In this document: in pieces, positions 1 through 60,064 of the stretch
How the letters are laid out: every line of letters begins with the position of its first letter
Numbering within the stretch: position 1 is the stretch's first letter
NCBI GenBank assembly: GCA_039810425.1
Contig: JBDHWW010000021.1
Location: forward strand, 1-60,064
DNA: 60,064 nt
Direction: 5' to 3'
Source: Pseudobdellovibrionaceae bacterium
GTDB taxonomy: Bacteria > Bdellovibrionota > Bdellovibrionia > Bdellovibrionales > Bdellovibrionaceae
Translations under genes and position numbers: made by a program
The notes under the pieces: model-generated
Seen by the model: the letters and a program-made list of their open reading frames with translations, nothing else
What the model was told of the DNA's origin: nothing
Database searches by the model: none

Positions 1-252
1 ATTCATTTGTTGGTGAAACTTCCCTCGCGGGACGCTTATTTGGCTTTTATCAGAACCCTGACTTCTTTACTGGTGAGCCTACTATCAAAGCTTAAAGGGA
101 GGTCCCTCAAGGGCCTTTTTGATCTTCGCCCTTTTACTAAGATTTTGTCTTGGGGGAAGCAGTTTCGGGCCGTGGCCGCCTATCATGAACTCAATGATTT
201 AGAGGGGCGTGGGCTGCTGGTGAGAAAGAAGAAAACGAAACGCCCGGGATAA
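1..252 (+). mobile_element. 3' part of a Y1 (IS200-like / REP-associated, RAYT-like) HUH tyrosine transposase, truncated by the window edge
   Basis: Frame 1 is open from base 1 and reads IHLLVK (tail of the HUH motif) ...FIRTL... RPFTKILSWGKQF..V.AYHELN (catalytic Y-x3-N). This pattern is typical of Y1_Tnp proteins. Confidence 0.7.
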
Positions 253-342
253 TAGTGGCTGCGAGGCCCTCCCCGGTGCGGGCGCCTTTTAAAACGGAGA
301 GCCTTGTCAGTGGATTAGGACACCTTGGTCTGGTCTAAGGTT

Positions 343-1068
343 TTACTTTTTGCGTTTCTTCAAGAAGATATAAACGCCTGCCGCTGCCAGGATCACTGCA
401 ATCACCAAGAGCATCATCTTATTGCCGCCCCTACCGCCGTTGCCGCCCATATCGCCCGGGTTCGCCATATCTGCCGGCATTGAGTTCTGAAAGATGCCAG
501 GACCGAGTGAACCGCCGCTACCTGGACGGATTTCAGAGGCGTTGTTGAGATTCTTAGTCTCGATCACATTTAAACTCATCACCGCTTTGAAGAAGTCATT
601 GCTGTATTTTGTATAGAACTGTTTGTGCGCACTGAATGTCACGAGAACGGCGATGTGCCCTTTGGTGGTTGCCAAGTAACGAGTGAAGTAGTTGGGTACT
701 TCACTCCCCAAATGAAGGCCGTCAATCCATGCCTGATCTTTAATCGGGACGGTTTTTGCTTTGTATACGATTTTAGATTCCGCAGTGCCGCCTGTTTTCA
801 AGTTCATTGTAATGGGACTGTTCAAGTGTGCTTCATATTGTGGTAAAGAATCTGTCGGCCCAACTTCTTTTGCGGTGAGAATGATAATGGCTTCCTTGGA
901 CTCCTTAGAGCTTTGGCTGCGGCAAACCCATTCCGTTTGTTCCAGGCTGCAGTTCCAAGAAGGCGGAAGTTCGAAGGAGATATAGGTATTACGAAAAGGT
1001 TTGGCCTGAGCCCCACTTGTGAGTAAGATAGGCAACAAAGCAATCAGAGAATATTTGAGAAACTTCAT
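343..1068 (-). CDS. Exported hypothetical protein with signal peptide, Gly-rich linker and C-terminal TM anchor with basic tail
   Basis: Signal ends ...SGAQA. C-terminus is GGNGGRGGN + hydrophobic helix + KKRKK. GAGG SD upstream. Confidence 0.8.
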   Translation of the reverse strand: MKFLKYSLIALLPILLTSGAQAKPFRNTYISFELPPSWNCSLEQTEWVCRSQSSKESKEAIIILTAKEVGPTDSLPQYEAHLNSPITMNLKTGGTAESKIVYKAKTVPIKDQAWIDGLHLGSEVPNYFTRYLATTKGHIAVLVTFSAHKQFYTKYSNDFFKAVMSLNVIETKNLNNASEIRPGSGGSLGPGIFQNSMPADMANPGDMGGNGGRGGNKMMLLVIAVILAAAGVYIFLKKRKK

Positions 1069-1138
1069 GTTTAGACCTCATTCGTGGTTTAGGTATAAGT
1101 ATAAGGAATAATAGGGCTCTGATCAAAGGAGAAAACTC

Positions 1139-2044
1139 ATGATGAACCTTTATCAGCTGACGACTTTTGTGACAGTCATTAGCGAAGGCAGTATGACCGC
1201 AGCAGCTGATAAACTCTATTTGACCCAGCCGGCGGTCAGCCAGCAGATTCGAAACCTGGAGGAAGATCTAGGTGTTGACCTGCTGGTTAGAGGCGTTCGT
1301 CAAATTAAGGCCACTCCACAAGGTGAAGTGCTCTTCGAGCACGCCCGTAAAATTCTCCAATTGGCACAGCAAACAGAAATCGCCATCAAATCCATCGGTG
1401 CGGAGCTCAAAGGACAGATCCGTATTGGAACTTTAAATTCAATTGGTCTTCATATCATGAGCCCGCTGATGGGGCGACTGATGCGCCATAATCCAGATCT
1501 ACAAATTAAAGTGGAATACAAATCCGGTGAAGAGCTTGTAAAGGGTTTTAAAAAAGGTGGCTTCGACGTTTTGATTTTGCCTCAGCTTCAAGAAGAGTTT
1601 GGTTTGGAGCTGGAGGGCGTTGAAGAAAAGTTTTTGCTGAAAGAGGAAATGTGGCTTGTTGTCTCGGGCAAAGAGACGGACATTCCAGCGCAGATCGCGG
1701 CAAAAGAACTCAGCCACTTCCCACTTGTGAATTTCGTCGATGAGTTCCCAGGATTTAATGGCAAACTACAAAGTCTGATGGGCAAAGCGGGGATAAATCC
1801 AAAACCGATTTTTGAGTCTTCAAATGTTGGTACTTTAAAGCGGGTGATTGAATCTGGCCTGGGCTGGGGTTTTTTGCCAGCGCACTCGATTCGTAAGCAA
1901 GTGCGTTCCGGCCGCTTGAATCACGTTCACGTCAAAGAGTTTCATTACGAAATTGATATGACTTATTATTTCCGTAAAACTTCGGAAGCGCGCCAGCTTG
2001 CTGAGATCTTGTATCAAACAATCGCGACTCAAGAGAAAGCTTAG
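1139..2044 (+). CDS. LysR-family transcriptional regulator
   Basis: N-terminal wHTH (SMTAAADKLYLTQPAVSQQIRNLEEDLG), 301 aa, substrate-binding domain ending GLGWGFLP. AAGGAG SD. Confidence 0.95.
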   Translation: MMNLYQLTTFVTVISEGSMTAAADKLYLTQPAVSQQIRNLEEDLGVDLLVRGVRQIKATPQGEVLFEHARKILQLAQQTEIAIKSIGAELKGQIRIGTLNSIGLHIMSPLMGRLMRHNPDLQIKVEYKSGEELVKGFKKGGFDVLILPQLQEEFGLELEGVEEKFLLKEEMWLVVSGKETDIPAQIAAKELSHFPLVNFVDEFPGFNGKLQSLMGKAGINPKPIFESSNVGTLKRVIESGLGWGFLPAHSIRKQVRSGRLNHVHVKEFHYEIDMTYYFRKTSEARQLAEILYQTIATQEKA

Positions 2045-2051
2045 CCTGAGG

Positions 2052-3005
2052 TTAGAACTTCGCATACCAGTCCATACCAACATAGACATGGGTATTAGGG
2101 GCTTCAATGACGAGCTTGCCATTTGAAAACCAGACAGCCGCACTGACGGAGCCTATCGTTTTTTGAGTCCAATCAGGCACCCCCGTTCGAGCCCCACCAA
2201 TACAAACCATATCCGAGCCATGAACCGCGAAGCTTTGACAAAGCTCGTGATTGGCCCCGAATCCATAAGATCCCGGGGGAGCTTGGATACGGAAAATAGC
2301 ACCTTGAGAAGAAAAACCTTCCATCTCACTCAAAGAGCCTCTGGTGATCGCACCAGTTGATGTATTTTGAAAAACCAAATGCCATCTTCCATCTTTTAAA
2401 CACGCGTCTTTGCTTGGCCAGCCTTTCGCCGCGAAGTCCGTGCAGGTGTCAGACCAGGCGCCTTGAGTCGTGCCATGGACGACCTCGGAAGCACGACTGC
2501 AGGCCGTGATCTTGCCACCGGGATCCGTTGCGATTTGCAGCGGGATGCTGCGGTTAAAATTAAGATTATATCCCGTGTTGCCTTTAAGTGCGATTCTGAC
2601 GGACCCTAAATAGCGACCGGCCCCTAGGGTGTTGTCGATATTTAAAGTGATCGAGGTCACTTCAAGAACATTTTGATACTTCATCCCTGGACTAATAATA
2701 TTGGTGCTTCCAAGGGTGCCGCCCGGATTGATATCTTTAAAAACCACACTTGGTTTGATGACGGCGGGAAGAGCCGTGCCCACGAGAGTTCCTGCAAAAT
2801 GGACTCGGCAATAATCCGGATCCCCCATCAGTCCGGACACTAGGCCGGTGACATCTTCAGCCAGGGCGATGTTTCTCATGTGAGACACACCATCCACTCC
2901 GCTGGTCACAGCAGTGGCAATTCCCAGTGCGATTATGGAGGCCAATCCGGCCGCCATTAAAACGCCCATTAATGAAAACCCTTTGCGGTTACTTAGATTG
3001 TTTAT
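2052..3005 (-). CDS. Prepilin/pseudopilin-like protein (type IV pilin N-terminal cleavage motif); start probably ATA at 3005
   Basis: The frame extends upstream of ATG 2969 as INNLSNRKG|FSLMGVLMAAGLASIIALG. GGAGG SD precedes ATA 3005. In-frame stop at 3030-3032. Confidence 0.75.
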   Translation of the reverse strand: MNNLSNRKGFSLMGVLMAAGLASIIALGIATAVTSGVDGVSHMRNIALAEDVTGLVSGLMGDPDYCRVHFAGTLVGTALPAVIKPSVVFKDINPGGTLGSTNIISPGMKYQNVLEVTSITLNIDNTLGAGRYLGSVRIALKGNTGYNLNFNRSIPLQIATDPGGKITACSRASEVVHGTTQGAWSDTCTDFAAKGWPSKDACLKDGRWHLVFQNTSTGAITRGSLSEMEGFSSQGAIFRIQAPPGSYGFGANHELCQSFAVHGSDMVCIGGARTGVPDWTQKTIGSVSAAVWFSNGKLVIEAPNTHVYVGMDWYAKF

Positions 3006-3031
3006 GGTCCCCTCCCGAGTTGCGTTTTTCT

Positions 3032-3058
3032 ATATCGGCTCTTAGACGAAATTCCTGA
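3032..3058 (-). promoter_or_regulatory. sigma28/FliA-type promoter of the pilin-like gene
   Basis: TCAG-N15-GCCGATAT on the minus strand; consensus is TAAA-N15-GCCGATAA. Confidence 0.6.
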
Positions 3059-3181
3059 AGTGTTTATTGAGTATTGTCGAGGGTGTATCAAAATGAGACT
3101 TCATTTTTCCGAGAGCGGTATCCGGTGAGAGTCTGAAGATCTTCAAGAGTTCAGAGAAGTGTCGCCGCCGAAATTTGAAAT

Positions 3182-4021
3182 CTAGAACAAAACCGAATCT
3201 GGCAGGCCTAAGCGGGCTGAGATAATACGAACGATCTCGCCGGCGGTTTCTTCAAGCGCGCGTTCCGTCACGTTAAAAACCGGCCAACGTTTGTTCATCT
3301 TAAAAATCTGATGCGCGTACTCGATCTCTTTCACGATGTGTGAAACCGAAGCGTACTCACCCCCGGGATCCTGGCCGAATTTTTCAAGGCGGTTTTTGCG
3401 GATGCGGTGAAGGCTGTCGATATCAATAATCAAACCGACCACGCGGCGTTGGTCCACTTTAAACAACTCTTCCGGCAGCGGCGTATTTAAAACCAACGGG
3501 ACGTTCGCGACCTTCCAGCCTTTGTGACTCAGAAAAATCGAAAGAGGTGTTTTGCTCGTGCGGCTAATGCCGACAAGAATGATGTCGGCTTTGTTCAAGT
3601 GAGTCAGCGTTTTTCCGTCGTCGTGTTTCACGGTGTACTCAATCGCCTCAATACGCTTGAAGTAAGTTTCATCGACAGTCCGAAGCACATTCACGGTACT
3701 GGTGTTCGCGGCGCCAAAGAAACTATCAAGAGTATTCAACAAAGGCCCGAGCAAATCGAAAGAAGGAAGACCCTTTGCGGAGGCAAGCTCATGAATCTTT
3801 TTACGCATATTAGGGCTGGCCACCGTATAGGCGATAAAGCCACGGCGTTCGAAGCATTCGTCGATGATCGACTCAATCTGTGCTTCAGTGCGGACATTTT
3901 TACAGCGGACGATATTAATATCTTTGTTGGCGTACTGTACAAGTGCTGCACGAATCATCGTGGCGGCGGTTTCTCCGGTACCATCCGATAAAATATAAAT
4001 GGTCCACGTAGTCATATTCAT
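3182..4021 (-). CDS. PPDK/PEP-synthase regulatory kinase/pyrophosphorylase (DUF299, PpsR family)
   Basis: Motifs SDGTGETA, RIEAIEYTVKHDDG, GISRTSKTPLS, KVANVPL, EETA. Start may be 4015. Confidence 0.92.
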   Translation of the reverse strand: MNMTTWTIYILSDGTGETAATMIRAALVQYANKDINIVRCKNVRTEAQIESIIDECFERRGFIAYTVASPNMRKKIHELASAKGLPSFDLLGPLLNTLDSFFGAANTSTVNVLRTVDETYFKRIEAIEYTVKHDDGKTLTHLNKADIILVGISRTSKTPLSIFLSHKGWKVANVPLVLNTPLPEELFKVDQRRVVGLIIDIDSLHRIRKNRLEKFGQDPGGEYASVSHIVKEIEYAHQIFKMNKRWPVFNVTERALEETAGEIVRIISARLGLPDSVLF

Positions 4022-4554
4022 TCGTTATTAATTCCACGTTGAATAGCTTCCGTGACCGCGCGGATATGGTCTTTCAACCACAGATCCGGCAAAGAAGAGA
4101 ACAATAAAAACGCAAAGTCCGTTCCTGGGCGGATGAACAAGCACGCCGTGCGGTTTTCTGAATCCAAATTCTTTAAGTCCATTTTCTGCAATAAAGGTTT
4201 CGCGTCGGTACGCAAAACGCTCATGAGATCGGACTTCGGCAAAGAGATCTTTTTTTTCTGCGGGGGTTTCAACACGCCCACCTGGCCGCGATGGAACTGC
4301 GCTTGAGGTTCCCAATATCCTTTGTCGGCTTCCAAAAACACGCCGGCATCAAAGTATAGTGCTAAACGTGAAAACAGGATCACGGCTTTGTCGGTGTTAT
4401 CATTAGGCAGGCTTTCCGCAAGACCACGGAGGAGGCGACGATCCGTGAGCACTTCAAAATTTTTCTTCGCAAGAAGAACCTCTTCACTCGGAGTTTCCAG
4501 ATCGTGATCAAGAATGGATTCAATGCGCTTCTGCAGGTGGGTGATGATATTCAT
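4018..4554 (-). CDS. Hypothetical protein, coupled to the DUF299 gene
   Basis: 178-aa ORF in an operon-like run; GAGG SD; overlaps the next start. Confidence 0.7.
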   Translation of the reverse strand: MNIITHLQKRIESILDHDLETPSEEVLLAKKNFEVLTDRRLLRGLAESLPNDNTDKAVILFSRLALYFDAGVFLEADKGYWEPQAQFHRGQVGVLKPPQKKKISLPKSDLMSVLRTDAKPLLQKMDLKNLDSENRTACLFIRPGTDFAFLLFSSLPDLWLKDHIRAVTEAIQRGINNE

Positions 4555-4581
4555 GCTATTATTTCCTCAAGTTTGAGGGAA

Positions 4582-5028
4582 TTAATCAAGCACGACAGTG
4601 AAATCTTCGAAGTTATGGAGCTTCTGCCACTCTTTGTTGAAGGACCCGGCATTTTGTCCAGTGGGTAGGAAAATGCGCAAAGACGGTTGCTGGAGATTTT
4701 CCCAGATGCCCAAAACTTCACGCACCCAAATGCCGAAGTTCGCGGTCATAGGCACGACCACCACCCACTTGTTCGGAAAGAAGGCCTCGGAGGTAATCAT
4801 CAAGGGCGCATCTTTCGGCAAACTGATCTCGTAGGTCTCAAGACCCGATTCTTTCTGGATTAATTTCGTGAAGTTGCGGATTTCAGGGCTGAGATGTCGT
4901 TGGCTTTTGACGATTTGAAAATTCAAATACCAGTCGAGCTTCTGAGACCAATGACAGCTGGCAGAGTCTGGAACAATCCAGAGATCCGAACCGGGGTTAA
5001 AGGCACTCGCCGCAGACAAAATATTCAT
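4582..5028 (-). CDS. Hypothetical protein downstream of nusB
   Basis: 148-aa ORF with a TGATG stop/start overlap with nusB. Confidence 0.7.
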   Translation of the reverse strand: MNILSAASAFNPGSDLWIVPDSASCHWSQKLDWYLNFQIVKSQRHLSPEIRNFTKLIQKESGLETYEISLPKDAPLMITSEAFFPNKWVVVVPMTANFGIWVREVLGIWENLQQPSLRIFLPTGQNAGSFNKEWQKLHNFEDFTVVLD

Positions 5029-5423
5029 CAGTGGGCCTTAGCAACCTGATCCAGAAGGCCGTTCACAAAGCTTGCTGATTCCGTCGTTCCGAATTTCTTC
5101 GCGATCTCGACGGCTTCGTTGATGACGATGTTTTCTTTCAGTGGATTCGGCGCAAATATCATTTCATAGACGGCAATTCGCAAAATATTGCGGTCGATGG
5201 TGGCCATACGATCGAGTTTCCAGTGGGCGCTCGCCGATTGAATCTTAGAATCAATGGCCGGTTTTTGTGCCTGGACACCGCGGATGATATCCGTGGCAAA
5301 AGTCACTACTTCCGGTTCAACAGCGGCCCCCAGGACCTCCATCAAATCAGAATTAGAAATTTGCGGCGCAAACTCAGTTTGAAAGAGGACTTGTAGTGCG
5401 AGTTCCCGGGATTGTCTTCTCAT
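5028..5423 (-). CDS. nusB: Transcription antitermination factor NusB
   Basis: RRQSRELALQVLF, WKLDRMATIDRNILR, INEAVEIAKKFG, FVNGLLD. Confidence 0.96.
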   Translation of the reverse strand: MRRQSRELALQVLFQTEFAPQISNSDLMEVLGAAVEPEVVTFATDIIRGVQAQKPAIDSKIQSASAHWKLDRMATIDRNILRIAVYEMIFAPNPLKENIVINEAVEIAKKFGTTESASFVNGLLDQVAKAH

Positions 5424-5940
5424 CTTCTTCAGGCTTTCCAGAATAGTTCACAGAGGTTAATGGCAATTGCGGATTGTTCGGATCCGCAAGATCAATCAGT
5501 TCCAGATCCTCGAGAGTTTCTACAAACTCCTGAACATCTTTGAAAGTACGATAGACGCTTGCGAAACGAATGTAGGCCACATCGTCAAGTTGTTTCAGCT
5601 CCGCCATCACACGCAGACCTAACAGGCGCGCAGGGACTTCGTTGTCACCCCGGCTGATGATCCATGAAGAGATGCGTTCAACAACATTTTCAATTTGTGC
5701 AAGGCTCACCGGGCGTTTTTGACAAGCAGCTTGTAGCCCTTTCAAGATTTTTTCTTTGCTGAAAGGCTCACGACGTCCGTCCTTTTTGATCACGAAAGGG
5801 AAACTCAACATCAATGTTTCCATCGTTGAGAATCGAGCTTTGCACTCAAGGCATTCACGACGGCGTCTGATGGAGCCGTCTTTCTGCACTCTCGTGTCTA
5901 AAACTCTGTCTTCACTGTGATTGCAATAAGGACATTTCAT
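5374..5940 (-). CDS. nrdR: Transcriptional repressor NrdR
   Basis: MKCPYC zinc ribbon, RRRRECLEC, ATP cone VIKKDGRREPF, DDVAYIRFASVYR. Confidence 0.97.
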   Translation of the reverse strand: MKCPYCNHSEDRVLDTRVQKDGSIRRRRECLECKARFSTMETLMLSFPFVIKKDGRREPFSKEKILKGLQAACQKRPVSLAQIENVVERISSWIISRGDNEVPARLLGLRVMAELKQLDDVAYIRFASVYRTFKDVQEFVETLEDLELIDLADPNNPQLPLTSVNYSGKPEEDEKTIPGTRTTSPLSN

Positions 5941-6082
5941 GGTCTAAAGTCTCGTTTCTTACTACTTTCTAGACTACGAAAGCCGTGAAAGGCCCGTCAA
6001 CGCTGAGATCGAAGAAAACCCATAGTATGACCACGCGAGTCATTGGCTTACATGGCGCCGGGACTTTGCATATCATAAAAGT

Positions 6083-6748
6083 ATGAAACAACTTCTGTCT
6101 TTTCTGATTGTTTTCCTAGGGTTCCAGTCTTTTTCACGCGCCGATGAAGCGCCCCGTGTAGGCCGTGGTGCGGCAGCCAAGTATTTTGAAAACCGCAGCC
6201 CCGATACGACTGAAGAAGAGGTCAACAGCGCACCGGAGGCGAAAAGGACCTCGGGCAGCGACGGGGCCCATTACTTAGCCATTCACTATGGCAAAATGAT
6301 GAGTTCCACTTCCTACGAGTGGGGCACGCCAAGTAAACAGACGGATGTCGGAGACTTTACTGCAGGCCTCACTTACCGCATCGGCGAGTGGCACAACTCT
6401 ATGGACCTCGATCTGCGTATCGATTTCATTCAATACAAAGTCGACGGCGAAGGGGAGCAGAAGCCTTTGAAAATGTCGATCTTGCCGCTCATCACGTTCC
6501 CGGATGCGGCTTCAAAGTTTCCTCTCTATTTTGGTTTTGGTCTCGGCCCGGGCGTATTCTTCCGCCAGACCAGTCATGAGGCCTCTTTGTCGTTGGACTA
6601 CCAGTTGATCGCGGGCGCGAGATTTTTCGATGTCTTTGAGAATGCTGGATTCTTTATTGAGTCTGGTCTAAAAAACCACCTGCAGCTATGGGACCAGGGC
6701 CAATTTAATGGCACCTTCCTTTCGGCAGGAGCGGTTTTCACATTCTAA
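6083..6748 (+). CDS. Putative outer-membrane beta-barrel protein
   Basis: Signal peptide, alternating beta-strand pattern, C-terminal AGAVFTF. Confidence 0.75.
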   Translation: MKQLLSFLIVFLGFQSFSRADEAPRVGRGAAAKYFENRSPDTTEEEVNSAPEAKRTSGSDGAHYLAIHYGKMMSSTSYEWGTPSKQTDVGDFTAGLTYRIGEWHNSMDLDLRIDFIQYKVDGEGEQKPLKMSILPLITFPDAASKFPLYFGFGLGPGVFFRQTSHEASLSLDYQLIAGARFFDVFENAGFFIESGLKNHLQLWDQGQFNGTFLSAGAVFTF

Positions 6749-7956
6749 AGTTACATCGCCATCTCATAGATAGTATCGTGCACGCCGTGGAAGAGATCTT
6801 CATGACGAGCGCCGACGCTGACAAAGTTGTTGAACGGCTTTTCAAAGCTCAAAAAAAATGGGGAGCTCGGGATCGCCGCTTCGTCGCCAAAAGTGTCTAC
6901 GAGATCGTTCGTTGGTGGCGGTATTACGGGGTGCTGGCTGGTTTTGACCCGACAGAAACAGAAGTCACTCGCGATCTGGTTTTACAAATCTGGGCCGCCT
7001 GGTGTTTTAAAACTTATCAGGAGTTGCCTGACTGGGCGGAGCTGAAATCCTTCGATCAAGCGGGTTTTGCAACACGCCTTCAGCAGGGGCATCCTGTCGC
7101 TGTCCGCGAATCCGTGCCGCAGTGGCTGTATGACTATGGCCGCGAGCAAATCGGTCCGACGTGGGATGAGATGCTGACGGCCTTGAATCAACCCGCGGAC
7201 GTTTTTTTGCGAGTGAATACTTTGCGCGCGACCCGGGAGGCGCTTGTTCAAAAGCTGCAGGCGGAAAACGTTCACATCGCCGAAGTCGACGGAGTTCCGA
7301 CCGCATTGCGTTTAACTGAAAGAAAAAATCTTGCGGCCACCCAAGCTTTCAAACAGGGGCTCTTCGAAGTTCAAGACGCGGCTTCGCAAATGGTAGCGCC
7401 TTTGCTGAGACCCGAGCCCAACACCATCGTTATTGATGCCTGCGCGGGGGGCGGAGGCAAAACATTGCACCTTGCGGCTCTGATGATGAATCAGGGCCGT
7501 ATCGTGGCGATGGATGTGAACGAAGCCAAGCTCACAAGGCTGCTCGAACGGGCCGATCGTAACGGCGTGAGAATCGTCAGAATCAAGTTAGTCTCACCGG
7601 AAACTGTTCAGAGACTCCATGGCAAGGCGGATCGCTTGCTTCTTGATGTTCCTTGCTCAGGCTTGGGAGTTCTTCGTCGTAATCCTGATACGAAATGGAA
7701 GCTGTCGCTAGAAGAAGTGCAGCGCTTGCAAAAGCTTCAGGCTAAAATTTTAGAGAATTACTCTAAGATGGTGAAGCCGGGAGGAATGATGGTCTATGCC
7801 ACTTGCAGCGTGATACCGGCCGAGAACGAGCTGCAGGTTCAAGCTTTTCTCGCGAAGCATGGTCAGGACTGGAAGTTGGCCGAGGAAATCCATCTCGCTC
7901 CACAAAAGCAGGGTTTCGATGGGTTCTACGGAGCACGTCTTGAGCGTAAGGCTTAA
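6742..7956 (+). CDS. RsmB/NOP (Fmu/Sun) family RNA m5C methyltransferase; start uncertain (ATT 6742 or GTG 6778)
   Basis: GARDRR, FEVQDAASQ, DACAGGGGKT, DVPCSGLG, YATCS, ENE, DGFY. The frame extends upstream of the GTG as KLHRHL. Confidence 0.9.
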   Translation: MLKLHRHLIDSIVHAVEEIFMTSADADKVVERLFKAQKKWGARDRRFVAKSVYEIVRWWRYYGVLAGFDPTETEVTRDLVLQIWAAWCFKTYQELPDWAELKSFDQAGFATRLQQGHPVAVRESVPQWLYDYGREQIGPTWDEMLTALNQPADVFLRVNTLRATREALVQKLQAENVHIAEVDGVPTALRLTERKNLAATQAFKQGLFEVQDAASQMVAPLLRPEPNTIVIDACAGGGGKTLHLAALMMNQGRIVAMDVNEAKLTRLLERADRNGVRIVRIKLVSPETVQRLHGKADRLLLDVPCSGLGVLRRNPDTKWKLSLEEVQRLQKLQAKILENYSKMVKPGGMMVYATCSVIPAENELQVQAFLAKHGQDWKLAEEIHLAPQKQGFDGFYGARLERKA

Positions 7957-8011
7957 GTTCTAGGCCCACGTCCTGTCTTAAATTCAGTCACAGCCTCCGA
8001 TAACAATCTAG

Positions 8012-8575
8012 ATGAAAAGGATTTTGTTTTTCTTATTCTGTAGCCTGTTTTCCGGATCGGCCTTGGCTGACATGCAATTTGACTTGGGCTTTGCTTACAG
8101 TGGCGACACCCTTCACAAGACAACGGACAACAGCAATGCGTCGACGTTCTATAACGCCGACGTCCTTTTTAACTTAGACAACCGGAAGACCTGGAACGTC
8201 GGGTGGGCGGTTTACGGGATTTCACAGACCTCCGTACAAGGTTCAACGACAATAGCTTACTCCTCGATGGATATGGGGCCCGCGGTCCGCTGGAACATAG
8301 ACCGCTCTGGGATGTTCAGCATGACTCTGGCCTACGGCTACCTCGCCCGAGGCACCTATGGCATCACCGGCGGCACGGATGAGAAGTGGGAGGGGACCAG
8401 TTACTTCGCCCAGTTGGCCGCGCAAATCCCACTAGGTGAAAAATTTTACATGGGTGCAAGTCTGAACTACTACGGGGCTAGCTACTCCCAAAAGACCGTC
8501 AGCAATGTGGAATCCAGCAATGACGCTACAAAGAGTTGGGTATTTCCTATGTTCAGTATGACTTGGAAACTTTAG
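8012..8575 (+). CDS. Small outer-membrane beta-barrel protein
   Basis: Signal SALA, amphipathic beta strands, C-terminal FSMTWKL. Confidence 0.75.
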   Translation: MKRILFFLFCSLFSGSALADMQFDLGFAYSGDTLHKTTDNSNASTFYNADVLFNLDNRKTWNVGWAVYGISQTSVQGSTTIAYSSMDMGPAVRWNIDRSGMFSMTLAYGYLARGTYGITGGTDEKWEGTSYFAQLAAQIPLGEKFYMGASLNYYGASYSQKTVSNVESSNDATKSWVFPMFSMTWKL

Positions 8576-8703
8576 CCCGTCCGGATTTTAGGCGCCTAGG
8601 CCTTTCTAATACAAGGCATCATAATTAAAAGCGAAAAAAAACTTTGTAATTAGTAAGGCCCCTGCTAGAACAGCGCCAACTAAACCAAACCTAGGGGGCG
8701 CTA

Positions 8704-9441
8704 ATGACAAAAATTCTTTCACTCGTTTTTGTTTCTGCTTTGGCACTGAATGCACAAGCGGCTGACAAAGATGCAAAATACTACACTCTTGCAAAAGTAA
8801 AAATGACCGACGTGACTGAGCAGTACGCAGCTAAAAATCATCAGTTGGCGCAGGTGGGTCTCTATGAAGACTGCAACCAAACACCAGACAACGTTAAGCC
8901 CTTCGACAACACACCTCCGGGCGTCAGCTTGGATCCGCTTGATCAAGCAAACATCATTCTCGATAAAATCATTAACCTCGGTAAAAAAGTTTGGGCTCTG
9001 GTTGAGACAGGCCGCCCGGTTGTGAACATTACCACTTACACAGCCAATGCTCTTCCTGCAGGCTTGAAATGTTGGTCTGATTTGTCTGGCTGGCAAATTC
9101 CTCAATCTAAAGTTTACCGCGTACAATACGAAAATGCTTACGGCATGGACGTCGTTGATTTCGCTTACCGCGTGACTTTCACAGCGGGCGGCAATTTGAA
9201 CGGTCACGGTAAATTCATTACTAACGCGACGATCGCTCCGGCTGACTTAAACGTTTCTTGGGGCTTCAACCTCACTGCAAACGCGGAAGTTCCTAGCGTA
9301 TTCAACATGGGCACTAAAGAAGATCCATTAGCTGGTATGCAAATGTTGATGAAATGGAACATCAAGACTGTTATGAGCCATGTAGAACAAGCAGAGACTT
9401 TCTACGTCGGCGGCGACAACACGATGAAGCACTTGGAATAG
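8704..9441 (+). CDS. Secreted hypothetical protein
   Basis: Signal ALNAQA; AGGGGG SD; own terminator; codon usage looks like a highly expressed gene. Confidence 0.8.
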   Translation: MTKILSLVFVSALALNAQAADKDAKYYTLAKVKMTDVTEQYAAKNHQLAQVGLYEDCNQTPDNVKPFDNTPPGVSLDPLDQANIILDKIINLGKKVWALVETGRPVVNITTYTANALPAGLKCWSDLSGWQIPQSKVYRVQYENAYGMDVVDFAYRVTFTAGGNLNGHGKFITNATIAPADLNVSWGFNLTANAEVPSVFNMGTKEDPLAGMQMLMKWNIKTVMSHVEQAETFYVGGDNTMKHLE

Positions 9442-9494
9442 TCATCTACTGTCCAGTGCCTTGTTTCGAAAGTCCGGGCTTTGCCCGTACGATG

Positions 9495-9531
9495 ACCCAC
9501 ATCTTTCATTGAGATGTGGGTTTTGTTTTTT
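9495..9531 (+). terminator. Rho-independent terminator
   Basis: ACCCACATCT-loop-AGATGTGGGT followed by TTTGTTTTTT. Confidence 0.85.
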
Positions 9532-9557
9532 AAGGCGGAGTTTTGGGGGCAGGCTCT

Positions 9558-10190
9558 CTACAGAGCCTTCTTGATATTGTCGCTTTTTTCTTTGAGCTGT
9601 TTTTCAACTGCCAGCAATTCGTCGAGACGGTTCTCGAGAGATTCGAGGAGCGTCTCCATATTTGATTGCGGGTCGATCGTGTAGTTTTGCAGTTCATCGC
9701 CCAAGAGCAAACGAATGTGCGAGTAAGATTCTCGCAACTTTGCCATGATGTCGCGCATTTGGCGACGGGTCTTTAAAATGCGATTCTCTGTCATCATCTC
9801 ATCAATGCAGGCTAGGATTTGCGGGATCTCTGCTGGTTTCTCCAACACGCGCATGACGCCACAGCCGACGGCGGTCATGAGGTTCTTTTTGTCGAGATAG
9901 CCTGAGAGCAAAATGGACGGGAACTGGAAGCCCTTTTGGTGAGCTCGCTCGATCAATTGCAGGCCGCTCATTTTTGGCATTTTTAAGTCTGTGATCAGGA
10001 CTTCGAAAGGGCATTCTTCATGGAATTCGATGAACTTAAGAAGTTCCTCTGGCTGGTTGAAGGTCAGCACGTTGTAGTGCTCCGACAAAATAGCGGCGTA
10101 CACATCCGTGATATCTTTTTCGTCATCACAAAAAGCGATCGTTGGCTTTTCATTGTCGTTGATTAGCAATCCCTTCATAGATGAACCCAC
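9558..10190 (-). CDS. Response regulator (REC domain + C-terminal coiled coil)
   Basis: FCDDE, ITDLKMPKMSG, LLSG, LEKP; no DNA-binding domain recognised. Confidence 0.88.
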   Translation of the reverse strand: MGSSMKGLLINDNEKPTIAFCDDEKDITDVYAAILSEHYNVLTFNQPEELLKFIEFHEECPFEVLITDLKMPKMSGLQLIERAHQKGFQFPSILLSGYLDKKNLMTAVGCGVMRVLEKPAEIPQILACIDEMMTENRILKTRRQMRDIMAKLRESYSHIRLLLGDELQNYTIDPQSNMETLLESLENRLDELLAVEKQLKEKSDNIKKAL

Positions 10191-10384
10191 ACCCTTGTTC
10201 CTTACATTTCTTTTCGGTTAGGGTGAAACACGGCCACAATCAATTTATCTTAACGATCCCGTCCCAGAAGTGATCAAACTTTGGTCGGCCTTGCACTCCT
10301 TACAAGTCTTTGGTTTTCGTCACGTTATTAAACACCCCCCCCCCAGTTGGCCCTGGGTTTGCTTTGGTTCTGAACTTCGAAGCC

Positions 10385-11230
10385 ATGAAAAACTATGTGA
10401 AATGGGCCCTTGGGGTTCTTACAGTTCTGCTTGTGTCTGGGGGTTGTCAAAGGAACAAAACCGAGCCGGTTCACGATCCTTTGGATACGAATTACAAACT
10501 GATCGATAAGGGCGATTACGATGGGGCCATCCGTGAGCTGCAAAGGCTTTCCCTTGCAGACCCGCGCCCTGCGGTGAAGGTCGCCTTGGCATCGGCCTAT
10601 GCCGCCCGTGGGGGAATTCGGGTTGAGAACTATTGGGGTTTCGTGATCGGCTTTGATGCTCCCTTGGTCCCGCCAGATTCCATTCCGGAAAATGCCACCG
10701 TAGAAAGCCTGCAGAAAATTGCAAAGCAAGCTAGGGGCGATATCGACCCGCGAGACTTGAACGCCCTCGGCGGCATCGTTAAGTCGCTGTCGGTCTGGGA
10801 GCGCTACAAAGACCGTGTCGATGCGATTCCAGTGGTGTCGGGTGCGGCCCTTGCGGATGTGCAGGTCGCGGCTGAAACTTTGAAGGCGGTGCAAACTCCG
10901 GGTGGACGACTGTATCGTGCGATTTTAAATTTGATACTTTTTAAGTCATATATCACGGCTTCGCAAGCCTTGTGGGATCAGTTCAATGCGGTGATTGGAG
11001 AGCTGCTTGCGGGCCACATCGAAGTACTTTGCAAGTTTGATTTTGAGAAAATTCTGAATTGGCTCAATCCGATCACCTATCACCTGACAGAGGCGCTGGA
11101 TGATCTGATCATAGCTTATCCGGATGAGCGTAAGGATCTCGAAGACGCGCGCAATCTTGTTCAGGCCATTTATGGTATCACGCAACAAGCAGTGAATGAA
11201 CTCCGTAAGAAACGGATGTGCCGGTCGTGA
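10385..11230 (+). CDS. Helical (TPR-like) lipoprotein
   Basis: ATG 10385 with lipobox VSGG-C; GDYDGAIREL...LASAYAARGG is TPR-like. Confidence 0.75.
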   Translation: MKNYVKWALGVLTVLLVSGGCQRNKTEPVHDPLDTNYKLIDKGDYDGAIRELQRLSLADPRPAVKVALASAYAARGGIRVENYWGFVIGFDAPLVPPDSIPENATVESLQKIAKQARGDIDPRDLNALGGIVKSLSVWERYKDRVDAIPVVSGAALADVQVAAETLKAVQTPGGRLYRAILNLILFKSYITASQALWDQFNAVIGELLAGHIEVLCKFDFEKILNWLNPITYHLTEALDDLIIAYPDERKDLEDARNLVQAIYGITQQAVNELRKKRMCRS

Positions 11231-12276
11231 AAATCCTCGTATTGTTTTTAGTTCTGCTGGGTATGCCGGCGCGGGCTTTTGAGGTGCCGCGCTCGATTGC
11301 TTTGGGAAACTCGGATTTTACCAGTCGCACGCTGAGCTATGCATGTTTCGGGATGGATGCGCTCATTGAGGGCCTGCCTTGCAATCCCGCAGTCACCGCG
11401 AAAGAACGCCGCAGTCATTTCCAAACTCAGTTCTTTTTCGGCAATAATGTTTCCTATGTCCATGAAGTGACAAAGCTGCTGGATGGCACTGGAGACCCTG
11501 CCACTGTTGAAAAGCTCTTCAGTCAAAAAGCAAGTGCTGAAGCTGAAGCCAATGTCCAAGCCAGCTACTTGCATGAAACCTGGGGCGTGCAGTTTGCACC
11601 GTATCGTCTTTATTACTATGCTTTGATCCGCAACTCCGCGTTGCCGGTCGTGACTCTTTACGCGGGCCAAGAGCAGACGCTCTCGGCGCAAGTTGCCAGC
11701 TTTGCCGGCGAAAATGGCAAAGACAATTGGTTTTGGGGCTTGCAGCTTCGCGGCGTTGATCGCAGATTTATCTTAAGTGAATTCACTTTGACTGATGCGC
11801 TGGCGTCAGGCGGCTCGCAGTACTTTGAAACCAAGAATCAGCGGGCCCTCTATCTCGAGCCGGGTTTGTTGTACGAGTTTGCCGACAAGAGCTGGCGGCC
11901 GCAACTGGGGCTGGCAATCAAGAACTCGGGCTTCGTTGATAAAAAGTTTGATGAGCTTCCGGCAAGCCCTGACTGGAACTTTGCGGGCTCTGTTCGTCCG
12001 CCGGTGGCATACGGAGAATTAGAGCTCGGCCTGAATTTGCGCGTGAATTCCTATACTGAAGAATTCAAAGATCTGCCCCACGTGGGCCTCTCCTACAAAC
12101 TTGGAGCAATGCAGGGGCTGGCGAGCTATTCTGATCGTGAGTACTCGCTGGGTTTTGTTTTGCATTACGATGACTGGAATGGCGGCCTGACTTACTGGCG
12201 TAAGAAGTACGAAAACCTTCTCGGTGATCAGGATCAGTTGCAGACCGTGTATCTTGAGCTGGGGTTCATCATATGA
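11218..12276 (+). CDS. Outer-membrane beta-barrel, FadL/PorV/TraF-like
   Basis: Signal PARA, N-terminal PRSIALGN...NPA plug-like motif, beta pattern, C-terminal YLELGFII. Confidence 0.65.
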   Translation: MPVVKILVLFLVLLGMPARAFEVPRSIALGNSDFTSRTLSYACFGMDALIEGLPCNPAVTAKERRSHFQTQFFFGNNVSYVHEVTKLLDGTGDPATVEKLFSQKASAEAEANVQASYLHETWGVQFAPYRLYYYALIRNSALPVVTLYAGQEQTLSAQVASFAGENGKDNWFWGLQLRGVDRRFILSEFTLTDALASGGSQYFETKNQRALYLEPGLLYEFADKSWRPQLGLAIKNSGFVDKKFDELPASPDWNFAGSVRPPVAYGELELGLNLRVNSYTEEFKDLPHVGLSYKLGAMQGLASYSDREYSLGFVLHYDDWNGGLTYWRKKYENLLGDQDQLQTVYLELGFII

Positions 12277-12836
12277 AAAAGCCTTTGCTGATTTTCATAA
12301 TGATGTTCTTTGCGGCGGCGGTGGCTTGCGCGGAGGACGCCGCCCCCGATTACGGGGGCCCCGTGCAGTGGACCTCTTTTCAGGCTTACATGAAAGAGCG
12401 CCAAGAGGAGGACCGCGTTCGCGGCATGAGCTACATGGCCAGTGGCGCCATCGCGACCGTGGGTGGAATTGCCGGTTATTACAACTCTGAGGATTCATTC
12501 AGTCGCGGAATCTACGCCATCGCTCAATCGGTAGGGGTGGCGGCCATCGGTTATGGCGCGACCAGCTACTGGAATGGCAACGAGTACAATTCGTTCTTTT
12601 ACGCTGTCGAAGGAGCGCATCTCACCTCAGGTCAGAAGGCCGAGCTGCTTCAGAGATTTCTCGAGAGGGAAAAAGAAGAGCGCCGCCGGTCGCGTTGGAT
12701 CAAGGTGGCCACACACGCTTTAATCGCCGTGGCGAACCTTTCCAGCGCTTCTCACGAGCAAGATCGTAACGTGCGTGGCGTCCTGAATTTTCTGGCGGGC
12801 ACGAATGCCGTGCTCGCGTTTTCGTACGCTTTTTAG
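12273..12836 (+). CDS. Exported/membrane hypothetical protein with Gly/Ala-rich helices
   Basis: ATGA overlap with the previous gene; signal peptide; glycine-zipper-like helices. Confidence 0.7.
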   Translation: MKKPLLIFIMMFFAAAVACAEDAAPDYGGPVQWTSFQAYMKERQEEDRVRGMSYMASGAIATVGGIAGYYNSEDSFSRGIYAIAQSVGVAAIGYGATSYWNGNEYNSFFYAVEGAHLTSGQKAELLQRFLEREKEERRRSRWIKVATHALIAVANLSSASHEQDRNVRGVLNFLAGTNAVLAFSYAF

Positions 12837-12872
12837 GTCATCTCAGATTGAGATTTCGCCCCCAAAAATCAT

Positions 12873-12899
12873 TCAGTTTTAGTTAAAATCCGCCGATCT
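12873..12899 (+). promoter_or_regulatory. sigma28-type promoter of lemA
   Basis: TCAG-N15-GCCGATCT. Confidence 0.55.
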
Positions 12900-12922
12900 A
12901 ATTGAGGCCAAGGGGGCCAACT

Positions 12923-13483
12923 ATGTTCGTTGCAGTTTTTGCCGGAATCGTCGTTCTCGTCATTCTACTAATGGGCGTGTCCGTCTACAACGGACTTATC
13001 AGCCAAAAGAACCAAATAGACCGTGCATGGGCAAATATCGAAGTTATTCTCAAGCAACGCTTTGACGAAATCCCGCAGCTTATCGAGGTGATCGAGCAGT
13101 ATGCATCGTACGAGCAAAGTACATTGAAAAAAGTTATCGAGGCGCGGAATCACTATTCGACGGCAAACTCCATTGATTCTAAAATCGCCGCGTCGAATGA
13201 AATATCGATGGCACTCAAAGGCGTGGTCGCCTTAGGTGAGGCCTACCCGGAACTGAAAGCCAATCAGTCTTTTGTCCAATTGCAAGGCCGCGTGTCTGAA
13301 CTCGAAGGCCTGATCGCAGATCGGCGTGAGTTCTTCAATGAAACAGTGACAAATTTTAACACGCGTATTGCGCAGATTCCGGATATGTTCTTTGCAGGCT
13401 TGCTCGGCTATTCCGAAAAGCCGATGTATCACCCCCCGGCGGCTGAAACAACTCGGCCTTCACTTAAAATGAACATCGGGTAA
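12923..13483 (+). CDS. lemA: LemA family protein
   Basis: N-terminal TM, YNGLI, AWANIEVILKQRFDEIPQL, EAYPELKANQSF, RREFFNE. Confidence 0.93.
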   Translation: MFVAVFAGIVVLVILLMGVSVYNGLISQKNQIDRAWANIEVILKQRFDEIPQLIEVIEQYASYEQSTLKKVIEARNHYSTANSIDSKIAASNEISMALKGVVALGEAYPELKANQSFVQLQGRVSELEGLIADRREFFNETVTNFNTRIAQIPDMFFAGLLGYSEKPMYHPPAAETTRPSLKMNIG

Positions 13484-13486
13484 CCC

Positions 13487-14434
13487 ATGGACTTCATCGA
13501 AGCGACGCGAAATCAACAAGAAGTTTTTAAAGTCGCGCTGACCCTGATGCTCCTTGGGGGCGGAAGTGTCGTATTTGGCTTTAAGAAATTTCTATCGAAG
13601 CGGAAAATAGAAGAGACGGCTCGCAGTAAAATCTCCTCAGCCGCGCAAGGACTGGTCGAAGTCGAAGGCCAGGCGTGGCCGACGATTGCGCGTAAATGCC
13701 TGGATGGACGACCTGTTTGTTTTTGGGGTATTCGGGTGCAAGAGTACCGGCGAAGCGGTAAGAGTTCGTCATGGCACACGGTCTATAGTTATTCGACCTC
13801 TGACGAGGTTCTTGTACTCGATGAAAGCGGGGCGTGTCTGGTGTGTCCGCAGCAAGCGCAACTCGAGATTACCGAGCGAACGATTCCTCGAAGCAAGATG
13901 TCGTCCGTCCAAATGGAGTTTCTTGTGGCGGCGGCTCCGATGACGGCACGCTATTTTAGTGGGGGCGCCGGTTTCTGGAACTCATTCACCGGCGGCAATA
14001 TTCGTGTGGTCGAAACAAAGCTTTTAGCTGGCGGTCCGGTCTATGTGCGCGGCGATTTTCGCACCAATATCGATCAAACCCACGCGGTGGCGGTCGGAGA
14101 TATTACTTCGTATTCGGGGCAGCTCAAGAAAATGGGCTCAACAGCGTATCAACGGGTGATGTTTGATGCCAATCGTGACAATAAACTTTCAGAAGATGAG
14201 TTGATCAACGGCTATTCAGCTGCGGCCAATGCGTTCCTACGCGTTGGTGGGGTTCAGTCGGTGAAAATCAGTGGCAAGATCACGGCTGACTCCGAGCATG
14301 GGCTTATTTTGGCCGACATCTATCAGGGTTATTTGGTGAAGCGCGCCGCCTTTGTTTCGATGGCGGGGGTTTGGGGCGGCCTGGCGCTTGTCGGAGTGGG
14401 GTTGTTTATTTTCTTTAAGCAGATCGGTCTCTAG
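13487..14434 (+). CDS. GIDE-domain membrane protein with an EF-hand loop (LemA partner)
   Basis: SKISSAAQGLVEVEG, LDESGACLV, DANRDNKLSEDE loop, N- and C-terminal TMs. Confidence 0.75.
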   Translation: MDFIEATRNQQEVFKVALTLMLLGGGSVVFGFKKFLSKRKIEETARSKISSAAQGLVEVEGQAWPTIARKCLDGRPVCFWGIRVQEYRRSGKSSSWHTVYSYSTSDEVLVLDESGACLVCPQQAQLEITERTIPRSKMSSVQMEFLVAAAPMTARYFSGGAGFWNSFTGGNIRVVETKLLAGGPVYVRGDFRTNIDQTHAVAVGDITSYSGQLKKMGSTAYQRVMFDANRDNKLSEDELINGYSAAANAFLRVGGVQSVKISGKITADSEHGLILADIYQGYLVKRAAFVSMAGVWGGLALVGVGLFIFFKQIGL

Positions 14435-15213
14435 AAGAAGATCTTCAATCCGCTGCGGATTCCGGTACGAGTGTCGTCGGTGGGAGCGCCATTCGGAGTT
14501 GAATTTTGGAGCTCTTTGTACCAAGTCCCAAACACGCGGAAATTTTTAAAGTCGATGAAGGCTCCGGCTTCGGTTAAATTGCCTTTGACTTCGCCAAGAG
14601 TCCCATCGGTCATCGGCATATAGAAGCGATAGAGCGCATCAAAACCAAATTGCTTGATCACATACATTTGCAGACTGGCCTGGGCGAATTGTTGACGGAT
14701 CGTCAACTGAGGGTTGGCCTCGGTGTGTGTCCGCATTCCATAGTGCAAGGTCAGATAAGAGCCCTGGATGGAGCTGCCGAGCAGGCGTAGATTGAAAAGG
14801 CCGCTCAGGTCGTTAAAGCCCTCTTGGGAGTTGTTCTCATACTCCGCGGTGAGCCCCACGAACTGGGCATAGGCCGAAAAAGTGCCCTGGTAAGATGTGT
14901 ACTTGTTCGTTGTTCCAACGGCCGCCGAGCTTTCCTGGTTGTAGCTGTTGTATGAGATGCCAAGCATCAATTCATATGGAGACGGGGAGTTCATCGAAAG
15001 CCACATATCCATCATGTTGTTGCGGTCTTTTTGCGTGAGCCATTCCTGCAAGGTCCAGCGCTGAGACTGGCGCCGTTCGGACCTTTGCAGAAAGTCACCA
15101 CTGCTGCCGCCGCCACCTCTTCCGCTTCCCGATCCGGCCGCGAAAGCCATGGAGGCAAAAGACAATAGTATCAAAATGAGGATGTGATTGAAACGTTTCA
15201 TAAAATCCTCCAT
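14431..15213 (-). CDS. Putative outer-membrane beta-barrel protein
   Basis: Signal AFA, Gly linker, beta strands, C-terminal GLKIFF. Start probably 15201. Confidence 0.75.
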   Translation of the reverse strand: MEDFMKRFNHILILILLSFASMAFAAGSGSGRGGGGSSGDFLQRSERRQSQRWTLQEWLTQKDRNNMMDMWLSMNSPSPYELMLGISYNSYNQESSAAVGTTNKYTSYQGTFSAYAQFVGLTAEYENNSQEGFNDLSGLFNLRLLGSSIQGSYLTLHYGMRTHTEANPQLTIRQQFAQASLQMYVIKQFGFDALYRFYMPMTDGTLGEVKGNLTEAGAFIDFKNFRVFGTWYKELQNSTPNGAPTDDTRTGIRSGLKIFF

Positions 15214-15286
15214 TTTTAATTTTGCTCTTTGGGGGGAGTTAGGTCTAAGATTTTATCTGTTCGTCCAAGATTGAGACTGAGGTTGT

Positions 15287-16348
15287 ATGTACGTCCATGA
15301 TTTGAATCCATTTGCTATACAGTTTTCCGAAAATTTCGGCATTCGTTGGTATGGATTGTCATACATGCTCGGGTTCATCTGCGCGTACTTACTGATTCGC
15401 TGGTTGACGTACCGTCAGCGCGCGGGTTTGAGTCCGAGCATGGTCGGTGATTTTATTACCTACGTTGCGATCGGCACTCTGGTTGGGGGTCGCTTAGGCT
15501 ATGTGCTTTTCTATGCGCCGGATTTATTTTTGAAATTCAAAGGTGATTTCCCGTTCTGGGGAGTCTTGGCGGTGAACGAAGGCGGTATGGCAAGTCACGG
15601 AGGTATGATCGGGATCGTGATTGCCTGTATTCTATTTGCGCGCCGCTATGGCGTGAACTTCCTTTATTTGCTGGATCTTGTCTCGGTGTCGGGACCTATC
15701 GGCGTGTTCTTTGGCCGTATCGCCAACTTTATCAATGGGGAACTCGTGGGCCGGCCGGCTCCTGAGGGGTATCCTCTGGCAGTGAAGTTTCCCCAGGATA
15801 TTTTGAATTGGCCAAGCACGGACTTTGGTAAGTTGAAAACTCTCAGCGATGTGACCGAGAAAGTGAACGTGACTCCGGATCAGTGGATGGGGTTGCTTGA
15901 GAAATTCCAACTCGATACTTTGTCAAAGGCTCAAGTTTACGAAACTTTGCAGAAAATCGTGCTTGAAGTGCAAAAGGGCAATAGCGGTGTGAAAGACGCT
16001 TTAGCGCCATTGCTGACAGCTCGTTATCCGTCGCAACTATTCGCGGCCGCGGGGGAAGGGTTGCTCATATTTTTGGTGCTGTTCTTTCTCTGGCGAAAAG
16101 GCCGCAAGCCGGGGTTTATCGCTGCATCTTTCATTATATTGTATGCATTGGTCAGAATTAGTGATGAGTCCTTCCGCATGCCAGATATCCAGATTGGTTA
16201 TCAGTGGCTGGGGCTCACGCGCGGGCAATGGCTGAGTATCGGCATGTTTGGCATCGGTGTGAGCATGATGTTCTTGTGGATGAGATCGAACTCGCTTAAT
16301 ATTCCAGGTTGGCGCCAAGGGCACAGCATCCGTTTAGGCCGCAAATAG
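15287..16348 (+). CDS. lgt: Prolipoprotein diacylglyceryl transferase
   Basis: IRWYGLSY, GGRLGYVLFY, GGMASHGG, GRIANFINGELVGR, RYPSQL, TRGQWLS; long periplasmic insertion. Confidence 0.96.
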   Translation: MYVHDLNPFAIQFSENFGIRWYGLSYMLGFICAYLLIRWLTYRQRAGLSPSMVGDFITYVAIGTLVGGRLGYVLFYAPDLFLKFKGDFPFWGVLAVNEGGMASHGGMIGIVIACILFARRYGVNFLYLLDLVSVSGPIGVFFGRIANFINGELVGRPAPEGYPLAVKFPQDILNWPSTDFGKLKTLSDVTEKVNVTPDQWMGLLEKFQLDTLSKAQVYETLQKIVLEVQKGNSGVKDALAPLLTARYPSQLFAAAGEGLLIFLVLFFLWRKGRKPGFIAASFIILYALVRISDESFRMPDIQIGYQWLGLTRGQWLSIGMFGIGVSMMFLWMRSNSLNIPGWRQGHSIRLGRK

Positions 16349-16441
16349 CCGCCGCCTCTCCTAACCCATTCTTCGAGCGATCTCACTGCAAACCCGGGGA
16401 ATGGGCGTTCTAAAACAGAGGGTCTGAAACCGCTTCTTAAG

Positions 16442-16557
16442 ATGATCACAAATATATGTATAATCTTATTATGATAATTATTAGACATAATATATCTTAT
16501 TGTATTAACTCAATAATTTATTAAAATATAAATTACTATGATCACAATATTGATCAT
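16442..16557. promoter_or_regulatory. Very AT-rich regulatory tract with a repeated/palindromic operator
   Basis: ATGATCACAA at 16442 and 16538; perfect ATGATCA-N6-TGATCAT at 16538-16557. Confidence 0.55.
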
Positions 16558-16642
16558 TTATGAGTTTTGTGAGATCCTTTTTGTGTAGCCAAATCAAAAG
16601 ATGGGTCGAAGGTTTTTTCAGATTTGCACAAAGGATGGTTTT

Positions 16643-17665
16643 ATGAGCTCGAAATCTGTGAATATGACGTCAGTCATGGGTCTTTTAGTAGCCACGTTGG
16701 TTCTCGGTGCTTGCGGAAAAAAAGCCGATGAAAGTGGCGTTTCTGCTTCGGCAGATGAGTCTGCGTCAGGCGCAGCGGCCAGTGCCGTGGGGGGAGCTTT
16801 GAGTGGTACCAGTTCCAGTGGTTCTCTGGCGATTTACAAAATGCGCGAGCAAGATCCTGTACATGGTTTCTGGATGACGATGGCAAAAGTGATGGAACCT
16901 CAGCCAGCAATGGCGTCAAGTCTTTGCCCTACTTTTGCAACGACAGGGGCTGGGTGTGCAGCGAGCGGCGGCAGTATGTGGTTAACTTATAGTGGTTGTA
17001 CTTTCCAAGGTTATGCAAGTTGGACGGGTGTTCAGAAGATCACCAAATCTTCGGGCGCGGCGGTCTGTGGAAGTTTTCCGTCCGCACCGGCGAGTGGCAC
17101 TCTCTATAGACAATTTGTTTCCACGTCGGGCTCTAATACTCCAGGGTCTGTAAGTTTGGTCGCTGATAACTGGTCAGGTGTCATTGACAACTCTTCGAGC
17201 AACTTGAGCAATTTCGATGGTCAGGGTATCGGGACAATTCAGAACGGTGGCTATGGTGCGGCTGTCAGTTTTAATGCGAGCGGAGTAAGAACAGGTGTGA
17301 CTCTGGCTCATCGAGTGTACGTCACCGGAGTGTTTGATCACTCGGTCTCTGGCAATCTTGCTATTACTGAAGGCAATGGAGCTTCGTCACGGACGATCAG
17401 CGGTCAAGTGACTGTTTACCACAACCGCGCACGTGTGGTCGGCACCTCGACTTTCTCAAATGTTGTGCATGAAGATGTTTGCTGTCTTCCTGTTTCCGGT
17501 ACGATTACGACGACTTTCGCGGCTGGTAGCAACGTAAGTCCAACCGCGCTGGGCAGTCTGTTGGTGGGTAAAACAGAATCATTAACATTCACGGGCTGCG
17601 GAACCGCGACTTACACCTCTTCCAGCGGTGTGGCTTCCGACGTGACTCTGCATCGTTGTTTCTAA
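16643..17665 (+). CDS. Ser/Gly/Thr/Cys-rich lipoprotein (paralog 1)
   Basis: Lipobox LGAC; aligns by eye with 18532..19497; start at 16643 chosen from the AAGGA SD. Confidence 0.85.
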   Translation: MSSKSVNMTSVMGLLVATLVLGACGKKADESGVSASADESASGAAASAVGGALSGTSSSGSLAIYKMREQDPVHGFWMTMAKVMEPQPAMASSLCPTFATTGAGCAASGGSMWLTYSGCTFQGYASWTGVQKITKSSGAAVCGSFPSAPASGTLYRQFVSTSGSNTPGSVSLVADNWSGVIDNSSSNLSNFDGQGIGTIQNGGYGAAVSFNASGVRTGVTLAHRVYVTGVFDHSVSGNLAITEGNGASSRTISGQVTVYHNRARVVGTSTFSNVVHEDVCCLPVSGTITTTFAAGSNVSPTALGSLLVGKTESLTFTGCGTATYTSSSGVASDVTLHRCF

Positions 17666-17689
17666 GGGTAGAACTTGGGGGGAGTGAAC

Positions 17690-18535
17690 GTGAAAACGCA
17701 ACGACCAGATATTTTCTCATACCACGATCATCTGGCATTTTTGAAAGAGTGGGTGGCTTATCTCAAAGCCACCCAGTCGCGTTTTTCGTTGCGTGCGCTG
17801 GCCAAGGTCTCGGGTCTGGCGTCGGGTTATTTGCCGATGGTTTTAGGTGGCACGCGTCCTTTGTCCGCAGCTGCACTTGCGAAGATGATTCCACATTTAG
17901 GTCTGAGCGCCAATGAGCAGTCTTTCCTGGATTGTTTGCTGATCCTGGGAACATCGGAATCCCACGATGCTCGTATCATGGCGTTGGAGCGTATGAAAAA
18001 GTTCGGCCAGTTCCGTACGCATAACGAGCGGGAGACTGCTGCGTATCATTACCTGACACATTGGTACTACGTCGCGATCCGCGAAATGGCGGCGAGAACT
18101 GGTTTTAAAGACGATCCGGAGTGGGTGCAAGAGCAGTTGCGTTTTCAGGTTTCGCTCAAAGAGGTCAAAGAGGCCCTCGAGTTTTTATTCAAATACAAAT
18201 ACATTGAGAAAGGTAAAAACGGTAAGATCCTGGCTCCGACAGAGACCTTGAATTGCCAAGGTGGTATCTATCGCGTGGGGCTGTCGCACTTTCATCGGGA
18301 AATCATGCGGCTGGCCGGCGAAGCCATTGACAAAGTTCCGCGTGAGGAACGCAATATTATGGGACACACGTGTTCTTTGAGTGAAAAGAATTTTCTAAAA
18401 GCCCGTACCATTGCCGAAGAGGCGATTCAAAAAATTCAGGAGTTGACGGTGGCGGAGCAAGACGGAGAAGCGGTTTATCATATGGAAGTGGCTTTGTTTC
18501 CGCTTACACATAAGCAAAATGGGAGTAAGTCATGA
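17690..18535 (+). CDS. TIGR02147-family protein (N-terminal HTH + DUF4423)
   Basis: IFSYHDHLAFL, FSLRALAK.SGLASGYL.MVL.G.R, HWYYVAIREM, VPREERNI, VYHMEVALFPLT. Confidence 0.85.
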   Translation: MKTQRPDIFSYHDHLAFLKEWVAYLKATQSRFSLRALAKVSGLASGYLPMVLGGTRPLSAAALAKMIPHLGLSANEQSFLDCLLILGTSESHDARIMALERMKKFGQFRTHNERETAAYHYLTHWYYVAIREMAARTGFKDDPEWVQEQLRFQVSLKEVKEALEFLFKYKYIEKGKNGKILAPTETLNCQGGIYRVGLSHFHREIMRLAGEAIDKVPREERNIMGHTCSLSEKNFLKARTIAEEAIQKIQELTVAEQDGEAVYHMEVALFPLTHKQNGSKS

Positions 18536-19497
18536 GAGTCTTGATTTTCGCTGGTTTGTTGGTTTTGGTGGCATGTACCCAATCAGGGTCGGGTGGCACG
18601 ACGACGGGAAATCCACTGGTGGAAGACACGTCCGCATCGGGGGCGGTTGCGGGTGCAATCGGTGGCGCCTTGAGTGGTTCGGCGGCTGGTGGAGCTAGTG
18701 AAATGAAATTGACGGGTGCTGCGGATCTTTCTGCCATGGGTGGAGTCTGTCCAACGTTTGCCACAGCGGGAGCCGATTGTGCGGCCAGTGGTGGAACGAT
18801 GTGGTTGTCTTACAATTCCTGCAAATTTCCCGGTTCGACAGCAAGTTTCACGGGGGTGCAAGCTTTGGTGATGTCTTCGGGAGCCGCAGCTTGTGGCACT
18901 TTTCCCCATCCGGGAGTGAACTCCACGTTGAGGCGTCAGTACGTGACATCATCGGGTTCCACGACCCCTTCTTCGTTGGTTCGTCAGAGCGCGGCGGGCA
19001 CTTATCTCGCCATTGATAATCATACCGTGAATCTTTCGAATTTTGATTCAGCGGTGCTTGCGACGATTGTGAACGGTGGTTATGGCGTGTCCGTCAGCTT
19101 TAACAGTTTAGGTGCGCGTGATCAGATTACTTTTGGTCATCGCGTGAATGTGATGGGGGACTTTGATCAAACGGTGTATGGCACTTTGAATGTCTCAGAA
19201 GGCTCTTCGAACTCGGCGTCGCGTTCGGTTTCGGGTTCCGTGACGGTCTATCATAATGGTTTACAAGTGATCGGTACTTCCACGGTGAGCAGTCTTGTTC
19301 ACAACAATACATGCTGTTTGCCAGTGTCGGGCACGATCACCACCGTTTTTTCTGGGGGGGCGAATGTCAGCCCAACGGCTTTGGGAAGCTTGTATGTCGG
19401 TAAATCCGAGAGCCTTGCGTTCACAGGTTGTGGCACTGGACTGCTGACGAAATACGACGGGAGTGTTGTGCGCGTGTCCTTGAATCGTTGCTTCTAG
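18532..19497 (+). CDS. Ser/Gly/Thr/Cys-rich lipoprotein (paralog 2)
   Basis: Lipobox LVAC followed by [12 protein letters not shown] overlap with the TIGR02147 gene. Confidence 0.85.
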
Positions 19498-20741
19498 TGT
19501 TTGACTTTCTGGATCAACTCGTCGACGGAGAGGTTTTCCTGCAAACCTGATTTCAGATTTTTGACGGCAATGTGGCGGGCGTTGATTTCATTTTCGCCCA
19601 TCACAAGCGCATGGGTTGCGCCCATTTTGTCAGCTTTTTGGAAGCGCTTACCCATTTTGCCGGAAATAATCATTTCGCATCTCAAACCGTGTGAACGAAG
19701 TTTGTGCGCCACTTTCAAAGCTTCGCCCTCGCCGGCTTCATCTGCAGGAATGATCGCGAGCAACGGTTCGTGCTTCTGATATTTCTCGGCAGGAACCAGT
19801 TCGGCAAGGCGGTCCATACCCGCAGCCCAACCAACACCTGGAGTTTTTGGGCCTCCCATCATTTCAATCAGCGGATCGTAACGACCCCCCGCAAGCACGG
19901 TGCCCTGGGCGCCGAGCTCCTCGGTGACGAACTCAAAAACGGAATGGCAATAGTAATCCAGTCCGCGCACTAATTTTTGATTAATTTCATAGGGAATACC
20001 CAGGGCGCGAATCGCTTTGAGTAAGGCTTCAAAGAATTTCTTCGATGCATCATTCAGGTGATCATGCAAGGACGGGGCGTTTGCAATAATCGCGCGGTCG
20101 CCTTCGTCTTTGGAGTCGAGAATGCGCAGGGGGTTTTTCTCGAGGCGGACTTTGCTGTCGGCAGAAAGCTTTTCTTTGTGCTGATTGAGGTAGGCAACGA
20201 GGATGTCGCGGTAATTGGCGCGGCTTTCAGCATCGCCAAGAGTGTTGATCTCGAGATGACATTTGCCTGCGATGCCGATTTGATTTAGCAGATCCCACGC
20301 CATGCCGATGCACTCAGCATCCGCCAGCGGCGAGTCGACGCCAAGATATTCGACGCCGACTTGTTTGAACTGGCGATAACGGCCTTTTTGTGGACGCTCG
20401 TAGCGAAACATGGGGCCAGAGTAATAGAATTTTAAAGGCAGGTTTTGCGCCATACCTTCAGAAATAAAAGCACGTGCAATACCGGCAGTGCCTTCGGGGC
20501 GCAAGGTAATGCTTTCGCCGCCGCGGTCTGCGAAGGTGTAGGTTTCTTTGCTGACCACATCCGATGTTTCGCCGAGTACGCGATGAAAAACTTCAGAAAA
20601 CTCAAAGACCGGCGTTTCAATTTCGCCGTAGCCGTACAGCATAGAAAGCCTATGGGCCGTGGATTCGACAAAACGGAATTTAACATTATCTTCTGGCAAC
20701 AAATCGCGAGTCCCGCGGACTCTCTGGAATTTCGTACTCAT
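19494..20741 (-). CDS. hisS: Histidine--tRNA ligase
   Basis: [39 protein letters not shown]. Confidence 0.98.
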
Positions 20742-20763
20742 CCCCCAAACCTACCATAGAACT

Positions 20764-20867
20764 CCGAAAAGGTACCAGGTCGCTTTTCGGGGATGCGCCG
20801 CTCCGACATTCCGTGGTTGCTGGACTTATTCATCATGATCCGGAAAAGCGACCTGGTACCTTTTCGG
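20764..20867. repeat. Perfect 25-bp inverted repeat pair (REP doublet / REPIN-like)
   Basis: CCGAAAAGGTACCAGGTCGCTTTTC (20764-20788) and its exact reverse complement (20843-20867), 54-nt spacer. Confidence 0.9.
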
Positions 20868-20917
20868 TAGTTGCAAATGAGTTGCGTTTTGGTGGGGGCG
20901 GGAGGATAGTTAAGGGT

Positions 20918-21367
20918 ATGAAAAAGTGGATGATTGCGTGCGGACTTCTCGTGCTTTCTGTGGTTCTTGGAGCTTTGGCTTTCCATCGTTTTGGTGGCGG
21001 CGCCAAAGGCGGCGGAGTCGAAATTGATTGGCGCTTGCTCGGAACCATGGATTACGTCAGCGGCAAAGCGGGTTCAGAGCTTGAGGCGTTGAATGGCCGC
21101 GAAATCAAAATTCCGGGTTTCATGGTGCCGCTCGAAGACAGCCAAAAGGCCGTGACGGAGTTCTTGTTGGTGCCGAGTCCGCAGGCCTGTATTCACGTTC
21201 CGGCGCCCCCACCGAATCAGATGGTCTATGTCAAAATGCGTGCAGGAACCGAAGTGGCATTTGGCCCGATCTGGGTCCATGGCACATTGGGCCTGGTCAC
21301 GAAAAAATCCATGTACGGTGAAGCCTCTTTCGAACTCATCGGGGATAGCATTGAACCCTATAGGTAA
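20918..21367 (+). CDS. DUF3299 protein (ZrgD-like)
   Basis: IKIPGFMVPLE, EFLLVP, ACIHVPAPPPNQMVYV. Confidence 0.88.
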   Translation: MKKWMIACGLLVLSVVLGALAFHRFGGGAKGGGVEIDWRLLGTMDYVSGKAGSELEALNGREIKIPGFMVPLEDSQKAVTEFLLVPSPQACIHVPAPPPNQMVYVKMRAGTEVAFGPIWVHGTLGLVTKKSMYGEASFELIGDSIEPYR

Positions 21368-21373
21368 TTCAGC

Positions 21374-22066
21374 ATGTCCAAACTCATCGAAGTCAGAAAT
21401 CTCCAGTTCCGCTATACGAACGCGACTCATGATACTTTGCAAATTCCTGAGTTCAGTGTCGCAAAAGGCGAACGCGTTTATCTCTATGGTCCGAGCGGCT
21501 CAGGGAAAACCACTCTTCTAGAAATTCTGGCCGGAATTTTGAAGGCCGAGCATGGCGAGGTCCGCATTCTCGGTCGCGATTTGACCAAGCTCTTTGAAAA
21601 AGAGCGCGATGATTTCCGCGCTGAGCATCTCGGTTATATTTTTCAGAGCTTCAATCTGATTCCTTATTTAAGTGTCCAAGAAAACATTGAGCTGCCAATC
21701 CACCTCTGCACGGCTCGCAAGGAGCGTCTTCAAGGTGAAGACCCGGCGTCAGTGCTTCGTCATTTATGCACACGCTTAGGGATTATTACTTTGCTGGGAA
21801 AAAAAGTGACCGAACTCAGTGTCGGTCAGCAACAGCGGGTTGCTGTGGCTCGCGCGCTGTTGGGCCGCCCGGAGTTTATTCTGGCAGATGAACCAACATC
21901 GTCACTCGACATGGATCACCGAGAGAAATTCCTCGAGCTGATGTTTGAACTTTGTGAGCAAAACGGCACGACCGTCTTGTTTGTCAGCCATGATCGCAGT
22001 ATTCAGCATTTGTTTTCGCGCTCCGTGGCTTTAGATTCCATAAATCGCACGGAGAAGGGGAGGTAG
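21374..22066 (+). CDS. ABC transporter ATP-binding protein (LolD/ZrgB-like)
   Basis: GPSGSGKTT, LSVGQQQRVA, ILADEPTSSLD, VSHD. Confidence 0.93.
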   Translation: MSKLIEVRNLQFRYTNATHDTLQIPEFSVAKGERVYLYGPSGSGKTTLLEILAGILKAEHGEVRILGRDLTKLFEKERDDFRAEHLGYIFQSFNLIPYLSVQENIELPIHLCTARKERLQGEDPASVLRHLCTRLGIITLLGKKVTELSVGQQQRVAVARALLGRPEFILADEPTSSLDMDHREKFLELMFELCEQNGTTVLFVSHDRSIQHLFSRSVALDSINRTEKGR

Positions 22067-22069
22067 GAC

Positions 22070-23335
22070 ATGGTCTTTTTAAACCTTGCTTTAAAATCCC
22101 TGAAGAACCGTTTGCTGCCTTCAGTTCTGACCGTGATTTCGATTGCGCTCAGTGTGATTTTGCTTTTATCCGTTGAGCGGGCCAAGCGCGCGGCGGAAGA
22201 TGGGTTTACGCAAACGATCAGCCAGACGGATTTGATCGTGGGAGCGCGCAGTGGTCCGATGCAGTTGATCCTTTACACAGTCTTCAATATTGGAAATGCC
22301 ACTCACAATATTTCCTATCAGGCGTATCAGGATATCAAAAAAAATCCAGCCATTGAGTGGACGATTCCGTACTCCTTGGGTGATGGGCATCGCGGTTTCC
22401 GTGTGGTGGGTACAACCAATGATTTCTTTGAGCACTACCGGTTCCGCGGTGACGGTAAAATGGAATTGCAAGAGGGAAAAAATCTCGACGGCCTTTGGGA
22501 TGTTGTCATCGGTGCCGATGTTGCCCGAAAGCTGGGCTACAAGCTTGGCCAGGAAATCGCCGTCGCCCACGGTGTGACTCATGGAGAAGGTATTCAAAAG
22601 CATGACGACAAGCCGTTTGCGGTGGTCGGTATTTTGAAGTCGACCGGCACGGCCCTTGACCAGTCATTGTACGTGGGCATCGAGGCGGTTGAGGCAATGC
22701 ACCTCGACTGGAAAGATGGCGCAGCTCCAACGCCTGAAACAGCCATCAGTGCTGATAAAATTAAAAAAGAAGACATCAAGATTGATCAGATCACGGCATT
22801 CTTTCTTAGGGCCAAATCGCGTATCGATACGTTGCGATTGCAGCGTGAGATCAATAACTACAGAGAAGAGCCCTTGTTGGCCATTATTCCCGGTGTCACT
22901 CTGAGTGAGCTTTGGCACAGCCTTTCATACGTGGAGCGAATGCTGAAGGTGATCTCCTGGTTGGTGGTGGCTGTGGGCTTGATGGCGATGCTGATTGCGC
23001 TCACGACAAGCTTGAACGAACGCCGCCGTGAGATGGCGATTCTTCGCGCAGTGGGTGCAAGCACGAGCAAAATCTTCGCACTTCTTGTGTTTGAATCAAC
23101 ACTCCTGACACTCGCGGGAATCGCACTTGGCTTTGCGGCCGTGATGGCCGGGACGGCCATCTTGCGCCCCTGGCTGGAGATGGAATTCGGTTTCTACCTC
23201 GAGGGTGGTGCCCTTGGCCCCACGGAAATAGCTTACTTGCTGGCCACTTTGGTTGGTGGGATTGGTATCGGCTTGATCCCGGCATATCGCGCTCAAAAGA
23301 TGGCTCTCAAAGACGGTCTTAGTGTCAAAACCTAG
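22070..23335 (+). CDS. ABC permease, MacB/FtsX type (ZrgC-like)
   Basis: TDLIVGARSG, SLGDGHRGFRVVGT, ERRREMAILRAVGA. Confidence 0.9.
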   Translation: MVFLNLALKSLKNRLLPSVLTVISIALSVILLLSVERAKRAAEDGFTQTISQTDLIVGARSGPMQLILYTVFNIGNATHNISYQAYQDIKKNPAIEWTIPYSLGDGHRGFRVVGTTNDFFEHYRFRGDGKMELQEGKNLDGLWDVVIGADVARKLGYKLGQEIAVAHGVTHGEGIQKHDDKPFAVVGILKSTGTALDQSLYVGIEAVEAMHLDWKDGAAPTPETAISADKIKKEDIKIDQITAFFLRAKSRIDTLRLQREINNYREEPLLAIIPGVTLSELWHSLSYVERMLKVISWLVVAVGLMAMLIALTTSLNERRREMAILRAVGASTSKIFALLVFESTLLTLAGIALGFAAVMAGTAILRPWLEMEFGFYLEGGALGPTEIAYLLATLVGGIGIGLIPAYRAQKMALKDGLSVKT

Positions 23336-23368
23336 AAGATTGACCCCTCATAGGCTTCAAGAGAGTCT

Positions 23369-25204
23369 TTAAGCAGCGTCTTTGACTTTTACTTTGTCAG
23401 CGCCTTCCGCTTCGTAGTCAGAGTAAGGTGTCTTGACGACATGCTGTTCGCCGTTTTCGACGTAGCCGCGGATCTTGTACATTTTCAAAGCATCCGAACG
23501 GCCCTTCACTTCGGCAGAGCCCGCGTAGTCAACGATGAACTCCTCGCCCACACGCGAGATGACGTCGTCGGTCACCAGCAAGTCAGCGCCGAAGGCCTTG
23601 GTCGATGCTTCGATACGGGAAGCGGTATTCACCGTGTTCCCGATGACTGTGTACTCCATACGCTCGTCAGAACCGATCGTGCCCGAGATAGCCGTCCCCG
23701 CATGCAGGCCCATGCCGATCATCAACGCCGGTTCCCCGCGCGCGATGCGCGTTTCATTCAACTTTTCAAGGCCACGGCGCATTTCAATGCATGCGCGCAA
23801 CGCATTGTGCGGATCGCGGTCGGAGCCTTTCGGCGCGCCCCAGATCGCCATGATCGCATCGCCGATAAATTTATCGACAACGCCACCGTGCTTGTTAATG
23901 ATACCCACCATCACGGCAAAGTATTCATTGAGCATCGCAACGACTTCTTCCGGCTTACGTTTCTCTGAGAACGCCGTGAATCCACGGATATCCGAAAAGA
24001 AGACCACGACTTCCTTAGACTGGCCGCCGACGCCGATATCCTTGTTGATCAAGTCTTCCGCGACAGAAGAACCGTGGAACTTACTGAAGAGGCTCTTCAC
24101 TTTATCGCGCTCTTTCAAGCCGTCCGTCATATGGTCAAAGGCCTTGGCCAAATCTCCCACCTCGTCGTGGGACTTTACGTGCGCGGTGGCTTTCACATCG
24201 AAATTACCTTTAGAAACGATCTCGATAAGTCCTGCAAGTTTTTCGATCGGAGAAGTCAGGGTCATGGAGAACACGAAGATAAAGAACAAGGCCAATGACA
24301 ACACAATCCCCGTAATCAGAAAGGCTTGGCGTTTTGCATCTTGCGCGGGTTCCAATACGAGTTCCTGGGGGATCTGTGAAATAACTGTGACACCGAAAGA
24401 AGTTTTATTGTACGCGCCGATGAACTCAGTACCTGTATCCGGATCCACGAACCGCATCTGGCGGCGGGGAGTTTGCTCTTTCAGCGCTTTTTGCACGATC
24501 GGGGAGGCGGCCATGCTCAAGCGTGCCATCGCTTTTTGCTCGTCTTGGTGAGCAATCAATTCGCCGTCACGGTCCACGAGGTAGAACGTTCTTTCAGACC
24601 GCTCACCGAAGGGTTTTTGCAATACAGACAGATCCACGTCCACCAAAGCCACGTGCGTGATGCGGCCTTGCGGGTCTTTCACCAAGGGCAGGCCAATCGT
24701 GACCATGGCAGGGCCTTTACCGAATGAGCCATTGCGGATCTCGACAGATCCTCTGGCCACGGACCGGATCGGGAATTTTTGTTGGTCACGCACCCGTGTG
24801 ATGTATTCGGGGCCGAGGTTAAAAGTTTTCAAAAAGTCGTCCTTCGCACGGCGAGAAACAAGTTCGAGCGTCGGGCCTTGAAGCTTTAGAATCTCAACAG
24901 AAATGAAACGTTTGTCTTTGGTGAAGTTCAATTCAAACTCATCGGTCGAGGTCGCCGCAGGATTTGTCACGCTTTTATAGAGGATCGAAGCGGAGATTTT
25001 GGATTTATCAACCAGCGAAGAAAGAATATTTTCGATTTCAGTCGCCCGGGATGCGGCGAACGCCTGATTGGCATATTCCTCACGTTGCATCGAGCTATTC
25101 GCAAAAATCTTAGAAGTTTGCAGAGCGATAGGAACGGTCGCCACTAATAGTAAAGCTACTGTAACCCCAACCAGTTTTGTTGAAATAGGTATCTTCATAT
25201 GCAT
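23369..25204 (-). CDS. Membrane class III adenylate cyclase (TM-Cache-like-TM-HAMP-CYCc)
   Basis: HAMP DEVGDLAKAFDHM; FSDIRGFT, DKFIGDA, EYTVIGNTVNTASR. Lys+Thr specificity pair indicates ATP substrate. Confidence 0.93.
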   Translation of the reverse strand: MHMKIPISTKLVGVTVALLLVATVPIALQTSKIFANSSMQREEYANQAFAASRATEIENILSSLVDKSKISASILYKSVTNPAATSTDEFELNFTKDKRFISVEILKLQGPTLELVSRRAKDDFLKTFNLGPEYITRVRDQQKFPIRSVARGSVEIRNGSFGKGPAMVTIGLPLVKDPQGRITHVALVDVDLSVLQKPFGERSERTFYLVDRDGELIAHQDEQKAMARLSMAASPIVQKALKEQTPRRQMRFVDPDTGTEFIGAYNKTSFGVTVISQIPQELVLEPAQDAKRQAFLITGIVLSLALFFIFVFSMTLTSPIEKLAGLIEIVSKGNFDVKATAHVKSHDEVGDLAKAFDHMTDGLKERDKVKSLFSKFHGSSVAEDLINKDIGVGGQSKEVVVFFSDIRGFTAFSEKRKPEEVVAMLNEYFAVMVGIINKHGGVVDKFIGDAIMAIWGAPKGSDRDPHNALRACIEMRRGLEKLNETRIARGEPALMIGMGLHAGTAISGTIGSDERMEYTVIGNTVNTASRIEASTKAFGADLLVTDDVISRVGEEFIVDYAGSAEVKGRSDALKMYKIRGYVENGEQHVVKTPYSDYEAEGADKVKVKDAA

Positions 25205-25210
25205 TCTCTC

Positions 25211-26839
25211 CTAAAATCCGTATTCCGCAAAGAAACTTAAATACTGTCCCGTAATCTGCGCCGTATTGAAATCACCCGGTGCTTCCGTTGCTGAGCCGGT
25301 TTTATTTGCTTTGTAAGCCACTTGATCCATTTTCTGAGTCAAACCCATCAGACCTGTAAAGCGGTTGTTGAAGCGGTAACTTCCCATCAAACCCAGCTGA
25401 TACGATATACGTGGGTCGGCGGAGTTGCCGTTCGGAGTCTTCATGGTAAATAAGTTGTAATAAACATGTGCATTCACCTGAAAGCCAAGTTTCGGGGATA
25501 GTGAATGCCAGTATTCGCCACCGATATGAGGTCCTGCGACTGCGGTTTGTGAAAACTCAACAGTGCCGCTCGTACCCACAGCCGGAGTTCCGATGAGCTG
25601 CGGGACTTCTTTGTAGTAAAGGCCGGCCAGCACGCGCGCTTCGCCGAGATCGCCGACAACATAGCGGCGAATGCCGTTTATCTCAAATGACGAGTAGGTA
25701 TGGTTTGAACCGTACATAATGAAGCCGCTCATATCAAGAATACCGACAAAGCCCCAAATACTATCCGGGCTGAAGTAACCGGCACCCACGCGGCCCGTAC
25801 CGCCGAGCGCACTGTTCGTCGTCTTCGCGTTGTTCTCGAGAGTTTCACCATGGTAGTTAATTTTTGTCACAAGGTAGCTGGCAGTCCCATACCAACCGGT
25901 GAGGCGGTCGATGGATTTTCTGACGAGCGCAGTATACTCCGCAGCCGGTGAGCGGTTGCCGTTGATCACTTTAAAGTTGATCTTCGCACTATCCGAGGAG
26001 GTGCGCATGTTTCCCTTAGCTTTGACTTCGAGACGGTAAGTGCCACCTGGGTGCTGCTCATCGAAATTAAAAGTTTCGTCTTTGACTTCTTCCTGAACCA
26101 AGACCTTTTCCCAGCGTTTTGTCGCGGAGTTGAGACGGCTCAAGGTTAGATCGTATTTTTCGACGTTGGCCGGTCGTGACCATTTAATTTCACGGACGAA
26201 TTCCGATTCCGGCGTGGTGATTTTTGGCGCGGCGATCTTCTTACCGATCACGGCAAATTCGCTGACAGTGACAGAATCACTTTGCATTTCGTTTTGACCG
26301 AAGCCGGTGATCTTCCAAATATAGTTTTTCGCAACCGGAACTTTGGCGGTAAATTGCGTGTCTTGCACGGTCTCGAGGATTTGTGTTTTTCCGTCATCGG
26401 AACTTAGTTCAAAACGGTACTCATGGGCGCCATTGACCGGCTCCCACTCGAATTTCTGAGAGACTTCTTCATTGTCGTGGCTTTGAATCTCCGCTTTTGC
26501 GAGGGGAAACTTGATCTTTACCGGGTCTAAGTTCACGTTAAACTCTGCCGGCGGACTCCAGTCACCCGGAACGCCACGGAAGTCACGGGCACGCAATGAC
26601 ATTGTATATTTACCCGGCATGAGTTTTCCGGACCAGATCGCTTCTTTGGTTTTGAAGCTCATTGCTTTTCCGAGGGAACCGTCTTTGGCCACGGCTCGGA
26701 TCTCAACGTCATAACTTTTCGCGTCGGTCACTTCCTCAAACTCAAAGCTGACATCGCGGCGATAGGTCTCCGCCAGCGCGCTATTTGCGGCCGCCAACAG
26801 GGTGAGTGTGATAAAGATTCCGAACACGAAACGCATCAA
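25211..26839 (-). CDS. Exported protein with Fn3/Ig-like repeats and a C-terminal outer-membrane beta-barrel
   Basis: Signal SALA; about three F/W-x-x-V-x-x-A-x-x-Y ...G.Y Fn3-like repeats; beta region ending FFAEYGF. Confidence 0.75.
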   Translation of the reverse strand: MMRFVFGIFITLTLLAAANSALAETYRRDVSFEFEEVTDAKSYDVEIRAVAKDGSLGKAMSFKTKEAIWSGKLMPGKYTMSLRARDFRGVPGDWSPPAEFNVNLDPVKIKFPLAKAEIQSHDNEEVSQKFEWEPVNGAHEYRFELSSDDGKTQILETVQDTQFTAKVPVAKNYIWKITGFGQNEMQSDSVTVSEFAVIGKKIAAPKITTPESEFVREIKWSRPANVEKYDLTLSRLNSATKRWEKVLVQEEVKDETFNFDEQHPGGTYRLEVKAKGNMRTSSDSAKINFKVINGNRSPAAEYTALVRKSIDRLTGWYGTASYLVTKINYHGETLENNAKTTNSALGGTGRVGAGYFSPDSIWGFVGILDMSGFIMYGSNHTYSSFEINGIRRYVVGDLGEARVLAGLYYKEVPQLIGTPAVGTSGTVEFSQTAVAGPHIGGEYWHSLSPKLGFQVNAHVYYNLFTMKTPNGNSADPRISYQLGLMGSYRFNNRFTGLMGLTQKMDQVAYKANKTGSATEAPGDFNTAQITGQYLSFFAEYGF

Positions 26840-28680
26840 TTGACCTTAATTTTCTTTAAAGTGGGCGCTTTCAAGTTACTCTTATCTGGTACAATCAGTT
26901 TACGGGGCGCACTGGTCTCGCTAACGCGGCCATGTTGATCGACCGCTGAGATTCTCAGCTGGTACTCGCCCGGCATGAGGTTTTTCAGCGCCGTTTGAGT
27001 CGTTGTATATTTTAGCGTCTTTAGCTCTTTACCATCTTTATTAGAAATGGTGAGCATGTACTCTTTAGCGCCGTCGAGCTTTTCCCATTGTAGGTCCGTG
27101 CGGCCATCTGCCTTCGCCGTCAGACTCCCTTCAAGAGGCAACAACTTCGGCGGTGGCAAGAGCGGGAGCGGAGCCACCGCGACCTTTCTTTGCGGAGCCG
27201 AGCCAATCACGCGGCCTTCTTTATCAATCGCTTCCAAGGAAGCGATATAGCGGCCTGGTTTTGTGATCTGTGGTTCCGCTTTGGTCTCTTTGACTTCAAT
27301 GGTTTGCAACTTCGAGGGATCATCGCCTTCTTCGAAGTACTTCACGCGCCAAGAAGCGACGTCTTCATTGTGGTTCACATTCCAGGACAGATCCAGTTTG
27401 GGATTGTCTAAATAAAACTGAATGCGGTCTTCAGGTGTCAGCCATTTGATGTCGACAGGATCTTTTGCAACCGGTTTTTCCTCAATTGTGGTCACCGTGA
27501 ATTTCTGAATCTTACCGAGGACCGGTTTGTTAGAGCCCTCATAGTAGGAAGACATGCGCCAGTAATATTCGCCTTCTTTTAGGGATGGCAAGGTGTAGCC
27601 GTCTTCAGATGTGAAGTTTTTTGTCACGACCTTTTGACGGAGGCCCGGGTCTTTTGCGACCTCCAAAACGATGTGCGAAGTTTCGTCGCCTTTTTCCCAT
27701 TTAAAGGACATATCAAATGGAGCCTTGTTCACTGGAACCTTCGCATCTGCCAAGGGGAAGACCATCGTGGGGGCATAGCGGGCTTGGATCTCCGTGCGAT
27801 AGATGGCGCTCTCGGCGACGACCTTGCCGCTTCGAGGATCTTTGGCAACAAGCTTCCAGTAGGGTTTTCCGATCGGTAGGGATGTTTTGAAACTCTCATC
27901 GCCGTGAGCGGACACACCTGTCCACTCTTTCATCTCTTTGCGGCTATTGCCGGTGTGCAAAGAAACCTTCAAGCCGGCAGGGAAGCCCTTCCACTGGAAC
28001 GTCAAATTATCTTTCTCATCCGCATCGACGTACGCCACTTTGCCCGGAACTGGAGAGATAATTTGCAAATCCGCTTTGTTGAACTGAAGACCATTTGCGC
28101 CCAGTGCGCCCGCGGCACCGGTCGAAAGGATTTTGTCGGCGCCGTTTTTGTCTTTGATTGAAGCCGAACCTTCGAGGACTTGGACGTCGACCTGGTTGCC
28201 ACCGGATTTTGACAAGCTCGCCGAGGCTTTACTCAAGTCAACTTTGCCTGATGCTGAATTCAAAACGAGGGCCGTGCTTGTGCCTTCGGGCTCTCCTTTG
28301 GCGGCCGCAACAAAGAGGCTACCTTCCATGAGATCGAGGGCAATTTCGCCTTTGTTTTGCTGAATGACGATTAAAGAATCCGGTTCCAAATCCAGATAGC
28401 GAGAGGAGTCTGCAAACTGAATTCGCACTTCACCTTTATTCGAAGTGCGAATTGCTTCGCCGTTGTAGAGAGGCTCACCGGTTGCAACTTCTTGCCAGAG
28501 AAGGCGAGTCGCCGGACGACGTTGAATTTCTTCATGAGTTTTACCGACGAACGCGAGAGGTTTTTCATTCTCATTCGTGAGTGATTTTGTTTTCGTGAGA
28601 TAATACCAGGCAAAGGTTGCCATCAAGCAGCAGCCTGAAAACACAGCAGCCCACAATAATCGTTTCCATTGCGATCTCAT
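26836..28680 (-). CDS. FecR-domain membrane-anchored protein with Fn3/Ig-like repeats
   Basis: N-terminal TM; LYNGEAIRT...VRIQF...LEPDSLIVI...LMEGS...VQVLEGSA (FecR); repeats GEYYWR, PGRY, PGEY. Confidence 0.85.
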   Translation of the reverse strand: MRSQWKRLLWAAVFSGCCLMATFAWYYLTKTKSLTNENEKPLAFVGKTHEEIQRRPATRLLWQEVATGEPLYNGEAIRTSNKGEVRIQFADSSRYLDLEPDSLIVIQQNKGEIALDLMEGSLFVAAAKGEPEGTSTALVLNSASGKVDLSKASASLSKSGGNQVDVQVLEGSASIKDKNGADKILSTGAAGALGANGLQFNKADLQIISPVPGKVAYVDADEKDNLTFQWKGFPAGLKVSLHTGNSRKEMKEWTGVSAHGDESFKTSLPIGKPYWKLVAKDPRSGKVVAESAIYRTEIQARYAPTMVFPLADAKVPVNKAPFDMSFKWEKGDETSHIVLEVAKDPGLRQKVVTKNFTSEDGYTLPSLKEGEYYWRMSSYYEGSNKPVLGKIQKFTVTTIEEKPVAKDPVDIKWLTPEDRIQFYLDNPKLDLSWNVNHNEDVASWRVKYFEEGDDPSKLQTIEVKETKAEPQITKPGRYIASLEAIDKEGRVIGSAPQRKVAVAPLPLLPPPKLLPLEGSLTAKADGRTDLQWEKLDGAKEYMLTISNKDGKELKTLKYTTTQTALKNLMPGEYQLRISAVDQHGRVSETSAPRKLIVPDKSNLKAPTLKKIKVN

Positions 28681-28932
28681 CAGAGACCTCCTCAGATGTC
28701 GTTTCGGCTAAAATATTCCAATAGTTTAGAGTACTTAGCCAAAGGTCTATGGAGAAAGTGTTCGCATTTGACGACTGGACTTTTCTCATAAAAAAAGCGA
28801 CTGTGGAAAGCAATGAGTTCGCTCTCAGCGAGGCTCGCCGGTAAGCTTTGTGCTCCCGGTCTGATGTGGGACCGAAGTGGTGTTTGTTGGCTTTACTTTG
28901 GGCCAGCTTCATTTAAGATGCGTTTTATGCCA

Positions 28933-29409
28933 ATGGATCACTCAAAAAACTACATCACGCCGGCGGGCATTGCGGCCCTCAAAGCGGAGTACCACGAGCT
29001 CATGCATGTTGAGCGGCCGAAAGTCGTCGAAGTCGTGACCTGGGCCGCGGGAAATGGCGATCGCTCGGAGAACGCCGATTACCAATACGGAAAAAAACGG
29101 CTGCGCGAAATCGACAAGCGCGTGCGTTTTTTGATCGGGCGAATCGATAAGGCAGAAGTGGTCGATCCAAAAACCGTCAAGTCCGCGACGGTCGTGTTTG
29201 GCGCGACGGTCACAATCATGAATGAGGATGAAAAAGCAACGACGTACCAAATCGTCGGCGAAGATGAATTCGACGCGAAGGCCGGTAAGGTTTCTTGGAA
29301 GTCACCGATCGCCCGCGCGCTCCTCGGTAAAAAAGCCGGCGATGAAGTTGTGATTCAAAAGCCAGCCGGCGAAGAGTACATTACGATCGAAGAAGTCGAG
29401 TATAAATAG
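28933..29409 (+). CDS. greB: Transcription elongation factor GreB
   Basis: NYITPAG, WAAGNGDRSENADYQYGKKRLREID, SWKSPIARALL. Start could be 28918 or 28927. Confidence 0.95.
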   Translation: MDHSKNYITPAGIAALKAEYHELMHVERPKVVEVVTWAAGNGDRSENADYQYGKKRLREIDKRVRFLIGRIDKAEVVDPKTVKSATVVFGATVTIMNEDEKATTYQIVGEDEFDAKAGKVSWKSPIARALLGKKAGDEVVIQKPAGEEYITIEEVEYK

Positions 29410-29997
29410 TCAATGTGGCACATAGGTTTGGTAGTGGATCGGTTTGCAAACGCGGTTGTTGGTTTCTTCATGCGAGCACGCGGTGAGCCCCACGAGTAAA
29501 TCCATGCACGCTTCGAAAATGACGTAGTCTCCCGCTTTTGTTAGAGGAGGTTCGATTTTGATCGCGCCTTTGTTGTTTAACACGACATTCATGAAGATAT
29601 TGAACGTGGTCGAGATTTCATGTTCGTCGATACCGAAGGGTCCGAAGTGTCTTGCGAGGTTTTCGTGACAGCTCGGGTGATAGTCGTCATTGCCAGCGAC
29701 GATTTGGAACATCTTAAGGCTGCAAGGCGTGAGCAAGAGATCATGCCGGCCGCAGGTGTCTTCGTAGATTTTCAGCATGGCTTGGCTCTGGTTGGAGTAG
29801 AGCGTATGACCCGTGCTCAGAAAAATTGAATCGTTGTAGTCGATGGTTCTGCCGGCGGAAAAGCTTTCGCGGTAGTCGTGTGCGTTAAAGCAAAACAAGT
29901 CCGAGACCTGTTGATGCTGGGGCGTAATCACTTTGAGGTGATAGCCTTTCTTCAAAAGAAAACACGTTCCCTTTTGAGGTGGAATTTGTCGAATCAT
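29410..29997 (-). CDS. DUF1989 urea-carboxylase-associated family protein
   Basis: QVSDLFCFN, SAGRTIDY, DTCGRHDLL..PC, SCHENL, FNIFMNV, GLTACS. Confidence 0.9.
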   Translation of the reverse strand: MIRQIPPQKGTCFLLKKGYHLKVITPQHQQVSDLFCFNAHDYRESFSAGRTIDYNDSIFLSTGHTLYSNQSQAMLKIYEDTCGRHDLLLTPCSLKMFQIVAGNDDYHPSCHENLARHFGPFGIDEHEISTTFNIFMNVVLNNKGAIKIEPPLTKAGDYVIFEACMDLLVGLTACSHEETNNRVCKPIHYQTYVPH

Positions 29998-30390
29998 AGC
30001 TGCCGTTCTCGTGAGTTGCTTGTATAAAAACATTATAAGCTTAAATGAGGACAAACAGGGTCACAATTGATCTTCTCGTCACAACTATGTCATATAAAAT
30101 TCTTAAATTGGAGGGGAATGGTAGAAAGCCTCTCCGTTTTTTAGAAGAGTATGTTTCACACTAACAGGGCGGAACTTCCAGAACCTGTTCTTCGAGTGAT
30201 CTATTCTGCACTCGTTGTCTTCATTGACTTCCTTTGCTCCAGTAACTGAGGGACTGCATGAAAGACGAATTTTAAATTTCGCGTTGACGTCATTTTTGTG
30301 TGCGTGGCTTTGCTTGGGGAGTTGGGGCTTGGACGGCCAGTGCCTAATGCTGCGAATTACCCGCTCTGAGACGGAGAGCCTGGGGAATAT

Positions 30391-30421
30391 AAAAAAAGCC
30401 ACTCGCGAAGGAGTGGCTTTT
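30391..30421 (-). terminator. Rho-independent terminator (bidirectional)
   Basis: AAAAAAAGCCACTC-GCGAAG-GAGTGGCTTTT. Confidence 0.88.
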
Positions 30422-30457
30422 CAAAGCTAAGAAATAATTTGCTCGTGAAAGAGCAAA

Positions 30458-30727
30458 TTACATTTTCTTGTCAGTGCCCATGTGTTTTTTTACACAAGCT
30501 TCTTTGTTTGCGTCTTTAGCGCAAGCTTTTTCAGCTTCTTCTTTAGTCATAGCTTTAGCTGTAGTCGCTTTAGCTTCTTTAGTTGTAGCCGTTGTTGCAC
30601 CCGTAGTAGCTGCAGCTGGAGCAGCCGTTGTTGTGGTACCAGCAGTCCCGTGAGCAGCTGGAGCAGTTGGGTTAGCAAAAGCAGCCACTGCTGACAAAGT
30701 AACGATCGCAGAAAGGATCATTTTCAT
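30458..30727 (-). CDS. Small secreted Ala/Thr/Lys-rich protein with a C-x8-C pair
   Basis: AGGGG SD, signal AAFA, strong codon bias, own terminator. Confidence 0.85.
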   Translation of the reverse strand: MKMILSAIVTLSAVAAFANPTAPAAHGTAGTTTTAAPAAATTGATTATTKEAKATTAKAMTKEEAEKACAKDANKEACVKKHMGTDKKM

Positions 30728-30992
30728 AGTTATTCCCCTTTTAGTTTGTTATTGCAGGAACGGCCACCATGGCCTTTTTCCTTCAAAACCTGTATTATTC
30801 GAAACAAGATTAAGTTTTTTTTCACGAATTTCAAGCAAGATATTGGAAGAATTACATATGCTAGGTGCGCCATGTTACTTATAGAGTGTTTCGCGCCTAT
30901 TTCAATGCATTAAATATTTACAGTTGAAAAATAGCTCGACCCAAGAGAGAGTTTCGCCAATCGCAATTAATCAATGAGCAGAGGGGGCTTGA

Positions 30993-31571
30993 TTGACTAA
31001 AAAATTGGCATTGTACCTGGGTGTTGTTCTACTTTCTTTAACCTCTTTCCAAGTTGCAAAGGCCGATGATTTTGTAGCCTATAAAAAGCGTGGTGATAAC
31101 TACCAGCGCGGCAACAAAAATGGCAATCCAGACTACCGCGACAAACACAACTATCCTAACAAACCTGAAGGGCAAAACAACGACGACACTGTTCAAATTG
31201 GTCAACCAGCGGCGGGTGGCGATTCGAAAATCGTTACGGCCGTTACCAATAAACGTCGCCTCGACTTCGTTGAAGGCTCGGGCATGGTTGTGACGAAGCT
31301 TCTGCCTGATGATCGCAATGGTTTGGAGCATCAAAAGTGGATGGTTCGTCTTTCTAACGGCGCAACCATGGAAGCCGTTTATAATTTAGATATGTGTGAG
31401 TACATTCCTCTGAAAGTCGGTGACGTCGTTTCGATGGGAGGTCAATTCATTTGGACCAATCAAGGAGCTTTGTTACACTGGCTGCACTACGACCCACGCC
31501 AAAATCGTCCAGATGGCTATGTTGAAGTGAACGGCAAAGTGTACTGTGGCGAGGGACCTCGCCACCAGTAA
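30993..31571 (+). CDS. DUF3465 exported protein
   Basis: KLLPDD.NG..HQKW, YNLD, VGD.V..GG.F.W, LLHWLH.DP, GYVEVNGKVY. Confidence 0.85.
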   Translation: MTKKLALYLGVVLLSLTSFQVAKADDFVAYKKRGDNYQRGNKNGNPDYRDKHNYPNKPEGQNNDDTVQIGQPAAGGDSKIVTAVTNKRRLDFVEGSGMVVTKLLPDDRNGLEHQKWMVRLSNGATMEAVYNLDMCEYIPLKVGDVVSMGGQFIWTNQGALLHWLHYDPRQNRPDGYVEVNGKVYCGEGPRHQ

Positions 31572-31596
31572 GCCGTCAATTTACGAACCTTTTGTG

Positions 31597-31625
31597 TAAA
31601 ACCCCGGTGATGAACAGGGGTTTTA
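31597..31625. terminator. Bidirectional terminator between convergent genes
   Basis: TAAAACCCC-N11-GGGGTTTTA. Confidence 0.7.
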
Positions 31626-33167
31626 TTTGATGCCCTGGAAGTTTGTGCAGATCCAGATCTTAAAGATCCGCGCCACTTCATCATAGCGGTAAGTTTTGAA
31701 TTCCTCAGACTTGCATTCGTCAAACTTCGCCCAGCCCATCGGATCTGTGGGATATTTATCTGTCGTTACAAATAAAGCCGTGCTGCCATGGAGAGCTTCC
31801 ATCTCTTGCGGTGGTTGTGTCACGGTGTATTGGCTCTTTGTGGTGCTGAGCATGTAAGTTTTTTGCTTTGTGCCCCAAAAAGTTTGCGCGGTGGTTTCGT
31901 AGCGATTGCTTGCAATAAAAGGTTTCTTGCCGCTTTCCGCATGGATTTCGCGCTGGCGGCGATTCACGTAATCGCCCAGCTCCGTCCAGCCGCTGAATTC
32001 GTTACTGAGATCATGCTTCGGCTGCCATTCCGTCTGCGGGTTTAAGGCCCGCGCGGCTTTCGGCATCCACGGGTACGCGAACGGCATGTATGTCACTAGG
32101 TTCACCAGAAGAATGAAACTGAAGATGCCCCAAGTGATTTTTTTACTAAAAGGTTTGATCCTGGTTTTGCCATGCCACTCCACCCCTTCGGACCATAGGG
32201 CTCCAGCTCCCATCGCGAGCAGCAAGAACGCGGGGCCGCTCCAATGGGGCTTGTACTCAGCCCATAGCGGCTGGGGATAGAACATCACCACGCTCGGCAC
32301 GGCCAGGCAGAACAACCAGCGCCAGCGCGCCTCTTGGCGTTTTAAAAAGGAGTATCCGAAAGTGTAGAGCATCAAACCATAGGCCACGGGTGTGTAGAAA
32401 AGGATCTGTGCTGTAAAGAACTGGAGCCAGCGATTGAAGTTGAATTCGGTCGTCGTGTGACGCTCATGGAATTGATATCTAAACCCCGGCCAGTCGTAGT
32501 GAATATTCCAAATGAAAATCGGCAAGCAGATCACGGTCGCGATCAGCATTCCGGTCCAGGGCCACTTCGACAGCAAGTCCTTGCGATGCTTTGGCGTCAT
32601 CAAAAGATACAAACCAAAACCGGGAGCGAGCAAAGCGATAATGAATTTTGAATTAAGCCCCAAGCCCATGATCACGCCGAGCCACAGCCAGGTTTTTTTC
32701 AAGGGCCACGCTTTGCCGTCTTCGCGCACGCTTTGCCAGAAAACGTACGCGGCGGCGACCCAACAGAGCATGAACGGGGTCTCAGGCGAAGCGACATAGC
32801 CGCCAAAGCCCCAAAGCGGAGTCCACAGCATCAAGAACGCGCAGAAGTTTGCCGCCCAAACACCGAAGACTTCGCGCGCAAGTTTCCATGCGAGATAAGC
32901 CGTGCCGAGATAGCACACGAATGCCGGTAAACGCACGCCCCAGCGAGTATCACCCAAGATGGCGGTGCTGATCGCCTCCAGCCATGCGATCATGGCCGGA
33001 TGATCATAGTAAGAAAGTGAAAGATTTTTTGTCCAACTCCAGTGATAAGCTTCGTCGTCGGCAAGGCCCACAACGGATGCAAAGAAAATACGGAAGAGAA
33101 TACTCAGACCGAAGAAGACAAATACCTTTTGCAAGGTGTTGGATTTTTTCCAAAACTCAGCAAGCAC
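31623..33167 (-). CDS. GT-C fold glycosyltransferase (GT39/ArnT-like)
   Basis: DDEAYHW.W, SYYDHP, GVRL, GLGLNSK, multiple TMs. Confidence 0.9.
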   Translation of the reverse strand: MLAEFWKKSNTLQKVFVFFGLSILFRIFFASVVGLADDEAYHWSWTKNLSLSYYDHPAMIAWLEAISTAILGDTRWGVRLPAFVCYLGTAYLAWKLAREVFGVWAANFCAFLMLWTPLWGFGGYVASPETPFMLCWVAAAYVFWQSVREDGKAWPLKKTWLWLGVIMGLGLNSKFIIALLAPGFGLYLLMTPKHRKDLLSKWPWTGMLIATVICLPIFIWNIHYDWPGFRYQFHERHTTTEFNFNRWLQFFTAQILFYTPVAYGLMLYTFGYSFLKRQEARWRWLFCLAVPSVVMFYPQPLWAEYKPHWSGPAFLLLAMGAGALWSEGVEWHGKTRIKPFSKKITWGIFSFILLVNLVTYMPFAYPWMPKAARALNPQTEWQPKHDLSNEFSGWTELGDYVNRRQREIHAESGKKPFIASNRYETTAQTFWGTKQKTYMLSTTKSQYTVTQPPQEMEALHGSTALFVTTDKYPTDPMGWAKFDECKSEEFKTYRYDEVARIFKIWICTNFQGIK

Positions 33168-33216
33168 GAGAAGGTCCTTTCACAAGTGATCCCAAGGAGT
33201 TAGCATTAGTTAGGGG

Positions 33217-34425
33217 CTATTTCAATGCTTTTTGGTTCCGCAAACCCAGCGTGAGGATTTCTTGGAATTGCTTGGCAACAGCTACGCGCCATTCGGGGGC
33301 CGATGGGTAGAACATCTCTTGAAATAAATGAGTGATTTCTTCGCGCTGTTCTTTGTTCTGGGCGCTGTGGTGGAATTTCTGATTTTCACGCACCATGCGA
33401 TACAGCGAATCGAGCGAGCCTAACGTTTTTTGACTGTCGAGGGTGCCGAATTCAAAGACAATGCCGGCATAGCGGGACTTGTTTTGCAAAACCTTAGCGC
33501 CGAAAACAACAAAGCCGCCCGAGACTTCGTAAAAATCTTTTTTCTGGCCGTAATCCATGTCATAGCCGTTGAACACTTTTTTGAGGTACTCAGCGTCCAG
33601 GGAGGGCGCCATGTCGGCAAACAGGTGCAAATGACCGCGTCGGCCGTAGCCGGTGTGCAGATCAATCAGCAATGTCTGCTCATATCCTGGGGCGACCGCA
33701 AGGATCTCCTTCTCTATCAAATCTCTTTGTGGCTCGAAATCCTTGCCGCCGAAATAGAGACCTTCGGACTCTTGATACTGACCGCGCAAAATCCCCCGGC
33801 GAAGGCTCTCCATGGAATACTTTACGATAGCTTTCACACACTCATAGTAAAAACCCATGCGATCAAAAAATCCCACATGGGCCGGGCTCGGTGGATTTAG
33901 CAGGGAGCTGATTTTTTCGTAGCTCTCGTTCCTCTGAGAAAAGAGGTTGCCGTCTGTGTCGAAGTTGCGATTGAGATCCACGTTATTTTCAGTCACCCGG
34001 CGCATGAATTTAAAGCCGTAAGGATTCACGGCGTGAACCAAAAGAATTCCGAGATTCTCGTCACGCATATTCCAGAAATTTTCTTTGATGAATTGATTTT
34101 GCAAGGCACTTCCGACGAAGCCTTCCATGCCGTGCATGCCTGAGGTCAAAATCAGTAAGCGTTCTTTCTTGCCGGATTTGGGCGGCAGGTAAGCGACGTC
34201 CATCACTAAGGTTTCTCGAGTACGGGTGGGAATTTGAACGGCGTGGGCCGAGAGTTCGGGATTTGACTTTTTAAGAGCTTCCACGTTCACAAGAAATGCA
34301 GATCGGGCTTCTTCGTAAGTCGATTTGAAGTTTTCCAGTCGTTGAGAAGCCGAAAACTCTTCGGCAAGCGCCGAAGAGTTCATCGTTAAAACAGAAATAG
34401 TGCTTAAAATTAAGAATCTTACCAA
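33217..34425 (-). CDS. Secreted M14-like metallocarboxypeptidase (DUF2817)
   Basis: SGMHGMEG (HxxE), HAVNPYG, RRVTENNVDLNRNF, IDLHTG, EFGT. Confidence 0.85.
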   Translation of the reverse strand: MVRFLILSTISVLTMNSSALAEEFSASQRLENFKSTYEEARSAFLVNVEALKKSNPELSAHAVQIPTRTRETLVMDVAYLPPKSGKKERLLILTSGMHGMEGFVGSALQNQFIKENFWNMRDENLGILLVHAVNPYGFKFMRRVTENNVDLNRNFDTDGNLFSQRNESYEKISSLLNPPSPAHVGFFDRMGFYYECVKAIVKYSMESLRRGILRGQYQESEGLYFGGKDFEPQRDLIEKEILAVAPGYEQTLLIDLHTGYGRRGHLHLFADMAPSLDAEYLKKVFNGYDMDYGQKKDFYEVSGGFVVFGAKVLQNKSRYAGIVFEFGTLDSQKTLGSLDSLYRMVRENQKFHHSAQNKEQREEITHLFQEMFYPSAPEWRVAVAKQFQEILTLGLRNQKALK

Positions 34426-34556
34426 GCTGGCAAACGACGGCGGCCACGGCGACGGACTGGAGGGCGTTCACTAGTTGCAGGCTGTTGCTTTTCAGTGATC
34501 AGAGTTGTTGGCGTCGTTTCTTTTTCTGTTTTATTCTGGATCATCTTAGTTTCCAT
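34419..34556 (-). CDS. 45-aa small protein with an Arg-rich C-terminus
   Basis: AAAGGAG SD before ATG 34556; METKMIQ...PPVRRRGRRRLPAW; stop overlaps the TTG of the DUF2817 gene. Confidence 0.55.
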   Translation of the reverse strand: METKMIQNKTEKETTPTTLITEKQQPATSERPPVRRRGRRRLPAW

Positions 34557-34696
34557 ATAAAACTCCTTTGTATTGATTCGTCCATGAATGGCAACCATTC
34601 TATCGAACCCCGGGAAAGCCCACAACGAGCTTTTTAGAGGTCTCGCCCAGCACCCCGCTAGCCATATGCGTCATTGGCTGAATGAAAATGAAATGA

Positions 34697-36166
34697 TTAT
34701 TCTTCGGGAACGAAGTCTGTCTTCTCAAATATAGGCGAATATAAGCCGATGTATTCGCGCGTCCACCACTCGCCCTTTTCGAACAAAGTTTTGGTTGTTG
34801 AGAATTTGTACTGGTATTTTACCAGGCGCATGTACTTTGGCGCATTCGGAAAAGGATTGTTTTCGAGTAGGTCAATCACTGGGGCCGACTTCATAAATAT
34901 GCGTGCCATCAGGTTTTGTAACCACAAATTCTGACTAAAAGTTCCCAGTGCGGCAAACCACATTTGCCAATCTAAGCGTGGTTGATAGGGGGCCGCAATC
35001 GGCGGCATCTTATCAAGGCGGCTGGGCTTGTAGCGAAACTCGTAATCGACCCAGGTTTCGTTGTCGTTACTACCTTGTAAAACCAACTCGGGGCGATCTT
35101 TCGTCATCACGGCGAAAAGACCATAGCTGGAATTAAAACGATAATTGTAAATCGCACGAATAATCGGAATCGCCGGGTTGAGAAGTTTTGAGTTTTCGCG
35201 AAAAGCGAGGCCGAACCAGAACAGATTGAGCGGTATCATCAGTACTGCAAGTACAAGCCCCATTGACTCATAGAAGAAGGGATTGTCGGCGACGACATTC
35301 ATGGCTGGGAAAATTTTGGGCAAAAATATCCGCCAAATAGAATCGTCCAATAAGAAAAGACAAAGCACGATACTGAGAACATTAAAAAACGCGTAATTGC
35401 CGGTGAGAATGATCAAGAGTTGAAGCCCGATCATCAAAGCCGCCGCGAGCCAGCGAAGAGATCCCGGAATAAAAATCAAAAGGGGAACCGCGAGTTCGAT
35501 AAAGAACATCAGCACGCAGCTGGCCTTTTGAAGCCACAGTGGCGATTTATCCATGAAGTAGGCGACAGGATTGGGAATCGGCTGCGTCCAGTAGTGATAC
35601 TTCAGGGCGGTGAAATCACGCCACGAGGCATCCTTGCTCATAATTTTTACGACGCCTGAAAGAAACATCAATTTGAAAAGTAAAATCCAAAACAGCCAGC
35701 GGACAAACACGGAGGGCTCATAGGTGTTCCAGGGGTTCCAGTCAAATCCCCAGGGGGTTAGAAAGATCGCGAGCACGCCGATTTCTAAAAGCAGTGAGTC
35801 CCATTGAAAGCCGAGGAAATCCTGGCCTGAGTTCACAAAGGACAAATAACAAACCCAGGCCACGAGCATCATGAGCGGCGGACAAAATCCCATCAGCGCC
35901 AGTGTTGAAGCGGCAAGCCCCAAGCCTCCCATTAAATATAAAAACGTATCGCTCGCATTGAGCCAGAACACCGTCGGTAATTCATAGTATCTTTGCGGGC
36001 CGGTCTGCTCTTTCAGCACATTCATGAATTGCTGAATTGAAAGAATACCGCTTTTCCCATAGAGGCCCATGATTTGCGGAATGAGGGTGAGAAACGCGAG
36101 TATAAAACAAAATGCGATGCCCTTTGAAAGGATCCAGGCGGACATTGCATAGCTGGTTTCATTCAT
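34697..36166 (-). CDS. Lipase maturation factor (LMF1) family protein
   Basis: FQWDSLLLE, LMFLSGVVK, YHYWTQPIPNP, TGNYAFFN, YGLFAVMT, PRLDWQMWFAA. Confidence 0.92.
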   Translation of the reverse strand: MNETSYAMSAWILSKGIAFCFILAFLTLIPQIMGLYGKSGILSIQQFMNVLKEQTGPQRYYELPTVFWLNASDTFLYLMGGLGLAASTLALMGFCPPLMMLVAWVCYLSFVNSGQDFLGFQWDSLLLEIGVLAIFLTPWGFDWNPWNTYEPSVFVRWLFWILLFKLMFLSGVVKIMSKDASWRDFTALKYHYWTQPIPNPVAYFMDKSPLWLQKASCVLMFFIELAVPLLIFIPGSLRWLAAALMIGLQLLIILTGNYAFFNVLSIVLCLFLLDDSIWRIFLPKIFPAMNVVADNPFFYESMGLVLAVLMIPLNLFWFGLAFRENSKLLNPAIPIIRAIYNYRFNSSYGLFAVMTKDRPELVLQGSNDNETWVDYEFRYKPSRLDKMPPIAAPYQPRLDWQMWFAALGTFSQNLWLQNLMARIFMKSAPVIDLLENNPFPNAPKYMRLVKYQYKFSTTKTLFEKGEWWTREYIGLYSPIFEKTDFVPEE

Positions 36167-36355
36167 AGGTGATACCTCGCAAGTAATTTTAGAAGATGCG
36201 CGCTAAAACTTACAAGTGAATCTTCCGGTGTGAATAAGTCACAACCGAAGAAATTTTCGTAAATCTTTCTGCGTATCCCGGAACATTCCAAGCTAGAAGC
36301 CAAGCCCCTGAAAGGGCAGAGCGAAGATAATTTATTTTTTAAATACCCACGCAAA

Positions 36356-36844
36356 CTAAGAACGGCGCTTGCGTGATTGATCGTGATGTTCTTGATGCCA
36401 CACTTTACGTGCTTCGGCAGCTTCTTCCGCAGCATACTCTCGCGGCGGTTTCGGCAACTTGTTGAGGCTTTCGCGGACATGACCGTGGGACATGACGAAT
36501 GGCGCTCCGGATTTCATCAGATTTTGATAGTGCCTGTTGAACTCGGATGTTGATTCCGGATGAAAGAACAGGCGCTCGACCTCAGAGCGCGCGACACCAG
36601 CTTGCTCCGGAGTGATTTCTTGCATTTCCGTCAGTAGGTCAATGTCAGCCACCAAAGAAGTGAGCTCGCGCAACCAAGCGAAGCGCTGTGCCACTAGGAT
36701 CACTTGCAACCACTCCCCAGGACCTACGCTGCGGTCGCTCTCTTTTTCGAAGATCTCTTTAAGATGGTCCAAGAGTTCTTTCTGCAAATTAAGCAGCGCT
36801 TTGCGCAGTTGAAGCGTGGATTCGTGGTGTCCGTGAGCGGTCAT
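36356..36844 (-). CDS. Hypothetical helical protein
   Basis: AAGGAGG SD; LRKALLNLQKELL...FAWLRELTSLV..ID. Confidence 0.75.
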   Translation of the reverse strand: MTAHGHHESTLQLRKALLNLQKELLDHLKEIFEKESDRSVGPGEWLQVILVAQRFAWLRELTSLVADIDLLTEMQEITPEQAGVARSEVERLFFHPESTSEFNRHYQNLMKSGAPFVMSHGHVRESLNKLPKPPREYAAEEAAEARKVWHQEHHDQSRKRRS

Positions 36845-36982
36845 GAAGCCTCCTTTCACACTTTAAGCACATGATTCGGGCTGTTGTCATTGAGTTTTCA
36901 CCCCGTTTTCGTATTGACCACGGCATTGACAACGAGTGCGGGACTTATTAGTTACGGGATACACATTCTCTTTGGAGGTTCC

Positions 36983-37915
36983 TTGAAAGCGCTTATTTGC
37001 CTTTTGGTATTCTATTTTGCGTCTATGGGTCCTGCGTATGCCCAGTCGACTTTGGCGTTACCGCAACCGACGACATCGAGCAAAACCCCAACGATGGCGT
37101 CGGATCTGAAAATTCAGAATAGAAAATTCGAAGATACGCGCGAAATCACGGATGCAAAGATGCGTGCAGATTTGGGATCATTGTCGCGCTATAGCTTTAA
37201 ATTGGATCTCGGTTACAACGGACCTACGATTGGCAAGCCGCTCGAAAAGGATCTGCCGAACCCTGACAATATGAGGCGTGTGAACGCGACAAACATTAAA
37301 GGCAACATCAGCGGCCGTTTCCGTTTGGATTCAAACTCCGCGGTTTTCTTGGGTGGGGGATTGAGCGCGCTTTATCCTTTCCACGGGATGGGCCGTATGG
37401 ACATCAACACTCCGCAAATCGGCTATGACATGTTCCATCGCGTGGGCGATGCTCAAATGAGAAATGCGTTTGGTGTATCGTTTGAAACAGTGCCGACCTA
37501 TCAGGCGGTGGGAATTGCCGGAGGCTTGAATTATATCGGTTCCACATTGTTTGACTTGGGCACAAGTGGCTTCGCCAGTGGCATGGACTTGATACTTTTT
37601 TATAAAGTCTATAACCGTGCCTATCTGCCGACTGATGGAAATACGCCGCGCTACACGGCGATCCTGTCACCGTCGTTGAAGTACAATTTGTCCGACCGGG
37701 CGAGTATCGGCACGAACTTGGGATTTGCTTTCTGGAATCCGCGTGCGCTCGGCAATACAACAGCACTCTTGCCGCAGACTGCGATCCAGAGGCTTTCTTT
37801 TGGCTATGCATTTAAGAAAACCGTGTTTGTGGCCCCGTATTTGAACTTCTATCCAAGCAAGCTGGCGATGGACACAACCACCATCAATCTATCAACGGTG
37901 TTCTCGTTGCTTTAG
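36983..37915 (+). CDS. Putative outer-membrane beta-barrel protein
   Basis: GGAGG SD before TTG 36983, signal PAYA, beta strands, end TVFSLL. Confidence 0.75.
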   Translation: MKALICLLVFYFASMGPAYAQSTLALPQPTTSSKTPTMASDLKIQNRKFEDTREITDAKMRADLGSLSRYSFKLDLGYNGPTIGKPLEKDLPNPDNMRRVNATNIKGNISGRFRLDSNSAVFLGGGLSALYPFHGMGRMDINTPQIGYDMFHRVGDAQMRNAFGVSFETVPTYQAVGIAGGLNYIGSTLFDLGTSGFASGMDLILFYKVYNRAYLPTDGNTPRYTAILSPSLKYNLSDRASIGTNLGFAFWNPRALGNTTALLPQTAIQRLSFGYAFKKTVFVAPYLNFYPSKLAMDTTTINLSTVFSLL

Positions 37916-37931
37916 GGCTTTTGAGATAGGA

Positions 37932-37963
37932 AGAGTTGCGGCCCATAGGGGATCCGCAACTCT
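37932..37963. terminator. Hairpin between convergent genes
   Basis: AGAGTTGCGG-N12-CCGCAACTCT; weak U tract. Confidence 0.5.
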
Positions 37964-37981
37964 CGAACAAGGGCACCCGCT

Positions 37982-38395
37982 CTAATGTGCCACTTGGGAT
38001 ACGATTTCTTGGGTGAGCTTTTCGTTTCTGGCATTTCGGGCCATGTCGGTGAGACTGACGATACCCACGAGTCTTTTGTTTCGATTGATGACTGGTAAAC
38101 GCCTTACTTGGACAGAGGCCATTTTTCGTGCGACGGCATCAGCATCTTCATCATCATAACAGTAGCTGATCCCTTCGGTCATGCAGTCGATGACTTTGGT
38201 TTCTTTAGGATCTAGTCCCTCCGCAACGACGCGAATTGTGATGTCACGGTCGGTGATCATACCCACCATTCGGTCGTTCTGCTCTATGGGCAGGGAGCCA
38301 AAATTACCTTTCCTCATCATTTGCGCGGCTTCTTGGACCGAGCGGTCAAAGCGGATCACTTCGGCTTTGTCGCGCATTATTTCCCTGACAAACAT
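37982..38395 (-). CDS. CBS-domain pair protein
   Basis: VGMITDRDITIR, VRRLPVI, LVGIVSL. Confidence 0.92.
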   Translation of the reverse strand: MFVREIMRDKAEVIRFDRSVQEAAQMMRKGNFGSLPIEQNDRMVGMITDRDITIRVVAEGLDPKETKVIDCMTEGISYCYDDEDADAVARKMASVQVRRLPVINRNKRLVGIVSLTDMARNARNEKLTQEIVSQVAH

Positions 38396-38493
38396 AAGAT
38401 CCTCCTTGTGAACAACCCTATGTTAGCAAGCGCTAAGATCCATAGATGTTTCGAAACATGGATGATTTTACGAAATCAAGGAGTGCGGGCCCA

Positions 38494-38856
38494 CTAAGAA
38501 CTATAGTACTTATGAAGCTTCTTTTTTGCCTTATGCTTGGCGCTCACTTTTGCTTTCTTCGAAGCCTTTTTCTTTGGCTGCTTTTTAGCGCTCGCGGGCG
38601 CGCGCTTGCTCATGTACTTCGAAGCCTTCTTATAGCTCGCTGTATGTTGTTTCTTGGATTTCTTTGTCGAAGCGTGAGACTTTGCTTTTGAAGCTTTCTT
38701 CGCTGACTTGGCTTTTTTCTTTTTCAAATTCATGCTGACGTCGGTCTTAGACTTCTTCTTATGGGTTGTTTTCTTTTTCGCCAACGCGGCCTCGCCAGAA
38801 AACATCAATGCCATTGTCAGAAACATCGCAGACATCATCTTTAACGGTAAATTCAT
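38494..38856 (-). CDS. Secreted Lys/Ala/Ser-rich (histone H1-like composition) protein
   Basis: Signal ending AALA, then a highly basic low-complexity region. Confidence 0.75.
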   Translation of the reverse strand: MNLPLKMMSAMFLTMALMFSGEAALAKKKTTHKKKSKTDVSMNLKKKKAKSAKKASKAKSHASTKKSKKQHTASYKKASKYMSKRAPASAKKQPKKKASKKAKVSAKHKAKKKLHKYYSS

Positions 38857-38884
38857 GAGTCACCTTCCCCTATGGTCTAGAGAT

Positions 38885-38911
38885 TTGTCGGAGGGCTTTG
38901 GGCTAAACTTA
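38885..38911 (-). promoter_or_regulatory. sigma28-type promoter
   Basis: TAAG-N15-TCCGACAA on the minus strand. Confidence 0.45.
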
Positions 38912-39115
38912 AGACTTGTTATAAATGAAAAACAAATTGACGTTCTATGTTGAGATTTTTGAGTTAAGTGGGTGAACACAGGGCGCCCCCGAGGCCCCCC
39001 ACCGCTATGGGGGAACCGGAAGAAAAGCCTCTCTGCCTTGGTAGAGCCATCCTGGATCTCGAAAGGATATTTATTGATGGCGAACGGTGAGGTTTTTTGG
39101 TATCTGGTTCTTCCT

Positions 39116-39811
39116 ATGAATATGAGGCAAACCTGGCAAACACTCATTCTTCGCACTGTTCTTTTTTGCTTCCTCGGCAGCGTGGGCAGCGTTTTGCTCT
39201 ATAGCTTCCTGCCGGTGTACCTGACGCCATTGATGGTGATCCGCACGGGGGGCTCGGTCTTTGAACCTGAGTTCTTGGGTATGCACAAGACCTGGGTGCC
39301 GATCGAGCAGATCTCGCCAAACATTCAGCGCGCGGTTCTGAAAGCAGAAGATTATCGTTTTTATGATCATCAAGGTTTTGATTTCGAAGCTATTGAAAAG
39401 GCCATGAAATACAATAAAACGCATAAGCGAAAAAAGGGTGCGAGCACTATCAGTCAGCAGACGGCGAAAAACGTGTTCCTATGGCCGAACCGCGATTGGG
39501 TTCGTAAAGGCCTCGAAGCTTACTTCACGGTTTTGATCGAGGCTATTTGGTCGAAAGAACGCATTATGGAAGTTTACTTGAATGTGATTGAATTCGGCCC
39601 AGGGGTGTACGGTGTTGAAGCGGCGGCTCAGCGTTATTTCCACCGTCCGGCGGCGAAGCTGACGCCTTCACAAGCAGCGCTGATGGCGGCGGTTCTGCCG
39701 AATCCAAAACGTTTCCGTGTGGATCGGCCCTCTTCCTATGTGTTGGCCCGTCAGCGCCACATCCTGTATCGGGTTTCCCCGAACATCCCGAAGATCGAAG
39801 ATTTATTTTAG
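39116..39811 (+). CDS. mtgA: Monofunctional biosynthetic peptidoglycan transglycosylase
   Basis: AEDYRFYDHQGFD, GASTISQQTAKN, RKGLE, YLNVIEFG.GVYG. Confidence 0.93.
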   Translation: MNMRQTWQTLILRTVLFCFLGSVGSVLLYSFLPVYLTPLMVIRTGGSVFEPEFLGMHKTWVPIEQISPNIQRAVLKAEDYRFYDHQGFDFEAIEKAMKYNKTHKRKKGASTISQQTAKNVFLWPNRDWVRKGLEAYFTVLIEAIWSKERIMEVYLNVIEFGPGVYGVEAAAQRYFHRPAAKLTPSQAALMAAVLPNPKRFRVDRPSSYVLARQRHILYRVSPNIPKIEDLF

Positions 39812-40149
39812 CGCTGCCAGCGACGGCCTTGGCAATGTTGACGAAAGTCATTGTAACGGGCTTGAGCCGCACAGCGGTTGTTGCGGAGGTCGTTACGAAG
39901 ACCTTCACAGTAGTGATTCAGCGTCGGGTACTGTTGGGGACCGGTTGTACAGCCGTTGTCGTAGTAGTTGTAACCATAGGGGAACTGGCGAGGGCGTGCG
40001 CCTGGGTTTTGTGGGCCGCCGTTTTGATAAACATTGTTATTCACGTTTGGAGCCGGAACTGTCGCCACCGCCGTGTCACCATCGCCGTTACCGTTTTTTG
40101 CGCAAGCACCTAAAATCAAAAAGAGAGAGAGCAAGAGAATGTTTTTCAT
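39808..40149 (-). CDS. Small Cys-containing lipoprotein
   Basis: Lipobox LGAC; four further Cys. Confidence 0.78.
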   Translation of the reverse strand: MKNILLLSLFLILGACAKNGNGDGDTAVATVPAPNVNNNVYQNGGPQNPGARPRQFPYGYNYYDNGCTTGPQQYPTLNHYCEGLRNDLRNNRCAAQARYNDFRQHCQGRRWQR

Positions 40150-40318
40150 GGCGCTAGCAATATTTGTTACCGCAGGAAAAGCCAATCTAAAAAAATCGCC
40201 AGGAAAAAAAGAGAAGATAGAATGACACCACCTTCCCTTTCGGAGTCAATTTGCCCCTGCAGTCTCTGGTACTTTGGACCTTTGCGAGCGGAACGAAACT
40301 ATTTTTTATTTAAATAGC

Positions 40319-40873
40319 TTAGTCCGTCGTGGTTGTTTTTTGCTTGGACTTTAATTCGAGTTCGCAAACTTTTACTTTTGTTTCGTACTCTTCTTGGCGA
40401 TCCATCAAAACTTTGCGGTAGTTTTTGAATCTCTCGAGGCGGTCTTTAAGGTACTCTTCAGAGACACCCACGATTTTCTTTTTTTCTTCAATACCGATTT
40501 TGCTGACATCGTCCTCGGCGGTGACGTACTCGCGTTTTTCAGTCCACAAAAGCTTCCCATCACCGCCTTTGGACTTTTCGCTCATTTCAGCGCGACAGTC
40601 TTTCAGCACTCCATAGAGGCCGCGGTTGTCCAAGTAACGTGGGCCACCGTAAACTTTGGCTTCGAGATTGTAAACTTCGGTTTCAAGGTTGCGAAGTTCT
40701 TCGTTCATTTGTACTTTTCTTTGATAAATCATATCGCCGTCTTTAACGCCAATCACGCCGCCGGTATTGACCGGAGCGGTCATGTCGACTTTTGTGTCGA
40801 GGTCTTTGGCCTTGTTAGGATTGGCACATGCTGCAAGCACCATACTGAGGGCGATAAATACGAACTTTTTCAT
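40319..40873 (-). CDS. Lipoprotein with coiled coils
   Basis: MKKFVFIALSMVLAA-C; AAGGA SD. Confidence 0.82.
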   Translation of the reverse strand: MKKFVFIALSMVLAACANPNKAKDLDTKVDMTAPVNTGGVIGVKDGDMIYQRKVQMNEELRNLETEVYNLEAKVYGGPRYLDNRGLYGVLKDCRAEMSEKSKGGDGKLLWTEKREYVTAEDDVSKIGIEEKKKIVGVSEEYLKDRLERFKNYRKVLMDRQEEYETKVKVCELELKSKQKTTTTD

Positions 40874-41144
40874 AAGAGAAAATCCTTTCTGTTTCACATG
40901 AAGTGAAAGAGTAGACACTAGTTTAGTAGGTTTTTTCCAAAAGAAAATACATGTATGAGAACCTACGAGGCGCATCAATGCCGGGTAAGGCTTCCACACG
41001 GTAAAGAACAAGTACATTCAAGAGCTTAGCGCATTACTTTGTAAAGAGCATGGGCTGGCAGTGACGGAGCGGCACAGAGGTCACCTTGTGTTTTGCTAGG
41101 ACTCGGGCCAAGATCTTTCAATAAATTTGTTGAAAGGATAATGT

Positions 41145-41669
41145 ATGAAGTACTTGGCCTTTTTAACTTTCATTCTAGGTGGTTTTCTTATGCTCGAATC
41201 CGCTCATGCCGCAGAACTCAAGGTGAATGATCCCGCGCCGCTCTTTGCCGCAAAAACTCACGAAGGCAAAGACTTCGATCTGAAGTCGCGCAAGGGGCAG
41301 TGGACTGTCTTGTACTTTTATCCAAAAGCGGGCACTCCGGGTTGCACCAAGCAGGCTTGTGCTTTTCGCGATAATATCGAAAAAATCCGTGCGCAAGGAG
41401 CAGATGTCTATGGTATCAGTGCCGACACGGTTGCGGAGCAATCCGATTTTCATAAGACCCATCACTTGAATTTCAACTTGCTGGCGGATCCAGACGATCA
41501 TGTGATTGATTTGTATGGCACCAAGATGGCGGATAAAAAACTGTCGAAGCGTTGGACTTACATCATTGATCCGGACTTGAAAATCCGCTCGATTCAGAAA
41601 GATGTGGATCCCGTTGTTGATTCGGAAAAGGTCGCCGGCGAGATCTCGCAGCTAAAAGCTAAAAAATAG
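41145..41669 (+). CDS. bcp: Peroxiredoxin, BCP/PrxQ type, with signal peptide
   Basis: VLYFYPKAGTPGCTKQAC; signal AHA. Confidence 0.88.
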   Translation: MKYLAFLTFILGGFLMLESAHAAELKVNDPAPLFAAKTHEGKDFDLKSRKGQWTVLYFYPKAGTPGCTKQACAFRDNIEKIRAQGADVYGISADTVAEQSDFHKTHHLNFNLLADPDDHVIDLYGTKMADKKLSKRWTYIIDPDLKIRSIQKDVDPVVDSEKVAGEISQLKAKK

Positions 41670-41679
41670 CGCGGTTTCT

Positions 41680-42825
41680 ATGCGAGATCCTAAGAAACAA
41701 CGACTAGGGATAGTTCTCACCGGCGGGGGGGCCCGGGCAGCCTATCAAGTGGGGGTGTTGCGTGCGATCTCGGCGATCACGAGCTTTGAAACAAATCCCT
41801 TTCGTGTGATTTCCGGCTATTCCGCCGGCGCGATTAACGGCACCTGGCTTGCGGGCCGGACTGAAAATTTCGACCGAGCGGTGCAAAGCATGTGGGACGA
41901 GTGGGCCGGGCTCACGACAAAAAAAGTTTTTAATACTGAAATTCCCAACGCCGTTATTATGGCGCTAAGATGGGTTAAAGACCGCAGCTTCGGCGGCGTT
42001 CATCAAAACCACATGCAGATTAACTATCTTTTAGACACGCTCCCCTTGCAGAAGTTCATAGAGTCGAAGATTAACTATCAAGGTTTGCGCGAGCATTTGA
42101 GCACGGGGGCTTTGCATGCCTTGTCGGTCACCACCGTCAATTATCAGACCGGACAATCCGTCACGTTTTATGGCGGTGACAAGGATATCGAAGACTGGAA
42201 AACTCTAAACCGGATTAGCGTGCGGGCGGACCTTAAGGCGGAACATGTGATTGCTTCGTCAGCGATTCCGATCTTTTTCCCGCCTCAAAAAATTGGCGAC
42301 TATCACTATGGTGACGGTATGGTGCGTTTGAACTCACCGTTGAGCGCCGCGGTTCGAATGGGGGCCGAGAAGTTGCTCGTGATCGGGATTCGCGGGCCGA
42401 GCGCCGAGTCGACCAACAAAAATCAGCATATCGGTCATGTGACGATCGGGGAAATTGCCGGAACGATTTTAAACGGTCTTTTCTTTGATGCGTTGGATGC
42501 GGATTTGGCGCGTTTAGAACGGATCAACCGGACCGTGTCTCTGATGAGTAAAGAAGAATTGGGCCGCGGCAAGGATCATTTGCGCCGAATTCCGGTTTTG
42601 TTGATGAGGCCCAGCACGGAAATTGATCAACTGTCCGAGGTTGGGTTGTCGCAGTTGCCGGCGACCTTGCGATTTTTGCTAAAGGGGATTGGTCTGCAAG
42701 ACGACCGTGGTACGGATTTATTGAGTTACCTTTCTTTTGAACCACAGTACATCAAAACACTTCTGGAGGCGGGTTACGAAGACACGATGAAGAGAAAACA
42801 GGAAATCATCGATTTTTTCTCATAG
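41680..42825 (+). CDS. Patatin-like phospholipase
   Basis: GGGARAAYQVG, GYSAG, ASSAIP.FFP, DGM. Confidence 0.9.
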   Translation: MRDPKKQRLGIVLTGGGARAAYQVGVLRAISAITSFETNPFRVISGYSAGAINGTWLAGRTENFDRAVQSMWDEWAGLTTKKVFNTEIPNAVIMALRWVKDRSFGGVHQNHMQINYLLDTLPLQKFIESKINYQGLREHLSTGALHALSVTTVNYQTGQSVTFYGGDKDIEDWKTLNRISVRADLKAEHVIASSAIPIFFPPQKIGDYHYGDGMVRLNSPLSAAVRMGAEKLLVIGIRGPSAESTNKNQHIGHVTIGEIAGTILNGLFFDALDADLARLERINRTVSLMSKEELGRGKDHLRRIPVLLMRPSTEIDQLSEVGLSQLPATLRFLLKGIGLQDDRGTDLLSYLSFEPQYIKTLLEAGYEDTMKRKQEIIDFFS

Positions 42826-42924
42826 GCTAAAAGCTTTCGCCCCAGGTCGGTAGGTTCCGTCAAAGAAGGGGTGTTTTAAGGACTCAAAGGCCAAGGCTTA
42901 GATCTGGGAGGTCCGGTGCGACCT

Positions 42925-42950
42925 TAAAGAAATTCATATTCTGCCGATAA
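42925..42950 (+). promoter_or_regulatory. sigma28-type promoter
   Basis: TAAA-N14-GCCGATAA (perfect -10), 6 nt before the ATG. Confidence 0.6.
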
Positions 42951-42956
42951 GTATTT

Positions 42957-44423
42957 ATGCGCAAAATACTCATCACTTCGCTTTTGGTCGTTTCGGCTTG
43001 TGCCAGCAAAGAACGTCGTCCGACGGCAGTTCCGGTTTTGGTTCCCGCTGCAGATGGAGCGGTAGAGTTGGATCAAGCAATTCAGCAAGGCGCGGCCCCG
43101 ACGGTGGCTTATTTGAAAACCCAGGTTACAGTAAAAAGTTATGATGGATTGAACGGCCGTGATCCTGCATCACATTTGCCGACGGCCATTCGTGCGGAGC
43201 GCATCCCGCAGGCAATCTCTAAGGATCGCAACGTTCTGACATCCTTCATCCGTAAATTCCGCGAGTGGACCCCAGCGCATCGTGCGCGCCGTGCAGTGCA
43301 GTTGCAGGGCGATGGCTTTCATTGCGGTCAAGCCGTGGAAGCTCAAGCTTTGGCGATGACTTTGGAGATCGACTTCCCTGAGGAAGCGGCGATGACTTCC
43401 TCACAAACGTTGCACGAGAAGGGCTTGGTTTGCCAGGCATTCTCTCGCCAGGAAAGCCTGTTTAAACTTGCCGTGTTTGCAATTCAAAAAGGTGACTGCA
43501 ATAAGGCGTCAGAGTACCTTGGTAAATTTCCCAGCGCGTTGGAGCGCGGTGTGAGTGACCGTTTGAACTACTTGCGCAGTTTCTGCTCTGGGAGCGCTGC
43601 CACGGTGGCCGAACGCAACCCTTGGGGCGGCTACGGTATTTTGCTGAGTGATGCGAAAAATGCAGAGCGTGGCGGCTATCGTTGGACCCTGGATGCGAAG
43701 AGCGGCTCTGAGGACTGGGACCGATTGTTGGCTACGTTTATCGAGCTCTATGAAAAAAACCAGCCGGAAACGATTCGGTATCTTGCAAACAAGATCAACT
43801 ATGATAAGTTGCGCACCTTGCCTGTCCCATTTCAAACTTCAATACTCGTGATGATGAACTTCGCGGGCGCGGACCTGCCGGTCTTCCAGATGTTGCATAA
43901 ATTCTTGGGCGAGCATCCGGAGATGGCGACTCCGCCGGTGGCCAATCTGCTTTTCCCGGTTCGTTTTTGGAATCAGATTTTAGAAAACAGCAAAAACGCA
44001 GACCCGGTTTTGGTGAAAGCTTTGATACGCCAAGAAAGTGCGTTTAATCCGATGGCCCGTAGCCGGGCGCGCGCGGCGGGTTTGATGCAACTGATATATC
44101 CAACAGCAAAGAACTTTGGTGTGAAGAAACAGAAGGATCTCGTGGATCCTACCGTGAATATTCATGCGGGCTCTGAGTTCTTAGCTCAGCTGATTGATGA
44201 TTTTGGTTCTGTCGAGTTGGCCTTGGCAGCCTACAATGCCGGTCCTGCGGCGGTTCGTCAGTGGCAGAAGCGTTACCCAACAAAAAACATCGATCTCTTC
44301 GTTGAGATGATTCCTTATACGGAAACCCGCGAGTACGTGCGTCTTGTTCGCCGGAATTATAAGATCTATCAGGCGATCTTGCCAAAGCCGACCGCTGGTG
44401 CTCAGACTTTGTCCGGAATGTAG
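42957..44423 (+). CDS. Lytic transglycosylase (SLT domain) lipoprotein
   Basis: Lipobox VSAC; IRQESAF, GLMQL, AAYNAG, ETREYV. Confidence 0.92.
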   Translation: MRKILITSLLVVSACASKERRPTAVPVLVPAADGAVELDQAIQQGAAPTVAYLKTQVTVKSYDGLNGRDPASHLPTAIRAERIPQAISKDRNVLTSFIRKFREWTPAHRARRAVQLQGDGFHCGQAVEAQALAMTLEIDFPEEAAMTSSQTLHEKGLVCQAFSRQESLFKLAVFAIQKGDCNKASEYLGKFPSALERGVSDRLNYLRSFCSGSAATVAERNPWGGYGILLSDAKNAERGGYRWTLDAKSGSEDWDRLLATFIELYEKNQPETIRYLANKINYDKLRTLPVPFQTSILVMMNFAGADLPVFQMLHKFLGEHPEMATPPVANLLFPVRFWNQILENSKNADPVLVKALIRQESAFNPMARSRARAAGLMQLIYPTAKNFGVKKQKDLVDPTVNIHAGSEFLAQLIDDFGSVELALAAYNAGPAAVRQWQKRYPTKNIDLFVEMIPYTETREYVRLVRRNYKIYQAILPKPTAGAQTLSGM

Positions 44424-44467
44424 AACACGACCCATCACCTTGAACGCGGGTAGATTTTTAGTGGTTA

Positions 44468-44758
44468 CTAAAGAGAGTTTTCATCTAAGAACTGCACGCC
44501 GATCTGAATCAGCGCAGGCTCAAGCTCTCTGCCCCAAACAATCTTGCAGGGAAGAACGCCAATGCGGCCAACAGAGACTTTGATTTTTTGGCCCGGAATC
44601 ACTTGTTGCTTGGTGTTGATCACCAAAGAACAACCAGTGTAGGACTCATTGCGGATGAGCGCCACTGCGGTTGGCAAAAAATCTTTTCCCGTGAAATTAA
44701 AATCAATCAATGCGTGGTCCAAAGGATCCGGTTGAAAGCGAATAGATCTTGTTGTCAT
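44468..44758 (-). CDS. Single-domain PilZ-like protein
   Basis: TRSIRF...NESYTGC...KIVW...IGVQFL. Confidence 0.7.
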   Translation of the reverse strand: MTTRSIRFQPDPLDHALIDFNFTGKDFLPTAVALIRNESYTGCSLVINTKQQVIPGQKIKVSVGRIGVLPCKIVWGRELEPALIQIGVQFLDENSL

Positions 44759-44805
44759 GGGTCTATGTTAGCGCGTCCCGCTAACAGCGAAAAGAAAAAT
44801 TCCAG

Positions 44806-45189
44806 CTAGGACTTGCTCGAGTCGCTGTTTTTATCGGAACTGAGCGCTTCGTCTACGACAGCCTTAAGGTCGAGCTTTTTAAGAGAATCCAGGGCTAAGT
44901 CCCAACGGCCTTCGGCGCAAAGGCCGCTCATTCCGCCGTCCTCATAAGCTTGAGTCAAAGCGGAGCGGGCCGCCTCGAGAACGGCTTTCCCGGCTTTTTC
45001 GGCCATCTCGTCACAGCGGACGCAGTTGAGGACCTGGCCTAGGCGGCTATCTCGTCCTTCGGGAGTCAGGACCCAAGGCCTTTCCATCCACGGGGGATCA
45101 TGGCGCATGTGTTGGTTGTGGCCGCATTCAAGCTCCGCCACCCAGTGATTTTCTACATCCACATGAAAGCCGGTGACTTTTTGTTTCAT
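44806..45189 (-). CDS. DUF3565 protein with a C-terminal helical domain
   Basis: GFHVDVENHWVAELECGHNQHMRHDPPW..RPWV...C.RCD. Confidence 0.82.
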   Translation of the reverse strand: MKQKVTGFHVDVENHWVAELECGHNQHMRHDPPWMERPWVLTPEGRDSRLGQVLNCVRCDEMAEKAGKAVLEAARSALTQAYEDGGMSGLCAEGRWDLALDSLKKLDLKAVVDEALSSDKNSDSSKS

Positions 45190-45451
45190 AAAATTTCCAC
45201 TTTGCTGGATACTTTCATTCGCCAATTATAGCGTGGCCCTCGGCGGATATACAAGCCACTAGACTCCAGAGGGGACACCTTGCTCCGAATCAGGGAGCTC
45301 AAAAAGAGATTTTCTGGTTTGATCGACTTGGCTGCCCTTAGCGAGGAGAGCGTGCAGAAATCTTGTGTCATTTTTGGACGGGAGGCACTCGTCCCTTTAC
45401 CGGCCCACACTTTCTTGGTGCAATAATGGAGGACCTCAGCAGGAGTAAACA

Positions 45452-46276
45452 TTGAAATACACACTACTTATTGCCCTAAGTTTAGGCTTATCGGCTTGTT
45501 CTTTATTTACGCCAAAAAGAGTCGTGGAAGTGGTGCCGAGCTGCTTTAGTGACGGCGAAGACCAAACAAAAATATGCAAGGCCCAGCGAGTGAACGAAGA
45601 TTCGAGAATCATCATCACGCGTTGCATCGGTATGCGGAATCGCGAGGCGAATCCCGGGCTCCGCGGAAAGTGTGTTGAAAAAATCTGCACGGAAGGCTCC
45701 AATACGGACTGCTCTGTAAAAGGTGACGTTCGTGTGCTTGAGCAATATGCTGAACTCGTGACTTCAAATATGTTTGCTGACGGTGACTCCGCACCGACCC
45801 CAAAAAAGCATGTGGTCAAAGAAAAGAAATTAAATTCTAAAGCTGCAAAAGCCTCCGCCAATGCCACCCAAGTTCCCGCGGCGGCGCCGGCAACGGTTGC
45901 GTCTGTCGGTGAGGTGGATACGGATCCTTCGGCGGTTTTGCCACCCATGCCAGAGAAAAAAGTGGCGGTAGAGGTGGCCGCAGCTCCGGCGCCGAAGTTC
46001 ACTAAAGAAGAAGCGGCGGCACCCGCGATGTCAATTGCTTTGAAGCCGGCAAAATCCGTTAAGAAAAAAATAGCGGCAGCATCGTCCACGGCTCGCGCGA
46101 TTGCGAGTGTGAAAGGCGACGAGGGCTTTAAGAAAGTCTGTGTCGCGAAGAGCGACTCTTCCGCACCAGAGAGCCTTCGTGGGAAGTGTGCCACCCGCAA
46201 TTGTAGCAGTGGTAAGTGCAGTTACAAAGGCCGCAAAGAGATGTTCGACTATGTGGCTCGCGGCGAAGCCGGGTGA
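45452..46276 (+). CDS. Lipoprotein with two Cys-rich repeats and an Ala/Lys/Pro linker
   Basis: AGGAG SD + TTG, lipobox LSAC, LRGKC twice. Confidence 0.8.
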   Translation: MKYTLLIALSLGLSACSLFTPKRVVEVVPSCFSDGEDQTKICKAQRVNEDSRIIITRCIGMRNREANPGLRGKCVEKICTEGSNTDCSVKGDVRVLEQYAELVTSNMFADGDSAPTPKKHVVKEKKLNSKAAKASANATQVPAAAPATVASVGEVDTDPSAVLPPMPEKKVAVEVAAAPAPKFTKEEAAAPAMSIALKPAKSVKKKIAAASSTARAIASVKGDEGFKKVCVAKSDSSAPESLRGKCATRNCSSGKCSYKGRKEMFDYVARGEAG

Positions 46277-46363
46277 AGTCTCAAAAAATCTGCGTGTTTA
46301 AGAATGCGGTCCGTGTAGAGCCTTGCTTGCGCCGGGCTTCTATTGGAACCCAAGGTCCTGAAC

Positions 46364-48697
46364 TCAACCGGTCGCCATCATGCCGCTGGAAATCCCAGCG
46401 ACGGTGACCCGTAGGAGATTGGCATCCTTGGACTTCATGGCGAGTATTTGCAATAAATTCAGCGGGTGGATCATCGGTGAGCGCAGGCGAATGGACTCAT
46501 CCAGCCAAGCGCGGGCTTTTAGAAAATCCCGCGTCCCTAAGATCGCGACAGCACAGCGGCAGGCTTTCTCGTGTTCGCTCGAAAAGTCCTGCCAAGCCTG
46601 AGCTTTTTCATTACGGCTGAGTACACTTTCTTCGAGATACATTTTCCAGACGGCGAGTTCCGATTTCGCCAGCGTCAAACCTAGCACATTCATGTAAGTT
46701 TTAAAAACTGGATGGGTTTGGTAGGCGCGCTTTAGCGCCCGGCGCTCTGCAGGGCTTGATTCCTCCCAAGCACTGCCAAGGCCCCACCAGACGGGGAAGA
46801 GGATGCGGGTTTGGGTCCAGCACATGATCCATGGTATTGCACGAAGACCCGAAACAGAAATCGAAGCGGCTCGTTTTGTCGGGCGCGAGCCGATTTTAAT
46901 CAGACTTAAAAAACTATACGGCGTTGCTTTTTCAACCACCCGCAAAAAACCGGCTGAGGCGACTTGGGATTCGTAGTGTTGGGCGACCTTGCCTGCAAAC
47001 TCATCGACGGCCTGAACTTTGACGAGCCTTCTTTTTTCAGCCTTCTTCCATTGGCCGGCATGATAGGCGATCTTTTCAAGCTGTCCCCAAGTAATTTCCG
47101 AGTTGGCGAGACTGCGTTCCACCATTTCGCCCTGAGTGGTGACTTTATAGTTCTTCAAAGAAGAGGAGGACCACCACGAAGTTTGCTCTTCGATCGTCCC
47201 GCCGCCGCGATCACTGCTGCCACCGGAGCCTTGGAAGAACTGCGCTTGGACCTTCTTTTTACGGCAGAAATCCTCGAGTGCATACATGGTCTCAGCCACC
47301 TTTAAACGGCTTGGCAGAACACCACTTTCTTTGGAGCTATCCGAGTAGCCGAGCATGATTTCAAGATGATTGTTCCAGTATTTTTTCAGCGCGTGATGAA
47401 GTTCAGGGTCTTTCAGCATTTCGCCCGCGATAGCGACCGCTTTGTCTTGCGCATGGGCTTGTTCAAACAGCGGCACGATGGGAAGGTACAGCCCTCCCAG
47501 ATTTTTTTTCACAAGAAAGGCCGCCGTTTTCACATGGGCGATTGTATCCGCCATACTGATAATGAACTCGCCGACGTAGCAGCGTGGCTTTGCGCCGCGA
47601 GATATCCGCGCGAGCGTCTTTAACATCCTGTCAATCGCAAGGCCGCGGCCCGTGGGACTCGACATCAAAAGGTCCGAGGACTCGCGGAACTCAAGGGGCA
47701 CCACCAAGGCCGGAAACATTTCTAGCAGCCCGTGAATTTCCTCAAGTTCCGGATGAGGGCTTCCGAGGGTTTTCATATAAAGCGTCATCAAACTTCGCAG
47801 AGCTTTGTCAACTTTCATCACGCGGCCACCATCGCCGGTGCTGACGTGCTCGATGCTGCGGAGAAGTTTGTTAAATTGATGAAGGCGGTTTTTGAGTTCC
47901 TTGTAGGGCGTGCCTTCAAGGATTTGTAAAGCCGAATGCAGGCGCTTATGAATCAAAAGCAAAATCTTTCGGCGTGAGGCCTGCAGGCTTTCGACAAAGA
48001 CTGTCTCGTTAACCCCGGGATGGCCGTCTTTGTCGCCTCCGACCCAGCTCCGTACAAAAATCGGTGCAAGCTCGCGGCGGGCACGGAGCAGGGGACAGAG
48101 AGCTTCGTCCCGCAGCAATGTCGAGAAGATGTGCTCCGCCTCGTCCCGCACTTGCGGCTTATGAGTGCGCACCATCGAGGTGTCCCAGGCCACCGCAAAG
48201 AGATGACTTAAGATCCGGCGGTCATTGTCTTGCAGCTCGGTATGGGGCCGAGCCAGTACCTCGGTCAGAACACGCAGTACATGATGAAAGATCAAAATAT
48301 TCTGCGGAGCCCGGGCCTCGGTGGGATGCGCTGTCAGGACAAAAATAACAGACTCGGGTTTGTTTTCAGAAACCAGGGGTCGTGTCAGTGTCCGTTCGCG
48401 AATGCGGAAACTGCGGTAGGCATTCTCACAAGTGTTCATCACTTCGAGCATCAGCGCAAAGGCCTGGGCGGTTTCGATCTTTTCCTGGCTGCTGCTTTTT
48501 GCCAGTTGCCGGTAGGTGCGCTGAAGTGTTTTAAACTCAGCGTCTCTTTGTCGGCCGCGCAGGGATTCCATGCTCCGGCGTAAATTCTCGATACGCCGGA
48601 ATTTTTGAGGGCCGACTTTTTGCTGCAACACCTCGCCGAAGAGAGCGACGGTTTCTTTGACAAGATGTCGTAGTACAGGGGAGAGATCAGAAATCAT
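46364..48697 (-). CDS. ppc: Phosphoenolpyruvate carboxylase (short, divergent)
   Basis: VLTAHPTE, PLFE, MLGYSDSSKESG, GSRP, LRAIPW, C-terminal ATG. Confidence 0.9.
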   Translation of the reverse strand: MISDLSPVLRHLVKETVALFGEVLQQKVGPQKFRRIENLRRSMESLRGRQRDAEFKTLQRTYRQLAKSSSQEKIETAQAFALMLEVMNTCENAYRSFRIRERTLTRPLVSENKPESVIFVLTAHPTEARAPQNILIFHHVLRVLTEVLARPHTELQDNDRRILSHLFAVAWDTSMVRTHKPQVRDEAEHIFSTLLRDEALCPLLRARRELAPIFVRSWVGGDKDGHPGVNETVFVESLQASRRKILLLIHKRLHSALQILEGTPYKELKNRLHQFNKLLRSIEHVSTGDGGRVMKVDKALRSLMTLYMKTLGSPHPELEEIHGLLEMFPALVVPLEFRESSDLLMSSPTGRGLAIDRMLKTLARISRGAKPRCYVGEFIISMADTIAHVKTAAFLVKKNLGGLYLPIVPLFEQAHAQDKAVAIAGEMLKDPELHHALKKYWNNHLEIMLGYSDSSKESGVLPSRLKVAETMYALEDFCRKKKVQAQFFQGSGGSSDRGGGTIEEQTSWWSSSSLKNYKVTTQGEMVERSLANSEITWGQLEKIAYHAGQWKKAEKRRLVKVQAVDEFAGKVAQHYESQVASAGFLRVVEKATPYSFLSLIKIGSRPTKRAASISVSGLRAIPWIMCWTQTRILFPVWWGLGSAWEESSPAERRALKRAYQTHPVFKTYMNVLGLTLAKSELAVWKMYLEESVLSRNEKAQAWQDFSSEHEKACRCAVAILGTRDFLKARAWLDESIRLRSPMIHPLNLLQILAMKSKDANLLRVTVAGISSGMMATG

Positions 48698-48907
48698 AGG
48701 GCCTCCACCTGCTTTTTATACCGTCTGCGTGGGGAGACGTCATGCGAAGTTTTGCCGAACGAGAAGGCGAAAACCAAAAGGGCTTACAAGTGGTAAATGG
48801 CGGTAAGCTAGAGGCCCTGACTGCTAGCATCGATTTATCAAAGTCTTCTAAGTACTGGGAATAAGAAAGCACAACGTCGTCCATGAGTGATTTGGCACTT
48901 GGTTTAG

Positions 48908-49175
48908 TGTAAGTACATTCACCAGGAATTTGTGGGTGCCTTCCCGAGCGTGGTTGTTGGCAGAATGCTGGATTTTCTCATTCACAATGATCTCTGTAAG
49001 TTCGTCGATGGACGACTGACTTGTGGACCGCAGAAAACCCATGTCTCTTTCTGCGGAAGCAGCCCGTGAAATCCATCAGCAGCTGCCAAAAGTTGTTGAG
49101 AAGGTGATGGGAATTTCCGGACCTTCTGATTCTGAAGTGGTATTTTGGTTTAACTTGGACTGGTTTGCGTATTAG
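48908..49175 (+). pseudogene. TIGR02147/DUF4423-family remnant with internal deletion and frameshift
   Basis: One frame reads MLDFLIHNDLCKFVDGRLTCGPQKTHV; another from 49038 reads PMSLSAEAAREI...SDSEVVFWFNLDWFAY*. Confidence 0.65.
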
Positions 49176-49199
49176 TATAAATCCATCTGGGAAGAAACT

Positions 49200-49700
49200 A
49201 TGAACGGGATTTTAGATTACCTCTACTGGATTGAAGAACTTCTGCCGCCGGGCCTGGAGGCCACGCCTAAGCATGGGGGTATGGCCTATTTCATGGATCA
49301 GAAAATGGTTCTCATCCTGGTGGAAGAGCGTAACGGGACCAATGAACACAAGGGCGTTGTCTATCCGTTTGAAATCTGGAACGGCGCGATCTTTCCGATT
49401 GAGTATAAGAAACAAAGCGCGTTTTTCATGAAGTACTCTTTCCTAGAAAATCATCCGGCCAACAAAGACTGGCTCTATATTCCGGCAAACACGGATTCTT
49501 TCGAAGAAGAAGTCCGCCTAATGATTCGCGAAATCAATAAGCACAATCCTTTGCTGGGGACCCCGGTGAAATTCAAAGCTCCACCGAAGGAAAAGACGGC
49601 GGAAGCAAAACCGAAAAAGAAAGTCGCACCCAAGACGGTGAAGGCCGATAAAAAACGCGAGAATAATTTTATTCTCGCGATGGTCAACAAGAGGAAATAA
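49200..49700 (+). CDS. Hypothetical protein (possibly TfoX-like) with a basic tail
   Basis: KHGGMAYF...WNG...HP..K.WLYIP...FEE; 166 aa. Confidence 0.65.
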   Translation: MNGILDYLYWIEELLPPGLEATPKHGGMAYFMDQKMVLILVEERNGTNEHKGVVYPFEIWNGAIFPIEYKKQSAFFMKYSFLENHPANKDWLYIPANTDSFEEEVRLMIREINKHNPLLGTPVKFKAPPKEKTAEAKPKKKVAPKTVKADKKRENNFILAMVNKRK

Positions 49701-50005
49701 GTAAGGGTCGAAATTATTTTCAATCTGATTGGTCCAATGCCCCTCATCGCAGTAACCGGGAGCATAGACGACCTCTAACTTTATGCGATCAGGATCTTCA
49801 AAGCAAACGGTATAATAGCTATCATCTCCGACGGGGTGTTCTTCATAGAGACAAGCAATTTCATTTTTCAGAAGCGTGCTCTTTGTAAAGTGATCGACCT
49901 CTTGTTTTGAGGTTGCATTGAAAGCAATATGATTAAGCCGGTGCGTATGGTTGTCAATATGGCGTAGTTTGAAACGTTGATTTCGATATGGCTTAGTTTG
50001 CTCAT
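49700..50005 (-). pseudogene. VOC/glyoxalase-family pseudogene
   Basis: ATG 50005 gives MSKLSHIEINVSNY; a different frame gives LNHIAF..SKQEVD...YYTVCFEDPDRIKLEVV. The middle is missing. Confidence 0.75.
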
Positions 50006-50038
50006 TTCCTATTATCTGCCTTCTATCTTTTTATAGTG

Positions 50039-51598
50039 TTAAAATACTTTTGATAACCATACCTGGTCTTTGTCGTGAACTCGCTGATAACCGACTTTTT
50101 CGTAAAGCCTTCGGGCGGGGACTTTCTGTTCATCCACTTTGAGGAAAACCGTTTCAATACCATTCACTTTAAGCTCTTCATGAATGGAGGTCAAAAGTGC
50201 AAGAGCACTTCCTCGTCTAAGAAAAACTGAATTTGTGGCAATTCTATTGATCTCAGCACTATTACCATACTTATAAACCTGGGCGGCAGAGGCGATTTTA
50301 GAATCTAGGTGGTGGATGTAGACATTCTCGCTTCTGATCCAATTTAGAACCTCTTCTTCGGTTACTTCATGAAGATTCTCAATCGCATTTTTTATTTGAG
50401 CGGCATCCTCAACCTGTGCCTTATGAGCAGCGATAGATTGGCTCAAATTCAATAAGTTCATTTGATAATGGAGAAATGTCTCGATCCGATCTTTGAATCC
50501 GATTTCCTTAATGAGTTTAATTAGTTCCACGTCACTAGAAGGAATTTCAAAACGAAGTCTAAAGCCTTTATTGAAGGAGGTATGCTGAATGAACGCCTCA
50601 AGAAGTAATTCCGCGATAGCAATTTTAGTGGGGGAATCTGTAAGGTCTATAAATAGCTCAACGGTTCCCCAGTTGCCTTGAGGAAAACATCTTATGAAGC
50701 CAATAGGGTCGTTTTCTTTACAGATATAAAACCAGTTCATTGGCATTATTGAATTAAAGTATTCTAATTCATCCTCTAGGCCGATGTCATAGCCAGCGGA
50801 TTTGTCTAGTAATGGTTTGAGTTTGGAAAGATCCGCAGATTCAAATTTATTAATGCTATAAGCAGATAGGCGGTCTCCTGACTTTAAAAGTTGCGCAGAG
50901 TCCACAATTAGAATATCGCCAATGCGCTCAGTGGCTTTCCGATAGAGCGCGCCATTTTTGTCACAAACAATAGAGCATCCCTGTTGTGTGTCGGGAGGCA
51001 GTTTGTGTTCAGGATGAGTTCCAAAATTTATTTGGATAATCGGTTTTCCAAGTTTTCTCAAGCGTGGCATGATTTTGTGATCATCGGTCCATTGAAATGG
51101 TTTATTCCATCCCCAGTATCCGGGCCAAAGAATCAACTCCGCGTCAGATATTTCAGAAAATATTTGATCATCATGAATTTCACGGCAAAAGAAAACTCCT
51201 ATGGATCTTTCTTTAAATGAGAAAACTCTTCTTAAAGAAGACCCATCTTTGAAAAATAACTTCTCTGAATCTGTAAGACCTGTTTTGTGGATTTCAATAT
51301 TGTGTTCTGGCGACAAGAAATAAGCCCCGTTAATCACGCCGATTTTATTGGGAATCGCCGTCGGTATAAGTACGCCGATGTTGAGATGTATACTGGCCTC
51401 TTGAATTTTCTTAAGGCCGGATAAAATTGTGTCTGTGGGAATCTCTTTGACCCTGGCTGAAAATCCGGTGAGGGCACACTCCGGAAATGCAACTAGGTCA
51501 GCACCTAAATCTTTGGCTTGGGAGATTAAGTGTAGAATATCCTCCGTGTTTGCGGACGTTTTGACGTCATTTGATGTCTGAATGGCAGCAATTTTCAT
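50039..51598 (-). CDS. Carbon-nitrogen hydrolase (nitrilase superfamily) fused to tandem GNAT domains
   Basis: MKIAAIQ, LVAFPE, HK, FFCRE triad; C-terminal IATNSVFLRRGSA and ARRLYEKVGY. Confidence 0.8.
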   Translation of the reverse strand: MKIAAIQTSNDVKTSANTEDILHLISQAKDLGADLVAFPECALTGFSARVKEIPTDTILSGLKKIQEASIHLNIGVLIPTAIPNKIGVINGAYFLSPEHNIEIHKTGLTDSEKLFFKDGSSLRRVFSFKERSIGVFFCREIHDDQIFSEISDAELILWPGYWGWNKPFQWTDDHKIMPRLRKLGKPIIQINFGTHPEHKLPPDTQQGCSIVCDKNGALYRKATERIGDILIVDSAQLLKSGDRLSAYSINKFESADLSKLKPLLDKSAGYDIGLEDELEYFNSIMPMNWFYICKENDPIGFIRCFPQGNWGTVELFIDLTDSPTKIAIAELLLEAFIQHTSFNKGFRLRFEIPSSDVELIKLIKEIGFKDRIETFLHYQMNLLNLSQSIAAHKAQVEDAAQIKNAIENLHEVTEEEVLNWIRSENVYIHHLDSKIASAAQVYKYGNSAEINRIATNSVFLRRGSALALLTSIHEELKVNGIETVFLKVDEQKVPARRLYEKVGYQRVHDKDQVWLSKVF

Positions 51599-51785
51599 TA
51601 TAGTTCCTAAAATGACAAGAGGAGCGTCCTTCAAAAACCCAAATAATATTCAATTTCTCTCTTGCCAGTCATCGGAAATCCGCTTATTTTCAATGCATCA
51701 ATGGCTAATTAGTCTTCCAAAAATCCAGTTTTAGTTCCTTATCGCCTCCAGCGGAGGTCATTTCTTTTACTTTTTGGAGTTAGCT

Positions 51786-52445
51786 ATGAAAACAAGTTTT
51801 CACGAAGATTTTTATTCGTTCGCAAAGTACTACGATATCGCTTTTGATTTTAAAGATGTTCCTAAGGAATGTAATTTTATCGAGCAACTTTATTTAAAAC
51901 ATTCAAACAAGAATGGGACCTCCTTCATTGAGTTTGCCGCGGGGCCGGCTCTTCATGCTCTTGAGTTTGGAAAGCGAGGTTTGAATGTTGCTGCCGCGGA
52001 TCCTTCCGCGGAGATGGCAGCTTATGGACTACAAAAGGCTGAAAAGGCGGGTGTGCGGTTGAAGTATGATTGCGCTGACATGATTCACTATCGGTCATCG
52101 CAAAAGTATGACGTGGCTTCTATTCTGATGGATTCAACTTCTTACCTACTCACGAATGAGCAAGTCATAGTCCATTTTCAGTCGGTTGCCAAAATTCTGA
52201 ATCCAGGCGGTCTCTATGTTCTGGAAATGAGCCACCCACGGTCGGTTTTTCAAATATCTCAGTCAACAGTGTTGCCCCTTCAGGCTGCCGGATCCGATTT
52301 GAGTCTGTCGTTTGAATTTTTGCTTAATGATGGAAATGGATGGGGTTCTTTTTCCCGACGTAAGTTGTTGAAAACACTAATGTTAAATATGCGAATACTA
52401 CAAAATACTACGGCCCGGTGTGGAGCGGTCCTTGCTCTATGTTAG
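51786..52445 (+). pseudogene. Class I SAM-dependent methyltransferase, probably 3'-truncated near 52271
   Basis: YYDIAF, EFAAGPA, D.SAEM, ADM, LNPGGLYVLE; sequence after SQSTV looks non-coding. Confidence 0.6.
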
Positions 52446-52564
52446 GGCACGGGTAGTAGAGCTTTTTGAGCTTAGCTATAACCGCTTTGAGGTCATTTTT
52501 GTGTCATAAAACTGGCAGTGATGGGCCGTTTTATGGCATATTTGCCTCGCAAAAGGAGTTAGCC

Positions 52565-52810
52565 ATGTCCCAGGGTGAAGTTGAAAAATTCGAAGCCGGC
52601 GCCCCTGATCTGAAGAAGAGGCAGGCAGAACAAGAGCAGCAAATCCGCCAAGAGGTGGAGTCCACCTTTCCAGATATGGGCCCAGAGGCCCAAGAGGCTA
52701 TTATCCAGTCCCGTTTGAAGATCTTGAACAACCCTGGCCGTCCTACGCTCATTCAAGTAGATCTTGGAGAGGGCGCCAGCAAGAAAGCTAAGGACGATCT
52801 TTTTGAGTAA
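52565..52810 (+). CDS. Putative antitoxin (81 aa, acidic)
   Basis: AAGGAG SD, ATG 52565; stop overlaps the TTG start of the PIN gene. Confidence 0.6.
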   Translation: MSQGEVEKFEAGAPDLKKRQAEQEQQIRQEVESTFPDMGPEAQEAIIQSRLKILNNPGRPTLIQVDLGEGASKKAKDDLFE

Positions 52811-53252
52811 CCCACAAGCAGTGTTTTTTGATACTGGGGTGCTCATTGCCCTTTGTAACAAGTCAGAAAAGGCGATTGCAGAAGCCGCCATTGATCAAGT
52901 AGTGAAACTACCGCACGCGTCTCGCCATAGGGTCACTCCCTCATTGGTGGAGTTGTTTTATAAGTTGAGAAAAACCATTAGTCCTCACGACATTCAAAAA
53001 AACTTAGACTATTTAGGAATAACATTCCTTCCTGTCGACTCCGCGAAAGAGCAAGGTTTTTATAAAACTTTTTGTGACATTACTTACAAAAGTGAATTTG
53101 ATTATGCTGATTATTATCTTTGCCGAGCTGCTCTAATGTTTAAGCACTCGCTAGTATTAACGATTGATCGTGATGATCTTCCGCTTGCGCTGCGAAGAGC
53201 CCAAGAACATACCGGTTCCAAATCTCACACACAGTTGTTGCCACTTATTTAA
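52803..53252 (+). CDS. PIN-domain (VapC-like) ribonuclease toxin
   Basis: VFFDTGVLIA, SLVE, DYAD, LTIDRDD acidic tetrad. Confidence 0.85.
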   Translation: MSNPQAVFFDTGVLIALCNKSEKAIAEAAIDQVVKLPHASRHRVTPSLVELFYKLRKTISPHDIQKNLDYLGITFLPVDSAKEQGFYKTFCDITYKSEFDYADYYLCRAALMFKHSLVLTIDRDDLPLALRRAQEHTGSKSHTQLLPLI

Positions 53253-53253
53253 A

Positions 53254-54417
53254 TTATTTATTGTTGAGAAAATGAAAGGTCTTTTGAAGCTGTGCTATTG
53301 AGATCCGTTCTTGCTCCAGACGAAGCCTTGGCCCCCATAGGCCTTTTTTTAATCCGTCAAAGACATGATTTTCTTCGGGCTTAAGATGAGGGCATTCTCC
53401 TAAAAAGGGCTCCTGCTCCTCCACCCAAAAAGAGCGTCCATTTAACAGAGTGGCGGTGTCCATTAGCAGAGATTGAATATGCGGGAAGTATGCCCGCAGC
53501 TGCGACAAGATGGAGAAGCCGTGAGTGTCAATGTCGCCCCAGTAAAAAAACTCACACTGATGAAGCCAGGAAAGGTCTTTTAATAAAAGAGCCTTGTAGC
53601 CGAGTTCAAAAAAGACCGCAGAGTCAAAACTTGACGGAAATGTGAGGCCGGTCACTTTGTTTTCTACGATAAAAACTCTTTTCACGGGCAAGGGATTCTC
53701 TTGGAGAGCAGTCAAGGTGGTTTCGATGTCATGTAAACCGTGATAATTGTGAACCAGGTTTTGATCAAGTAAACGAAAGCGAAGACGGGGGGCTTCCTGG
53801 CGAAGACCATAAAGAGTTTCAAAGTCACTTACAGGGTGCGCTTTCTCCCCTTTGAGGAATTGAATCAGTTCCATCAGAATTTTTTTATTTTTTTCTATAA
53901 ACTTCGTATCGACGGATTCGACGTCAATCTGCCGCAAATGAAGTCCTGAAGAGGGGTTTTGCAGAAGAAAGTGACAAACTTTGAGAAGGTCGCGCCAGGC
54001 GTCTTTATGGTCTAAAATTTTAAGAGGGTGACGCAGAAAGAAATCTCTCAACGTTGGGAATTGGCCCTGGATCTGGCTCCATGATTGTTGAAATTCTTGG
54101 AACTCCGATTCTTTCTGAATCAACTGAAGATAGATTTCCCGTCGGGAAATTATGATGGCCTCGGGGACGGATTGAGTGCCCTTTTGTCGATGACTGACGC
54201 TGGCATAAGTTACCATCATCCCCCAGGATTCGCTCAGTTTGGCCAGCTCCGCAAATTCCTCGCGCAATCTGGTAAAGTGTTGGCTCACGTCCTGAGAGGA
54301 AATTCTCGGGAGAGGAATACGTAGGGGAAAGATCTGGTTGTCACAAAGGTAATCGCTTAAGAGCTTTTTAAAGCTATAATTTTTTTGCACGCGCGTGCGC
54401 AGTTCATTGAGGTTCAA
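53254..54417 (-). CDS. jetD: Wadjet nuclease JetD (DUF3322 + TOPRIM DUF2220)
   Basis: LRQIDV.SVDTKFIE, FIVENK, YWGDIDTHGF.IL..LR, RLEQERI. Confidence 0.92.
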   Translation of the reverse strand: MNLNELRTRVQKNYSFKKLLSDYLCDNQIFPLRIPLPRISSQDVSQHFTRLREEFAELAKLSESWGMMVTYASVSHRQKGTQSVPEAIIISRREIYLQLIQKESEFQEFQQSWSQIQGQFPTLRDFFLRHPLKILDHKDAWRDLLKVCHFLLQNPSSGLHLRQIDVESVDTKFIEKNKKILMELIQFLKGEKAHPVSDFETLYGLRQEAPRLRFRLLDQNLVHNYHGLHDIETTLTALQENPLPVKRVFIVENKVTGLTFPSSFDSAVFFELGYKALLLKDLSWLHQCEFFYWGDIDTHGFSILSQLRAYFPHIQSLLMDTATLLNGRSFWVEEQEPFLGECPHLKPEENHVFDGLKKGLWGPRLRLEQERISIAQLQKTFHFLNNK

Positions 54418-57400
54418 GCACTTCTTCCTTCATCGTCATTGCCGGATGTCCAGTTTGGCGGCGACTTTTAAGTGCACGGAACTGTTCTATGGTCAGAGAG
54501 TGAATGCGTGAGTTTTTAGAGCCTTCGTTATGGACCATGTGCACATAATCCACATAGTCCTGAATGACATGGATTTTCTGTAAAGGGGTGACGACGAGAA
54601 GCTGTAAATTCAATTTCTCAAAAAGTGTAAGTCCATAGCGGGCGCTGTCGTCAGAGCCTCGGCCGAAGGCTTCATCAATCATTACAAAGCGGAAGGACTT
54701 CGGCGTGTCCTGACTGCCATCAATACCGTATTGGTAAGCCAAGGCAGAGGCCAGCACGGTGTAGGCCAGTTTCTCTTTTTGTCCACCGGACTTTCCCCCA
54801 GCATCTGGGTAAAATTCTTTTTCCGTCATATCACTTTGGAATCTTTCGGAAGCTGCGAAGGTAAACCAGTTTCGCACGTCGGTCACTTTGTGGGTCCATT
54901 TACGGTCGACCTCTAGAAATTGCGGACGACCTTTGAATCGGTCAATAATATTTTTGACCTCTAGGAATTTCTGTTCTGTATAGACGCTATCGGGCCCCAT
55001 TGTATTTGAGAGGATCACGCGCAAGTCGTTGCGGAATTGTACGATCTCCTGGTCAATGCTTTTATTCGGTAAAAGACAGATGTAAGTGCCAGGATTGTAG
55101 TCAATATCGCGCAGGCAGGCATTGATCACTTCGATTTTGCTTTCGATTATACGCTGCTCTTTTAATAGCAGTTCCTGGAATATCGCCATACCATTGATAG
55201 TGTCTTCTTTAAGTTTCTTATAGAAGCGGGTTTCATGGCGAGGAAGATCTTCGGTTTCCAGTGTTTTTAACAAAGCACGGACTTCACCCAGACTTTCAAG
55301 TGCAGCGTCAAAATTGACGGAGTATTCCTTAAAGGAGTGCAAGAAGTCCCGGATGCCGAGAACGATCTTGTCCTTTTTGCGTCCCAGAGCTTTGTCTAAG
55401 GCATCAATCCGGCTCTGAATGCTCTTTCTTAACTCGCTCTCACGTTTTTCAATATTTCCCAAGGTTAGCTCTGCAAGCAGATTCTGTTCTGCCGCCAGGC
55501 GTGTAATTTCCGAGGACAAGGTGGCCGTCAGCTGAGCGTCTCCCAGTTCGAGGATCTCGCGCGTTTGTTTTAAGAGCGCGGTGTGGTAGGAGATATTTGC
55601 TCCAAGCTTGCCATCCTCTTTTTGCAATTCACCCAAGTGGGTGTCCAATTCTTTTATCTTTTTATCAGCGGCTTCGATAAGTCCCTTCAAAGTGGCAAGA
55701 ACATCGGACTCTTGGCTGATTTTGGCGATCTGTTTGCCGAGTTCTTCGATGTTCTCGGCGAGCCCCTGCCAAAAGATCTCTTCGAATGTTTGAAAGTGTA
55801 AAAGCCCTTCACATGACTGAAGTTGTTTGGTAAGGCTCGCACGTTTATTCACAATACCTGTGACCTGTTCGATCTTCGTTTGACCTTGGGTTTGCAGCTG
55901 GTGCAGTTGTTCTTTAAGAACCCGGATTTTTTCCTTATTGGACCAGCCCAGGATATAGCGGGAGCGGTCACTGACGGGATAGCGATCATCTTTTTCGTGT
56001 TTTTTTGCCGAAACTTTCATTTGCCCTTTGATGGAGAGGGCCTTTAAGTGGCGCTGAAACTCTTCGATGGTCTCACAACATTCGAAATTAAAATTAGATT
56101 CTAATTCATGGCGGAGCCAATCAAAGAAAACTGAATCCCGGCGGAAGTCGATTTTGCTGGGGAGTGACTGGGCGGAAAAACGCGTGATACTCATTTTTTC
56201 CGCTTTGACCCGGAAGTAGACCACCTTGCCGCGCAAATGCGTGTCGTTGACGTAACGGGAGACTCTGTCGTAGTGCTCATCAGCGACTAGGAGGCTCAGA
56301 CCGAAATTGCGCAGGAGTCTTTCAATGGCGCCTTCCCATTTAGCCTCACTGGGTTTTACTTGCAAAAGTTCGCCGACAAAGGGTAGCTCAGCCTCGGTCA
56401 GACCTAAAGCACGGGCGATCTCATCGCGAACTTTGAGACTTATGAAAGGAATATTGGATTGACGCTGACGAAGAGATTCGATTTCCTGATTTAAAAGATC
56501 TTCTTCTTTCTGGAGTTGTGAAACTTCGATCTTTATGGCAATGAAATCCTGTTCAGCGGTTGCTTGCTGTTTCGCCAGATCTTGCTTTTTGTTTTGCACC
56601 TCATTTTTTTGTGCCACAAAATCATCAATCGAAAGGGGCGTGGCCAATTCCAGATTTTTACAGTGCTCTTGATAGCGCTGCTCTTGGTGGCGACGACGAT
56701 CTCTTTCTTTTTCTCTTTGCTGTTTTTCGGCCTCTAAACTCTGAATGCGACCACCGCCGTTATCGTGAAGGGCCGTTGCCAGCTTAAAGCGGTCCTGCCG
56801 CTCCTCGCCCAGATCGATTTCTATTTTTTCAATGCGCTGGTTGTTTTTTTCCTGTTTTTCCTTGAATCGGGCAATGGCCTGTTCCAGTAGCTCCATTTTT
56901 TTTGTGGCAAAATAATTTTGCAGTAACTCCCGGCACTGAACTTGCGAGTGGTGAAGGTTTAATTCTTGCTCGTGGTACAGGCCCAATTCTGAAATGGGTT
57001 TTAACATGTCAATCTGTTGGCGGGCGGTGAGGATTGCGGCATGGGCGCTGCGCAGATCCTCGAAGGATGCGCACAGCTCTTCGATTTGATTTTCGATATC
57101 GGTTTTTTCCAGCATGTGCTGCCTAATGAACTCGGTTAGATTTCCTACCGACTTCATAGAAACGGCTTGGTAAAAAAGATCCAGGGCTTGTTCACTTTTG
57201 ATGCCAAACTCCTGGCGAAAGCGAGTGCTGTATTCTTTAAACGACTCTGTCACGTCAAAATTTCGTTTGCGCAACGCTTGGCGGATTTCGGAGATGTCTT
57301 TGCGGACGTTCAAAAAGTCCTTTTCGATAGAAAGATTTTCATTTGCGAACACATAGAAGTGGTCCGGATTTTTTTCTCCCTTTTTGATGCGGAATACCTG

Positions 57401-57805
57401 CGCCAAAGTGACTGTTCTTTGTGTGGATTCGTTGGTGAATGCCGCCAGGATCACGCTGTGGGAGGACTCATCACGCAAGGTTAACAACCGGCTGGTGCCG
57501 GTCTGAGGGTCTTGCTCATTTCCGTAGGCGCCGCGTATGTAAGTATAAAGGCTGCGCTCCTGCTTTTCGGCCCCGGCCGCCTTATTGAAGGTGATTTTGT
57601 GAGAGGGGACCAGAAGTTTAGTCAGCGCATCTACCAGGGATGATTTTCCTGAACCGACATCTCCCGTTAAAAGGTTTTGCCCACGGGCCGTATTCAGATG
57701 GCAGATATGTTTGTGAAAGGTTCCCCAGTTATAAACCTCCACTCGGTCCAGACGAAAACCGGGACGGCGGGCTTCGCCGAAGAGATCAAGTTGATTGTTT
57801 TGCAT
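54404..57805 (-). CDS. jetC: Wadjet SMC-like ATPase JetC
   Basis: VYNWGTF, TGDVGSGKS, long coiled coils, KSGGQKEK, VMIDEAF, VVTP. Confidence 0.93.
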   Translation of the reverse strand: MQNNQLDLFGEARRPGFRLDRVEVYNWGTFHKHICHLNTARGQNLLTGDVGSGKSSLVDALTKLLVPSHKITFNKAAGAEKQERSLYTYIRGAYGNEQDPQTGTSRLLTLRDESSHSVILAAFTNESTQRTVTLAQVFRIKKGEKNPDHFYVFANENLSIEKDFLNVRKDISEIRQALRKRNFDVTESFKEYSTRFRQEFGIKSEQALDLFYQAVSMKSVGNLTEFIRQHMLEKTDIENQIEELCASFEDLRSAHAAILTARQQIDMLKPISELGLYHEQELNLHHSQVQCRELLQNYFATKKMELLEQAIARFKEKQEKNNQRIEKIEIDLGEERQDRFKLATALHDNGGGRIQSLEAEKQQREKERDRRRHQEQRYQEHCKNLELATPLSIDDFVAQKNEVQNKKQDLAKQQATAEQDFIAIKIEVSQLQKEEDLLNQEIESLRQRQSNIPFISLKVRDEIARALGLTEAELPFVGELLQVKPSEAKWEGAIERLLRNFGLSLLVADEHYDRVSRYVNDTHLRGKVVYFRVKAEKMSITRFSAQSLPSKIDFRRDSVFFDWLRHELESNFNFECCETIEEFQRHLKALSIKGQMKVSAKKHEKDDRYPVSDRSRYILGWSNKEKIRVLKEQLHQLQTQGQTKIEQVTGIVNKRASLTKQLQSCEGLLHFQTFEEIFWQGLAENIEELGKQIAKISQESDVLATLKGLIEAADKKIKELDTHLGELQKEDGKLGANISYHTALLKQTREILELGDAQLTATLSSEITRLAAEQNLLAELTLGNIEKRESELRKSIQSRIDALDKALGRKKDKIVLGIRDFLHSFKEYSVNFDAALESLGEVRALLKTLETEDLPRHETRFYKKLKEDTINGMAIFQELLLKEQRIIESKIEVINACLRDIDYNPGTYICLLPNKSIDQEIVQFRNDLRVILSNTMGPDSVYTEQKFLEVKNIIDRFKGRPQFLEVDRKWTHKVTDVRNWFTFAASERFQSDMTEKEFYPDAGGKSGGQKEKLAYTVLASALAYQYGIDGSQDTPKSFRFVMIDEAFGRGSDDSARYGLTLFEKLNLQLLVVTPLQKIHVIQDYVDYVHMVHNEGSKNSRIHSLTIEQFRALKSRRQTGHPAMTMKEEVLEPQ

Positions 57806-58376
57806 GGTTTTCGTACTCCTGCAGGCGTTGGTCCATAGTTTCCAAAATTTGAGCGTCGAAGAGAGCGGCAATCACGCGAAGCACTTCCAACTTTTTCGCG
57901 TCATGGGTGAGTCTGCGCAAAACTCCCATGGTGATGGCTTTCTCAATCAGTGCTTCGACCGCTTTTCCTTGTTGTACCTCATGAGTGGAGGCGGGAAGGA
58001 AAATCTTCAGCATTTCCAAAATTTCCTTTTGATCCAGCACCAGCCGCGGATCGCTGGAACTGGATTCGTGTTCCGCCATTTTTTTGCGCAGTAAAGCCAG
58101 CAGTACACTCAGCTCAAAAGAGAGTTCTCGCTGTTGCACCAGACGCGGCAAGGCTTGAGTTTCTTCGGAGGCTTCTTCCGGAGAACTTTCTTGTCTCAAA
58201 AAAGCAAATCCGTAGTCGCGATGAATGAACAAACTTAAACCCAGATGGGCGAAGTACTCTTTGAGTTCCTCTTCATACTTAGATAGGTTTTGCCAAAGCT
58301 CAGAAGACCCTTCCCGGTAAAGAGGGCCTTTGAGCAAGGCGATAAGGACACGGGAGCGATGTATTTCAAACTGCAT
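57786..58376 (-). CDS. jetB: Wadjet JetB (DUF4194)
   Basis: LLKGPLYRE...W..L...YF..LGL...GFAFLRQ, LSFELSVLLALLRK; TAATG overlap with jetA. Confidence 0.88.
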   Translation of the reverse strand: MQFEIHRSRVLIALLKGPLYREGSSELWQNLSKYEEELKEYFAHLGLSLFIHRDYGFAFLRQESSPEEASEETQALPRLVQQRELSFELSVLLALLRKKMAEHESSSSDPRLVLDQKEILEMLKIFLPASTHEVQQGKAVEALIEKAITMGVLRRLTHDAKKLEVLRVIAALFDAQILETMDQRLQEYENHAKQST

Positions 58377-59857
58377 TAAGTCGTCCTTTGAAAGAGAGTG
58401 ACGGGACAATGGATTTTTTTAATTCCGGGCGTTTGGTTTTCAATTGGGGCGGCCAGTGTGTATACGAATTTCTGACTCCGAGAAATATGGCTACCCTGAC
58501 GGGTCTCCGCAATTTTGAGGTAAGTGAGAATTTCTGGAATGCCTTTTTCGGGAGGATGCTGGCGGAGGACTTCCTCCAATGAGATCTGATCTTTTGCCAT
58601 TAAGAGTCTTTCAATAGTGTCGCGCAAAGCGTTTTCATCCACGTAGAAAGCTTCGAACAACTGGTCAAAGACAGCGTCTTCAGATGTTGTACTCTCTAGA
58701 TTCGGTATCTCCAAGGGGGGCACTTCCTTGACGGTAAAAAGAGGCCTGTTGAGGCTCAAATCGAAACTGGGCTTCAACTCGTCCACAGAAAAAAAGTTTT
58801 TAGGCTTGGCGATCTCGCGCAGAGCCAGGGCTCTTTTTTCAATGGAGCTCACCAGTTCTACGATGCGTTTATTTTCCGCCCTTCCTTTATCGGCTAAATA
58901 TTTGCTCAGTTGATTGTTCAGGGTGTTGTTGACGACATAAACTTTGTGCCCCGCTTCGACTAGAAAATCCTTGAATTGGGGTAGGACTCTTTTATCAGGC
59001 AAAGAGGAAACCGTCGGTTCACGTAAAATTTTGTGCAACATTTCTTCAAAGTCCTGGTGCCGATCGGTTTGAATCAGGAATTCCCAAAAGGCCCGGAAGC
59101 TTCGGCCCTGGTCGCTATCGGTGATGGCATCTTGCTCGCCAAAAATATCATCAATCATGGCTCCTTTGGTTTTTTCGGTGCGCATGATTTTCTCTCGGAT
59201 CCCACGGTCCAAAGAACGGAAATTTTCCTCCACCTGGCGAAAATCCGACAAGAGTGCGGTGGCGGTGTCTTCGAGTTGATAATATCTTTCTTTGATTTGA
59301 GTGGGGGCTAATCGCGCTGTCTCATGCCCTCGCCGTAGGAAAGAGATCTGTTCTTCAAGGTCTCTTTTCTTTTCTTCAAAATCTTCGATCAATCGCTGGG
59401 GATCAGTTTCAAGTTTCTGATTCAATTCTTTCAACAGCTGGTAGATTGTCAGTAACCGCGATTCGGTGCCCACAAAACTGCGTGGCTGCAAATTTTCCAA
59501 CCAGCGTAAGGCCTTTTCGGCGTCGGTCGTAAGATCCACCTCGGGCATGTCCGTACGGCCTGTGTAACGTTGGCTCAACCAGGGGAGTTCCGGAGAGCTC
59601 CAGATTTCTATATATTCTTTAGCAGTTCGAGACGGTGCTTCTTCCGGATGTTTTTGTTGAAGTACGTAAAGAAAGTGTTCTAACTCATCTGTGAGCTCGA
59701 TGAGTGATAAGGAGCGGCGGTTGGCTTGGATAAAAACTTTATAGAGAAAACTACAAATGAAAGGTGATGAATCTGCGCATAAAAGCTTCCATGCGGCATT
59801 GAATTTTCTTAATGTCTGAAGCCGTTCAAATGAAAGTTCCTCTTTATTGTTGAGCAT
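58376..59857 (-). CDS. jetA: Wadjet JetA (DUF3375)
   Basis: AWKLL.AD, FVGTESRL, LLSDFRQVEENFR.LD, SDQGRSF.AFWEFL. Confidence 0.9.
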   Translation of the reverse strand: MLNNKEELSFERLQTLRKFNAAWKLLCADSSPFICSFLYKVFIQANRRSLSLIELTDELEHFLYVLQQKHPEEAPSRTAKEYIEIWSSPELPWLSQRYTGRTDMPEVDLTTDAEKALRWLENLQPRSFVGTESRLLTIYQLLKELNQKLETDPQRLIEDFEEKKRDLEEQISFLRRGHETARLAPTQIKERYYQLEDTATALLSDFRQVEENFRSLDRGIREKIMRTEKTKGAMIDDIFGEQDAITDSDQGRSFRAFWEFLIQTDRHQDFEEMLHKILREPTVSSLPDKRVLPQFKDFLVEAGHKVYVVNNTLNNQLSKYLADKGRAENKRIVELVSSIEKRALALREIAKPKNFFSVDELKPSFDLSLNRPLFTVKEVPPLEIPNLESTTSEDAVFDQLFEAFYVDENALRDTIERLLMAKDQISLEEVLRQHPPEKGIPEILTYLKIAETRQGSHISRSQKFVYTLAAPIENQTPGIKKIHCPVTLFQRTT

Positions 59858-59864
59858 AGCCTCT

Positions 59865-59893
59865 TAGATAAACAAGGATGACTCTGGTGGCAA
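59865..59893 (-). promoter_or_regulatory. Candidate sigma70 promoter of the jet operon
   Basis: TTGCCA-N17-TATCTA, 7 nt upstream of the jetA ATG. Confidence 0.4.
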
Positions 59894-60064
59894 GAGGCTA
59901 GAAGAAATGAAGTGCTCAATTTGTAGATTTTATTAACCTTCAAGATATCCGTAGAAGGGTTTGGAGCCCAATTAAGCCCCCCTCAGCTGGAGGCAACGGT
60001 TTAAAAAGGGACGAATTTCACCGGAATACCGGGGCCATGGTCTAGAGGTGGTCACCGGAGTTTG

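Follow-up and report, generated by a model that had tools for sequence, protein, structure and literature searches.

The window, meaning the whole 60,064-nucleotide stretch of Pseudobdellovibrionaceae DNA analysed here, contains a three-gene unit encoding two paralogous Cys-rich lipoproteins (A and B) on either side of a TIGR02147/DUF4423 regulator. We consider it possible, if somewhat short of an even chance, that this is a self-regulating operon in which the regulator, predicted to act on two operators and on a short tag in B, uses B as a low-level sentinel, with A as the likely abundant product. The first-pass annotation had described a TIGR02147 regulator flanked by two lipoprotein paralogs, inserted between lgt and hisS, and this was borne out. 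The coordinates are as claimed, with all three ORFs on the plus strand, and the regulator matches TIGR02147 at 166.7 bits (cut-off 50) and DUF4423 at 105 bits (cut-off 30). Among 6 other genomes from the genus, lgt and hisS abut tail to tail in 4, 1 has the same cassette there and 1 has no hisS beside lgt. Since other cassettes of the A/B lipoprotein family have different flanking genes and lgt abuts hisS without the cassette, a functional tie to lgt or hisS was rejected, and by gene order both are incidental neighbours. The gap between A and the regulator GTG is 24 bp and a scan of it found no terminator-like site, so that the three genes are likely to form a single operon. Translational coupling of B to the regulator, also claimed earlier, is seen as an ATGA (18532-18535) in which the regulator stop shares bases with the B start.

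Table 1. Features of the lipoprotein-regulator unit and its flanks (positions in the window, or residues of the named protein).
Feature	Position	Strand	Remarks
lgt	15287..16348	+	left flank, outside unit
Distal operator half-site TGATCACAA	16443..16451	+	96 bp upstream of proximal site
AT-rich spacer, 14% G+C, about nine helical turns	16452..16538	.	between the two operator sites
Proximal operator TGATCACAATATTGATCA, GATCAC-N4-TTGATC quasi-palindrome	16539..16556	+	conserved site
Putative weak sigma70-type promoter	16550..16578	+	-35 TTGATC, 17 bp, TG-n-GATCCT; by eye
Lipoprotein A, untagged twin	16643..17665	+	first gene; novel Cys-rich family
PQPAMA stretch in A	16898..16915	+	after amphipathic segment, directly before folded domain
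TIGR02147/DUF4423 regulator, 281 aa	17690..18535	+	GTG start; profile matches
Xre-type HTH of regulator	residues ~12-96		fold and profile matches
Pro49 codon, HTH recognition helix of regulator	17834..17836	+	co-varies with operator
ArsR-like winged helix of regulator	residues 113-187		fold matches
Predicted C-terminal helix-strand-helix-strand module of regulator	residues 192-272		model
Further regulator residues for predicted tag patch	L122 (18053), I213 (18326), P271 (18500)	+	co-change
Regulator residues 221-228 (RNIMGHTC), predicted strand pairing with tag	18350..18373	+	co-change
Lipoprotein B, tagged twin	18532..19497	+	translationally coupled to regulator
Tag GTTTGNP in B	residues 22-28, 18595..18615	+	7 residues past lipid Cys
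hisS	19494..20741	-	right flank, outside unit; stop overlaps stop of B

A (340 aa from ATG 16643) and B (321 aa) are bacterial lipoproteins, judging by signal peptides that end in a lipobox Cys (VLGA-C24 in A, VLVA-C15 in B). This lipid Cys is invariant among 113 aligned homologues, and each protein has 8 further, matched Cys. The two align with 56% identity over 252 aa (E 2e-85), and every motif quoted earlier as a sign of near-colinear paralogs was found at matching positions in both. Profile searches with the lipoprotein, whose family comprises 466 clusters at 50% identity, returned no Pfam, NCBIfam or PADLOC family; 30 distant relatives gave 0 Pfam matches, and the PADLOC anti-phage defence models gave 0 families for A, B or the regulator. 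No fused longer forms were found among candidates of 680-2000 aa, which is a weak negative. The model of B (pLDDT 89) is a curved beta-sheet with an N-terminal helix, and fold searches with it produced no clear match: the best barrel-type hit (Z 10.2, rmsd 4.7, 193 aligned, 4% identity) is followed by rows that score no lower by any gap, the best Foldseek E was 0.017, and the ESM Atlas matches were unnamed clusters only (0.93-0.95). The resemblance of modelled B to outer-membrane beta-barrels or autotransporters appears to be a generic curved-sheet likeness.

In 41 of 56 pairs the codon index for translation optimisation is higher in A than in B, with a flat G+C control; codon use and gene order together suggest that A is probably produced in excess of B. 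A single RNA run yielded one contig, 197 bp long, that matches the inside of B exactly, too little to inform on expression. The all-beta, disulfide-rich fold and the lack of a catalytic family match lead us to guess that A may bind or sequester something at the surface. PQPAMA in A resembles, putatively, an internal signal-peptidase-I site; the corresponding linker has low confidence in the model of B. A strict PxAxA motif is commoner in untagged twins (33/56) than in tagged twins (12/58) and is missing from B at this locus, which argues against cleavage of B at an AxA-like site.

The first-pass annotation had noted GTTTGNP after the lipid Cys of B and not of A, and this restriction holds well beyond the present locus, with the tag in 77 of 82 downstream twins but in none of 78 upstream twins. 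Its usual distance from the lipid Cys is 5-11 residues, and modelled B carries it where a low-confidence tether ends. Of 162 tags, 28 are GTTTGNP and 27 are GTSTGNP. Through 28 partner clusters the tag accompanies the regulator, and 18 regulator-less homologues of the lipoprotein have neither the tag nor the operator pair described below (0/18). Among 71 TGNP tags, all four codons occur at each Gly, Thr and Pro, a free synonymous variation that indicates conservation as a peptide and led us to reject a DNA or RNA element. A ribosome-arrest peptide was rejected on geometry since, given the length of the ribosome exit tunnel, the signal peptide would remain within it. Partners reduced to an export signal plus the tag (57 aa and 85-86 aa) occur at 5 loci in two separate lineages, suggesting that the downstream gene can do without its folded domain but not without the tag. 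With the tag region left out of the tree, 39 of 43 tagged copies of the A/B family fall on one branch (SH-aLRT 91) and the tagged/untagged state changes 5 times (34.9 when shuffled); by this tree, the tagged copies are a long-lived lineage.

The arrangement is not unique to this locus. A survey of TIGR02147 neighbourhoods for flanking paralog pairs and the GTxTGN motif, suggested with the original observation, found the order untagged twin, regulator, tagged twin at 79 of 175 regulator loci sampled with sufficient flanking sequence and at 78 of 144 loci within the near clade; kin are over-represented in these as in all our counts of loci, twins and sites. All 82 sandwiches have their genes on one strand, and their partners form four clusters with 73, 7, 1 and 1 loci. 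The two main partner families are unrelated (hhalign probability 0.1%), the larger being DUF4382-like. This genome has 11 full-length paralogous cassettes, and genome G165 has 11 strong matches; tags differ among the cassettes of G165. We found no published description of a twin lipoprotein-regulator signalling system in the open-access literature.

This genome contains 133 TGATCACA sites, and the sole pair spaced 92-99 bp is the one before A. Pairs spaced 93-98 bp precede A in 40 of 77 cassettes (37 lack a pair), with a second half [GT]TGA at 29 of the 40 paired sites, and TGATCACA is found in 24 of 54 promoter regions, where 0.4 would be expected. The -35 TTGATC of the putative promoter doubles as the second half of the proximal operator, and this promoter has equal spacing in loci L031 and L051 and is under the threshold of a consensus scan; the AT-rich spacer would permit looping or wrapping. 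Operator base 4 follows regulator residue 49, with Pro accompanying GATCAC and Ser accompanying GTTCAC in 37 of 38 cases of a first set and 16 of 16 from genomes fetched afterwards (53/54 in total). On the tree, residue 49 and the operator change 8 times each with no pair in the opposite direction; of the 8 pairs counted over all branches, 4 independent ones remain if only branches with good support are used (sign test p 0.125). P49 also ranks first in the co-change statistic for the operator, with z only 3.6 on the reduced tree. This covariation makes it very likely that the HTH of the regulator reads the operator.

The N-terminal part of the regulator matches Xre folds (e.g., C.AhdI and SinR), and the best fold match for residues 114-272 is Kfla_6221 (PDB 4g6q; Z 8.5, rmsd 5.4, 152 aligned). 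ESM Atlas gave one weak match for the C-terminal part, an unnamed HTH cluster (0.80). Helices 192-215 and 232-255 alternate with extended segments in which the monomer model forms no strands; residues 221-228, coil in that model, would be a strand. No TPR domain was found in the regulator, modelled as a winged helix plus two long helices, and TPR_12 was detected in 2 of 114 family members at E 0.06 only. The top five tag-regulator pairs, involving L122, I213, P271, G225 and H226 (z 6.5-4.3), beat all 5130 control pairs (maximum 3.8) by a statistic of our own, in which few events lie behind some pairs (4-5 for I213 and P271). The ranking shifts between subsets, and the top ten also includes K65, S78 and R35, located elsewhere. 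The co-change persists on a tree built without the top co-changing residues, and the register (-2:226, -1:225, +1:223) is antiparallel. On this evidence the tag probably docks directly onto the C-terminal module, comparable to PatS with HetR.

We propose that the HTH would bind the two operators 96 bp apart and that GTTTGNP of B would add as a strand onto the C-terminal module. A cue handled by A would, at the envelope, strike the domain that B has in common with A and cause B to be cut, upon which the freed tag would be imported into the cytoplasm and lift the looped repressor off the site overlapping the -35 box. As B is a twin of A, the cell could thereby monitor exactly what A meets. We put forward this whole step, from cue to release, only tentatively, and slightly favour a repressor over an activator. 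The tag belongs to the exported portion beyond the lipid Cys, and a neighbourhood comparison found no conserved protease or importer gene adjoining the cassette; both count against the scheme, which needs the tag to return to the cytoplasm. The 5 signal-plus-tag partners suggest that a sensing domain is not needed everywhere, which speaks against a sentinel, and near-identical tags at many loci would lay the cassettes open to cross-talk should freed tags diffuse. The earlier reading as a signalling cassette stands in part: the conserved layout, the tag confined downstream, the operator before A, the more optimised codons of A and the tag-regulator co-change speak for it. The regulator would control not A only but the whole operon including itself, and the minimal partners speak against B as a pure sensor domain.

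An unlikely but serious alternative is that the regulator holds the tag while B is still a cytoplasmic precursor and that export strips B off, so that output tracks export capacity in the manner of FlgM or ExsE; by its likeness to A, B would test the route by which A itself is exported. Such an export monitor makes the import step unnecessary, fits the minimal partners and can draw on the same tag-regulator covariation. It also suits the tight coupling of the genes, as the partner starts -20 to +30 bp from the regulator stop at 182 of 200 loci and overlaps the stop codon at 99 of 200. It would, however, have the many cassettes per genome (11 here and 11 in G165) share one input, and the folded domain and Cys of B, kept over long times, exceed the needs of an export test. 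Less probable is that B is processed constitutively and its domain is no sensor, the shed tag accumulating outside or in prey and being re-imported as an RRNPP-like density or life-stage signal. The 57 aa and 85-86 aa partners do look like peptide precursors, tags vary among the cassettes of G165, and the HD100 DUF4423 protein Bd3700 is up 2.67 log2 at 4 h inside prey, according to PMC12546842. However, this pheromone-like scheme does not account for the conservation of B as a twin of A, seen in four partner clusters, and near-identical tags across species carry little identity.

Improbable to a slightly greater degree is that the tag is unrelated to the regulator and serves envelope sorting, modification or assembly, with A and B as major and minor subunits of a surface structure and the regulator as an ordinary autoregulator. 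Major and minor paralogous subunits are common, and both the codon bias and the exported position of the tag suit such a structure. Yet the tag follows the regulator across the 28 partner clusters, is missing from the regulator-less homologues and co-changes with one regulator patch beyond all controls. Finally, two paralogues in one small inserted cassette might reflect recent tandem duplication or a gene-conversion cassette that varies the surface, both copies doing the same job. This is very improbable and largely refuted by the mostly separate lineages of tagged and untagged copies. Against it also count that A and B share a single 42-bp stretch at 79% at the DNA level, and that B is about 80% identical to its orthologues but 56% to its twin.

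The predicted tag contact resembles that of the cyanobacterial regulator HetR with PatS, HetN and PatX. Our regulator shares with HetR a DNA-binding and a middle domain and, by prediction, a C-terminal alpha-beta-alpha-beta module and autoregulation. In PMC4649674, PatS6 adds a strand to the alpha-beta-alpha-beta hood of HetR and releases DNA, so that a short peptide alters DNA binding by strand addition, as predicted here. The differences are the Xre-type N-terminal domain of our regulator and the ligand, RGSGR for HetR and here a polar-neutral GxTGNP that an exported lipoprotein carries at its mature N-terminus. The HetR family was absent from the Pfam matches listed (25 of 92 families) for 114 regulator members, from 21 PDB sequences at E up to 10, and from the listed fold matches; as the monomer model lacks the C-terminal strands, the missing fold match excludes nothing.

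Likewise, PrgX of Enterococcus, an RRNPP-type HTH regulator, loops two in-phase operators that lie 70 bp from each other, one of them on the promoter, and responds to lipoprotein-derived peptides (cCF10/iCF10) as its switch (PMC7117660). As in RRNPP systems, a gene for an exported candidate peptide precursor lies beside the regulator; the present system differs in lacking a TPR domain and in its diderm host. The PrgX peptide lies inside the signal peptide, whereas the tag here lies past the lipid Cys of a precursor that is a twin of the predicted regulated product. A further possible likeness is to SigV-RsiV of Bacillus, in which one envelope protein both encounters the cue and reports on it: once RsiV has bound lysozyme, signal peptidase cuts it at a site that amphipathic helices guard (PMC6066255), and A has an amphipathic segment and a putative AxA-like site. 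That site is commoner in the untagged twin, and profile and neighbourhood searches found no ECF sigma factor or transmembrane anti-sigma (RsiV or FecR type) within the unit. Neither Kfla_6221, itself a protein without assigned function, the ArsR-like winged-helix proteins nor the Xre/controller proteins join both HTH types with a tagged partner.

TIGR02147 (Fsuc_second)/DUF4423 (PF14394) regulators, of which ours is a member, are heavily expanded in Bdellovibrio-like predators and Fibrobacter and are without known function; we found none described in the open-access literature, where DUF4423 appears only as a table mention. The twin layout, operator code and predicted tag contacts are additions to this family. 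The locus provides it with a candidate DNA site with a one-residue code, a candidate ligand in the tag peptide together with the patch predicted to bind it, and a candidate target gene, and also defines a new lipoprotein family without known fold. As a broader and more doubtful proposal than the circuit itself, the cassettes may represent a new and widespread form of trans-envelope signalling in diderms that needs no membrane receptor. In it, a seven-residue tag added to the mature N-terminus would make any exported protein a reporter read directly by a cytoplasmic transcription factor, and duplication of the gene into an untagged output and a tagged sentinel would give that protein its own sensor-effector circuit; such duplication would have taken place in no fewer than two and perhaps as many as four unrelated families of lipoprotein. 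If true, tag signalling from the envelope would be peptide-controlled regulation in Gram-negative bacteria, and would offer a portable tag-regulator pair for synthetic biology.

Within the window, a TIGR02147/DUF4423 regulator gene separates two lipoprotein genes, A upstream and B downstream (see table). The two products are 56% identical across 252 aa, both have a lipid Cys plus 8 other Cys at matching positions and, as the first-pass annotation had claimed, only B of the pair carries the GTTTGNP tag. The same annotation saw an insertion between lgt and hisS, and this holds. Of six further genomes of the genus that were compared, four have lgt directly adjoining hisS, a fifth has the cassette there and the last lacks hisS at lgt. 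The cassette was thus inserted here, between neighbours that are incidental to it. B and hisS share bases at their stop codons, leaving no terminator space. Further upstream, a LemA gene (Pfam, 148 bits) precedes a gene whose product, a membrane protein of 315 aa, gives a weak EF-hand-like match. The literature searched holds no description of the system; according to PMC12546842, proteomes of B. bacteriovorus contain six DUF4423 proteins, of which one is up 2.67 log2 within prey.

Features of the window and of other contigs (C) of the source genome, G000
Feature	Position	Strand	Remark
LemA gene, then membrane protein gene	window 12902-14434
Operator pair	window 16443 and 16539		sole such pair among 133 genome sites
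Lipoprotein A	window 16643-17665	same as regulator and B
PxAxA segment	window 16898-16915		between lipid anchor and domain
TIGR02147/DUF4423 regulator	window 17690-18535	same as A and B	166.7 bits
Lipoprotein B	window 18532-19497	same as A and regulator
Shared stop-codon bases	window 19494-19497	B (+), hisS (-)	four bases
Regulator locus L050	G000 C46:7290-8596		best TIGR02147 match of genome (257 bits)
Other TIGR02147 gene	G000 C91:4329-5606
Other TIGR02147 gene	G000 C11:8936-10132
Other TIGR02147 gene	G000 C5:59951-60973
Other TIGR02147 gene	G000 C99:146-1183

A survey of TIGR02147 neighbourhoods, proposed in the first-pass annotation, shows that flanking paralogue pairs recur. We kept 214 distinct regulators from a metagenome scan (56 loci), a genome scan (78 loci) and genome searches, of which the higher-scoring matches, not all, were fetched. 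Flanks of 800 bp or more upstream and 500 bp or more downstream were available for 175 of them, and at 79 of these the downstream gene has a paralogue upstream of the regulator (78/144 in the near clade vs 1/31 distant ones), counts in which divergent twins will be missed by BLAST and kin are over-represented. Each of the 82 sandwiches has its two twins, 26-61% identical, on the same strand as the regulator, and the tag pattern [TSAVGI]GN[PGY] occurs in 77/82 downstream twins vs 0/78 upstream twins with a recognisable Cys. For 182 of 200 partners, the start lies between -20 and +30 bp relative to the regulator stop. Partners form four clusters (73, 7, 1 and 1), the largest being DUF4382-like and unrelated to the A/B family (probability 0.1%). 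The layout of untagged twin, regulator and tagged twin is general. Some cassettes have two TIGR02147 genes close to each other (L115/L181, L119/L238 and L136/L214).

The A/B family has 118 relatives by word search and 466 clusters by profile search. Pfam has no family for A, B or 30 distant relatives, and neither A nor B passes any NCBIfam or PADLOC model. In the predicted structure of B (pLDDT 89), a low-confidence tether ending in the tag is followed by an N-terminal helix (35-48) and a long curved beta-sheet; fold searches with it gave generic barrel likeness only. The tag is present in 43 of 113 aligned homologues, 39 of them on one branch of a quick tree of the domain alone (SH-aLRT 91), on which tag state changes 5 times vs 34.9 in shuffles; the A/B split is thus old. 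Lipoprotein matches occur in 75 genomes of a 401-genome phylum sample. Among 19 loci fetched from other genomes, 2 are full cassettes and 17 hold 18 solo copies, with no regulator, tag or operator pair. Nine regulators have a downstream gene of this family: 7 in sandwiches and 2 cut by a contig end. Distant solo homologues (L041-L043, L048) lie near genes resembling, by eye, a MotA/TolQ/ExbB-ExbD cluster.

The regulator belongs to TIGR02147, but neither to the RRNPP nor the ECF proteins nor, judged by sequence, to the HetR family. Its model (pLDDT 93) consists of three parts: an Xre-type HTH, an ArsR-like winged helix and, at the C-terminus, a helix-extended-helix-extended module. The best fold match is 4g6q (Z 8.5). 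Upstream of A, TGATCACA occurs in 24/54 promoter regions vs 0.4 in shuffles, and 40/77 cassettes, from both main partner families, have it twice at a spacing of 93-98 bp. The proximal site is commonly half of a TCAC-N4-GTGA palindrome (29/40), whose second half plausibly doubles as a -35 box, read by eye and not picked by the promoter scan. In 14/40 paired promoters (L187, L205, L129-L131 and kin), a CCGA(TAA)-like word about 30 bp past the proximal site resembles a sigma-28 -10 box. At L168 and L169, in a rough window, the 95-bp pair is reversed and faces a divergent non-twin lipoprotein gene; the output can thus be a gene other than a paralogue. The two operators are in phase and one lies on the promoter, which points to looping repression like that of PrgX (PMC7117660); the regulator may instead activate.

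The fourth base of the site tracks recognition-helix residue 49 (Pro with GATCAC, Ser with GTTCAC) in 37/38 cases, 18 loci without a scored site being set aside, and residue 49 is the best of all alignment columns for this base. In 60 loci fetched after the rule was made (44 new regulators, 22 sandwiches) it held in 16/16, Asn and Thr likewise pairing with GTTCAC. Overall it holds in 53/54, with 8 changes each on the tree, but the well-supported branches give only 4 independent pairs (p 0.125).

For the tag, we counted, over 162 regulator-tag pairs, the branches with simultaneous changes at a tag position and in a regulator column and compared these counts with a branch-specific expectation; 19 flanking partner positions gave 5130 control pairs. 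Tag -1/L122 (z 6.5), Pro/I213 (4.8), Asn/P271 (4.4), -1/G225 (4.4) and -2/H226 (4.3) exceed all controls (maximum 3.8), the statistic being home-made and some pairs based on 4-5 events. The signal remains when only the near clade is used or when the tree is made without those residues, and the same statistic ranks P49 first for the operator. Pairs on regulator residues 223-226 run in antiparallel order, a register matching the strand that PatS6 adds to the HetR hood (PMC4649674); sequence and fold searches showed no HetR homology among the matches listed. The regulator likely works like HetR or PrgX.

All synonymous codons are used among 71 TGNP tags, so the tag is a feature of the peptide. 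It mostly lies 5-27 residues from the Cys. Five partners in two lineages consist of export signal and tag only (57 aa in L122, L259 and L266; 85-86 aa in L084 and L090) and are the best material to probe the tag as a peptide signal; upstream of the 57-aa ones is a conserved, unrelated gene of about 365 aa. In the source genome, the partner coupled to the L050 regulator is an unrelated lipoprotein of 156 aa that carries GTNTGNP, and cross-talk with the studied cassette is possible. Four other TIGR02147 genes of this genome are followed, overlapping or nearly, by secreted non-lipoproteins with related Gly-rich motifs right after the signal peptide (VVGNGGN, FVGNGGN, FVNNGGG and GQEGGGG), likely a second tag class.

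A higher share of C-ending Phe/Tyr/Asn/Ile codons marks high expression. This share is higher in A in 41/56 pairs (0.50 vs 0.34 in the window), without a matching G+C shift; A is the first gene of the predicted operon and B relies on coupling. An amphipathic stretch ending in PxAxA precedes the domain in 33/56 upstream twins and 12/58 downstream twins, against a background of 73/2057; the segment is also seen in many lipoproteins of both families and in solo copies. It resembles an internal signal-peptidase-I site, comparable to that of RsiV (PMC6066255), through which lipoproteins could be shed; the literature searched holds nothing on PxAxA-type internal segments. The stretch is commoner in the untagged twin and may release A rather than signal.

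How these parts act together we can propose only tentatively, and at somewhat under even confidence we favour an autoregulated operon with A as output. The regulator would read both the operator and the tag of B, and B would be a sentinel: a cue would strike the domain common to A and B, and the freed tag of B would lift repression. The return of an exported-side tag to the cytoplasm is the weak step. An export monitor, with the regulator acting on the B precursor, seems rather unlikely and a pheromone-like precursor distinctly so; both share the operator- and tag-binding steps with the mechanism we favour. That the tag is independent of the regulator is slightly less probable again and fits poorly, and a recent duplication, likewise a poor fit, is very improbable. 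The cassette itself is real and conserved, and represents a variant of peptide-controlled regulation that is new to the literature searched.

Follow-up and report, generated by a model that had tools for sequence, protein, structure and literature searches.

A selected consensus beta-clamp-binding motif at the N-terminus of JetC in a Bdellovibrionota type I Wadjet, a candidate accessory clamp tether

The JetC protein described here is, as judged from sequence, an ordinary type I Wadjet ATPase that bears a selected consensus beta-clamp-binding motif, QLDLF, in a short N-terminal leader. This tail likely binds the sliding clamp DnaN, and we favor, with a probability of about 55%, the interpretation that it is an accessory clamp tether that would aid loading of the complex and would add no sensing step. 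Among the JetC sequences compared, only one Bdellovibrionota-linked clade has the strict motif, and the wider type I family often retains a degenerate core of it.

The window (the whole stretch of DNA analyzed, 60,064 nucleotides) holds a complete type I Wadjet operon, jetA-jetB-jetC-jetD, running in a single direction with coupled ends (Table 1), and the best PADLOC matches of the four subunits are all type I profiles. The ATPase motifs of JetC are intact, with Walker A (G48-S55), the signature (S1006-Q1009), and Walker B (D1044-E1045) invariant or conserved, and a fold search returned JetC chains, with their SMC fold, as the top structural matches. JetD retains the acidic toprim residues E252, D295, and D297, invariant among 53 homologs, and matches 8B7F, 8Q72, and 7TIL in structure. 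The closest named loci to the operon belong to Bdellovibrio and Pseudobdellovibrionaceae assemblies, and its distribution is patchy, as it is present in 4 of 401 genomes sampled across the phylum. A viral contig scan found five stretches, none of them a relative, RNA data gave no listed carrier, and a scan for promoters and terminators gave no matches above chance level. Two small ORFs of 114 and 162 amino acids (52466-53252, plus strand) are convergent to jetD and have no Pfam match; the longer one, which starts with FFDTGVL and contains DYAD, we take to be PIN-like, and the two may form an antitoxin-toxin pair next to the Wadjet operon. Elsewhere in the window, a carbon-nitrogen hydrolase domain is fused to a C-terminal GNAT domain (50039-51634, minus strand), and a methyltransferase ORF (51774-52445, plus strand) seems, by eye, to be truncated or out of frame in its C-terminal part.

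Table 1. Wadjet genes of the window and elements at the start of jetC
Feature	Position	Strand	Basis
jetA (kleisin), 493 aa	58376..59857	-	Pfam DUF3375, PADLOC JetA1
jetB (KITE), 196 aa, ATG 58376	57786..58376	-	Pfam DUF4194/MksE, PADLOC JetB1
jetC, SMC-like ATPase type I, 1133 aa	54404..57805	-	Pfam AAA_29 + SbcC_Walker_B, PADLOC JetC1 PDLC00512 1310 bits
jetD (aCAP + toprim nuclease), 387 aa	53254..54417	-	Pfam DUF3322 + JetD_C, PADLOC JetD1
Shine-Dalgarno-like AGGAG (putative function), 10 nt 5′ of jetC ATG, inside jetB codons	57816..57820	-	Sequence
JetC leader, residues 1-16, ahead of head strand beta1	57758..57805	-	AlphaFold2
QLDLF, JetC residues 5-9, consensus pentameric beta-clamp-binding motif (by sequence)	57779..57793	-	Sequence, conservation 0.96 (10 clade members), consensus PMC11139829

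Read from the minus strand (57805..57779), JetC begins with MQNNQLDLF. The available text of PMC11139829 gives the clamp motif as Q-aliphatic-x-[LM]-[FL] or a hexamer, with QLDLF as the strongest binder, and residues 5-9 fit the pentamer, as the original prediction had claimed in saying that JetC opens with a consensus clamp-binding motif. Its caveat that these codons overlap the 3′ end of jetB is also borne out: the jetB stop codon (TGA, 57788-57786) spans the codons of L6 and D7, giving an overlap of 20 nt that contains Q5-D7 and leaves L8 and F9 free. Translation from a start downstream of the motif, a possibility raised at the same time, is ruled out. Within 45 codons upstream of beta1 (F17), the only in-frame ATG, GTG, or TTG codons are TTG 57871 (38 codons) and ATG 57805 (16 codons), both of which retain QLDLF, and since there is no in-frame start between the motif and the ATPase head, a later start is impossible without cutting into the conserved beta1 strand. 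Contigs from the source run contain no alternative letters at the motif, and two strain contigs that are about 95% alike have no listed difference over 57707-57824; the strain contigs diverge from the assembly just beyond 57402. A single occurrence of the motif is weak evidence, as the chance of one N-terminal strict match somewhere per genome is about 10% by arithmetic from the host ORF count, so the case for the motif rests on conservation. JetC is the only one of 3333 crudely called host ORFs with a strict QL[SD]LF match within its first or last 20 residues.

Conservation was assessed in the query and 9 of its best 10 JetC matches (56-66% identity), P0008 being left out for its missing N-terminus. 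Q[LF]DL[FY] is present in all 10 of these full-length close-clade proteins and strict QLDLF in 8, which disposes, within this clade, of the concern that the motif might not be conserved. Q5, D7, and L8 show no variation; L6 and F9 are each kept in 9 of 10, with L>F and F>Y as the exceptions. Mean column conservation in the same set is 0.96 over residues 5-9, against 0.50 for residues 2-4, 0.57 for residues 10-15, and 0.91 for residues 17-30; the C-tail averages 0.29. A value of 0.96 is reached by 15% of all 5-residue JetC windows, none of them in the coiled-coil arms. The close-clade JetC proteins are monophyletic in the tree (12 rows, support 100/100). Among four DNA copies (the window, L002, L003, and L037), the codons of L8 and F9 have synonymous differences only, and the Q5 codon keeps an A at a serine wobble position of the jetB frame, from which we conclude that QLDLF is under selection in the jetC frame.

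These patterns bear on another explanation, in which QLDLF plays no part in binding and arose only because jetB and jetC overlap and are translationally coupled. Both the start codon and the Shine-Dalgarno-like sequence of jetC (57801-57820, minus strand) are formed from the conserved jetB C-terminal E-Y-x-x-[HY]-A codons. Derivation of the jetC ATG from jetB His-Ala or Tyr-Ala codons accounts for the frequent Q at JetC position 2, with many M-Q starts, and the constraint that the jetB stop places on jetC accounts for an L6 codon ending in T and for D or E at residue 7. The strict motif also occurs at chance level genome-wide (2 matches in the 3333 host ORFs versus 2.3 expected), as a by-product might. 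Still, L8 and F9 lie past the jetB stop and are conserved with synonymous change, the overlapped residues 2-4 vary freely although Q5 does not, and LF or LxF cores are also found where the jetB stop sits at the jetC start codon with zero overlap. Overlap as the sole cause is thus largely rejected, and we consider this explanation improbable.

QLDLF is also predicted to lie in an accessible disordered segment. In an AlphaFold2 model of the single JetC chain, based on a 91-sequence alignment, pLDDT is below 50 for residues 1-11, coil continues to residue 16, and the first strand covers residues 17-27, in agreement with the flexible terminus that had been proposed; accessibility is judged here from the single chain.

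The clamp of the host appears suited to such a tail. Its DnaN pocket residues T172, D173, H175, R176, L177, M364, P365, and M366 are kept among 30 phylum members. The host proteins that we take to be DnaE and MutS, picked out by signature patterns, carry QTSLF and QLSLL, respectively, the same motif type as JetC, and a DEDDh-type exonuclease of the host (L251:1177-1794, minus strand) has QMDLF near its C-terminal end. A 300-amino-acid host protein with a C-terminal QLNLF and no Pfam match is encoded at L252:825-1724 (plus strand). Of the natural consensus sequences, QLDLF binds the E. coli clamp most tightly, with a KD of 0.103 uM, according to the accessible part of 10.64898/2026.05.27.728225, and excerpts of PMC11139829 describe LF alone as able to bind the clamp, the Q being helpful and not required.

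If the JetC tail acts as a clamp tether, known clamp chemistry suggests that L8-F9 would enter DnaN subsite I and Q5-L6 subsite II. The complex has been described as JetA2B4C4 in the portion of 10.1101/2024.02.17.580791 available to us, and its four JetC tails could give avidity on the two-pocket clamp. Tethering would concentrate the Wadjet complex on clamp-bearing, newly replicated DNA and, in the least secure step of the proposal, would speed loading on plasmids that are replicating or have just entered; whether to cut would still be decided by loop extrusion and JetD, as it is in other Wadjets. According to the available text of 10.1101/2022.10.04.510915, purified E. coli JetABCD needs no clamp to cut circles, and neither replication mode nor uptake route affects restriction in B. 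subtilis, which places the clamp outside the core decision. The original prediction went further and had the motif adding replication sensing to size and topology sensing. We find this too strong because the strict motif is clade-restricted, second-clade relatives lose theirs, E. coli and PA14 JetC have no motif, and published systems restrict plasmids whatever their replication mode and need only purified proteins to cut; accessory recruitment or a loading aid fits better.

A check of motif frequency at JetC N-termini across genomes, which had been suggested with the prediction, gave a divided answer, as the motif is kept in the close clade and its strict form is found in only 1 of 136 more distant representatives. 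About 450 type I JetC leaders were gathered, with starts in loci called by script; no archaeal locus turned up. Seven rows, non-type-I or duplicate, were excluded, as were two that were too short, and three starts were corrected by hand. Clustering at 50% gave 150 representatives, of which 14 with a missing anchor or an over-long leader were removed to leave the 136. A review-style Q-bearing consensus is present in 4 of 157 leaders, and a core is missing altogether from 42 of 157. Shorter forms are far commoner: 42 of 136 leaders contain LF, compared with 11.7 in shuffles, 7-21 residues from the head; an LF or LxF core is found in 43 of 78 leaders versus 3 of 78 C-tails; and M[DSNT]LF starts, equivalent to motif positions 2-5, account for 11 of 120 JetC versus 7 of 3333 host ORFs.

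The residues upstream of LF also look clamp-like. Among 40 LF leaders, S or D is at position -1 in 17 of 40 (p 1e-4), and 10 of 29 have an aliphatic residue at -2 (p 0.02). Q is at -3 in 6 of 22 leaders (p 0.002) and, with protein positions 1-2 removed and the clade counted once, in 5 of 15 versus 6 of 274 host N-termini, Q at protein position 2 having been set aside as a likely overlap effect; at nearby offsets Q is found in 0 of 30 (-2), 1 of 38 (-1), and 1 of 15 (another neighboring offset). These p values are generous, as the sequences are related, the numbers small, and the offsets several, and the query of the representative search included the JetC leader. From these profiles we conclude that wider type I JetC often retain a degenerate LF or LxF core and that LF leaders have a clamp-like upstream profile.

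A second JetC clade points in the same direction with another form. Among 34 near neighbors, 17 carry the hexamer Q[IL]E[LM][DE][FL], close to QVELEF, given as the Pol III alpha hexamer motif in the accessible part of 10.64898/2026.05.27.728225. The pattern is lost in 13 of the 34, and the whole leader is gone in 3 of these. P0042 and its 33 neighbors, with QIELDF, QIEMDF, and QLEMEF leaders decaying or absent at 84-90% head identity, form a natural gain and loss series. Two long leaders excluded from the counts have further variants: P0181 has tandem Q-L-S-x-x repeats at residues 32-62, including QLSLL and QLSLNL, and P0222 has QLSLDF. The commonest family form, [LM][DEN]F, lies a fixed 11 residues from beta1 in 24 of 26 cases, and a hexamer-position Q is not enriched in such leaders (3 of 54 in one set, 1 of 22 among representatives), so a family-wide hexamer reading of the L-D-F core is not supported. 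A bolder proposal extends the clamp to most JetC of the large type I subfamilies, with the LF or LxF leader as a degenerate clamp motif that switches between pentamer (QLDLF, QTSLF, MDLF) and hexamer (QIELDF, QLEMEF) and the clamp as the missing Wadjet loader, marking replicating or freshly transferred plasmid circles; on the sequence patterns above, we hold it to be doubtful.

The same conserved core could instead serve inside the Wadjet complex. In this main alternative, the hydrophobic core of the leader docks onto the JetD aCAP domain, replacing the IFDR of JetB, or onto the JetA C-terminal winged helix or JetB, and the resemblance to the clamp consensus arises incidentally, from a family-wide L-D-F core that gained Q5 and F9 in one clade. 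The IFDR of JetB contacts JetD according to the available texts of PMC10586767 and 10.1101/2025.03.10.642339. JetB of the PA14 and E. coli type starts with IFDR or FFDK on a long extension, and the JetC of these systems has no LF; JetB here is short and has no IFDR extension, so its JetC leader might substitute, and JetC leaders of this subfamily often read LFS or LFD. A D directly after LF in 10 of 40 leaders (p 0.004) agrees with such docking, and the fixed spacing of the L[DE]F core to the head looks more like a docking element than a free clamp motif. The AlphaFold2 single-chain model, moreover, cannot reveal order induced by a partner.

The distribution of jetD fits docking onto JetD less well, although the leader may yet dock onto JetA or JetB. 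In 83 loci with downstream DNA, jetD is adjacent in 13 of 15 with LF and 43 of 44 with a hydrophobic-x-F/L core, but it is also retained in 19 of 24 with no leader motif, leaving no clean complementarity, and by eye 0 of 41 leaderless rows have an IFDR-like JetB start. Conversely, two LF-bearing systems, L215 and L217, have no adjacent jetD; they belong to the actinobacterial JetABC/MksBEF loci L211-L217, all of which are without it. The R/K of IFDR is matched at +3 in 0 of 40 leaders, and a hydrophobic residue at +4 is unenriched (11 of 40, p 0.28). With no complementary distribution either, we rejected a relocated IFDR motif on JetC. Loss of the whole leader in the 3 of 34 close relatives, at 84% head identity, also speaks against a docking element, and docking leaves the invariant Q5 and the Q at -3 in separate lineages unexplained. 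Overall, we think it unlikely that docking accounts for the leader, and we prefer the accessory tether.

A tail that binds the clamp may also act on the host chromosome, parking or clearing the motor at forks and thereby protecting or organizing newly replicated host DNA. In favor of this possibility, the chromosome carries most of a cell's clamps. In M. smegmatis, MksB (MSMEG_0370) colocalizes with DnaN in 99% of cells, and griselimycin makes its foci disappear, as described in the available part of PMC11329512; B. subtilis replisomes both block SMC and release it, according to excerpts of PMC12322038. The patchy operon with its intact jetD is, by contrast, the pattern of a defense system, and C. 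glutamicum MksBEFG is located at the poles in the accessible text of PMC10123090. All 120 mycobacterial MksB-type relatives lack the leader motif, so mycobacterial MksB was dismissed as a motif-bearing precedent; these proteins are likely orthologs of M. smegmatis MksB, judging by family and by a MaoC neighbor at one locus, and four of four such loci have no adjacent jetD. Their sole recurrent Q-motif is QYELL or QFELL near residue 690, in a region that is coiled coil in the AlphaFold2 model. We judge a role on the host chromosome to be very unlikely, and the accessory tether remains our preferred reading.

The tether would matter for how Wadjet finds its targets. No Wadjet loader is known in the literature surveyed, and excess linear DNA competes for Wadjet in vitro according to the available text of 10.1101/2022.10.04.510915, so it is a question how the complex locates a small plasmid in the presence of a large chromosome. 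A clamp tether, if true, would be a simple answer for one Wadjet branch and would directly link an SMC defense motor to the replication clamp; the family-wide loader, if true, would be the first case in bacteria of an SMC complex coupled directly to the sliding clamp. Natural JetC variants, whose leaders range from strict and hexamer to degenerate or absent, are a ready comparison set. The original prediction had known of no report of Wadjet-clamp coupling, and our full-text literature searches, with subscription papers and bioRxiv supplements beyond their scope, likewise gave, among the results listed, no report of a JetC clamp motif or of a link between Wadjet and the clamp. The words "sliding," "DnaN," and "PCNA" are absent from the review PMC10586767, as are "replication" and "replisome" from 10.1101/2023.11.03.565488.

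Compared with the studied Wadjets, E. coli GF4-3 (PDB 8AS8/8BFN/8Q72/9QXT) and PA14 (8DK1-3), the system described here is alike in gene order, domain families, ATPase motifs, and fold. It belongs to a different subfamily (PDLC00512), and the motif is absent from the 12-residue leaders of E. coli GF4-3 and PA14 JetC, whose JetB has the IFDR extension that JetB here does not. The JetB IFDR-JetD aCAP contact is also made by a short hydrophobic N-terminal motif of a type I Wadjet, but on another subunit and with an R/K and a trailing hydrophobic residue that JetC does not match. M. smegmatis MksB, a JetC/MksB-family ATPase that tracks DnaN foci, is a precedent for fork association, with no direct clamp binding described in the available part of PMC11329512. 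A further likeness is to the proteins with a pentameric QL[SD]LF motif, namely DnaE, Pol II, PolC, Pol Y1, and MutS, as JetC has the same consensus, conserved above its flanks, in a host with a conserved clamp pocket. The motif of JetC lies at a predicted-disordered terminus, with the N-terminal placement seen in Hda. What sets JetC apart from the known carriers is that its motif, a candidate clamp motif by sequence, sits on an SMC-family defense ATPase.
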